Assembly: GCA_033442325.1 (NCBI GenBank)
Contig: JAWQFM010000014.1
Location: forward strand, 705,445-769,444
Direction: 5' to 3'
DNA length: 64,000 nucleotides
Source: Salpingoeca rosetta
Lineage: Eukaryota; Protista; Choanoflagellata
In this document: piece by piece, positions 1 through 64,000 of the stretch
Position numbering within the stretch: the first letter of the stretch is position 1
Layout of the letters: every line of letters begins with the position of its first letter
Translations under genes and position numbers: made by a program
The notes under the pieces: model-generated
What the model was told of the DNA's origin: nothing
Databases searched by the model: none
What the model saw: the letters and a program-made list of their open reading frames with translations, nothing else

Positions 1-36467: not shown

Positions 36468-37171
36468 CGTTGTTGTCTTCTTCTTGTTCTTCTTGCTGCG
36501 CGCTTCACGTAGTGTGTTCCTTGTTCCCTCTGCTTCTCCTGCTGCGTTTGCAAGATCAAAAACACAACACAGTGAACAATGCAAAAAAAGCCACGGGCTC
36601 TTCAGAAGTGAGAAGGAGACAGGTGGGTGATGAATGACCTGAGGAAACAAAAGGGTGGAAGACCCTGATTGGTCGTGCAACTGTTATGGCTTAGTTTGGC
36701 TTTGCTTTGGTGGATGACATGAACCAATCAATCAGCAACAAGACAAACAACACCCATCCACACGCCGCCGCACAATGATGGCTTCATGAGTCAAACAGAG
36801 GCAAGCAGGCAAGGCAAGCAGACTAGGCAAGCAGACTAGGCCAACAACCATCCTACCCTATCATGTGTGAATGCAAGATGCAACGTCGCCAAACACACCC
36901 CAGCCACCGCACCACAACCACGCGATCACACTTCCTTCTTTTCAGCAGCACACCTTTTGTCTTCGTCTTGCGTTCGAATCCAGTGGTGTGGAAATGCGGC
37001 TGCTTGCAATGTCCACACAAACGGTTGTGGCGGACGCAGGCAAACGAAGCAAGATGGCTGTTGGCAAAAGCGGCTTTGCCAACTTTGCTGCAAACGAAGT
37101 TTGAAAGCATCTTCAACAAAATTTCCGCCGTCCTCTCAGCCCCAGACCGACCCGGCCAAACGACAACCAAC

Positions 37172-38117
37172 ATGAGGTGTGACGATGCTGGGAAGAAGGA
37201 AGGCGGAGACGGAAAGCGAGCGGAGGAGGACGGGATATGGAGAGGTTGTTCATGGGGGAGGAAATGTGTGAGGTCGAGGCAGATTGGAGGCGCGTTCATT
37301 GGTTATCGCGTTGGGGAGCATGTGCTGTGTGTGTGTGTGTAAGTGTGTGTAAGTGTGTTGTGTGGTGTGGTGGGAGTTTTTGGTTTTGTTGGTTGGTTTT
37401 GCTGGCGTGTGCTTGTGATCAGCAACGCACAGAAGCGGTTCGGTCGCTCACACACCACCTTGCACCGCTCATGTGTTTTGACGTTGCAACCTCCTGTTCA
37501 GCATACTCTCTCACTCACTCTCAGTCAGTCACACACACACACACACACAATCTCACATTCCTTGCAACGTGGTATGTTTTGCTTGTGCTTGCAGTGATCC
37601 GGCACAATCCGAGGAACAGCTTCGAGCGTCAATCAACCAGCAGTTGATTGAGAGCGGACAGAAAGAGAGGTGTGTATTTATTCTGGCAGCGGTTTGTTTG
37701 GTCAATGTGTGTGTGGGTGTGTGTGTATGTGTTGTATGTGTTTGTGTGTGTGTGTGGGTGTGTGTGTGTGGGTGTGTGTGGGTGTGTGTGGATGTGTTTG
37801 TGTGTGTTCATGTGTGGAGGGGTTAGTTGGAGCTGACCTATGACCTGTGCGCATGTGTATTTGTGCCGCTTTGTGTGTGCTTGTGTATTTGTCCTGCATG
37901 TTGCTTGAGTCGTCTCTTCCTTTGAGTTGATGCGACGCAACATCGTTGTGCTCGCGTGCTTAAGCTCCGCTCCGTTGGTTTGTTGAATATGCTCACCGTC
38001 TGTCTCGTTCACTTCATCATTGGCTGTTTGTTCTGTCGTGGGGTAGGCTCAAGGCCATGCTCAGAGATGAGTTGAAGAAGAGCAATTGGCGTGATCGCGT
38101 GCGCGACTTGGCAAGCG

Positions 38118-38174
<57 letters not shown>

Positions 38175-38723
38175 TGTGTGTGTGTGTGCGAGTGTACACA
38201 TATCATCATGTGACTTCTCCCATCCCATGCTGTTGTTTCCGCTGCATGTTTGTTTACGGTGTTTTTCGTTTGTGCCCCCCTTCTTCCCGGGGTTCACTTC
38301 CCGGTGACGTCAGGCAAACTGCAGGATCAAGGGGATATGACAGTAGCACAGCTAGTTGCAGCCATCACCCCTGAAGCAAGACGTACGCTGTGACTTGTGG
38401 ATGCAGTGTGTGTGTGTGTGTGTGTGTTTGTGGATGCGTGTGCGTGTGCGTGTGTGTACGTGTACGTGTGTTTGCGTATGTTTGCGTATGTGTGCGTGTG
38501 TGTGTGTGTGTGCTTCATGCATGTACGCTTGCTATGCTTATTCCTTTGCTTGTGTGTTTTGCACACATCATGGATCCACCTGCGTACAACACCACCTCAT
38601 CCCGCCCTTCATCTCCCTCGTTCTGCAGAGATGGTACCGGAGGAAGTGAAGATGAAGCTCATGGCCAATATTCAACGCAGCCTGCGGCAAACTGTCGACG
38701 AGGATAATGCCTCATCTAACTGA
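37172..38723 (+). CDS. ENY2: ENY2/Sus1 transcription and mRNA export factor
   Basis: 5-nt first coding exon ATGAG (37172-37176) joins 37595: MSDPAQSEEQLRASINQQLIESGQKER|LKAMLRDELKKSNWRDRVRDLA..|..TVAQLVAAITPEAR|EMVPEEVKMKLMANIQRSL...*. Confidence 0.9.
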
Positions 38724-38739
38724 TCAACCATCCAACAAT

Positions 38740-38746
38740 AACAACC

Positions 38747-38793
<47 letters not shown>

Positions 38794-38795
38794 CC

Positions 38796-38862
<67 letters not shown>

Positions 38863-38863
38863 A
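38740..38863 (+). repeat. (CAA)n repeat in the ENY2 3' UTR
   Basis: About 40 CAA units just after the stop codon. Confidence 0.95.
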
Positions 38864-39600
38864 CGTGAAGAAGACAAGCTAGCTGCGCTTGATGACTTGT
38901 CTGTCTGTTCATGTTTGTTTCTCATCTTGCTTTGTTCTTCGCTCCTCCCATATCACACATGTTCTTGTTTTGTCTGTCAACGCTACCACTCGCGCCCTAA
39001 CTCTACTATTGTTCCCAACATCCATCATCGCCCGAGCATTTTTTGTCTGTGTTGTCCTTCTTCCATTTCACTTTCAATTGGTCGTCTCGCCTTCCTTCCT
39101 TCCTCCTGTTTTGCTACCCTGCCTGCATGCCTGATGTAAATAGACCAACCAACCAACCAACCCACGAATGATGCCAACCATCACAGCTGTGCCTGCTGCC
39201 CCTCTCTGTCATCGTCCACATCAAAGCACCCCCCATCTTCGCACACACCTCTTGTCATCACTCCGCTTAAGACCGGATACGTGCCAAAGTTTGTTGGTGG
39301 TGGTGGACCCAGCCAGTCGTTTATGACAGGAAAGAGACAAGACACAAGCAGGGCGGCAACATGCACGACAAAGCCACACGTTGCCAGCAGTTCCCCGCAA
39401 ACGATGCCACTCACATGCACACACACCCGACAACAAACGAAGCAGCCACATCACGCACGCACGCGCGCAGGATGAAGCGACTGCAGCAAGCAGACGGATG
39501 CATGCGGTAGCTGGGGCACCATCACCGCCACACACAGAGAGACGAGACGGTGTGGATGAACAACGAAAACGCCACGCGAACCAAACACAAGCAAGACAGC

Positions 39601-40616
39601 TCAGAAGTTGAGCTTGGTCTGGCGCCAGCGGCGGCGCTTGGCGTTGTATCGGATCTTGTTGTCCGTTTTCTGAACGAGGACAAAGAAACGGTGTGTGCGT
39701 GCGTGTGCGTGCGGTGAGGTATGGGTGTGAGTGTGTGCACGAGGGGGTTCATAACTGTGCGGTTGATAGAGGGTTGTTAAGAACGGTGCGTGAATGCAAC
39801 ACAAAGAAGAAGCGTATGTGCACGCGCTCGTGCACGATTGCGCGTGCCTTGGCTCGCACGCACTCAAATACAGTTACCTCACGCAACAACCACGCCTCCA
39901 CCGAAAGCCACCATCACACACACACGCACACATCAACAAACCCACAAACATTCCCGCAGCTGCACGGGCACACGACACAATCAACAGCAACAACAAGAGC
40001 AACCACAGCAATCCCTCTAGCGCCAAGACTCACGAGGCGGATCCACTGGGGAAGAGGCCTGTTCTTGCGGGCGGCCTTGGCCAGCTTCATCTTGATCCTG
40101 AAGGACTTGTGGCTGGGCCTGTGCGTGGTTGGAAGAACGAGAACAAAGAGGAAATGTGGGAAGAAGGGTTGGAAGCGGGGGTGGAAGAAGACACAGCGAT
40201 GAGTCAAGAATGGAGTCGCGGCGGTACGTGCGTGGTGCAAACGCGAAGCGACAGCACACGGAAACGTGTGCATTGGGTTGTGCCTCTGCTGCTGATGCTG
40301 CTGTCTCGGCGTTCACAGCGTTTAGCTTTGTATCCCTGAATCATCAAACACAGCTCCTCGTATCTGCTGCCATACTCCTCATCGTAACAGCATCGCTCAT
40401 TGCGACGTCGTGTCTCTCCCTGGCCACTCATCAACGAAGCTGCTTCGTCTTTGCACACACCCTGTGCTCGGTGCTCGGTGCTCGGTGCTCTGTGCTCGGT
40501 GCTCGGTGCTCTGTGCTCGGTGCTCTGCACTTTCCTTGCTTTGTGGCCCGCGCTTACGCACACAGCCCACGCACATCCACACAAGCACACACACACAAGC
40601 AGCAGCACACTCACAT
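39601..40616 (-). CDS. RPL39: 60S ribosomal protein L39 (eL39)
   Basis: Exons 40615-40616 (AT), 40034-40118 (G+[28 protein letters not shown]), 39601-39669 ([22 protein letters not shown]). Confidence 0.95.
40304..40436 (-). ncRNA. Candidate box C/D snoRNA in RPL39 intron 1
   Basis: Box C TGATGA (40428-40433), D'-like ATGA (40397-40400), C' TGATGA (40341-40346), D-like CCGA (40306-40309). Both guide positions are complementary to the conserved LSU rRNA segment GCGUUCAUAGCGACGU (recalled from memory, not from this genome). Confidence 0.5.
40463..40527 (+). repeat. 7-bp tandem repeat (TGCTC[GT]G)n in RPL39 intron 1
   Basis: About 9 copies read directly. Confidence 0.85.
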
Positions 40617-40872
40617 GGTTGGTTGTCGTGTGCTGTAAAGGATGATGCGGGAGGAAAAAGGCACACTCGCACACGCTGTCCCCACAGAAGCAAATAAATC
40701 CAGAACACAGCACCCTTTTCTCTTTTGCTCCCTCAATCATTCCTAATAATCGATTCACTTTAATCATGTCATTCCTGTTTATCTATCATTTAGACAGCTC
40801 TGCCTGTCGTGCTGTCGACGGCGGAGACGAAGCAGCGAAACACAACACCACACACACACACACACACACACC
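40617..40872. promoter_or_regulatory. Bidirectional promoter region RPL39 / TBC1D19
   Basis: Divergent starts 256 bp apart with an AT-rich core at ~40735-40795. Confidence 0.55.
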
Positions 40873-41237
40873 ATGGCCGATGATGACAGCAGCACTGGCA
40901 GCGCTGTCAGTAGTGATGGTGGATGCAGGCCGATGGACGTGATGTTCTTGAGGCTGCTGGTGGAAAAGGCCGTGTTGGCCAAGGGCGCCAGTGCGGGAAT
41001 CAACAGCATCAGCACAAGCAAGCGCAGCTTGCCCAGTACTGGCGCTGCGAAACACGACACCGATCCCATGGCCATGTGTCGTGAAGCCATTCAAGAGTAC
41101 CTCCGCCACACGGCAATGAAGCATTCCTTGCAGCAGCAAAAGGCCTGGATCCAACCTCCCGTGCTCGGGGATGTCGAACTGGATTTCTTTCAGGCTGCCA
41201 GGGTTCGTCAGTGTGTGGATGTGTGTGGATGTGTGTG

Positions 41238-41270
<33 letters not shown>

Positions 41271-41789
41271 GTGCGCGTGGATGTGTGTGTGTGTGCGTGC
41301 GCGTGTGTGTGCCTGTGCGTGTGCGTGTGTGCGTGTGCGTGTGTGCGTGTGGGTGCATGTGTGTGTGTGTGTGCGTGTGTGCGTGTGCGTGTGTGCGTGT
41401 GGGTGCGTGTGTGCGTGTGGGTGTAAGAAGATGGCTCTGTCCCGTGCACCACGTAACCCATCGACCTGTTCCCACCTCTCTCTCTCTCTCTCCAAACACA
41501 AACACATACGCACATGTGCACACATACAGCAAGCGTGGCATCGCAAGATCGATTGCCGCCTCAACTTGATCATCACAGAGCATCACATGCCACTGACACT
41601 GCCATCAACATCGCCCAACTCGGCAACGCTGCCATCGCGCGAGGTCTTCGTTGACAGAACCCGCCCAGGTGTGTCACAGAGAACCCAAACACCTGTACAC
41701 ATCGTGCCATGGACGACAGTGTGCTGTGCAAGTTGACCGCAATGGCACAACAAGCGTACAAGCACTCAACACTCACCCAACGACTTGCA

Positions 41790-41878
<89 letters not shown>

Positions 41879-42506
41879 GCCTGCTCCCATACAATCGTTT
41901 GACGCAGAGCCGTTGAAGACGTCCATGTTTGTCTACGACCATCAGGACCTGCTGCGTGAGTACCTGGCGCTGCGTAACCCGAACATGCGGGAGGACGCGT
42001 ATGCCCCGCTCGAGTTTGCCGGGCCACGATTCGCCACGCCGTCCCTTAGTGCCCTCCGATCCCTCCTGCACGACCTCAACCCTTCCCTTCCACAGGTGCG
42101 TAGCGAGGCCACGTACCCTGGCCATGATACATGACATGTTTTGAAATATATACACACACAACACGCACACACACACCACACACACACACACACACATACA
42201 CACAGACACACACACATACACACAGACACAGACACAGACACAGACACACACACACACACACACACACACATACTTCACCCACCCCCCCCCGGACAACAGC
42301 GTGGGTATGCTCACACTGGTCCTGCGCGTGTGCGGTGATGGTGCTTGTGTTAGATTGGCACGCAAGATAGTGTGTTCTCCGCAACGAAAGGAAGCAAAGA
42401 TACGCATCTCCAGGCGTTGTTGGACACAGTACAACGCCTCACCAAATCAGCCGAGCCAAGCCACTGCCGCGCCCTTTGTCGGCGGTAAGCACGTGTGTGT
42501 GTGTGT

Positions 42507-42578
<72 letters not shown>

Positions 42579-43417
42579 TCTGGGTGTGTGGATGATCATC
42601 CTCCCCTTCCGCTCTTTCTTGCTTCTTTGAGCTCTTTCAACCCTCTCCTCCCCAGAAGCCTAGCCTACCCAACACCAACCACTGCCTCTGCCCCACCCTC
42701 GCCACCCACGCCATGCCATACATCACCAGCGGGTGCCCCGTGGCGCAGCGGGCAACCTTGTGGTATATGGCCACGTGCGGCGCGGACCCCAACGACTACG
42801 CATTGAAATACGACGAGGTCAGTGAGGACAGTGGAGACAGTGCGGGTTCAGTCGCACGCATCACACCTTCCACGGCCTGTTCCACTCTTCCACACCCACC
42901 AGGGCTTGCTCACACCCCAACCGAGCACAGTGCTACACTGACTTCAACTCGCCGCCATCACTGACACCACGACTCACCATGATGGTGTGCAGCTGTGGCA
43001 TGAGATTCGGCAGGTGCGTCGCCCCGTGGACCACCTCCTCGCTGCAGACGCAAAGTACCAGACAAACCTCGACGACAACTACTTTGTCTTCTACGTGAGT
43101 GTGTGTGTGTAAGTGTGAGTGTGAGTGTGTGTAATTGTGTGCGTGTGTGATATTGTGTGCGTGTGTAATTGTGTGTGTGTGTAATTGTGTGCGTGTGTGT
43201 GATTGTGTGCGTGTCTGTTTTCAGCTGTGCACCACGCGTGACCGTCCTTTCATTCACTGCCAACACCATCGCATGCCGTTTTCTCACATGCACGTGCATG
43301 CACGCACACGGATGCGAAACTTTGTTACCAGGACGTCATCCTCGAAGTGATGATCGCGCTGATTCGGGACCCAGCGCTCAGCTCCGAATACGGCTGGTAA
43401 GCACCACATTCCGTGCA

Positions 43418-43501
<84 letters not shown>

Positions 43502-43655
43502 GTTCACACACATGCAAATGTGTGGTGTAGCACCAGCCTGGGAGCAGACGTGGTTCCAAACGGCATTGTTCCGTTCCGTGGCCTTTGCCTCTTCGTCGCC
43601 CCACTCGCATTTATCTATCCGCGAACACCACAGCTGTACCGCGTCTTTGTCAAGG

Positions 43656-43708
<53 letters not shown>

Positions 43709-44714
43709 AGACATACACGACAACATGCAAATGAATTTGCTGGCATCTTGCACATGTGTGTGTGCTGTTGTTTTTGTTCTGCACTGGCTCATATACACTT
43801 GCAAAATGGCTGCAGCTGTACACGCGGTACTTTCGTCTGCTACACACGCTCAACGAATATCCAAACGTGAGCGACACATTGCTACCGTTGCACCGTAGCT
43901 GTTTACCGACACATCTCTGCCCTGTGTCGTAGCATGTGTCAACTTTGTCAACTTTGGTTTACTTCCCATCCCAAACCCGTGTCTCACAACAACAAGTAAT
44001 GACCACCGCCACAATAATGCACATGTGTGTGTGTGTGTGTGTGTGTTGGTGGTGGTGGTGGTGGTGCTCTAGGGTATTGCCCGTCTCAGTCAAACGTTTC
44101 TGGACCTGATGCAAGTGCGGCTGCCACATCTCCTCCTTCACCTCAAGGTCCGGAGGGCATGCGTGCTGCGCACATCATTGCCACCGATGCATGGCTGCAA
44201 TGACACAGTCACTGCTCGTATGTACACATGCACACGAGCACCCCTGCGCTGACACGCACAGTTGCATGTCCTGATTGATGCCCGCACATGGACGGTGACA
44301 AACAGGGTCTTGGGGTCAATCCTCTTGAGATTGCGTTTCCGTGGATGTTCCAGGCCTTTTCCGGCTACCTCCTGCCAGAACAGGTTCATGTGACAGTGAT
44401 TCTGCTCTTGCTGCCATTGCAACTGCACAACATACACATTTAAGCACATTTACACACACACACACACACACACACTCACACACTCACACACTCACCAACA
44501 GGTGCTGCTGCTGTGGGACCGCATCATTGGCTTTGATACGCTGCATGTGCTGCCACTGCTCAGCTTTGCGCTGTTTGCGTTCCGCCAGCGCGCGCTCGCT
44601 GTTGCGCGCACGAAGAGGGACGTGGAGTTTGTGATGGCCGATCTCCGCTCCATCGCCGTCGTGCCGCTCATGCAGTACGCCCTCTTCGCTCGCGACATTG
44701 CAACCGCAGCATAA
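40873..44714 (+). CDS. TBC1D19: TBC1 domain family member 19-like (Rab-GAP TBC family), multi-exon
   Basis: [124 protein letters not shown]...[10 protein letters not shown]; stop TAA 44712-44714. Confidence 0.88.
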
Positions 44715-44715
44715 T

Positions 44716-44816
<101 letters not shown>

Positions 44817-45040
44817 AACACAGAGTGGGGTGTCGTGTGTTTGCTTGCGCTGACGCCATGGTGCCGCTCGCTCTCATGCTACATGTGACATGTTTATGTA
44901 CAGTTTTGATAAACTGAACTGAAGGACCGCCAACACTAAAGAGCAACAATGCCAACACGCGCTCAAACAATATGGCCATCAGCATGATACTCGTACCTCC
45001 CCTGCACCACAAGCCGGATCAGAAAGACACAAGGACACAT

Positions 45041-45076
<36 letters not shown>

Positions 45077-45516
45077 CCACCCAACAGACCATCCACATCC
45101 ACATCCACATCCACATCCACATCCACATCCACATCCACACGTCAGTACACGTGCACAATGACAAGAGGTACACCAAAGAGTTGGCCAAAGCTACAACAAG
45201 AAGGACAGAGGGAAGGGATGGGGCAACGAGCGCAAGCGACAAAACTGGCACGGGCTCAGAGACAATGGACTTTGTCGGAGATGAAGAACAAGAAGCAGGC
45301 GAGCAAACAAGGTCGCAAGAAAACGCAGAAGCGGCAAGAAAGGGAAAAACCATGTCGATGAATGGATAACAGAACGCCTAACTGAAGCAAGTAGTGTAAA
45401 GAAAGGAAAAAAATCAGCAGAAGTGAGCAGTCTCATGGAAGCGGCACACACACACACACACACACACACACAACGCACGCACGCACGCCACAACCACGTT
45501 AACAGACACAATGGGA

Positions 45517-46162
45517 TCAGCTGCTCATGTCAATGTCAGCAACTCTGCCACTGCCATCTGCAAAGGCGAGGTGGGTTCCGTCCATGTTCCACGAGACACA
45601 AAACACGGCACCTTTCGACAGCAGCGTCTTCACCACGTCTTGTCTCTGTTGGTGGTCAATACGTGCACATCCACGGACAAGACGCAATCAAACTTGAGTG
45701 GCGTACAACAAACAAGTTCCCAAATAACACACATTCCAATCAGCACCCTGAACGCACATCCAACGCCTCAACACGTGTATAATCTGTAGTTTCCCTCCCC
45801 CCCTCTTCCAAGCACTGTTAACACGGGCGCATGCGCGCACCTCGACATCCCAAACGATGACGCGGCAGCCGCCGTCGCTTGTGGCCAGCCAGCGACCGTC
45901 AGGGCTGAACTCTGCGCACAAAATACCACTGGCGTGGGCTTTCAATGCGTGGAGACACACGCCCCGCCGCCCATCGACGATGCGCACGGTGCCGTCATCC
46001 GCACCACTGCTCGAAAGCAAACAAGGGCAAGGGAGAAGTGTATTACGGGTGAGGGTGGGCAGCACAGTAGCACTCAAGCATAGACAGACGCCGCAACGTG
46101 AGTGTGAATGCAGCACGGGAATGAAGGCCAGTGAGCGCGCGCGCGCGTGTGTGTGTGTGTGT

Positions 46163-46202
<40 letters not shown>

Positions 46203-49200
46203 GATGCAATGAACACATGAGGATACATGTGCCTGCAACCTCATGCACATGCACACGCGCTTGCTATCAGGTACATACGTGACAAGGAGGTGGGACGACG
46301 CCTCTGCTCGGCACCAAGCAAGAAACTTCACGGGTGACTCGTGCTGGATCACGTGCTTCACGTTCTCGCTCTCCAATGTCCACAGCTAACACAAAGGGAT
46401 GTGTGTGTGTGTGGGGGGGGGGGTAGTGTTGTGAGGCAGTGGCACCGGAAACACATCGGTCTCGCAAAACACAGTGCAATCGCACACATACACAAAGACA
46501 AACACACAGCTACATCACCACACAACCAAGAGTCACAGCATACCCGGACTGTTTTGTCGTCAGACCCTGATGCAAGCATCTTGAGGCTGTCGTTCCAATC
46601 AACCATGTTCACGTCATCCGTGTGGCCAGAGAACCGCTGTTGAAAGTACGGCTTCTTCACCCCAAACATACAAATCATCGAATCTGCACGCAGCCAGCCA
46701 CGAACGACATGACGATCATGCGACGGGTGAGTACTATGCGGGAGTGCGCGTGAAAGAGGTGGCGTGTGTTTCTTTCGTCATTCACACTTACATTCTTATT
46801 CACACATACACACGCACGCACTCACATTCACACACATGCACACATGCACACACACACTCACGTGCACACACACACACTCACACTCGCACATACACTCATA
46901 TTTACTCTCCACTGCACCACGTTGGCACTCAACCAAAAACCACACCTGTTCCCGCAGTCACGAATTTGTCCTCTGCAATCCAAGTCAGGCTCAATATCGA
47001 TCCTGGTGCACGAAGCAAGAAGAGGCACGCGTGAGTGGGCACGATGATGCAAGCAAGGCAGTGGAGGAAATCAAGGGCCGTGCTACCGATGAACACTAAC
47101 ATCAACCAGCCAACCAACCAACCAGCCAACCAACCAACCAACCAACCAACCAAACAAACAAACAAACAAACAAACAAAAAACCAACCTTCATGGAATGAC
47201 GCGCCAAGAAGCTTCTTCTCTGTGCGAGTGTTCCAGATCATGACGTTGCCGCCACCGTCGCCAGCGGCAATGTACCGCCCGTTGCTGCTGAACTTGGCTC
47301 TCGCGGTGGGATGGCCCGTGCCCGCTAGCCGCTGCTGGAGCTCACCTGTTCGCAAAGCACGCCGCGCACACCACCATCAATGATACCGGCGAGTGAGCCA
47401 ATCAGCACCATACAATTCAAAACCCCTGCATCTCACTCTGTTGCATTGCGTTAACGACCACAACCGAAGGCAGCTGTCACAACAGAAGCAGCAGAAGCAA
47501 CAGTAGCAGCAGTTGTCACAAGGCAACCACGTTCAAGACCACGCGACGTACCGTCATGTGAGGACCACACGCGCACGTATCCATCGGCGTAACCGGTGCA
47601 GAGGTGGTCGCCATCTGCACTCCAGTCTATCGAGAACACTTCCCCCATTCCTTCCTCTGCAGGATGCAGGCACACAATGGGCGGCATCTTGGGATCCTGC
47701 CAGACATGGGATGTGGCGGGCACGCACAAAGAATGTCACCAACGCACACATGCATATTCCCATCAGCACACCTCGCGTTCATACACACTGTCCCTTGAAA
47801 TACAAAACACACACACAGACACGCACGCACACACAACGAAACACACACGTATATGCACACACGTACAGGCACATGCAGGGCAAGCGAAGCAACCCAGATG
47901 GGGAAGAAGAAAGGCCCAACTGGCAAAACATACGTCGAGGTAAATGCGTGCTTTGTTGTCGCTTCCACACGACGCGAGCATGTTGTATTTTGGGTTCCAT
48001 TGGCACATGAACGCGCCAGTCGAGTGGCCCTGCAATGCGGCACGAAACAAACAGACAGCACGGTCCCATGAGATGAGCGCGCTCCTTGGAAACGACGGGC
48101 AGCACAAGTTATCACGCGAGGCACAATTTGCAGTGGTATGCGCACGTGAACAACAATCAGAGGACGCACCGCCAATTCACGGAGCTGTGAGGCTGGGATC
48201 TCCACATTCTTCTTGGCCACAACGTCGTCTGTGTTGGCGTGAAGTTTGCGCAGCACACATGAAATGAGCACATATTCATCCTTTGGCCAGGGATGATGCG
48301 CCCCATGCGTGGCAGGGGTGGGTCCGGGACAATACACTTGAGGCAGCAGAGCATACGCGTTTTGCGTCGACTTACTTGTTTCTGCCTCTGCTGTGCGTGC
48401 TCGCTGTACCTTCTGCCACAGCTCCTTTCTTCGCTCCTCGCAGATGGATGGCTGCAAACATGATGGCAGAAGCGTGGTCAAAACAGAGAGCAACAGAGCC
48501 GGCATGCAAGCTGAACAAGAAGCAGTGAAACATGATCGCAAGTGCCAACGACCATAACCACTGAAACGGGTGCAAGTGGAGGCCTTGCAAAACGGGTGCG
48601 TGGGCACAGGGACGCGCGGGCGCACACCACACAGGCACACAGACACACAGACACACACACAGACACACACCACAGACACACACCACAGACACACAGACAC
48701 ACAGACACACACCACAGACACACAGACACAGACAGACACATGGTTGCACCAACGTACTTGGACAGACTCCAGCAAGGACAAGGGTGGGAGGTCCTCGAGG
48801 AACTTGGGGTCTGCGGGAAGCCCTTCCTCTGTCAAGTTTATTTCCGCTTGCACATAGTTGAGGGCGCGCTGCATTTGTGCAATGAGCGACCCGGGCGGGA
48901 TGTGTGTGGTGGCAATGGCAGAGTGGGCAATGCCGCTCTCCTGCCCAAAGGTGAAGGAGCTGTGTTGGAACCCTGGTTGAAACGTTGTGTGGGAATGTGC
49001 GCGGGTTGTGCGGGTTGTGTGTTCATGTGTGAGGGGTTGTGTGAATACAAGTGGTGAACGCGGCAAAGGTGTTGAGCTGTCATGGTTTCGAGGAAACGCC
49101 GCCGCCGTGCGGGCGTGAAGCAAGCAGGCGTGTCGACAGTGCAAAGTAAAAGGCGGTGGGGTGGCTGCGCGCTGCTGTTGAAACAGTAGCTGAAAGAAGC

Positions 49201-49379
49201 AAGAACAAGTGCAAGACGCCAGCAGCCTCGACACAGGTGGAAGCCTCGACACAGGTGGAAGCCTCGACAAGCGGATGCGTCGACAAGCGCGGGGGAGGGG
49301 AGGTAGTGGCCACTGACTGACCTGACTCGAGCAGGTACCGGTAGATGAGGAAGTTGATGTGGTCTGTTTCAATACTCAT
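45517..49379 (-). CDS. TBL1: TBL1/TBL1XR1/Sif2-like LisH + WD40 corepressor subunit, multi-exon
   Basis: MSIETDHINFLIYRYLLESG|FQHSSFTFGQES (LisH), IPPGSLIAQMQRALNYVQAE; WD repeats GHSTGAFMCQWNP, VFSIDWSADG, FSGHTDDVNMVDWN..LASGSDDKTVR|LW, LKAHASGILCAEFSPDGRWLA, VFCVSWNMDG; stop TGA 45517-45519. Confidence 0.9.
49223..49269 (+). repeat. 18-bp direct repeat AGCCTCGACACAGGTGGA (x2.5) in TBL1 intron 1
   Basis: Read directly. Confidence 0.8.
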
Positions 49380-49669
49380 GCTTGGGACCGTCGGTTCATG
49401 TGACTGCGAACGGGAACGACAACGTGCAGAAGCAAAGCGAAGAGGGTGCACGACATGAGCTGTAGGATGAGGGGACAGCAGGAACAGGAGAGAGAAGGAG
49501 AAGGAGGGGGCGGGAACTGAACAGGAAAGCGGGAGTTGCGGTGGCCAGCAGCAGTGGCCAGCAGCGACCAGAAATGGCCAGCAGTCGGCGACACAGCCCT
49601 TCCAACAGCAGTACCACAAGAGGTTGCGTTGCGACAGCAGCAACACAAGCACACAGCACGAGCACAACC

Positions 49670-49751
<82 letters not shown>

Positions 49752-51054
49752 CACACACACACACGCCACAGCACTCGCGCCGACTTGATGCAGTGACTCG
49801 TGAATCATGCACTCCACCACCACAACAACAACAGCGTTCCACACCACAACAAGCACAACTGCAAGACACTGCACACACACGCACACACACGCCTACACGC
49901 ACCGCACCTTCCTGTCCGCTTCCCAAACTCACGTGATTGGGCGTGTCGAGAAAAGCACACAACAGTGAACAAGAAGGCAACAACAGCAGAGTGGCTGGGC
50001 AGCTGTCGGGGATGAAGCGGCTGCAACGAGAGAACACACGCACAAACACACGCACACACGCGCACACACTGGCAGGCGACTGAGAGACTGAAAGGAGGGA
50101 GGGCTGCTGGATATGGGCGCGAGTTGGGGTGGTGGGTTGGATGTTCGCGCGTTTGCAGTTTTGCAGCTCTTCTTTGTGTTGCTTGCTTGCTTGCTTGTGT
50201 GTTTGTGTGGTGCGATTTTCTGCTGTATTTTCAAGCAATTGCACACACCATACAACTCGCACACAAAGTCGTTTTGAGAATCGTGCGCATTAGTGCCCAC
50301 AAGCGTATCCACCAGCTTTCCTCCCAGCAAAGCCAGCTTGGGCTGCTTGCTGGCGTTTGCGCTGCCGCTTCTCCCACACACAACAACACAAACATACGAC
50401 GACCACCACCACACACCCCTTCTTCCCTCTCCCTCTTCAGCACGTCAGCGCTTCGTTTCAGGGCTGCTGCCGCTGCTGCTGTTCTTGGTGCTGTTCAACC
50501 AAGACAGGCAGAGAGAGCCGCAAGGAGAGAGTGCGCGCACACTCTTTCCCTTTGCTCCCTTGAGCGTGCGTGTGAAGGACACCGTGTGTGCGTGTGTCCT
50601 GCGCTGAAGCTCAAACACAAACGCTGAGACACAAAAGCAACAGAGAGGATACACGCAGTGAAGACGGTACGATGTGCAGCTACGCCACTGCTTATTGTTT
50701 GGATTTGGATCTGTCTTGCTTTGCTTGCGTGTGCACAAGCTGGAGTTTGACGTGAGCGCATGCGAGCACGAGCGCGGAGTTGGGGCGGGGGGCTGGCTTG
50801 TGCGCTGGTGCTTATGTCCACACGCACGTTTTGTTTGTCCAGATGCCTTGCTGGCGTTTGTTCGGACGCTCACATACGCACACGCATGTACACAAACATA
50901 CACCACGCAAACGCCACGCACAATACCCACAACTCACACACACACACACACGCACACACACGCACGCACGCACAACCCCCACAACACACACGCAATCCTA
51001 CACCAACACGCACACGCACACACCAACACACCGCCAACGTGACGCACGATACAG

Positions 51055-54000
51055 ATGATGGGGCTGCAAGGGAGGCCTGAGCCTCCCTCCTCAGCGGCAC
51101 GATGCACAGTGTGGTGGTGGCTGGGTGCCACCCTGCTCACCTCGCTAGTGCTGATGCCAGCAAGCGGTGCACACGGCACCATTGTTATCCAAGGCCCCGC
51201 CGTGCAGACACTGGAGGGCGGCTCCGCATACAGAGACGCTGCCCTGTGCAACCACGACCCCGTGAAGAAACCCTTCTGTGCCTACAAACAAGGCGGCCGA
51301 TCTGATGGCCAGGACATCACCATCACCGGCCTCCCGCTCCAGTGCAGCACAACCACCGGCGCGTGCACCGTCACCGCGCCAACGGCGCAGTGCTTCACAG
51401 ACGCAGACTGCCAAACCACGTCCCTGCTGGTCGATGGTGTTCCAGCCACAAACCCGGACGAGCCAGCCGCCATCGTCTACAACATGGGCCGCTACGTCAT
51501 CACCTTCAAGGTCAACGGTAACAGCGAATCCTGCACGTACGAGAACCCAGGCACCAAGGAGCCCGGGCAGCCCGACTGCACGCGCATCCTCTACGTCCGC
51601 GACAGAACCCCGCCGGTCATCACCCTGATCGGCGACAAGACCGTTGTCCTGCAAGGTGGCGAGGAGTTCTCCGACCCGGGCGCCACCGGCCATGACGTCG
51701 TTGACGGCGCCATGGACTACATTGCCGACCCGCCCTGCCCCGTGGAGCGGGACGGTGACGGCAACATTGTCAAGTTTATCGGCTCCCCCGGCCAAATCTG
51801 CCGCTTTGTCACCACCGCGGACCTTGTCATTGACAACAAGGAAATCAAGAACCAGACCATCTACTACATTGCCCTGGACACCACCCTCAACTACCGCCAG
51901 GTGGAGCGCACCATCGTGCTGGAAGACACCATCCCGCCCGTCATGACCCTGTGCGGGCCGCACGACGTGGTTGGCGACTCCTCGCACGAGGCCGGCCAGG
52001 AGTACATCGACGCCTGGTGCACCCCAAAGGACAACCCCTGCCTCATGCCAAAGGACCGCCAGCTCACCATGCAGGAGTGTGAGGCAAAGTCGCAGTGCAT
52101 GTGGATTGCCGGCGCATCGCTGGACGTGGACGGCTTCTGCCACCTCAAGACGAGCCCTTGCTTTGGCATCCGCGACGAGAACGACTGCAACGCAGACTCG
52201 GACTGCACCTGGTGCCCGCGCGGCGTCACCGCGTTTGACATTGTCGACGCCAACCCAACAGACGCCATCAAGGTCAACAACCCGGTTGACTCGCAGTCCC
52301 TCGGCATCTACACCATCACCTACACGCTCGCTGACGAGAACGGCAACGTGGCCACCCCGGTCACCCGCCGCGTGCGCGTGCGCGACACCACCGCGCCCGC
52401 CATCACCCTCCTCGGAGACAGCGAGGTGGAGGTGGAGGGCGCCACCTTCTACTTTGAGCGCTTCGCCACGGCCTCCGACTCCTTTGAAGGCGACATCACA
52501 AACCGCATCCTGCTCAAGGTGGACCGCCTGGGCAACCTCGACTGCACAAAGTCGCGCGGCTGCGGCGACCCCAACTTTGTGGACCCGTACGCCCCTGCCG
52601 GCACATCCTTCCTCCTCACATACTCCGTGGCAGACTCAAGCGGCAACTCAGACTCCATGACCAGCCGCGCCACGCGCGAGGTGACCATCATCGACACCAC
52701 CGCGCCCGTACTGCAGCTGCTGGGGCCAAACCCGCTCAACGTCGAAGGCGCCACCGTCTACACGGAGCCGGGGGCCACAGCCACGGACACGCTGGATGAC
52801 GACGACACGCTCTCGCAGTCGATCATCATTGGCGGCGACCGCGTCGACACCAACGCCCCGGCCTTCTCCTCCTTCAACATCTCCTACGATGTCAACGACG
52901 CAGCCGGCAACCCCGCGCGCTCGCTCTTCCGCGAGGTGGTGGTGGTCGACTCCACCCCGCCCGAAATCTCGCTCGTGGGCGACGCCAGCATCGTTGTGGA
53001 CGCCGCACGCGACTACACGGACAAGAACGTCACCGCGGAGGACTCGCTGGACGGGCCCTACCAGTTTCTGCCGCGCTTCGCCAGCCGCATCCGCAAAGTG
53101 GTGCGCAGGCTGGACGTCAGCTGCAGCGACACGGAGTACGAGACGGCGCCACAGTCGGCTCTTGTCGCTCGCTCCTGCGCCCCGCTCACCACGTGCACCG
53201 CCGGCCAGTTTGAGAGCCTTGCGCCCACGCCAACCTCCAACCGCCAGTGCCAGGGCACGCGCGCGCCGTGTGCACTTGGCCAGGACTACGAGATTCGCGC
53301 GCCCACGCCCACGTCCGACCGCGTGTGCGAGGACTGCAGCGGGGCTCGCCAGCAGCTGGCGCCACGCTCCCTCTACTCCATCATCAACCGCACAGACTGC
53401 TTTGACGTGAACCCGCCCAACCTCGTTGTCAACGTGACATGGCCTTCCATGCCCGAACAAGACGACCAACAGTCATCAGCCGCCAGCAACGACAACAGCG
53501 ACAACGGCACCACCACAACCACCATGAGCCCCAACACCACGCCACCGTTTGCCCACACCAAGGAGGTCAATGGCGTCGTGGTCACCACCATCTTCGTCAA
53601 CGATACAGTTGCTTGGTACTTTGACCCGTATCTGGTGGACATTGTTGCGCTGAACGGCTACTTCAACTCCAGCACGGTGTTCAACCGCTCAGACTACCTG
53701 CCACCAACACTGCCGCCACCGACCACGGCCGCCATGCAAAACCTCACCTCCACCTCCACCTCCACCACCACTGCTGCGACGACGACCACGAGCACCACAG
53801 CCGATGCCAACGCCACGACCACTGCCGCACCCGTGATCACCCCGCCGCCTCGCAACATCACCATCGAGCGCTTCGCCGTCGTGTTCACGGAGGCCGGCGA
53901 GTATGAGTACACGTCCACGCTCAACAGCTCCCTGCGCGGCGTTGTGCGGGTGATTGACCTGCCTGTCTTTGACAGCTGCGACCTGGAGGCCAGCCCGCTG

Positions 54001-57000
54001 TTCAACCCGAACGACACGGCCCGCGTCGTGCCGCTCAGGCAGGAGATTGCCGAGCTGGAGGCCTACGCGCACCTGTTTGCAGACGTGTCCCTTCCCTCCA
54101 TTGACGAGGACTACACGGGCCTGTGCCAGCGCATGAGCACCGTGTTCCTGCGCGACGTGCTGTTTGACTACGCCTTCCCGCCCGGCAGCGGCGCGCGTGC
54201 AGGGCAGCTGCAGCAGCTGCCGGCCAGCCTGCTGATTGAGGCCATTGACGAAGACCTGGGCAGGCTGGAGGCGCGCGCCGACGCAAACGCCGCCTGGCGC
54301 CGCGTTGTTGCCCCGCAGGTGCTCGCCGTGGGCGAGAACTCGCTCGTGCGCTTCATCCCATCGCCAAACCTGTACGGCCGCGCCACGTTCTCCTGGCGCA
54401 TGGTGGACGGCAGCCGCGAGGCCGACGACTTTCTCGGCACGGGCCAGGTGCAGATCCTGCCCGTCAACGACTCGCCCACCATCACGGGCAGCGCGGCCGT
54501 CAACTTTGTTGACGAAGACACGCCCGTGGACGACATCAACCCAACGCGTGTCGAGGACCTCATGGCCTCGGCCATGGACAACGACCGCATCACGGACGCA
54601 AACGTCACTATTGGTGCCGCCGTTGTGGCCGTCGACAACCGATTTGGCACCTGGCAGTTTGCCTGCCCGCCGCCAAACGTCAACGGCGGCAACAACAACC
54701 TGCAGTTCCAGGCGTTCCGTGGCGGTGTTGCGCCGGACACGACCGTGCACACGCTGCCTGCGCCCACGGTGGCCACGCTGCTCGGCCCAGAGTGCTTTTT
54801 GCGCTTTGTGCCGGAGACCAACTTCAACACGGAGTTTGACCTGACGGGCGAGCCGCGCCCGGCCTCGGACACGCCCACCATCCAGGTGCGCGCGTGGGAT
54901 CAGACGGGCGAGCGCATGTCCCAGCTACACGAGGGCGTGGACACCACGCAGGGCCCCGGCACACGCGGCAGCCCCTTCAGCGCCAACATCGCCACCGCAG
55001 GCGTCACCGTGTACCGCACAGATGACCCGCCCAACATCATCATCGCCCCTGGCGGCGCAGAGTACACGGCCACGTTTGCGCCGGGCTCCCTCACCCCCGT
55101 GGGCTTTGTGGACGACGACGCCCTTGCGCTGGAGACGCCCGATGGCCCGCTGCTGTCCGAAATTCGCATCCGCATCAGCAACGTGCAGGACGGCGGCGCC
55201 GAGGAGCTGCTGTACGAGACGACTGACACGGGCCTGGAGGTGACAGTTGAGCGCCCGCCCAACACCATCCTCGCCTTTATCCGCCTGGCCAACCGCGCGG
55301 AGTCGCGGCGTGACCAGCGCTTCTTCTTTGCCGTGCTCAGCTCCATGCGCTACATCCACCGCAACGTCAACGCCACCCGTGGCGAGCGCGTCGTCTCCGT
55401 GCAGGGCGTGCTTGGCCGCGTGCCGGGTGAGCCCGCCTTTGCCACCATCTCTGTCAACGCCGCCAACAACCCGCCCCTGCTAGACCTCAACCCGGCCCTG
55501 CGCGGCCACGACACCTTTGTTGTGTACGCATCCGACGGCACGCCGTCCACGCTCGCCCCTGCTGCGTCGCTCATTGACGAGGACAGCGACCCCATCACCG
55601 AGGTCACCATCACCATTGAGGGCGGCTTCCTCCCGCGCGAGGAGCTCCTGCTGCCCACAAACATGACCGGCGGGTACGTCGTCACCACCAGCGAAGAGGA
55701 CGGCAGCATCACCATCCGCCCAGCCCCGGGCGTGGACGCGGGCGCGCTTGATGCAGACAAGCTGGGAAGCCTGCTGCGCCAACTCGAGTACGTGTACCCG
55801 GCGCCACTGCCGCCGCCGCCGCCCGCCACCACGACGATGCCCGCTGCCAACGCCACCACAACCGTGCCCAACAACGCAACCGTGACCAGCACCGTTGCGG
55901 CGAACATGACGACGACATCAACCACCACCACGACCACAACAACAACAACGACCACAACCACAACCACAACCACGCCCATGCCCATGCTCATGACCACGCG
56001 GCGCGTTGTGCTCACCGTGTCGGACGGGCGCGACAGCACGTCCTCGCGCGTGCACATCTCGCCCAGCATGGCCGAGTCCCCGCCCTACCTCGACCTGAAC
56101 GGCGAGCGGCCGGGCGTGGACACCGCCGTCACCTATTCCGAGAGCCAGGGCCTGCTTGCCCTGGCAGACTCTCCATTTGTGCTTGTGCCCGGCGGCCAGC
56201 CGCTCGCGGAGGTGCGCGTGCGCATCGCCTCGAGCCCAGACTGCCTCAACGAGCGCCTGGTGCTGCCGGACGAGATTGCAAATTCGCACTCGTTCAACTT
56301 TGCCAACTTTGACGTGTCCACGGGCAAGCTCGTGTTCCGCGGCAGTGCCACAACGGGCACGTGGGCAAACGCCATCTCCTCGGTTGCCTTCGTCTCGGAC
56401 GCAGCCACCCTCTCTGGCACGTCGCGCACCGTCGTGTTTGAGATTGTGACGGATACGGGCGTGGTGTCCAACCCGGCGCGGGTGATCATCTCGCTCACGG
56501 CGTCCAACGACGCGCCCGTGCTCAACCCCTTTGGCGGCCCGCTCTCGCTGTCCGTGACGCAGGACGTCTCCGACTGGGACAACGCTGGCTGGCCCGTGCG
56601 TTCGCTGATTGACGAGGCGCAGCCGCTGTCGTACCGCTCGCGCGCCGAGCTGCTGTCCTGCGGCACCGCCGGATGCACGCACGCCGCGGCGCAGGGCCAG
56701 TGTGCCGCCAAGGGCCTGCAGCTGTGCACGCACGCACAGGTGTGGCAGGCGTGGCCCAACTTCCCCCACCCGAACGCAGACGGCACCGGTGGCAACGAGG
56801 GCGGCGACGACGTGGTCGCCTGGCTCTCCACGCCGCAGAACGGCACGCAGAACCTCCCCTCCCTCTCTGCGCGCAGCATGCAAGTGGGCAACGTGCTGCT
56901 GGAGGATGCCTCAGCGCTGGACTCTGAGCACGCGCAGGTGCTGCACCTGTACCCGAACGCCGACGAGCCCCGCTTTGCCTTTGCCCTCAAGCGCGACAGC

Positions 57001-60000
57001 CGGCTCGGCCTCCCCCTGTGGGCGGCCTGCTGCGAGCTGCCAGAGAGCGAAGCGCCGGGCACCGCCGGCCTTGAGGCCGTGGCCGTGTTCCGCACGGCGG
57101 GCGTGACGGGCCGCGTCACCTTCCGTCAGCGCGCCCCGGGCGCCACCACGCACGTGCACTTCAACCTGCGCGGCGTCGGGCGGCAGCTGCGCGAGTACAG
57201 CATCTACGCCGGCCAGACGGCCGCGCCCACCTCTGCGGACCGCTGCGACACGGTCGGCTCCATCTTTGACCCGCTCAACCTGGGCCGGTGCGAGCAAGGG
57301 GAGGACGACGCGGCATCCTGTGCCATTGGCGACCTGTCCCGCCGCGTGGGCCAGTTTGCTTCGGACCAGTCGTACTTTGACCGCTACGTCACGGACGCCA
57401 ACTTGCCGCTCTTTGGCGACAACAGCATCATCGGGCGCTCGTTTGCCGTGCTGCGCAACGGCCGCCCCAGCGTGTGCGTGCCCATTGTGGTGAGTCGGCC
57501 GTCGCGCCAGACATATGCCACGGTTGAGATGGACGACGAGGTGCGCGGGTCCGTGGCCATGCAGCAGTTTGCCTCGCAGGACGGCACCCTCACCCAGACG
57601 CTGGTGACCACCAACCTGCGCCTGGTCAACCCGCCCTCGCTCGCGCCGCAGATTGTGGACTGGAGCCTGGTGTCCAGTGCGGACGGCACGTGCGCGGCCG
57701 CCACGCCGCTGTTTGATGTTCCGCTCCGCGTGCGCCAGCCCATGTTCACCTCCACCGCCCAGGTGTGGGCGCCCACCACCAGCGCGTGGGTGCAGCCGCT
57801 CGAGGCGCAGGCAAACCAGGGCAACGCCTCCCTCCCCGTGGCGTGGTCCACACTCGCCCTCGACCTTGAGCAAGACTCGCTGTGCCTGGATGCCATGGCC
57901 CAGCTCAACCCGCTCGTGCTGGCAGGCAGCGACGGCGACGCGGGGAGCGCCATGCCACGCCTGTGCGTGTACGTGGACGCGGACGCCAGCGCTTCAGCGT
58001 CAACGAGCGCTGGCACGTGCGATGCCGTGTGGGGCCAAGCAGGAGCGCGCCTGCGTGCTGCGTGGTGCCAGCCACCGACGTGCACGGCGGATGGGTGGTG
58101 CAGTGTGCGGGACGCATGCGTGTCGGCGTCGACTGCGTTTGGCATTGCCACACCGGGTGCTGGTACGTCCGGGAGCGCAGCTGAGGAGGCCAGCGACGCA
58201 GCCAAGGTGGCGGCGTTTATGTCTGCCGCCGTTGCTCTGCACCCGGGCACCGCCGCCGCCACAACGGCACACGAGCGCACCAGCCTGTACACGGCGCGCC
58301 GCACCATTGCCAACACCAGCACGCTGTGTGCTGGGTTCGTGCCTGGGGCGGAAGCGTGCCCCGCCAACGCGGATGCGTGCGAGGCCGGCGACTGGACGGC
58401 CCGCTACGGGCGCCTCACCCTGCAGCCCATCAACACGCGCTTCATGTCCGCGCGCAACCTGCCGTTGCTGTCGAGCAACGACGTGTCCTCTGTGCTGCCG
58501 CCCCCCGCCTTTGCCTCCACAACGCCGTCCAAGGCCTCGCTGCGCGTGCAGCGGCCAGACGGCACGTACTCGTGCGCGCCCGTGAAGGAGCAGGTGAAGC
58601 CGCGCGAGGTGATTGCCCGCGTCGACATCAACGGCATTCAGGGCTTTGTCACCTTCTATCAGGCGTCCCCAGACGCGGCCACGCAGGTGAAGGTGGAGCT
58701 GCGCGGCACGGGCCTGGCCCAGGACAACAGCCTCATCGGCGCAAAGATGACCATCACCAGCAACGCCGTGAACCTGCAGGGCCTGTCCATGTCGGAGGTG
58801 TGCAGCGATCTCGGCGATTTGTTCCACCCGGACAACACCACCCTCACTGGCACGTGCAGCGCAGGCAACCTGGCCTCCTGCAGCGTGGGCGACCTGGCTG
58901 GGAAGCATGGCGCGTTGCCCAACCAGCCGCCCTACGAACAATACTTTGAGGACAACGACCTGCCCCTGTTTGGCAAGCGCAGTATTGTGGGTCGCTCCAT
59001 TCGCCTGATGCAAGGCTCCACGCTGCTTGCGTGTGCGCCCATCCTGTACGTGGACCCCGTGCGCGTTGCACGTGCCACGCTGCACTCGCCCGTGCACGGG
59101 TACGTGACGGCGTTTCAGCTGCGCGACGAGGCCGACAAGACGCTGGGTGATGCCAGCGGCACCCACGCTGCAGAGACCATCTTCATCGTGGACGTGGCGC
59201 GCTCCGATGTCAACGCGACGCAGGGCGCCCTGGACGTCGACTGGGCCGTGCGCGAGTACGACAACGCGTGCACGTGCCAGCGGCTTGGCCCCGCCCTTGC
59301 GCTGACCACGACCGGTGAGGCCGTGGGCGACCTGTCTTCGGAGGTGGGCGGCGTGCGCATCCCAGGCAGCGGCCAGGCCAGCGCCCGCCAGGTGTTTGCC
59401 TCCACGCGCCTGTCGCTGTCCATGCTCTTGAACCAGTCGGTGTACTTCTCCAACGACGCGTGCGCGGTGTTCCGCGAGGTGCTGCCTGTTGAGCTGGTGG
59501 CCTCGTTTGACCGCGAAGATGTGCACGGCCACGTCACGCTGCGCCAGGACCACATGCTGGCGCTGACGCAGGTGACGGTGACGCTGGCTGGGCTGGAGGA
59601 CCGCGGCAACGGCATTCGCGTGGAGGACCGGCGCCTGCTGCAGACACTTGACGACGAGGGCACCCCGCAGCTCGACTGCAACAGCGGCTCCACCATCTTT
59701 GATCCCCTGAAAATTGGCCGCCTGTGCGACAACCGCCTGTTTGCCTCCTCATCAGACGTGTGCGCGCCCGGTGACCTGAGCGGCCGGCACGGCGGCGTGG
59801 ACCGCCTGCCATCTGCCCGCAACGTCTTTGACGACTACTACCTGAACCTGTACGGCCCCAGCTCGCTGGCGTCGCGCGGGCTGGTCATCACGGGCTCCAC
59901 TGTGCTGCAGCAGCTGCGCAACCGCCCCTGGATCTGCGCCAACCTCGACGCAACGGAGCCCGCCGCCGCAACGCAGGCCGCTGCCGTCTTCTCCCCGGCG

Positions 60001-63000
60001 CAGCCAGAGCAGGCGCGCCTGCACGCCGCACACCAGCGGCCCGGCGACGTCGCGGACGGCATTGACGGGCAGGGCGACGGCCGCGGCATTCTGTCTGGCT
60101 GGCTGCACTTTTCCAAGCCCACGACCGCCGCCACCGCCGTAGACGACGACGACAGCGCCAGCCCGCCCACGCTCGTGTCCTCGTACCTGCAGCTGAGCGG
60201 CAGCGCGTGGAGCGTGGTTGACTGGTACGTGAGTGCCTCGGAGACGTGCGACGATGCCATTGCCGCGGCTGGCGGCAGCACGCGCGAGGACGTGTTCAAC
60301 CCGCACGGCGTGGCAACCACAAACACCTCTGGGTACGATGACGACTGCGGCACAGGCCGCAACCAGCTGCGGTGCGCAGCGGGCGACCTTGCCAACAAGC
60401 TTGGCACGGACGGCCTCGCTGCGTCGTCCTCACCATCCTTTGGTCGCGCTGACGTGAGCACGCAGCTGACGGGCGCGGCCACCATCATCGGGCGGCCGCT
60501 TGTGGTTGTGGCGCAGCACGGGACGACCCAGCAGAAGGAGGCGCTGTGCACCGTGGTGCGGTCGTACGGCGGCCCCAAGGTGAGCGACATTGACACGCCC
60601 CGCGAGCGGCTGGGCATTGCCGTTGTGGCGACGACCAGCGACCACGGCACGTGGCAGCTCTACCGCAACGAGGCGCAGGGGTGGGTGGATCTGCCGGAGG
60701 TGGCCTTCACCAACGCCCTGCACCTGCGTGCGTCGGACACGAACCGGCTGCGCTTCCGCCCCGAGACGCACTTTAGCGGCGACGAGGCGTGCGGCGTGTG
60801 CCCGACGCCGCGCCGCAAGAGCTGCGTGCCCTGCGCGCTCAACAGGACGGTGGGCAGCCTGACCTTCTACGGGTGGGACGGCAGCAACGTGGTGGCGGAC
60901 GGGGTGCGCTTCTCGCTCGCGCTGGCCGGTTCGTCGAGCTCCTACAGCAACCAGTCCAGCACGGTGCTGGTGCAGGTGCAGGACGCCAAGGTGAACGAGA
61001 CGGCGCCGCACGGCACGTCCTACGAGGTGCTGTTTGATGTGCAGGACAACGTGGGCAACCAGGCTGAGACGGTGACGCGCATGATCCGCGTGGAGGACAG
61101 CACGGACCCCGTCATCACGCTTCGCGGCGACGCCATGCTGAAGCACGAGGCTGCCACGCCATATGTTGACGACGGCGCGACGGCCTTTGATGCCCACGAC
61201 CTTTGGGTGAGCAACAACGTGTTTGTGGAAGGCATTGACGGTGACGTGCCGGCGTACCCGACGCCGCCCGCGGCCATCTCCGTGCTGTCATGCGACCGGG
61301 AGAACGACCCCCGCCTGGCCCTGCCCACGTACCAGGACGAGTACGGCCCGCTGTACACGTGCTCGCTGCCGCAGGACATGGCGCAGGAGCCGTTCTTCTG
61401 CGTGGAGCGCAGCGAGCCTGCGGCCACCGACCCGCTTCTCCAGCGCAACGGCGGCGGCATTCGCCTGCAGGGCAGTGGCCGCGTCAACGGCTACACCATG
61501 CCGTGCACGCTGACGGGCAGCCGCCTCACGTGCTTCTCCAGCGACACGGCCGCCCAGAACCTGCAGTACCCAGGCACGGCCACGGAGCGGCACCTGGCCT
61601 GCGCTGCGCGCGTGCGCACGCCGCTGTGCCAGTACCACGACTACATCCTTGCCACGCGCCACCGCTATCCCGTGAGCGGGGAGGTGGACGTGTACGCGCC
61701 GGACGGCAGCACGTTCACGCTCAACTACACGGTGGCGGATGCTGCAGGCAACTCGCACCTGGTGCAGCGGCAGGTGGAGATTGAGGACACGCGGCCGCCC
61801 GTGCTGCGCCCCTTCAACCAGGGCAACACGCTCGAGTTTGTCCGAGAGAACGGCGTGGCGGCGGAGCCGTACAACCCGCACGACTTTGCGTGCGCGTCGA
61901 CCATCGCCAGCCGCTTCACGGAGGCCAACGCCAGCATGATCCACTGCGTGTCTGCGCTTGACACGCTGGAGGGGGACCTGAGCTGCGACGTGACGACGTC
62001 CGTGTACGTGTTTGGCCCCGGCAGCGGCATGCAGGAGCAGCTGACACGCTTCCGCCGCGCAGCAGAGGTGCACAGCAGCGAGGAGCTGTTTGTGCAGGTG
62101 AGCGCGTCCTGCGTCAACTGGAACTCGTTTATCGAGCTGCCCTTCAACACGTCATCGACGCCGACCGACCCCATCTGCTTTGATGCGATGGGCACGCTGG
62201 ACCTGGTCAACGCAACAGCGCCGCTCAACACATCGTACCTCATCACGTACACGGTGCAGGACCACTCGCGCCAGCAGCACCGCGTGAGCACGCAGCGGCT
62301 GCTGACGCTGGTGGACGAGCGGCCGCCGCAGGTGCGCATCCTGAGCGACCCCGTGCTGTTTGTGGACTACCTGACCAACTTCACGGACGCCATGGCCAAG
62401 CAAGGGCTGGCCGTGTTTGACGAGCACGATGGCGAGATCACCACGGCCATCCAGGTGGAGTCTAATGTGAACACGGCCGTGCCGGGCAACTACACCGTCT
62501 CGTACACAGCACAGGACCTGTCTGGCAACCGCGGCGTGACGGCGACGCGCATTGTGGTGGTGCGGCCGCCGGCGGAGGTGCAGCTCATGCGCAACCAGAG
62601 CACCGTCTCGTACGGCCTCACGCTCCGGTACATGCGCCCCTCCGTGTTCAACACGTTTGACGGCCACACCACGTTCCGCTGGGCGCTGTGGTACTCTGTG
62701 CGCAACTTCAGCGACGCCTTCTCCGACCTGCGGCGCAGCGACATTGTGCGCCTGGACGCGCGCGGTGTTTCCACGCCCGCTCCCCGCGCCCGCCGCGACG
62801 TGACGGCAGAGCCCGAGAACACGGCCGTGTCGTTCTCGCTGGCCACCCCGTGCGACCGCGCGGAGGAGCTGGCGCAGGTGCTTGGCCTCGTGGTGCGACA
62901 GGGGGTGCTGCTGTCCAACCTCAGCGTGGCGGCGCCGCTCACGTACGACAACGTGTTCCCGAGCGTGACGGGCCAGCCTGCGCTGGGCCTGGGCATGTGC

Positions 63001-64000
63001 CCCGTGGTGACAACAACCACCACGACGACGACAACCACGACGACGACCACGGACAACTCGACGACGGTGGACCCGACGCTCAACAGCTCGTCGGGCGGCT
63101 CCAACGACGCGGTCATCATCGTGGCTATTGTCATCCCCGTGCTGCTGCTCATCATCGCGCTGGTTGTGTTTGTGTACCGCGCGACAAAGCCGAAGAACCG
63201 CCTGGACGCGCTGCTGCAGTACCAGGAGGCGCACGAGCTGTCCCACTACGGTGGCGTGCCTGGCGGCCCCGCCGGCGACAAGGGCCAGACGATGGTGCGT
63301 GTCGGCAAGTACAACGTGGAGGTTGACACCAGCCCGCAGCTGCAGAACGAGGACGTGTATGCGTTCCACACGCCCAAGAACATGACGCCCGGGCAGGCCA
63401 AGGCACAGGCGACGGCGAAGAAGGCGCCGCCGCCGCCGCCAGAGGACATTTACGAGGACGTGGACCACAAGAAGTCCACGCTGCGGCGGCCAGGGGATGC
63501 GCTGCAGCCCAGCACTGTGTTTATCGAGAGCGCGCCGGAGACGTACGAGGCGTTTGACTCGAGCAACCCGGCATTCTCCAGCGACGCTTCGCTGCGGCCC
63601 ACAGGCTTCCAGCACACGGATGACGACATCTACGATGGCGTGGACGGCGGCAACATGGGCTTCAGCTCGCACGACAAGTCGTCCAGGACGGGCGACCTGG
63701 CCAAGGTCACGGAGGAACTGTACGAGGTGCAAGGAAAGGGGGCGACGCTGCGCAAGAAGCCGCCTGCCCCACCGACGGTACCGACTCCCGTGGCACCAGC
63801 GCCCCTGGCACCGACAAGTTTCCAGCCCACGGAGGACGATATCTACGATGGCGTGGATGTTGCTGCTCCAGCTGGCTTCAGCTCGCATGACAAGTCTTCT
63901 CGCACGGGTGATTTGGCCAAGGTGACGGAAGAGCTGTATGAGGTGCAGGGCAAAGCGTCCACACTTCGCAAGAAGCCACCGGCACCTGCGCCAGTACCCG
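51055..64000 (+). CDS. Giant single-pass (type I) cell-surface receptor/adhesion protein, >4315 aa, intronless in this window, 3' end beyond the window
   Basis: Frame +1 open from ATG 51055 to the window end (translated by eye; absent from the ORF track because there is no stop). Signal peptide (VWWWLGATLLTSLVLMPASGA); ~9 DUF5011/HYR-like Ig repeats (D[TS]xPPVITLxG...Y.V.D.AGN...R.V.V); TNFR-like Cys repeats (PTPTSDRVC); a cupredoxin-like domain; bacterial cadherin-like repeats (VNDSP, NNPPLLDLN, SNDAPVL); a Link-like module; six SOD-fold repeats; a SEA-like domain with RARR; a Thr stalk; TM 63109-63177 (AVIIVAIVIPVLLLIIALVVFVY); a Tyr/Pro-rich tail. Strong GC3 codon bias and no dinucleotide microsatellites. 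Confidence 0.93.
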   Translation, partial: MMGLQGRPEPPSSAARCTVWWWLGATLLTSLVLMPASGAHGTIVIQGPAVQTLEGGSAYRDAALCNHDPVKKPFCAYKQGGRSDGQDITITGLPLQCSTTTGACTVTAPTAQCFTDADCQTTSLLVDGVPATNPDEPAAIVYNMGRYVITFKVNGNSESCTYENPGTKEPGQPDCTRILYVRDRTPPVITLIGDKTVVLQGGEEFSDPGATGHDVVDGAMDYIADPPCPVERDGDGNIVKFIGSPGQICRFVTTADLVIDNKEIKNQTIYYIALDTTLNYRQVERTIVLEDTIPPVMTLCGPHDVVGDSSHEAGQEYIDAWCTPKDNPCLMPKDRQLTMQECEAKSQCMWIAGASLDVDGFCHLKTSPCFGIRDENDCNADSDCTWCPRGVTAFDIVDANPTDAIKVNNPVDSQSLGIYTITYTLADENGNVATPVTRRVRVRDTTAPAITLLGDSEVEVEGATFYFERFATASDSFEGDITNRILLKVDRLGNLDCTKSRGCGDPNFVDPYAPAGTSFLLTYSVADSSGNSDSMTSRATREVTIIDTTAPVLQLLGPNPLNVEGATVYTEPGATATDTLDDDDTLSQSIIIGGDRVDTNAPAFSSFNISYDVNDAAGNPARSLFREVVVVDSTPPEISLVGDASIVVDAARDYTDKNVTAEDSLDGPYQFLPRFASRIRKVVRRLDVSCSDTEYETAPQSALVARSCAPLTTCTAGQFESLAPTPTSNRQCQGTRAPCALGQDYEIRAPTPTSDRVCEDCSGARQQLAPRSLYSIINRTDCFDVNPPNLVVNVTWPSMPEQDDQQSSAASNDNSDNGTTTTTMSPNTTPPFAHTKEVNGVVVTTIFVNDTVAWYFDPYLVDIVALNGYFNSSTVFNRSDYLPPTLPPPTTAAMQNLTSTSTSTTTAATTTTSTTADANATTTAAPVITPPPRNITIERFAVVFTEAGEYEYTSTLNSSLRGVVRVIDLPVFDSCDLEASPLFNPNDTARVVPLRQEIAELEAYAHLFADVSLPSIDEDYTGLCQRMSTVFLRDVLFDYAFPPGSGARAGQLQQLPASLLIEAIDEDLGRLEARADANAAWRRVVAPQVLAVGENSLVRFIPSPNLYGRATFSWRMVDGSREADDFLGTGQVQILPVNDSPTITGSAAVNFVDEDTPVDDINPTRVEDLMASAMDNDRITDANVTIGAAVVAVDNRFGTWQFACPPPNVNGGNNNLQFQAFRGGVAPDTTVHTLPAPTVATLLGPECFLRFVPETNFNTEFDLTGEPRPASDTPTIQVRAWDQTGERMSQLHEGVDTTQGPGTRGSPFSANIATAGVTVYRTDDPPNIIIAPGGAEYTATFAPGSLTPVGFVDDDALALETPDGPLLSEIRIRISNVQDGGAEELLYETTDTGLEVTVERPPNTILAFIRLANRAESRRDQRFFFAVLSSMRYIHRNVNATRGERVVSVQGVLGRVPGEPAFATISVNAANNPPLLDLNPALRGHDTFVVYASDGTPSTLAPAASLIDEDSDPITEVTITIEGGFLPREELLLPTNMTGGYVVTTSEEDGSITIRPAPGVDAGALDADKLGSLLRQLEYVYPAPLPPPPPATTTMPAANATTTVPNNATVTSTVAANMTTTSTTTTTTTTTTTTTTTTTTPMPMLMTTRRVVLTVSDGRDSTSSRVHISPSMAESPPYLDLNGERPGVDTAVTYSESQGLLALADSPFVLVPGGQPLAEVRVRIASSPDCLNERLVLPDEIANSHSFNFANFDVSTGKLVFRGSATTGTWANAISSVAFVSDAATLSGTSRTVVFEIVTDTGVVSNPARVIISLTASNDAPVLNPFGGPLSLSVTQDVSDWDNAGWPVRSLIDEAQPLSYRSRAELLSCGTAGCTHAAAQGQCAAKGLQLCTHAQVWQAWPNFPHPNADGTGGNEGGDDVVAWLSTPQNGTQNLPSLSARSMQVGNVLLEDASALDSEHAQVLHLYPNADEPRFAFALKRDSRLGLPLWAACCELPESEAPGTAGLEAVAVFRTAGVTGRVTFRQRAPGATTHVHFNLRGVGRQLREYSIYAGQTAAPTSADRCDTVGSIFDPLNLGRCEQGEDDAASCAIGDLSRRVGQFASDQSYFDRYVTDANLPLFGDNSIIGRSFAVLRNGRPSVCVPIVVSRPSRQTYATVEMDDEVRGSVAMQQFASQDGTLTQTLVTTNLRLVNPPSLAPQIVDWSLVSSADGTCAAATPLFDVPLRVRQPMFTSTAQVWAPTTSAWVQPLEAQANQGNASLPVAWSTLALDLEQDSLCLDAMAQLNPLVLAGSDGDAGSAMPRLCVYVDADASASASTSAGTCDAVWGQAGARLRAAWCQPPTCTADGWCSVRDACVSASTAFGIATPGAGTSGSAAEEASDAAKVAAFMSAAVALHPGTAAATTAHERTSLYTARRTIANTSTLCAGFVPGAEACPANADACEAGDWTARYGRLTLQPINTRFMSARNLPLLSSNDVSSVLPPPAFASTTPSKASLRVQRPDGTYSCAPVKEQVKPREVIARVDINGIQGFVTFYQASPDAATQVKVELRGTGLAQDNSLIGAKMTITSNAVNLQGLSMSEVCSDLGDLFHPDNTTLTGTCSAGNLASCSVGDLAGKHGALPNQPPYEQYFEDNDLPLFGKRSIVGRSIRLMQGSTLLACAPILYVDPVRVARATLHSPVHGYVTAFQLRDEADKTLGDASGTHAAETIFIVDVARSDVNATQGALDVDWAVREYDNACTCQRLGPALALTTTGEAVGDLSSEVGGVRIPGSGQASARQVFASTRLSLSMLLNQSVYFSNDACAVFREVLPVELVASFDREDVHGHVTLRQDHMLALTQVTVTLAGLEDRGNGIRVEDRRLLQTLDDEGTPQLDCNSGSTIFDPLKIGRLCDNRLFASSSDVCAPGDLSGRHGGVDRLPSARNVFDDYYLNLYGPSSLASRGLVITGSTVLQQLRNRPWICANLDATEPAAATQAAAVFSPAQPEQARLHAAHQRPGDVADGIDGQGDGRGILSGWLHFSKPTTAATAVDDDDSASPPTLVSSYLQLSGSAWSVVDWYVSASETCDDAIAAAGGSTREDVFNPHGVATTNTSGYDDDCGTGRNQLRCAAGDLANKLGTDGLAASSSPSFGRADVSTQLTGAATIIGRPLVVVAQHGTTQQKEALCTVVRSYGGPKVSDIDTPRERLGIAVVATTSDHGTWQLYRNEAQGWVDLPEVAFTNALHLRASDTNRLRFRPETHFSGDEACGVCPTPRRKSCVPCALNRTVGSLTFYGWDGSNVVADGVRFSLALAGSSSSYSNQSSTVLVQVQDAKVNETAPHGTSYEVLFDVQDNVGNQAETVTRMIRVEDSTDPVITLRGDAMLKHEAATPYVDDGATAFDAHDLWVSNNVFVEGIDGDVPAYPTPPAAISVLSCDRENDPRLALPTYQDEYGPLYTCSLPQDMAQEPFFCVERSEPAATDPLLQRNGGGIRLQGSGRVNGYTMPCTLTGSRLTCFSSDTAAQNLQYPGTATERHLACAARVRTPLCQYHDYILATRHRYPVSGEVDVYAPDGSTFTLNYTVADAAGNSHLVQRQVEIEDTRPPVLRPFNQGNTLEFVRENGVAAEPYNPHDFACASTIASRFTEANASMIHCVSALDTLEGDLSCDVTTSVYVFGPGSGMQEQLTRFRRAAEVHSSEELFVQVSASCVNWNSFIELPFNTSSTPTDPICFDAMGTLDLVNATAPLNTSYLITYTVQDHSRQQHRVSTQRLLTLVDERPPQVRILSDPVLFVDYLTNFTDAMAKQGLAVFDEHDGEITTAIQVESNVNTAVPGNYTVSYTAQDLSGNRGVTATRIVVVRPPAEVQLMRNQSTVSYGLTLRYMRPSVFNTFDGHTTFRWALWYSVRNFSDAFSDLRRSDIVRLDARGVSTPAPRARRDVTAEPENTAVSFSLATPCDRAEELAQVLGLVVRQGVLLSNLSVAAPLTYDNVFPSVTGQPALGLGMCPVVTTTTTTTTTTTTTTDNSTTVDPTLNSSSGGSNDAVIIVAIVIPVLLLIIALVVFVYRATKPKNRLDALLQYQEAHELSHYGGVPGGPAGDKGQTMVRVGKYNVEVDTSPQLQNEDVYAFHTPKNMTPGQAKAQATAKKAPPPPPEDIYEDVDHKKSTLRRPGDALQPSTVFIESAPETYEAFDSSNPAFSSDASLRPTGFQHTDDDIYDGVDGGNMGFSSHDKSSRTGDLAKVTEELYEVQGKGATLRKKPPAPPTVPTPVAPAPLAPTSFQPTEDDIYDGVDVAAPAGFSSHDKSSRTGDLAKVTEELYEVQGKASTLRKKPPAPAPVP
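57073..60561 (+). repeat. Six tandem Cu/Zn-SOD-fold (CSRP-type) protein repeats within the giant ORF
   Basis: Repeats at ~57073-57489, 57508-58590, 58606-59049, 59062-59478, 59491-59949, 59974-60561 share G.V.F.Q...T.V, C...F[DN]P, C..GDL..[KR]HG and LPLFG..SI[IV]GRS..C..I. Confidence 0.82.
63601..64000 (+). repeat. Cytoplasmic tandem ~71-72-aa repeat (DDIYDGV...FSSHDKSSRTGDLAKVTEELYEVQGK..TLRKKPPAP), at least 2 copies
   Basis: IYDG at 63628 and 63841; the Tyr of ELYEV at 63721 and 63937. Confidence 0.95.

What the first reader, a model, noticed from the sequence alone, without database searches (positions are those of the whole stretch)
51055..64000. Unlisted >4300-aa intronless receptor joining bacterial-type adhesin repeats, animal-type modules and a phosphotyrosine tail
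Seen in sequence: one open frame with a signal peptide, a ~4000-aa mosaic ectodomain, a single TM helix and a tail with repeated acidic-Tyr motifs. No catalytic domain appears within the window. Established knowledge: choanoflagellates have expanded Tyr-kinase/SH2 signalling and HYR/cadherin-like surface proteins. Inference: a non-enzymatic (or downstream-kinase) receptor coupling recognition of surfaces, bacterial prey or matrix to Src/SH2/SH3 signalling. This is the best candidate for an undescribed system in the window.
Basis: partly seen in the sequence, partly recalled or inferred. Interest (0 to 1): 0.85.

Follow-up and report, generated by a model that had tools for sequence, protein, structure and literature searches.

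The report
Giant kinase-less SH2 scaffold receptor
A real, transcribed, single-exon gene of the choanoflagellate Salpingoeca rosetta encodes a surface protein of more than 4,300 residues whose tyrosine-motif tail ends, in its full-length relatives, in a phosphotyrosine-reading SH2 domain and not a kinase; it is a giant, apparently unannotated variant of a receptor class first sketched in a 2016 paper.

Summary
It is transcribed from the + strand and shows no splice joints over its last 6 kb. It is colinear end to end with three orthologues. The frame runs into a 2,011-base run of N, so its 3' end is unread.

Layout: signal peptide; DUF5011/HYR Ig repeats; TNFR-like Cys module; mucin runs; weak cadherin-like stretch; six SOD-fold repeats lacking the copper and zinc histidines; more DUF5011; one TM helix; Cys-free acidic-Tyr/Pro tail.

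Two complete orthologues (S. infusionum transcript, 4,247 aa; a marine metagenome contig, 4,546 aa in one uninterrupted ORF) continue 140-212 residues further. Both end in an SH2 domain with intact phosphotyrosine-binding arginines and have no kinase.

At least five smaller S. rosetta genes share the plan "ectodomain, TM, Tyr-motif tail, C-terminal SH2". One matches PTSG_05573 of Shigeno-Nakazawa 2016 (PMC5043372), so the class is published.

New here: the giant size, the dead-SOD array, and a 27-residue tail core whose two copies differ at 14 codons, all synonymous.

Verdict: kinase-less adhesion/scaffold receptor, a new variant of a known kind. First readers of this scan also noted kinase-less SH2 receptors elsewhere in this genome.

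The parts
51055..64000 (+). Single open frame of 4,315 codons, with no stop inside the window. The CDS continues into a 2,011-base N run.
   Evidence: colinear with orthologues P0001, P0081 and P0006
51055..51168 (+). Start codon and predicted signal peptide (aa 1-38). The hydrophobic core is at about aa 19-36 and is followed by ASG|AHG.
   Evidence: read from sequence; aligns with the N-terminal hydrophobic leaders of three orthologues. No SignalP run was available.
51169..51606 (+). Membrane-distal head (aa 39-184) with conserved cysteines. No family assigned.
   Evidence: 71% mean column identity among 4 orthologues over aa 30-300, which also includes the first DUF5011 repeat; the fold model was unusable at pLDDT 36.8
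51607..53094 (+). First block of DUF5011/HYR-type Ig repeats (aa 185-680).
   Evidence: PF16403 E 2.4e-35 with 4 stretches; HYR weak. This is the most conserved part of the ectodomain.
53122..53340 (+). TNFR/NGFR-like cysteine-rich module (aa 690-762).
   Evidence: PF00020 24.1 bits, E 4.9e-5, below the curated cut-off of 29.4: tentative
53452..53859 (+). Ser/Thr-rich mucin-like stretch (aa 800-935).
   Evidence: read from sequence; mostly absent from the S. infusionum orthologue
54052..56664 (+). About 870 residues of unassigned beta-rich modules with 'NDxP'-type boundaries, possibly cadherin-like. Includes a poly-Thr run at 55909-55974.
   Evidence: Cadherin_5 23.8 bits, below the cut-off of 26.5; Atlas feature hits to bacterial cadherin-like clusters at only 0.83; no Pfam hit in the orthologues
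57079..60519 (+). Six tandem SOD-fold repeats. D1 57079-57486. D2 57520-58485, split by an insert of about 210 aa. D3 58612-59043. D4 59059-59469. D5 59497-59946. D6 60022-60519. All lack the Cu and Zn histidines.
   Evidence: PF00080 over its cut-off; iterative HMM finds six repeats in all 4 orthologues; ligand columns; the D3 model matches Cu-only SOD5 with TM 0.73, E 3.5e-9
60940..62664 (+). Second block of DUF5011/HYR-type Ig repeats (aa 3296-3870), with Cys-rich inserts.
   Evidence: PF16403 E 3.4e-23 with 4 stretches; Big_3_2 35.5 bits
62665..63051 (+). Juxtamembrane module of unknown family (aa 3871-3985) followed by a 14-residue poly-Thr stalk.
   Evidence: conserved in the orthologues (P0006 aligns here); no Pfam hit
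63106..63177 (+). Single transmembrane helix (aa 4018-4041).
   Evidence: the only hydrophobic window in the protein reaching the threshold, peak mean 3.65; conserved in 4 orthologues
63178..63999 (+). Cytoplasmic tail as far as it can be read (aa 4042-4315). It has 10 Tyr, 6 of them in [DE][DE][ILVM]Y, 12% Pro and no Cys. The window holds two copies of a 67-72-aa repeat.
   Evidence: tail aligned with the orthologues
63658..63738 (+). Copy 1 of the 27-residue core (GFSSHDK...TEELYEVQGK).
   Evidence: 14 codons differ from copy 2, all synonymous; the core is conserved in S. infusionum and in the metagenome orthologue
63874..63954 (+). Copy 2 of the 27-residue core.
63751..63771 (+). RKKPPAP, a class-I SH3-type proline motif. 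It recurs at 63967-63987; KKAPPPP lies at 63418-63438.
   Evidence: regex on the sequence; the SH3 consensus is from general knowledge

Best explanation
This is the single-exon gene of a giant type-I membrane glycoprotein, predicted at about 4,450-4,700 aa once the gap is closed. It has no enzymatic domain.

The ectodomain is a long, glycosylated, disulfide-rich chain of Ig-like (DUF5011/HYR), Cys-rich, possibly cadherin-like and six metal-site-less SOD-fold modules. That is the build of an adhesion or recognition stalk.

Proposed mechanism (inferred): engagement or clustering of the ectodomain lets a cytoplasmic tyrosine kinase, probably of Src type, phosphorylate the acidic Tyr motifs. The phosphotyrosines and the RxxPxxP sites then recruit SH2 and SH3 proteins. 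The receptor's own C-terminal SH2 domain docks onto a phosphotyrosine, either on the kinase or on neighbouring tails, which would hold the complex together.

Shown: the ORF, its transcription, the topology features, the orthology, purifying selection on the tail core, and an SH2 with intact pTyr-binding residues in the orthologues.

Inferred: that the S. rosetta copy also ends in an SH2 domain, that the tail is phosphorylated, the partners, and the ligand.
For: The ORF and its topology are established. It is transcribed from the + strand without splice joints over 58001-64000.

The ORF is colinear with three orthologues: 62% identity to the 4,546-aa metagenome ORF, 50% to Barroeca monosierra, 41-43% to S. 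infusionum.

Both complete orthologues end 'tail repeats, Pro-rich stretch, SH2...PVAP stop'. PF00017 scores 24.7 bits against a cut-off of 21, and PF00017 is also listed for P0081. The best solved relatives are the SH2 domains of SHP2, RasGAP and Syk. The alphaA Arg, the FLVR Arg and the betaD His-His are invariant in 9 family SH2 domains.

The tail is under constraint. The two copies of the 27-aa core differ at 14 codons, all synonymous. [DE][DE][ILVM]Y covers 6 of 10 tail Tyr against 0 of 96 tyrosines before the end of the TM helix, with the same contrast in the orthologues.

The class exists independently of this gene. Five S. rosetta open frames have PF16403 or TNFR repeats, one TM, a Tyr-rich tail and 1-2 C-terminal SH2 domains. 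No PF07714 match is listed beside them. Every inspected database hit of at least 900 aa whose SH2 lies near its C-terminus has one TM upstream of it.

The literature adds that pYDVP peptides of PTSG_05573 bind a choanoflagellate Crk SH2 domain in ITC (PMC5043372).
Against: The S. rosetta 3' end lies in an N run, so its SH2 domain is inferred, not seen.

There is no phosphorylation, binding or localisation data for this protein.

The SH2 match in S. infusionum only just reaches the Pfam cut-off when the whole protein is scored (21.0 against 21).

Most of the ectodomain has no assignable family, so the 'adhesion/recognition' reading rests on its build alone.
Confidence: 0.72

Rival explanations
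1. It is a structural cell-coat, adhesion or theca-anchoring glycoprotein. On this view the tail tyrosines work unphosphorylated as YxxPhi sorting or endocytosis signals and not as a phosphotyrosine scaffold.
For: The ectodomain is huge and mucin-bearing, with 44 N-glycosylation sequons. Several tail motifs also fit YxxPhi (YEDV, YDGV, YEAF). No phosphorylation data exist.
Against: Complete orthologues carry a C-terminal SH2 with intact pTyr-binding residues. Acidic residues at -3/-2 and an aliphatic residue at -1 are typical of tyrosine-kinase substrates and are not needed for AP-2 sorting (general knowledge). The 27-aa core is constrained well beyond a four-residue sorting signal.
Confidence: 0.13
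2. The S. rosetta copy is a true receptor tyrosine kinase or phosphatase whose catalytic domain is hidden in the 2,011-base gap.
For: The gap could hold up to about 670 codons, which is more than the 140-212 residues the orthologues need. S. rosetta has many receptor kinases.
Against: The 62%-identical complete orthologue and the S. infusionum transcript both stop right after the SH2 domain, with no kinase. Read joints that 'go back 201-203 bases', together with mixed variants, show that the gap holds further tail repeats. None of the five paralogues has a kinase match listed beside it.
Confidence: 0.03
3. The six SOD-fold repeats make it a membrane-anchored extracellular superoxide dismutase, that is, a CSRP-type enzyme.
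For: PF00080 matches over its cut-off. The D3 model is closest to the Cu-only SOD5. Six repeats is the usual number in animal CSRPs (PMC13017621).
Against: The positions equivalent to H46, H48, H63 and H120 (Cu) and H71 and H80 (Zn) hold no histidine in the repeats of S. rosetta and S. infusionum that could be aligned there, apart from one His at the H46 position of S. infusionum D1. For D1 this holds in all four orthologues.
Confidence: 0.02
4. It is not a functional gene: a chance open frame in GC-rich DNA, or a decaying pseudogene.
For: High G+C (0.63-0.70) favours long stop-free frames; many opposite-strand frames of 200-580 aa overlap it.
Against: The frame has 4,315 stop-free codons, against 77-78 stops in the other + frames. 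It is transcribed from the correct strand. Full-length orthologues exist in at least three other choanoflagellate sources. The repeat core shows only synonymous divergence.
Confidence: 0.01

Closest known systems
Pre-metazoan transmembrane YxxP/SH2 proteins of Shigeno-Nakazawa et al. 2016 (S. rosetta PTSG_05573, PTSG_12435 and PTSG_12436; M. brevicollis A9VAL3 and A9V449; PMC5043372)
   Same: Single-pass membrane protein with a DUF5011 (PF16403) ectodomain, a repeated Tyr motif in a Pro-rich tail and no kinase. There are one or two C-terminal SH2 domains; for this gene the SH2 is seen only in the orthologues. The SH2 domains share a sub-family signature: EHH, a conserved Cys, and an L-x-x-P-V end.
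   Different: This protein is 3-4 times larger and carries six SOD-fold repeats. The readable S. rosetta tail has no YxxP; it uses [DE][DE][ILV]Y-D/E-x-V/Q motifs and a 27-aa conserved core instead. No gene model of 2,373-7,551 aa for it turned up in the protein collection.
CSRP, the Cu-only SOD repeat proteins of animals and Capsaspora (review PMC13017621)
   Same: Tandem array of Cu-only-SOD-like beta-barrels, six of them, extracellular. The conserved disulfide cysteines are kept in most repeats. The closest solved structure is SOD5.
   Different: No repeat keeps a Cu site, whereas CSRPs keep several. Linkers and inserts are long; D2 is split by about 210 aa. The array is embedded in a 4,000-aa ectodomain with a TM helix and a signalling tail, whereas CSRPs are secreted or GPI-anchored proteins made of SOD-like repeats.
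BCAR1/p130Cas substrate domain and transmembrane adaptors of animals (LAT, PAG/Cbp, nephrin, Draper/MEGF10); from general knowledge and PMC5043372
   Same: Works like them on paper: a non-catalytic scaffold with many tyrosines that cytoplasmic kinases phosphorylate so that SH2/SH3 adaptors assemble. YDxV-like and YExV-like motifs resemble Nck/SHP2-type sites.
   Different: No sequence homology was shown. To my knowledge, animal scaffolds of this kind do not carry their own SH2 domain in a transmembrane protein.
Choanoflagellate receptor tyrosine kinases with HYR/TNFR/Ephrin_rec_like ectodomains (general knowledge; PMC3584944 and PMC10263333 seen only as titles and abstracts)
   Same: The same kit of extracellular modules, one TM helix, and the pTyr signalling context.
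   Different: No kinase domain in the window or in the complete orthologues.
Bacterial large repetitive DUF5011 surface proteins
   Same: The repeats score best on PF16403. Identity to bacterial giants is about 30% over aa 150-700.
   Different: This gene has eukaryotic gene context, a signal peptide and TM topology, an SH2-type tail, and orthologues in choanoflagellates. DUF5011 is widespread in this genome, so there is no sign of recent transfer.

Membership tests
Choanoflagellate DUF5011-TM-Tyr-repeat-SH2 receptor class (PMC5043372) | Single transmembrane segment with an extracellular N-terminus | tested here: met
   One hydrophobic window at aa 4013-4045. There are 91 Cys and 44 sequons before it and 0 Cys after it.
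Choanoflagellate DUF5011-TM-Tyr-repeat-SH2 receptor class (PMC5043372) | DUF5011 (PF16403) domain in the ectodomain | tested here: met
   PF16403 E 5.4e-48 over the whole protein, in two blocks.
Choanoflagellate DUF5011-TM-Tyr-repeat-SH2 receptor class (PMC5043372) | Several YxxP motifs in the cytosolic region | tested here: not met
   None of the 10 readable tail tyrosines is followed by Pro at +3. The motifs are YEDV, YDGV, YEVQ, YEAF and YAFH. Repeated Tyr motifs of another kind are present.
Choanoflagellate DUF5011-TM-Tyr-repeat-SH2 receptor class (PMC5043372) | C-terminal SH2 domain(s) | tested here: inconclusive
   Present in the orthologues P0001 and P0081. The S. rosetta end lies in an N run. 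An own-genome search finds only paralogues.
CSRP (Cu-only SOD repeat protein) | Four to twelve tandem SOD-like beta-barrel repeats | tested here: met
   Six repeats in each of 4 orthologues. The D3 model matches SOD5 with TM 0.73. The weak repeats D2, D4 and D6 are supported only in part.
CSRP (Cu-only SOD repeat protein) | Intact Cu site (four His) in at least some repeats | tested here: not met
   No repeat has the H46/H48/H63/H120 set.
CSRP (Cu-only SOD repeat protein) | Secreted or GPI-anchored protein made of SOD-like repeats joined by short linkers | tested here: not met
   The array is embedded between other modules. D2 carries an insert of about 210 aa. The protein has a TM helix and a cytoplasmic tail.
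Receptor tyrosine kinase | Cytoplasmic protein-tyrosine-kinase domain | tested here: not met
   No PF07714 or Pkinase hit in the window ORF or in the complete S. infusionum orthologue, and no kinase family is listed among the precomputed Pfam hits of P0081. No PF07714 match is listed near the locus. The unread gap leaves a small doubt.
SH2 domain (PF00017), for the orthologues' C-terminus | Profile match over the curated cut-off, plus the pTyr-binding alphaA Arg, betaB5 Arg (FLVR) and betaD His | tested here: met
   24.7 bits against a cut-off of 21. PDB hits to SHP2, RasGAP and Syk SH2 domains, E 6e-7. R20, R39 and H58-H59 are invariant in 9 sequences.
Classical cadherin | Cadherin (PF00028) repeats with Ca-binding motifs | tested here: not met
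   Only a sub-threshold Cadherin_5 hit of 23.8 bits against a cut-off of 26.5, and no hit in the orthologues.

The most novel reading that the evidence does not exclude
The receptor is a self-reading phosphotyrosine scaffold. The pTyr reader (SH2) is fused to its own multi-site substrate, so kinase-triggered head-to-tail SH2-pTyr binding between neighbouring tails would polymerise or condense these giant receptors at a contact site. That would be a way to build adhesion or prey-capture signalling platforms without receptor kinases, integrin-Cas complexes or separate adaptors. It would be specific to the closest unicellular relatives of animals. The six metal-less SOD barrels would serve as a rigid spacer or as a new binding surface.
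Probability: 0.2. Interest if true: 0.75.

Novelty: new variant of a known kind. Interest (0 to 1): 0.55.

Why it matters
Choanoflagellates have as many tyrosine kinases and SH2 domains as animals do, yet very few substrates or surface inputs are known.

This gene is conserved in at least four choanoflagellate sources and is transcribed. No gene model of comparable length for it turned up in the protein collection, probably because the assembly breaks inside its tail repeat.

It couples a 4,000-residue ectodomain to a strongly constrained, Src-substrate-like tail and, in its relatives, to its own SH2 domain. To my knowledge that arrangement is not found in animal transmembrane proteins.

S. 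rosetta can be edited genetically. Tail, SH2 and ectodomain mutants could therefore test directly how phosphotyrosine signalling was wired to the cell surface before animals arose.

The gene also shows a second fate of the Cu-only SOD repeat array: loss of all metal sites and reuse as receptor modules.

Tried and rejected
1. Reading the 3' end from the genome failed. G000:C14:769445-771455 is N, and there is a second N run 633 bases further on.
2. An own-genome search with the orthologue's last 218 aa found only paralogous SH2 genes.
3. A fold of the N-terminal head from a 4-sequence alignment gave pLDDT 36.8 and was not used.
4. The D3-D4 fold had mean pLDDT 55. Only the D3 half is trusted; D4 stays weak.
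5. Complex prediction of the S. infusionum SH2 with its own unphosphorylated 51-aa tail core gave no answer (score 0.01). This counts neither for nor against binding.
6. The search for homologous proteins on the SOD region (aa 2005-3165) came back blank although known orthologues exist. This is a word-sampling artefact and carries no information.
7. Pfam on the unassigned segments of two orthologues gave nothing significant. An Xlink hit at E 0.043 was ignored. Atlas feature hits of 0.83 are leads only.
8. The 2008 PNAS papers on the M. brevicollis pTyr machinery are not held, so I cannot say whether they list receptor-type SH2 proteins.
9. Recent bacterial transfer of the DUF5011 repeats was rejected for lack of support.
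10. The receptor tyrosine kinase, active SOD and chance-ORF readings were rejected, as set out under the rival explanations.
Full report
OBSERVATION

window:51055-63999(+) translates into 4,315 residues without a stop. The other two + frames carry 77 and 78 stops. An in-frame stop sits directly upstream of the ATG ATG at 51055. G+C rises from about 0.55 to 0.63-0.70 at that point.

The window is G000:C14:705445-769444 of a 55.4-Mb, 68-contig assembly. A paralogue I found carries exactly five [ED]MYDVPR[SN] sites among about 10 YxxP motifs. That is what Shigeno-Nakazawa et al. describe for S. rosetta PTSG_05573, so the identification is sound.

The frame does not end in the window. The next 2,011 bases read N, followed by a 632-base island with a (TG)n run, followed by another 1,704 N.

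IS IT A REAL, INTRONLESS GENE?

Stranded RNA-seq raw reads of two 2026 runs cover all 30 bins of 58001-64000. Nearly all have the first mate on the - strand, which means RNA from the + strand in the usual libraries. No joint skips any sequence.

The only joints 'go back' 201-203 bases inside 63655-63999. They come with mixed variants at 63612-63954 and with fragmented DNA contigs. This is the signature of additional tail-repeat copies that the reference lacks. The N run is therefore most simply an assembly break in a tandem repeat (inference).

A transcript-derived ORF of Salpingoeca infusionum (P0001, 4,247 aa, 'complete') aligns colinearly with the whole frame at 42.6% identity. The largest S. 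rosetta-only insertion is 43 aa.

A marine metagenome contig (L016, 16.2 kb) holds a complete 4,546-aa orthologue (P0081) as one uninterrupted ORF in genomic DNA. It is 62% identical and colinear.

A Barroeca monosierra model (P0006, 4,041 aa, 50% identical) breaks off inside the first tail repeat.

No protein of 2,373-7,551 aa from S. rosetta itself turned up with either the tail or aa 150-700 as the search region.

ANATOMY

- Signal-peptide-like leader at aa 1-38, aligned with the orthologues' leaders.
- A conserved Cys-containing head with no family assigned. Its fold model was unusable.
- DUF5011/PF16403 Ig repeats in two blocks, aa 185-680 and aa 3296-3870 (E 5e-48 overall; HYR weak).
- A sub-threshold TNFR Cys module.
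- Mucin-like runs.
- About 870 residues with only sub-threshold cadherin-like signals.
- Six SOD-fold repeats, described below.
- A juxtamembrane module of unknown family and a poly-Thr stalk.
- One TM helix at aa 4018-4041.
- The cytoplasmic tail.

The ectodomain has 91 Cys and 44 N-x-S/T sequons, while the tail has no Cys. This fits the proposed topology.

THE SOD-FOLD ARRAY

An iterative HMM seeded with aa 2005-2150 finds six repeats in all four orthologues: strong D1, D3 and D5 alternating with weak D2, D4 and D6. D2 is split by an insert of about 210 aa.

Against a solved Cu/Zn SOD (1to4), D1 has Y, G, I, Q, A and L at the positions of H46, H48, H63, H71, H80 and H120. Only D83 and Cys57 are kept. 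The other alignable repeats of S. rosetta and S. infusionum likewise lack these histidines, apart from one His at the H46 position of S. infusionum D1. They keep the GDL motif, the disulfide cysteines in most repeats, and an extra Cys pair in the former Zn loop. For D1 the losses hold in all four orthologues.

A moderate-confidence model of D3 matches the Cu-only SOD5 of Candida albicans best (TM 0.73, E 3.5e-9).

The array is therefore a metal-less derivative of the Cu-only SOD/CSRP lineage described in PMC13017621. It is not an enzyme.

In a six-frame search, PF00080 matched nowhere else in this genome.

THE TAIL

Of the 10 readable tail tyrosines, 6 lie in [DE][DE][ILVM]Y, against 0 of 96 tyrosines before the end of the TM helix. 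The metagenome orthologue shows 9 of 15 against 0 of 87. Acidic residues at -3/-2 with an aliphatic residue at -1 is the classic preference of Src-type kinases (general knowledge).

There are three [RK]xxPxxP sites.

The window holds two copies of a 67-72-aa unit. Their 27-residue core (GFSSHDK...TEELYEVQGK) differs at 14 codons, all synonymous. The duplication is therefore old and the peptide is under strong purifying selection. The core is nearly the same in S. infusionum and in the metagenome species.

A looser form of the core (GF-x-x-HD-x3-R ... [IL]YE) recurs upstream of the same kind of SH2 domain in other metagenomic proteins. One of these is a 1,642-aa DUF5011 receptor with five copies.

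WHAT LIES BEYOND THE WINDOW

Both complete orthologues continue for 140 residues (metagenome) or 212 residues (S. infusionum) and end 'Pro-rich stretch, SH2...PVAP, stop'.

The SH2 assignment rests on several results:
- PF00017 scores 24.7 bits against a cut-off of 21 on the tail fragment, and 21.0 on the whole protein.
- PF00017 is listed as a precomputed hit on P0081 and on P0004.
- phmmer hits the SH2 domains of SHP2, RasGAP, Syk and ZAP-70 (best E 6e-7).
- The alphaA Arg, the FLVR Arg and the betaD His-His are invariant across nine family members.

No kinase or phosphatase domain is present. I therefore predict, without having seen it, that the S. rosetta protein also ends in an SH2 domain inside the gap.

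THE CLASS

Searching the S. rosetta genome with the orthologue's C-terminus and with PF16403 hit the same open frames. I cut out five such frames and examined them. Each shows extracellular PF16403/HYR or TNFR repeats, one strong TM, a Tyr- and Pro-rich tail of 360-730 aa, and one or two SH2 domains close to the stop. No PF07714 match is listed beside them, apart from a convergent neighbour gene on C23.

An exhaustive HMMER search with the S. infusionum juxtamembrane, tail and SH2 segment gave 75 hits. Every inspected hit of at least 900 aa whose SH2 lies near its C-terminus has one TM upstream of the SH2. Ectodomains where scanned are PF16403, TNFR, Ephrin_rec_like or PAN. The hits include M. 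brevicollis XP_001750724.

The architecture has been published. Shigeno-Nakazawa et al. 2016 found PTSG_05573, PTSG_12435 and PTSG_12436, and A9VAL3 and A9V449, as transmembrane proteins with cytosolic YxxP repeats. Three of the five have C-terminal SH2-like domains and two have DUF5011. The authors showed by ITC that pYDVP peptides of PTSG_05573 bind the M. brevicollis Crk SH2 domain.

The gene studied here is not among those five. It has no YxxP in its readable tail, and it adds the giant ectodomain with the SOD-fold array.

MECHANISM

Most likely (0.72), this is a non-catalytic adhesion/recognition receptor that acts as a membrane scaffold. Ectodomain engagement would lead to phosphorylation of the acidic Tyr motifs by a cytoplasmic kinase. 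SH2 and SH3 proteins would then be recruited, with the receptor's own SH2 docking to a pTyr on the kinase or on neighbouring tails.

The aliphatic residue after the betaD His-His and the SHP2-like best hits hint at a pY-x-x-hydrophobic preference, which YDGV, YEDV and YEAF would fit. This is speculation from general knowledge.

A complex prediction of the SH2 with the unphosphorylated core gave no answer.

The rivals are a sorting-signal or structural protein (0.13), a kinase hidden in the gap (0.03), an active SOD (0.02) and a non-gene (0.01). They are weighed in their own sections.

NOVELTY AND SCORE

The kind is known from one 2016 paper and, at catalogue level, from surveys noting the very diverse SH2 architectures of M. 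brevicollis (PMC4342544).

New here:
- A conserved giant family, apparently unannotated in S. rosetta.
- The fusion with a six-fold metal-less SOD array.
- A distinct and strongly constrained tail core.

This makes it a new variant of a known kind. Interest is 0.55.

Noticed in passing
L004:1-4347 (G000:C14:769445-773791): Two N runs (2,011 and 1,704 bases) flank a 632-base readable island that holds a long (TG)n microsatellite. The window ends exactly at the first N. Read joints suggest that the first gap is a collapsed tandem repeat of the tail unit.
   Followed up: partly
L012:3170-6589:+ (G000:C13): An open frame with PF16403, one TM, about 10 YxxP motifs including five [ED]MYDVPR[SN] sites, and SH2-like sequence at the C-terminus. 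It matches the published description of PTSG_05573 and thereby ties G000 to S. rosetta.
   Followed up: yes
L010:3270-6851:+, L011:2093-5698:+, L013:2767-7122:-, L014:2785-7500:-: Four further kinase-less 'ectodomain, TM, Tyr-tail, C-terminal SH2' frames. The ectodomains are PF16403 in three and six TNFR repeats in L014. Their 5' exons were not modelled.
   Followed up: partly
G000:C23:863777-864580:+: A tyrosine-kinase-like gene (PF07714, 134 bits) lies convergent to, and about 2.7 kb from, the 3' end of the TNFR-SH2 receptor frame of L014. A functional pairing is possible but untested.
   Followed up: no
whole genome G000: PF00080 (Cu/Zn SOD) matched only this ORF in the six-frame search. 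A canonical SOD1 gene may be absent, or may have been missed because short exons score poorly.
   Followed up: no
P0006 (Barroeca monosierra model, 4,041 aa): The orthologue's gene model stops inside the first tail repeat, in the same kind of place where the S. rosetta assembly breaks. The repeat seems to defeat short-read assemblies in general.
   Followed up: partly
P0035 (M. brevicollis XP_001750724, 2,295 aa): This receptor-type SH2 protein model starts with a JmjC/cupin domain ahead of Ephrin_rec_like and DUF5011 repeats. It is probably two neighbouring genes fused by the annotation.
   Followed up: no
P0004/P0081 cluster: The 4,546-aa orthologue is filed in a 90%-identity cluster under a 207-aa representative. 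Length-windowed searches therefore cannot find it; it surfaced only through the cluster listing.
   Followed up: yes
window:63801: G>A is seen in more than half of the RNA reads of both runs and in an older contig set, but not in the DNA contigs laid there. It most likely reflects reads from unassembled repeat copies and not RNA editing.
   Followed up: no

What the first reader, a model, noticed from the sequence alone, without database searches (positions are those of the whole stretch)
52948..61095. Russian-doll receptor ectodomain: domains inserted inside domains to at least three levels
Seen in sequence. Level 1: the DUF5011-like repeat starting DSTPPEISLVG...TAEDSLDG...RIRKVVRRL (52948-53118) stops halfway. 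Its missing half, VNETAPHGTSYEVLFDVQDNVGNQAETVTRMIRVE, appears only at 60991-61095; the intact neighbour reads VDTNAPAFSSFNISYDVNDAAGNPARSLFREVVVV. The insert is ~7870 nt (~2620 aa). Level 2: inside it, a bacterial-type cadherin-like repeat starts NDAPVL...VTQD...NAGWPVRSLIDEA (56506-56619) and resumes at 60580 as VSDIDT..LGIAVVATTSDHGTWQ...RLRFRPETHFSG..LTFYGWDG..YS. This matches the uninterrupted copy at ~54463-55014 (VNDSPT..EDT..VEDLM..DND..GAAVVAVDNRFGTWQF..LRFVPETNF..IQVRAWDQ..PFS). That insert is ~1320 aa. Level 3: SOD-like repeat 2 is split by ~200 aa (57724-~58332) between its LFDVP and CEAGDW motifs. Other DUF5011 repeats carry smaller Cys-rich loop inserts (e.g. ~61240-61680). Inference: the protein would fold as a branched, looped-out structure rather than a string of beads, and grew by repeated in-loop insertion. 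I know of no described receptor nested on this scale.
Basis: partly seen in the sequence, partly recalled or inferred. Interest (0 to 1): 0.92.

Follow-up and report, generated by a model that had tools for sequence, protein, structure and literature searches.

The report
Nested split domains in giant receptor
A giant membrane receptor gene of the choanoflagellate Salpingoeca rosetta has three small domains, one inside another, each cut in two by a far larger stretch of other domains, an arrangement two related species also keep; it is an extreme case of a known way of building proteins, not a new principle.

Summary
One stop-free frame (51043-63999, 4319 codons, Met at 51055) encodes a type I membrane protein and runs off the window.

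- Level 1: Ig-like repeat 5 (PF16403) is split into 52948-53118 and 60991-61095 by 2,624 aa. The halves hit complementary parts of the Pfam profile, and the joined halves align end to end with the neighbouring repeat (E 3e-12).
- Level 2: a bacterial-type cadherin-like unit is split into 56506-56619 and 60580-60984 by 1,320 aa. A profile from an unrelated bacterial protein runs straight across the join. Of 4,276 windows tried as N piece, the claimed one scores best.
- Level 3: SOD-like repeat 2 carries a ~210-aa Cys-rich insert. Support is moderate because the N part is weak.

Barroeca monosierra and Salpingoeca infusionum keep all four level 1-2 pieces at identical lengths. Stranded RNA reads cover 55500-61400 with no splice joints at the inserts.

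That the halves refold in three dimensions is inferred, not shown: the structure jobs gave no answer.

Nesting depth has precedents (integrin beta; six levels in cyanobacterial RNA polymerase). What is unusual is the size of the inserts relative to their hosts.

The parts
51055..63999 (+). Coding sequence of the giant type I membrane protein. It is intronless over the part seen and runs off the window end; the sequence beyond is withheld.
   Evidence: Stop-free frame 51043-63999. ATG at 51055 followed by a hydrophobic signal-like stretch. Downstream reads N. Full-length orthologues of 4041 and 4247 aa.
51175..52947 (+). Ig-like repeats R0-R4 (PF16403 type). R2 and R3 carry small Cys-rich inserts; R4 (52693-52947) is uninterrupted.
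   Evidence: PF16403 at 113 bits over 3 stretches. R4 alone scores 42.9 bits over profile 1-71. Internal HMM map.
52948..53118 (+). Level 1 host, N half of Ig-like repeat R5 (aa 636-692).
   Evidence: PF16403 profile 1-29. Matches R4 columns 1-36 at E 2.5e-7. Internal HMM positions 1-37. 57 aa in all three species, 49-65% identity.
53119..60990 (+). Level 1 insert, 2,624 aa. It holds TNFR-like Cys-rich modules, mucin-like stretches, cadherin-like units and the whole level 2 nest.
   Evidence: TNFR_c6 at E 6e-6, below Pfam's cut-off. Cadherin-like units. Sod_Cu.
54463..55011 (+). Uninterrupted copy of the bacterial-type cadherin-like unit (aa 1141-1323), used as reference for level 2.
   Evidence: Bacterial-unit HMM positions 1-151. 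AlphaFold2 model with pLDDT 76 and pTM 0.77 as one domain. TM 0.69 to bacterial cadherin-like clusters.
56506..56619 (+). Level 2 host, N piece of the split cadherin-like unit (aa 1822-1859).
   Evidence: Bacterial-unit HMM positions 2-36. Best of 4,276 windows as complement to the C piece. 38 aa in all three species.
56620..60579 (+). Level 2 insert, 1,320 aa: an unidentified Cys-containing module (about 56620-57057) followed by six SOD-like repeats.
   Evidence: Sod_Cu at 33 bits, above the 28.9 cut-off, for repeat 1. Internal SOD HMM map. Atlas search of the first module gave weak leads only.
57505..57723 (+). Level 3 host, N part of SOD-like repeat 2 (aa 2155-2227).
   Evidence: Weak alone (E 0.0024 against repeat 4). 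It lies within the collinear join alignment to repeat 1, E 2.6e-8.
57724..58353 (+). Level 3 insert, about 210 aa, Cys-rich then Ala-rich. It is 203 aa in B. monosierra and 138 aa in S. infusionum.
   Evidence: Seven invariant Cys in the three-species alignment. Lengths. No Pfam family and no Atlas match. Model unusable.
58354..58602 (+). Level 3 host, C part of SOD-like repeat 2 (aa 2438-2520).
   Evidence: Matches SOD-like repeat 3 columns 86-147 at E 1.4e-10. Internal SOD HMM positions 82-128.
60580..60984 (+). Level 2 host, C piece of the split cadherin-like unit (aa 3180-3314).
   Evidence: Bacterial-unit HMM positions 43-108 and 112-152, 52.6 bits. 135 aa in all three species, 50-66% identity.
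60991..61095 (+). Level 1 host, C half of Ig-like repeat R5 (aa 3317-3351).
   Evidence: PF16403 profile 48-71. Matches R4 columns 51-84 at E 1.2e-7. VNETAPHGT is invariant in three species.
61096..62565 (+). Ig-like repeats R6-R8. R6 has an insert of about 146 aa (61246-61683) and R7 one of about 61 aa, at the same loop as R5. R8 is uninterrupted.
   Evidence: PF16403 found as two stretches in R6, 37.6 bits. Internal HMM map. Motif positions.
63109..63177 (+). Predicted transmembrane helix (aa 4023-4045), followed by a basic stop-transfer stretch and a Tyr-rich cytoplasmic tail with a tandem repeat (63178-63999).
   Evidence: Read from the translation. The S. infusionum orthologue ends in an SH2 domain, 24.5 bits against a cut-off of 21.

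Best explanation
One intronless gene encodes a giant type I membrane receptor or adhesin. The trunk of its ectodomain is a row of nine PF16403 Ig-like repeats.

The nest has three levels. In repeat 5, the loop between the fourth strand and the conserved V-D/N-x-x-A-P strand holds 2,624 residues of other modules: TNFR-like, mucin-like and cadherin-like. The last cadherin-like unit of that insert is itself interrupted. Just after its short helix and before its D-x-D loop sit 1,320 residues: an unidentified module plus six SOD-like repeats. SOD-like repeat 2 carries a further Cys-rich insert of about 210 residues, at the place where repeat 1 has a 15-residue link.

The most likely working is that each host domain is completed by its two distant pieces. 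Each insert would then be a closed side-loop pinned at both ends to one small beta-sandwich, and the ectodomain would be branched rather than linear. The architecture probably grew by successive in-frame insertions at permissive loops before these three species diverged.

Shown: the sequence-level nesting, its conservation, and continuous transcription of 55500-61400. Inferred: refolding of the halves in cis, the branched shape, and the order of insertion events. Function is inferred only from the parts: extracellular binding coupled to phosphotyrosine signalling.
For: - Single frame of 4319 codons.
- The level 1 halves match complementary Pfam ranges, 1-29 and 48-71.
- The level 1 join matches R4 end to end at E 3.3e-12.
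- R5N is the only N half without a local C half, and R5C has no local N half.
- The level 2 join gives one alignment across the junction with an independent bacterial HMM, and the claimed N piece ranks first of 4,276 windows.
- The uninterrupted copy models as a single domain. The part equivalent to the N piece has pLDDT 78-89, and the split point falls in the loop after helix 36-43. The fold matches bacterial cadherin-like clusters at TM 0.69.
- The level 3 join matches repeat 1 at E 2.6e-8, and the C part matches repeat 3 at E 1.4e-10.
- The host pieces are 57, 38, 135 and 35 aa in all three species. Their identity is 47-66%, against 36-50% for the inserts.
- One orthologue is a complete assembled transcript.
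- Stranded RNA reads cover all 30 bins of 55500-61400, with no skipping joints at any insert boundary.
- Graded inserts of 0, 18, 61, 146 and 2,624 aa sit at the same loop of the Ig-like repeats.
Against: - There is no structural evidence that the halves pair. The two-chain prediction gave no verdict, and the model of the split SOD repeat had pLDDT 34.
- Each level 1 half alone is below Pfam's cut-off: 15.1 and 14.0 bits against 27.
- The level 2 N piece is weak in the orthologues (E 0.002 and 0.005) and ranks only third in S. infusionum.
- The level 3 N part is weak, and the level 3 insert may be a long loop rather than a domain.
- RNA depth is low (about 1-25x), and the level 1 N junction at 53118 was not covered by reads.
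- A survey of insertions finds inserts usually smaller than their hosts and with close termini (PMC13114784). Closing a host around 2,624 aa is therefore far outside the usual range.
Confidence: 0.7

Rival explanations
1. The half-domains are relics. Insertions destroyed repeat 5, the cadherin-like unit and SOD-like repeat 2, and the leftover pieces now serve only as linkers or pack onto neighbouring domains. The ectodomain would be a linear string of modules.
For: No structural support for pairing was obtained. Each half alone is below Pfam's cut-off. Inserts this large are far outside the usual size relation of insert to host (PMC13114784).
Against: The pieces keep exactly the same lengths in three species and are more conserved than the inserts. 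Core motifs such as VNETAPHGT are invariant. Both halves of every host are retained in all three species. R6 has a 146-aa insert at the same loop and still scores above Pfam's cut-off as two stretches.
Confidence: 0.13
2. The halves pair in trans. The N half of one molecule completes the C half of another, so the split domains act as domain-swap joints that make receptor dimers or chains.
For: It is compatible with all the sequence evidence for complementary, conserved halves. A very long insert lowers the local-concentration advantage of pairing in cis.
Against: There is no direct evidence. The C piece of level 2 ends two residues before the C half of level 1, and the last SOD-like repeat ends a few residues before the level 2 C piece. 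This looks like compact closure in cis. The complex job gave no verdict either way.
Confidence: 0.12
3. It is an artefact: mis-assembly, or retained introns that happen to be open in frame. The real mRNA would lack the inserts.
For: The level 1 N junction was not covered by the single reads call. RNA depth is low.
Against: The same order of pieces occurs in a genome-derived model from B. monosierra and in a complete transcript from S. infusionum. The inserts encode recognisable domains in the same frame. Raw stranded RNA reads cover 55500-61400 without skipping joints, and contigs from independent runs match with no differences.
Confidence: 0.03

Closest known systems
Nested domain insertions as catalogued from ECOD/AlphaFold (A1-B1-C-B2-A2), with six-level nesting in the SI3 region of cyanobacterial RNA polymerase beta' (PMC13114784)
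   Same: Hosts are interrupted in sequence by inserts that are themselves hosts. Insertions sit in loops.
   Different: In that survey the median insert is 115 aa and the median host 199 aa. The insert is smaller than the host in 77% of events, and the whole SI3 region is 630-690 aa. Here hosts of 92 and 173 aa carry multi-domain inserts of 2,624 and 1,320 aa, in an extracellular receptor. The fold here is only inferred.
Integrin beta subunit head: beta-I domain inserted in the hybrid domain (PMC9856412, PMC12383024), with the hybrid domain inserted in the PSI domain (my own knowledge, not checked here)
   Same: A cell-surface receptor ectodomain nested to a similar depth, with two chain connections between each host and its insert.
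   Different: Each integrin insert is a single domain, and the whole nest is about 430 aa. There is no sequence relation, and the host folds differ.
Choanoflagellate transmembrane proteins with an extracellular DUF5011 domain, cytosolic Tyr motifs and C-terminal SH2-like domains, proposed as CRK SH2 partners (PMC5043372)
   Same: Type I membrane protein with a PF16403/DUF5011 ectodomain and a Tyr-rich tail. The S. infusionum orthologue has an SH2 domain.
   Different: That paper describes no split or nested domains. The Tyr motifs here read YDGV, YEVQ and YEDV rather than YxxP. I did not test whether any of those proteins is this gene.
Bacterial giant adhesins with tandem cadherin-like units beginning NDAP (Cadherin_4/Cadherin_5/Big_9 class), for example hit P0003
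   Same: The level 2 host and its uninterrupted sister match the roughly 150-aa bacterial unit over its whole length.
   Different: The bacterial units are contiguous and arranged in tandem. Here one unit is split by 1,320 aa. The Pfam Cadherin_5 match is below the cut-off (E 0.026).

Membership tests
PF16403 Bact_surface_Ig-like (DUF5011), for split repeat R5 | Match to the Pfam profile above the gathering score (27 bits) | tested here: inconclusive
   The N half scores 15.1 bits (profile 1-29) and the C half 14.0 bits (profile 48-71). Each is below the cut-off alone, and their plain sum is 29.1 bits. The joined sequence was not submitted to Pfam. Neighbouring R4 scores 42.9 bits.
PF16403 Bact_surface_Ig-like (DUF5011), for split repeat R5 | Full-length collinear similarity to undisputed members of the same tandem array | tested here: met
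   Join against R4: E 3.3e-12, columns 1-84 of 85. Join against R8: E 3.8e-6. Register in the array: R4 ends at 52947, R5N starts at 52948, R5C ends at 61095 and R6 starts at 61096.
Bacterial cadherin-like unit (Cadherin_4/5 class), for the level 2 host | Match over the whole unit, from the NDAP start to the final strand | tested here: met
   HMM from 11 units of P0003: the join covers positions 2-108 and 112-152, 68.8 bits. Sliding-window control.
Bacterial cadherin-like unit (Cadherin_4/5 class), for the level 2 host | Pfam family assignment above the cut-off | tested here: not met
   Cadherin_5 at E 0.026, 14.8 bits against a cut-off of 26.5, for the uninterrupted copy. No hit for the split pieces.
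Bacterial cadherin-like unit (Cadherin_4/5 class), for the level 2 host | Single beta-sandwich fold that includes the N-terminal piece | tested here: met
   Tested for the uninterrupted sister copy only: pLDDT 76, pTM 0.77, TM 0.69 over 155-159 residues to bacterial cadherin-like clusters. The split copy itself was not folded.
Cu/Zn superoxide dismutase fold (PF00080), for the SOD-like repeats | Pfam match above the cut-off (28.9 bits) | tested here: met
   Repeat 1 scores 33 bits. Repeat 3 scores 17 bits, below the cut-off. Repeat 2 has no Pfam hit and is tied to the family only through repeats 1 and 3.
Cu/Zn superoxide dismutase fold (PF00080), for the SOD-like repeats | Copper and zinc ligands and catalytic activity | not tested
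   Ligand columns were not examined systematically here. An earlier first-stage note calls the repeats copper-dead; I did not check this.
Nested domain insertion (A1-B1-C-B2-A2) | The two sequence segments flanking an insert belong to one domain family and cover complementary parts of it | tested here: met
   Levels 1 and 2 strongly. Level 3 moderately.
Nested domain insertion (A1-B1-C-B2-A2) | The two segments form one compact domain in three dimensions | tested here: inconclusive
   The complex job gave no verdict. The level 3 model had pLDDT 34. Joined sequences could not be submitted to the folding tools.

The most novel reading that the evidence does not exclude
The split host domains may be working clasps rather than passive scaffolds. 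Each small beta-sandwich holds a side-loop of 1,300-2,600 residues closed at both ends. Force or ligand binding on the loop could therefore peel the two halves apart, or let them re-pair with another molecule. That would give a mechanosensitive or polymerising receptor whose state is passed to the phosphotyrosine/SH2 tail.
Probability: 0.1. Interest if true: 0.85.

Novelty: new variant of a known kind. Interest (0 to 1): 0.58.

Why it matters
Domain insertion is common, but surveys find inserts that are compact, usually smaller than the host, and with close termini. Here a 92-residue Ig-like domain and a 173-residue cadherin-like domain appear to be closed around multi-domain inserts 8 to 28 times their own size. 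The arrangement is nested three deep and kept through choanoflagellate divergence down to 38% identity.

If the hosts really refold, this sets a new outer limit for how much sequence a small beta-sandwich can tolerate in a loop. It would also show that receptor ectodomains in the closest relatives of animals can be branched rather than linear. The species has working genome editing (PMC7314544), so a function can be tested.

It also warns annotators: domain callers working on contiguous sequence will miss or mislabel such hosts.

Tried and rejected
- **Two-chain complex prediction** of the level 1 halves (59 + 38 aa) scored 0.13 against a mark of 0.34. That is no verdict, neither for nor against.
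- **AlphaFold2 of SOD-like repeat 2 with its insert** (376 aa, 3 sequences) gave pLDDT 33.6 and is unusable.
- **Foldseek of the cadherin-like model against the PDB** found nothing at E <= 0.001; the weak top rows were cadherin EC domains.
- **Sequence search of R4 against PDB chains** found no match.
- **Pfam on ten further pieces of the inserts** found no families.
- **Atlas feature search** gave only weak leads for the module at 56620-57057 and nothing for the level 3 insert.
- **Reading the 3' end of the gene** was not possible; the sequence beyond the window is withheld as N. The 5134-aa open frame reported for the genome may run through those N.
- **Search for an orthologue without the inserts.** I searched all 1.84 billion representatives with aa 5-692. 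Only the two full-length orthologues matched collinearly, plus two short fragments (P0119, P0131) that stop before the split. The rest were repeat matches.
- **Alternation of two SOD-like subtypes.** I considered this and dropped it. The high scores of repeats 1, 3 and 5 arise because they trained the model, and repeat 2 is closer to repeats 1 and 3 than to 4 and 6.

Full report
**The gene**

Frame 1 of the + strand is free of stops from 51043 to the end of the window, a run of 4319 codons. The first ATG is at 51055. It is followed by a hydrophobic signal-like stretch. A 23-residue hydrophobic helix lies at aa 4023-4045, followed by a basic stretch and a Tyr-rich tail. I number residues from the codon at 51043.

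The best relatives here are choanoflagellate proteins, which fits.

**Level 1**

The ectodomain holds nine PF16403 (DUF5011) Ig-like repeats, which I call R0 to R8. R4 ends at 52947, and R5 starts at 52948 with the usual D-x-T-P-P motif. After 57 residues R5 gives way to a TNFR-like Cys-rich module. Its other half, VNETAPHG..., begins at 60991 and ends at 61095, and R6 starts at 61096.

- Alone, the N half matches Pfam profile positions 1-29 (15.1 bits) and the C half positions 48-71 (14.0 bits). The same ranges appear for halves of the orthologues.
- In profile-profile comparison with R4, the N half matches columns 1-36 and the C half columns 51-84. The join matches columns 1-84 in one alignment at E 3.3e-12.
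- I built an HMM from the uninterrupted repeats and tried every 57-aa window of the protein in front of the C half. Only N halves of Ig-like repeats gave full-length matches. R5N scored 58 bits, and the native upstream sequence 28 bits over the C-terminal part only.

R5N is therefore the only N half without a local C half, and R5C the only C half without a local N half.

**The insertion site is a hot spot**

The site lies between the fourth strand and the V-D/N-x-x-A-P motif. Insert sizes there are as follows:

| Repeat | Insert at this loop |
|---|---|
| R4, R8 | none |
| R3 | about 18 aa |
| R7 | about 61 aa |
| R6 | about 146 aa |
| R5 | 2,624 aa |

Pfam still recognises R6 above its cut-off as two stretches.

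**Level 2**

A bacterial protein found in the homologue search (P0003) carries eleven tandem units of about 150 aa, each starting NDAP. An HMM of these units has 153 positions and is independent of the window.

- It matches the uninterrupted copy at aa 1141-1323 over positions 1-151.
- The N piece (aa 1822-1859) matches positions 2-36.
- The C piece (aa 3180-3314) matches positions 43-108 and 112-152.
- The join matches positions 2-108 straight across the junction: 57.8 bits, and 68.8 bits in all.

As a control I tried all 4,276 windows of 44 aa in front of the C piece. The eight best were 1815-1822, at 57.8-61.5 bits, against a median of 42.0 and a 99th percentile of 49.5. Next came the N part of the uninterrupted copy. 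The same test puts the claimed piece first in B. monosierra and third in S. infusionum.

An AlphaFold2 model of the uninterrupted copy is a single domain with pLDDT 76 and pTM 0.77. The part equivalent to the N piece is confident. The split point falls in the loop after helix 36-43 and before the strand at 56-63. The model resembles bacterial cadherin-like clusters of the ESM Atlas at TM 0.69. Pfam's Cadherin_5 match is below its cut-off.

**Level 3**

The level 2 insert holds an unidentified module and six SOD-like repeats. Repeat 1 passes Pfam's Sod_Cu cut-off.

Between repeats 1 and 3, the C part (aa 2438-2520) matches repeat 3 columns 86-147 at E 1.4e-10. The join of aa 2153-2232 and aa 2436-2521 aligns collinearly with repeat 1 at E 2.6e-8. 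The N part alone is weak.

The roughly 210 residues in between carry seven Cys that are invariant in three species. They have no recognisable family. Their length varies from 138 to 213 aa. Whether they form a domain or a long loop is open, because the model was unusable.

**Conservation**

Two full-length orthologues exist. One is from Barroeca monosierra (4041 aa, 48% identity). The other is from Salpingoeca infusionum (4247 aa, 38% identity) and is an assembled transcript marked complete.

Both keep every piece in the same order. The four pieces of levels 1 and 2 are 57, 38, 135 and 35 aa in all three species, with no indels. Their identity is 47-66%, against 36-50% for the inserts. A search of 1.84 billion representative proteins with aa 5-692 found no orthologue lacking the insert.

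**Transcription**

Two raw stranded RNA-seq runs cover all 30 bins of 55500-61400, with the orientation expected for a + strand RNA. The only joints lie in the poly-Thr low-complexity run at 55919-55974. None lies at an insert boundary.

Depth is low, so rare isoforms cannot be excluded.

**What is inferred**

That the halves refold, in cis, into complete sandwiches is an inference from complementarity and conservation. The two-chain prediction of the level 1 halves gave no verdict.

One feature is suggestive. The level 2 C piece ends two residues before the level 1 C half, and the last SOD-like repeat ends a few residues before the level 2 C piece. This is what compact closure of each loop would need.

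The rivals are relic halves, pairing in trans, and artefact. I rate them 0.13, 0.12 and 0.03.

**Comparison with what is known**

A recent survey finds insertions in 20% of multidomain proteins, and up to six nested levels in the SI3 region of cyanobacterial RNA polymerase beta'. Its median insert is 115 aa against a median host of 199 aa, and the insert is smaller than the host in 77% of events (PMC13114784).

Integrin beta has its beta-I domain inserted in the hybrid domain (PMC9856412, PMC12383024). That the hybrid domain is in turn inserted in PSI is my own knowledge, not checked here.

So depth is not new. The size of multi-domain inserts relative to small hosts is far outside the surveyed range.

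Choanoflagellate membrane proteins with DUF5011 ectodomains, Tyr motifs and SH2-like ends have been described (PMC5043372), but not as nested. I found no paper on this protein.

**Verdict**

This is a new variant of a known kind.

Noticed in passing
window 53140-53153 and 60997-61010: A short direct repeat lies near both level 1 junctions: gagacggcgcc, encoding E-T-A-P. It sits 9 aa after the N junction and at the start of the C half, and these are the only two ETAP in the protein. Two random 20-aa windows of this protein share a 4-mer in about 0.7% of trials. The first copy reads EVAP or ESLP in the orthologues, so it may be chance rather than a trace of the insertion event.
   Followed up: partly
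P0002 residues 4152-4213 (orthologue); window 63178-63999: The S. infusionum orthologue ends in an SH2 domain (24.5 bits, cut-off 21). The S. rosetta tail seen in the window has tandem Tyr-containing repeats (DDIYDGVD, EELYEVQGK). Its own end lies beyond the window and is withheld.
   Followed up: partly
window 55798-55992, especially 55919-55974: A mucin-like poly-Thr run interrupts the last loop of a cadherin-like repeat...LEYVY, then the Thr run, then TTRRVVLTVSDG.... RNA and DNA reads pile up here (depth 46,388 in one run) with 'goes back' joints. These are probably reads from many Thr-repeat loci or length variants. Contigs of independent runs break here.
   Followed up: no
window 51055-63999: A coding sequence of 13 kb or more shows no intron in the part covered by reads (55500-61400). 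GC rises from about 0.55 in the rest of the window to 0.64-0.69 across this gene.
   Followed up: no
G000 contigs C3, C9, C12, C13, C15, C20, C21, C26, C30, C33: PF16403-type repeats are a common building block in this genome. There are at least 42 six-frame matches to R4+R5N on eleven contigs counting C14, this gene's own, several of them in open frames over 1000 aa. The level 2 type unit has only one other weak match, C17:99539-99742.
   Followed up: no
window 53545-54000 (aa 835-985): A conserved beta-rich segment (VVVTTIFVNDTVAWYFDP ... GEYEYTSTLNSSLRGVVRVID) is interrupted by a Thr/Ser/Pro-rich stretch. That stretch is much shorter in B. monosierra. It may be one more loop insert, of low-complexity type. 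Pfam gave only mucin-like noise.
   Followed up: no
window about 8000-10000: The window holds 941 N. The 8001-10000 bin shows GC 0.31 and many spurious long open frames on both strands. This is an assembly gap or a masked stretch, unrelated to the finding.
   Followed up: no

What the first reader, a model, noticed from the sequence alone, without database searches (positions are those of the whole stretch)
57073..60561. Six copper-dead SOD-fold repeats (pseudo-CSRP) repurposed in a membrane receptor
Seen in sequence: the repeats largely keep the SOD/CSRP scaffold (GVTGRVTFRQ, disulfide Cys, CxxGDL[SA]G[KR]HG, DxxLPLFGxxSI[IV]GRS, RPWICANL). They alternate in A/B form: odd repeats have T.V...L.G, even repeats have VDW.V-like strands. 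The Cu-ligand positions are substituted in every repeat where I can align them: the HxH strand reads YSIYA / MTITS / IRVED / WYVSA; G.H[FY]NP reads GSIFDP / GDLFHP / TIFDP / DVFNP; the final VIH reads AVLR / RLMQ / VITG / VVVA. Established knowledge: animal Cu-only SOD repeat proteins (CSRP) carry tandem repeats of this type with the His ligands. Inference: this is a catalytically dead, expanded CSRP array used as a binding or structural module, and may show the CSRP array in a unicellular relative of animals.
Basis: partly seen in the sequence, partly recalled or inferred. Interest (0 to 1): 0.8.

Follow-up and report, generated by a model that had tools for sequence, protein, structure and literature searches.

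The report
Copper-less SOD repeats inside giant receptor
A choanoflagellate gene for a giant single-pass membrane receptor carries, in the middle of its outer part, six tandem copies of the superoxide-dismutase fold that have all lost their copper-binding histidines, a pre-animal example of an enzyme array turned into a non-catalytic building block; copper-less versions and membrane-anchored versions of this array were already known in animals.

Summary
Window 57073-60561 (+) is aa 2007-3169 of an uninterrupted ORF of more than 4315 aa. The ORF has a signal peptide, one TM helix and a Tyr-motif tail, and it is transcribed without introns. The stretch holds six SOD-fold domains. R1, R3 and R5 are clear by sequence. 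R2, R4 and R6 need profile and structure evidence, and R2 is split by a ~220-aa insertion. None of the six has the four Cu-ligand histidines. The same holds in collinear orthologues from Barroeca monosierra and Salpingoeca infusionum. The nearest other relatives are CSRP/SOD4 arrays of animals and Capsaspora.

A repeat tree splits odd (A) from even (B) repeats in all taxa, so the alternation is family-wide and not local.

The novelty is limited. Cu-less six-domain CSRPs are published for arthropods and tardigrades. SOD4/CSRP with signal peptide and TM is published for choanoflagellates and filastereans. Monosiga brevicollis and S. kvevrii have Cu-intact arrays.

What is new is the Cu-less array embedded about 2000 aa deep in a multidomain receptor with a phosphotyrosine-type tail. 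That placement is conserved in three choanoflagellates. First-reader notes of this scan report other SOD-repeat membrane proteins elsewhere in this genome; I did not check them. The function, scaffold or binding, is inferred.

The parts
51055..64000 (+). Single-exon ORF of a type I membrane protein, more than 4315 aa. The C-terminus lies beyond the window.
   Evidence: No stop codon in frame +1. Stranded RNA-seq reads cover 56300-62200 without a splice joint. Collinear with Barroeca monosierra P0001 (48% identity over aa 27-4209) and S. infusionum P0002 (38%).
51055..51177 (+). Probable signal peptide (aa 1-41).
   Evidence: A hydrophobic stretch follows the first Met (read directly). No predictor was run.
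57073..57492 (+). R1, A-type SOD-fold domain (aa 2007-2146). Cu positions are S, Y, I, L.
   Evidence: PF00080 33.7 bits. SOD1-type PDB hits at E 3e-7. hhalign 99.9%.
57493..58596 (+). R2, B-type SOD-fold domain split by an insertion (aa 2147-2514). Cu positions are S, V, L, Q.
   Evidence: hhalign finds two collinear halves at 95.9% and 76.6%. In the AF2 model the barrel halves have pLDDT 77-93. VIA alignment gives Z 13.4 to Candida SOD5 and Z 10-12.7 to Cu/Zn SODs; the next unrelated fold scores Z 4.5.
57703..58362 (+). Insertion of about 220 aa, Cys-rich, inside R2. It sits between the strand-4 / FDP region and the CxxGD loop.
   Evidence: pLDDT is 30-45 in the AF2 model. The insertion is present in Barroeca and shorter in S. 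infusionum. There is no significant Pfam match.
58597..59049 (+). R3, A-type SOD-fold domain (aa 2515-2665). Cu positions are T, T, L, M.
   Evidence: Candida SOD5 at E 4e-5. hhalign 100%. AF2 pLDDT above 90, VIA Z 19.2 to SOD5 with 147 residues aligned.
59050..59481 (+). R4, B-type SOD-fold domain (aa 2666-2809). Cu positions are A, R, A, S.
   Evidence: hhalign 97.7%, E 1.9e-12. The AF2 model of the R3-R4 pair has pLDDT 91.4 and pTM 0.90. The two-domain model superposes on a chordate CSRP cluster over 276 of 295 residues, TM 0.85.
59482..59946 (+). R5, A-type SOD-fold domain (aa 2810-2964). Cu positions are R, E, I, T.
   Evidence: blastp against R1 gives 8e-14. hhalign 99.7%.
59947..60561 (+). 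R6, B-type SOD-fold domain with a lengthened first hairpin (aa 2965-3169). Cu positions are S, V, V, V.
   Evidence: hhalign 98.5%, E 2e-15. Iterated profile gives 6.9e-12.
63109..63177 (+). The only strong transmembrane helix (aa 4019-4041), followed by basic residues.
   Evidence: Kyte-Doolittle scan, peak 3.65.
63178..64000 (+). Cytoplasmic tail with tandem Tyr/Pro motifs (acidic-IYDGVD, EELYEVQGK, KKPPAP). It runs off the window.
   Evidence: Read directly from the sequence. The S. infusionum orthologue has a C-terminal SH2 match of 21 bits, exactly at the Pfam cut-off.

Best explanation
The stretch encodes a six-domain array of the CSRP/SOD4 type (Cu-only SOD repeat protein). It is arranged as three A-B domain pairs, and every domain has lost the four copper-ligand histidines. 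The array has been built into the middle of the ectodomain of a giant single-pass receptor of a choanoflagellate.

Shown here:
- the fold;
- the family relationship;
- the absence of the ligand histidines;
- retention of the barrel, of the canonical disulfide cysteines and of the GDL-G-K/R-HG and LPLFG-SI-GRS scaffold motifs;
- conservation in three species;
- transcription;
- an extracellular position upstream of the single TM helix.

Inferred: the array does not dismutate superoxide. It works as a rigid, disulfide-locked scaffold whose loops, including the large R2 insertion, offer binding surfaces for an extracellular ligand. Occupancy would be relayed through the single helix to a tail that is tyrosine-phosphorylated and read by SH2 or SH3 proteins.
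For: Family relationship. Apart from two choanoflagellate orthologues, the best of 348 library hits are multi-repeat proteins with 4-11 matched stretches. They include Capsaspora CAOG_08503/KJE90024.1 and mollusc and brachiopod CSRPs.

Fold.
- Each repeat matches a profile of 358 Cu-intact CSRP repeats at 96-100% probability.
- The R3-R4 model has pLDDT 91.4 and pTM 0.90.
- It matches Candida SOD5 best, at Z 19.2.
- It matches a chordate CSRP model as a two-domain unit, TM 0.85 over 276 residues.
- R2 alone matches SOD5 at Z 13.4.

Cu site.
- No repeat has the HHHH pattern in S. rosetta, Barroeca or S. infusionum.
- The same alignment shows HHHH in 11 of 13 Capsaspora repeats and in R3-R6 of animal CSRPs.
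- Each repeat holds only 2-5 His in total, and these are not conserved in the orthologues.

Constraint. The array is about as conserved as the whole protein: 44% against 48% with Barroeca, and 35% against 38% with S. infusionum.

Expression. Stranded RNA-seq reads cover the array continuously.

Precedent. Cu-less six-domain CSRPs that are expressed and predicted to fold normally are described in arthropods and tardigrades. Oyster dominin is a Cu-less extracellular SOD used in bacterial recognition (PMC13017621, section 9).
Against: - No activity or metal-binding measurement exists.
- A non-canonical metal site cannot be excluded from sequence alone. The 12 Cys of R2 are one candidate.
- Nothing here identifies a ligand, so 'binding surface' and 'inert spacer' cannot be told apart.
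- The AF2 models used alignments that contain CSRP repeats, so they are not independent of the sequence-based assignment.
- R4 was never searched as a lone domain.
- The receptor reading of the tail rests on motifs and on a borderline SH2 match in one orthologue.
Confidence: 0.8

Rival explanations
1. The array is only a stiff spacer. It sets the height or spacing of the flanking Ig-like/HYR-like modules above the membrane and has no ligand of its own.
For: Linkers are short (about 3-10 aa) and the A-B pair has a fixed predicted orientation, pTM 0.90. The residues that are conserved are mostly fold-scaffold motifs. The array is flanked on both sides by other extracellular modules.
Against: Each positional repeat has been kept as a distinct lineage in three species, with 95-99 support. 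A conserved ~220-aa insertion decorates R2. A plain spacer would tolerate repeat loss or homogenisation.
Confidence: 0.3
2. The dead domains dock a copper-loaded CSRP/SOD partner by like-with-like domain pairing, as CCS domain II docks SOD1. This would tether or sense an active extracellular SOD.
For: Choanoflagellates also encode Cu-intact, TM-anchored arrays: M. brevicollis A9V3S8 with 4 HHHH repeats and S. kvevrii with 4. An unchecked note of this scan (s1-434606) reports an intact/degenerate array elsewhere in this genome. CCS domain II is the precedent (PMC13017621, section 5).
Against: There is no evidence of inter-molecular pairing. Predicted CSRP domain contacts are intramolecular and unlike the SOD1 dimer interface (PMC13017621, section 8).
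Confidence: 0.1
3. The repeats still bind a metal or carry out redox chemistry through non-canonical ligands.
For: The D113-equivalent Asp is kept in all six repeats, and R2 keeps the E110-equivalent Glu. R2 has 12 Cys.
Against: All four His positions are replaced by mostly aliphatic or polar non-ligand residues. The replacements differ between orthologues, as expected without constraint on a site. The E110 equivalent in R2 is not conserved in Barroeca or S. infusionum.
Confidence: 0.05
4. It is not a real product: a pseudogene, an assembly chimera or an untranslated region.
For: No protein at 50% identity or more to this stretch is in the 15-billion-protein library, so the gene seems absent from public protein sets.
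Against: The frame is open for 12.9 kb. Strand-specific RNA coverage is continuous. Independent assemblies contain the stretch in one piece. Full-length collinear orthologues exist in two other species.
Confidence: 0.02

Closest known systems
Animal CSRP / SOD4 (Cu-only SOD repeat proteins; PMC13017621, PMC10416458, PMC12217663)
   Same: Six tandem Cu-only-type SOD barrels with short linkers. Canonical disulfide. No Zn-site His and no long electrostatic loop. Extracellular. Odd/even (A/B) repeat classes are shared. The two-domain geometry matches a chordate CSRP model.
   Different: Animal CSRPs are stand-alone proteins of about 1000 aa that are GPI-anchored, TM-anchored or secreted, and usually have four intact Cu sites. 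Here no site is intact. The array sits at aa 2007-3169 of a protein of more than 4315 aa, between other modules. R2 carries a ~220-aa insertion.
Cu-less six-domain CSRPs of arthropods and tardigrades (PMC13017621, section 9). Seen here in Strigamia T1J9S4 and in ticks.
   Same: All six domains lack the Cu site yet keep the fold and cysteines.
   Different: Those are ordinary stand-alone CSRPs. Their loss of the site is independent of the choanoflagellate one, because the repeats do not group with them in the tree.
Capsaspora owczarzaki CSRP (CAOG_08503 / KJE90024.1)
   Same: A SOD-repeat ectodomain in a unicellular holozoan, on a single-pass membrane protein with a signalling-type cytoplasmic part (SH3, Pfam 7e-11).
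   Different: It has 13 repeats, 11 of them with HHHH. The array makes up nearly the whole ectodomain.
Fungal Cu-only SOD5 (PDB 4n3t)
   Same: It is the best structural match for R3 (Z 19.2, 29% identity) and R2 (Z 13.4). Both share the short loop VII and the GDL-AGKHG loop.
   Different: SOD5 is a single-domain active enzyme with four His ligands and the E110/D113 pair.
CCS domain II and oyster dominin (SOD-fold proteins without catalytic Cu)
   Same: Both are precedents for a Cu-less SOD fold reused for protein docking or for bacterial recognition (PMC13017621).
   Different: They derive from Cu/Zn-SOD-type domains, are single domains, and have a different context. No direct relationship was tested here.

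Membership tests
Pfam PF00080 Sod_Cu superfamily (SOD beta-barrel) | Significant match to the family profile or fold | tested here: met
   R1 scores 33.7 bits against a cut-off of 28.9, and the whole protein 53.4 bits. PDB SOD hits. VIA Z 19.2 for R3 and 13.4 for R2.
CSRP / SOD4 | [quoted passage not shown] | tested here: met
   There are six domains. Linkers are about 3-10 aa by the hhalign and profile boundaries. The exceptions lie inside domains: the R2 insertion and the R6 hairpin.
CSRP / SOD4 | Conserved intramolecular disulfide (C57/C146 equivalents) in each domain | tested here: met
   Both Cys align in all six repeats. Five of the six also keep the second, loop Cys pair. Bond formation itself was not tested.
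CSRP / SOD4 | Cu-only type: no Zn-site histidines and no extended electrostatic loop VII | tested here: met
   In the R1/SOD1 alignment the H71 and H80 positions are non-His. Only about 6-10 residues separate the H120-equivalent from the last Cys. The best structural match is SOD5, not the Cu/Zn SODs.
CSRP / SOD4 | Repeats fall within the family's repeat classes in a tree | tested here: met
   Odd repeats fall with A-class and even repeats with B-class repeats of animals, Capsaspora and other choanoflagellates. The A|B branch has UFBoot 96 and SH-aLRT 95.
CSRP / SOD4 | At least some domains with an intact four-His Cu site and the E110/D113 pair | tested here: not met
   Zero of six repeats are intact. 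D113 is kept in all six, E110 only in R2. The literature already accepts Cu-less members (PMC13017621).
CSRP / SOD4 | Stand-alone extracellular protein: signal peptide, array, then GPI anchor or C-terminal TM | tested here: not met
   The array starts about 2000 aa after the signal peptide and ends about 850 aa before the TM helix, with Ig-like/HYR-like modules on both sides.
Active Cu-only SOD enzyme (SOD5 type) | Superoxide dismutase activity and Cu binding | not testable with these tools
   This needs recombinant protein, ICP-MS or EPR, and an activity assay.

The most novel reading that the evidence does not exclude
The copper-less array is the ligand-sensing part of a pre-metazoan phosphotyrosine receptor. 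A former extracellular antioxidant enzyme array would have been converted into a recognition module, for bacterial or prey surfaces as with oyster dominin, or for a Cu-loaded CSRP partner. It would be wired to SH2/SH3 signalling before animals arose. In addition, the whole CSRP family would be built from an ancestral two-domain A-B unit.
Probability: 0.15. Interest if true: 0.75.

Novelty: new variant of a known kind. Interest (0 to 1): 0.5.

Why it matters
CSRP/SOD4 proteins are a recently recognised family of extracellular SOD arrays, and their non-enzymatic members have no known function. This locus offers a genetically tractable unicellular organism in which a fully copper-less array is fixed inside a receptor with an obvious signalling tail. 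The question 'what do Cu-less SOD arrays do?' could therefore be approached by deletion, by ligand pull-down and by phosphotyrosine read-outs.

The locus also shows that domain co-option of the array, and its A-B pair architecture, predate animals. Finally, the gene appears to be missing from public protein sets, which matters for inventories of choanoflagellate receptors.

Tried and rejected
- The word-indexed protein search with the array region of the full protein found nothing. The search with R3 alone also found nothing.
- Self-blast of the whole array returned only the identity hit. Pairwise blast of the pieces was needed.
- Single-sequence Pfam scans miss R4, R5 and R6.
- hmmalign mis-registers R2, R4 and R6 at some ligand columns. 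One example is a spurious His at the fourth position of R6. I took the hhalign registers instead. Either register gives no four-His site.
- MAFFT spread the middle of R2 arbitrarily across the insertion, so the R2 model is informative only for the two barrel halves.
- I could not root the repeat tree with fungal SOD5 or Cu/Zn SOD sequences, because no tool delivered them as usable records. The direction of the A/B split is therefore unknown.
- Positional orthology between choanoflagellate R1-R6 and animal R1-R6 is unresolved. Deep nodes are poorly supported and the dead repeats sit on long branches.
- The pseudogene or artefact reading is rejected.
- I did not verify the species name independently.


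Full report
**What is at the locus**

Frame +1 of the + strand is open from an ATG at 51055 to the end of the window, 4315 codons with no stop. The product has these parts:
- A hydrophobic N-terminal signal-like segment.
- Several Ig-like/HYR-like modules (PF16403, 161 bits) on both sides of the finding.
- One strong transmembrane helix at aa 4019-4041, followed by basic residues.
- A cytoplasmic tail with two copies of a Tyr/Pro-rich unit. The tail runs off the window.

Raw stranded RNA-seq reads from two runs cover 56300-62200 continuously. They show no splice joints and have the polarity expected for a + strand transcript. The finding's coordinates, 57073-60561, correspond to aa 2007-3169.

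**Checking the observation**

The quoted motifs are present. Pairwise blast shows that R1, R3 and R5 are full-length homologues of each other (E 1e-23 to 6e-13). R2, R4 and R6 match mainly the C-terminal halves of the odd repeats (E 1e-4 to 6e-4).

Matches to known families:
- Pfam PF00080 passes its cut-off on R1 (33.7 bits) and is sub-threshold on R3 (19.2 bits).
- R1 hits PDB Cu/Zn SODs at E 3e-7 to 5e-6. R3 hits Candida albicans Cu-only SOD5 at E 4e-5.

The even repeats needed more sensitive tests. I built three-species alignments of each repeat and compared them with a profile of 358 CSRP repeats that have intact Cu sites. The probabilities were 99.9 (R1), 95.9 and 76.6 (the two collinear halves of R2), 100 (R3), 97.7 (R4), 99.7 (R5) and 98.5% (R6).

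Structure predictions agree:
- The R3-R4 pair model has mean pLDDT 91.4 and pTM 0.90.
- R3 matches SOD5 at Z 19.2 (147 residues aligned) and Cu/Zn SODs at Z about 17.
- The two-domain model superposes on a chordate PF00080 multi-repeat cluster over 276 of 295 residues (TM 0.85, rmsd 2.3).
- The R2 model is confident only in its two barrel halves (pLDDT 77-93). These match SOD5 at Z 13.4 and Cu/Zn SODs at Z 10-12.7, then drop to Z 4.5 for unrelated folds.
- About 220 residues between the two halves of R2 are Cys-rich and of low confidence.

Six SOD-fold repeats are therefore real.

**Copper site**

In the SOD1 and SOD5 alignments the four ligand positions of R1 read S, Y, I, L and two of those of R3 read L and M. 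I also aligned 744 repeats from 157 proteins. There the four family-wide His columns are occupied as follows:
- R1: S, Y, I, L
- R2: S, V, L, Q
- R3: T, T, L, M
- R4: A, R, A, S
- R5: R, E, I, T
- R6: S, V, V, V

The same alignment recovers HHHH in 11 of 13 Capsaspora repeats and in R3-R6 of mollusc, brachiopod and chiton CSRPs. The columns are therefore correctly identified.

Each repeat holds only 2-5 His in total, and these are not conserved in the orthologues. The structural features are kept:
- Both canonical disulfide cysteines in all six repeats.
- A second loop cysteine pair in five of the six.
- The Asp of the GDL loop in all six.
- The LPLFG..SI.GRS segment in the odd repeats.

The E110-equivalent Glu survives only in R2 of this species. 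The Zn-site His positions and the long electrostatic loop are absent, as in Cu-only SODs.

**Relatives**

An exhaustive HMMER search of 1.84 billion representatives gave 348 hits.

The top two hits are full-length orthologues. One is a 4041-aa protein of Barroeca monosierra, 44% identical over the whole array. The other is a 4247-aa protein of Salpingoeca infusionum. Both are collinear with the window protein over essentially its whole length, at 48% and 38% identity. Both have the six repeats at the same place, and neither has a single intact Cu site. The loss therefore predates the divergence of these three choanoflagellates. The array is roughly as conserved as the rest of the ectodomain.

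The next hits are CSRP-type arrays:
- Capsaspora CAOG_08503/KJE90024.1
- Lingula
- Tegillarca
- Liolophura
- Mizuhopecten

No representative is 50% identical or more to the window's own stretch. This suggests the gene is missing from public protein sets. That agrees with an unchecked note of this scan (s1-442065).

**A/B alternation**

I built a maximum-likelihood tree of 54 single repeats from three choanoflagellate receptors, Capsaspora and four animals. One branch separates all odd repeats from all even repeats. In Capsaspora the split follows an alternating pattern. Support is UFBoot 96 and SH-aLRT 95, and the split appears in 99% of bootstrap trees.

The split survives when repeats of Monosiga brevicollis, S. 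kvevrii, Choanoeca flexa and Bigelowiella natans are added (SH-aLRT 89). I then labelled all 744 repeats with A- and B-class HMMs. The commonest patterns were ABABAB (38 proteins) and ABAB (30 proteins).

Neither the 2026 review (PMC13017621) nor Tan et al. 2025 (PMC12217663) mentions it. Each positional repeat, R1 to R6, is monophyletic across the three receptor orthologues, with support 95-99. Deeper relations are unresolved, including one-to-one orthology with animal R1-R6.

**What is already known**

- The review PMC13017621 describes CSRPs as 4-12 tandem Cu-only SOD domains with short linkers. [quoted passage not shown]
- The same review states that arthropod and tardigrade CSRPs lack any Cu site in all six domains, yet are expressed and predicted to fold normally. 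My data reproduce this for Strigamia and ticks.
- Lyubetsky et al. 2023 (PMC10416458) report the SOD4 family in choanoflagellates and filastereans. They list a signal peptide and a C-terminal TM as common features.
- I find Cu-intact, TM-anchored arrays in M. brevicollis (A9V3S8, 4 HHHH repeats) and S. kvevrii.
- Capsaspora KJE90024.1 has a TM-like segment and a cytoplasmic SH3 domain.
- A hydrophobicity scan found 23 of 156 hit proteins with a TM segment plus a tail after the array.

Only the three choanoflagellate orthologues have the array buried about 1900-2000 residues into a multidomain ectodomain. No paper in the searchable library combines 'choanoflagellate' and 'Cu-only'.

**Mechanism**

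Shown:
- The array is extracellular.
- It is transcribed and conserved.
- It is SOD-folded and carries the canonical disulfide cysteines.
- It is histidine-less at the metal site.

Inferred:
- The array is not an enzyme.
- The three A-B pairs form a stiff scaffold. The pair has high pTM and the linkers are short.
- Lineage-specific decorations of the scaffold provide binding surfaces. These are the R2 insertion and the R6 hairpin.
- The single TM helix couples occupancy to a Tyr-motif tail.

The S. infusionum orthologue even ends in an SH2 match, at exactly the Pfam cut-off.

I put 0.8 on 'Cu-less, non-catalytic CSRP-derived ectodomain module'. Within that reading, binding against pure spacer is open. 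Docking of a Cu-loaded CSRP partner and residual non-canonical metal chemistry are minor rivals. An artefact is essentially excluded.

**Verdict**

The novelty is moderate: this is a new architectural variant of a known family, not a new kind of system.

First-reader notes of this scan report other SOD-repeat membrane proteins on other pieces of the same genome (s1-443145, s1-443382, s1-434606, s1-440528, s1-436196). I could not check them. If they are correct, this locus belongs to a larger choanoflagellate expansion of SOD-fold ectodomains.

Noticed in passing
P0151 (Capsaspora KJE90024.1, 2456 aa): My profile finds 13 SOD repeats, 11 of them with HHHH. There is a 100-aa gap at aa 357-457 that could hide a 14th repeat. 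A TM-like segment and a cytoplasmic SH3 domain (Pfam 7e-11) follow the array. The 2026 review gives 12 repeats with 9 intact, and describes CSRPs as GPI-anchored or secreted.
   Followed up: partly
P0019 (Bigelowiella natans), P0146 (Norrisiella sphaerica): Chlorarachniophyte (Rhizaria) proteins carry ABABAB / ABAB SOD-repeat arrays with a TM segment. The literature read here places the family only in animals and their close relatives. This could be transfer, contamination or an older origin.
   Followed up: partly
P0002 (S. infusionum orthologue), aa 4152-4213: There is a C-terminal SH2 match at 21.0 bits, exactly the Pfam cut-off. The S. rosetta C-terminus lies beyond the window, so it is unknown whether it has one too.
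   Followed up: no
window 57703-58362: A Cys-rich insertion of about 220 aa sits inside repeat R2. It is conserved in Barroeca and shorter in S. infusionum. The fold prediction has low confidence and there is no family match. This may be the 'domain inside a domain' noted by another reader (s1-442031).
   Followed up: partly
window 63340-64000: The cytoplasmic tail holds two near-identical units: acidic-IYDGVD, SSHDKSSRTGDLAKVTEELYEVQGK, then KKPPAP. They look like tandem phosphotyrosine / SH3-binding motifs.
   Followed up: no
window 51055-64000: No protein at 50% identity or more to the array is present in the 15-billion-protein library, although RNA-seq covers it. The gene seems to be missing from public gene models.
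   Followed up: partly
window 56700-57070 and 60562-60900: The sequence just before the array (a Cys-rich, lectin-like stretch after an NDAPV-type segment) and just after it (DIDTP..LGIAV..GTWQ..LRFRP) look like two halves of one cadherin-like/adhesin repeat. If so, the array would be an insertion into another domain. This was not tested.
   Followed up: no
window 8505-9345 and 25640-25739: Runs of N (assembly gaps). The first one lowers the apparent GC of the 8-10 kb bin.
   Followed up: no
window ~50900-51040: A long CA/AC microsatellite lies just upstream of the start codon. It reads as HTHTHT in frame.
   Followed up: no
P0139 (Choanoeca flexa, 1648 aa): This is another composite choanoflagellate protein. 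It has three SOD repeats, one of them with HHHH, at the N-terminus, followed by about 1100 aa of other sequence and a TM segment.
   Followed up: no
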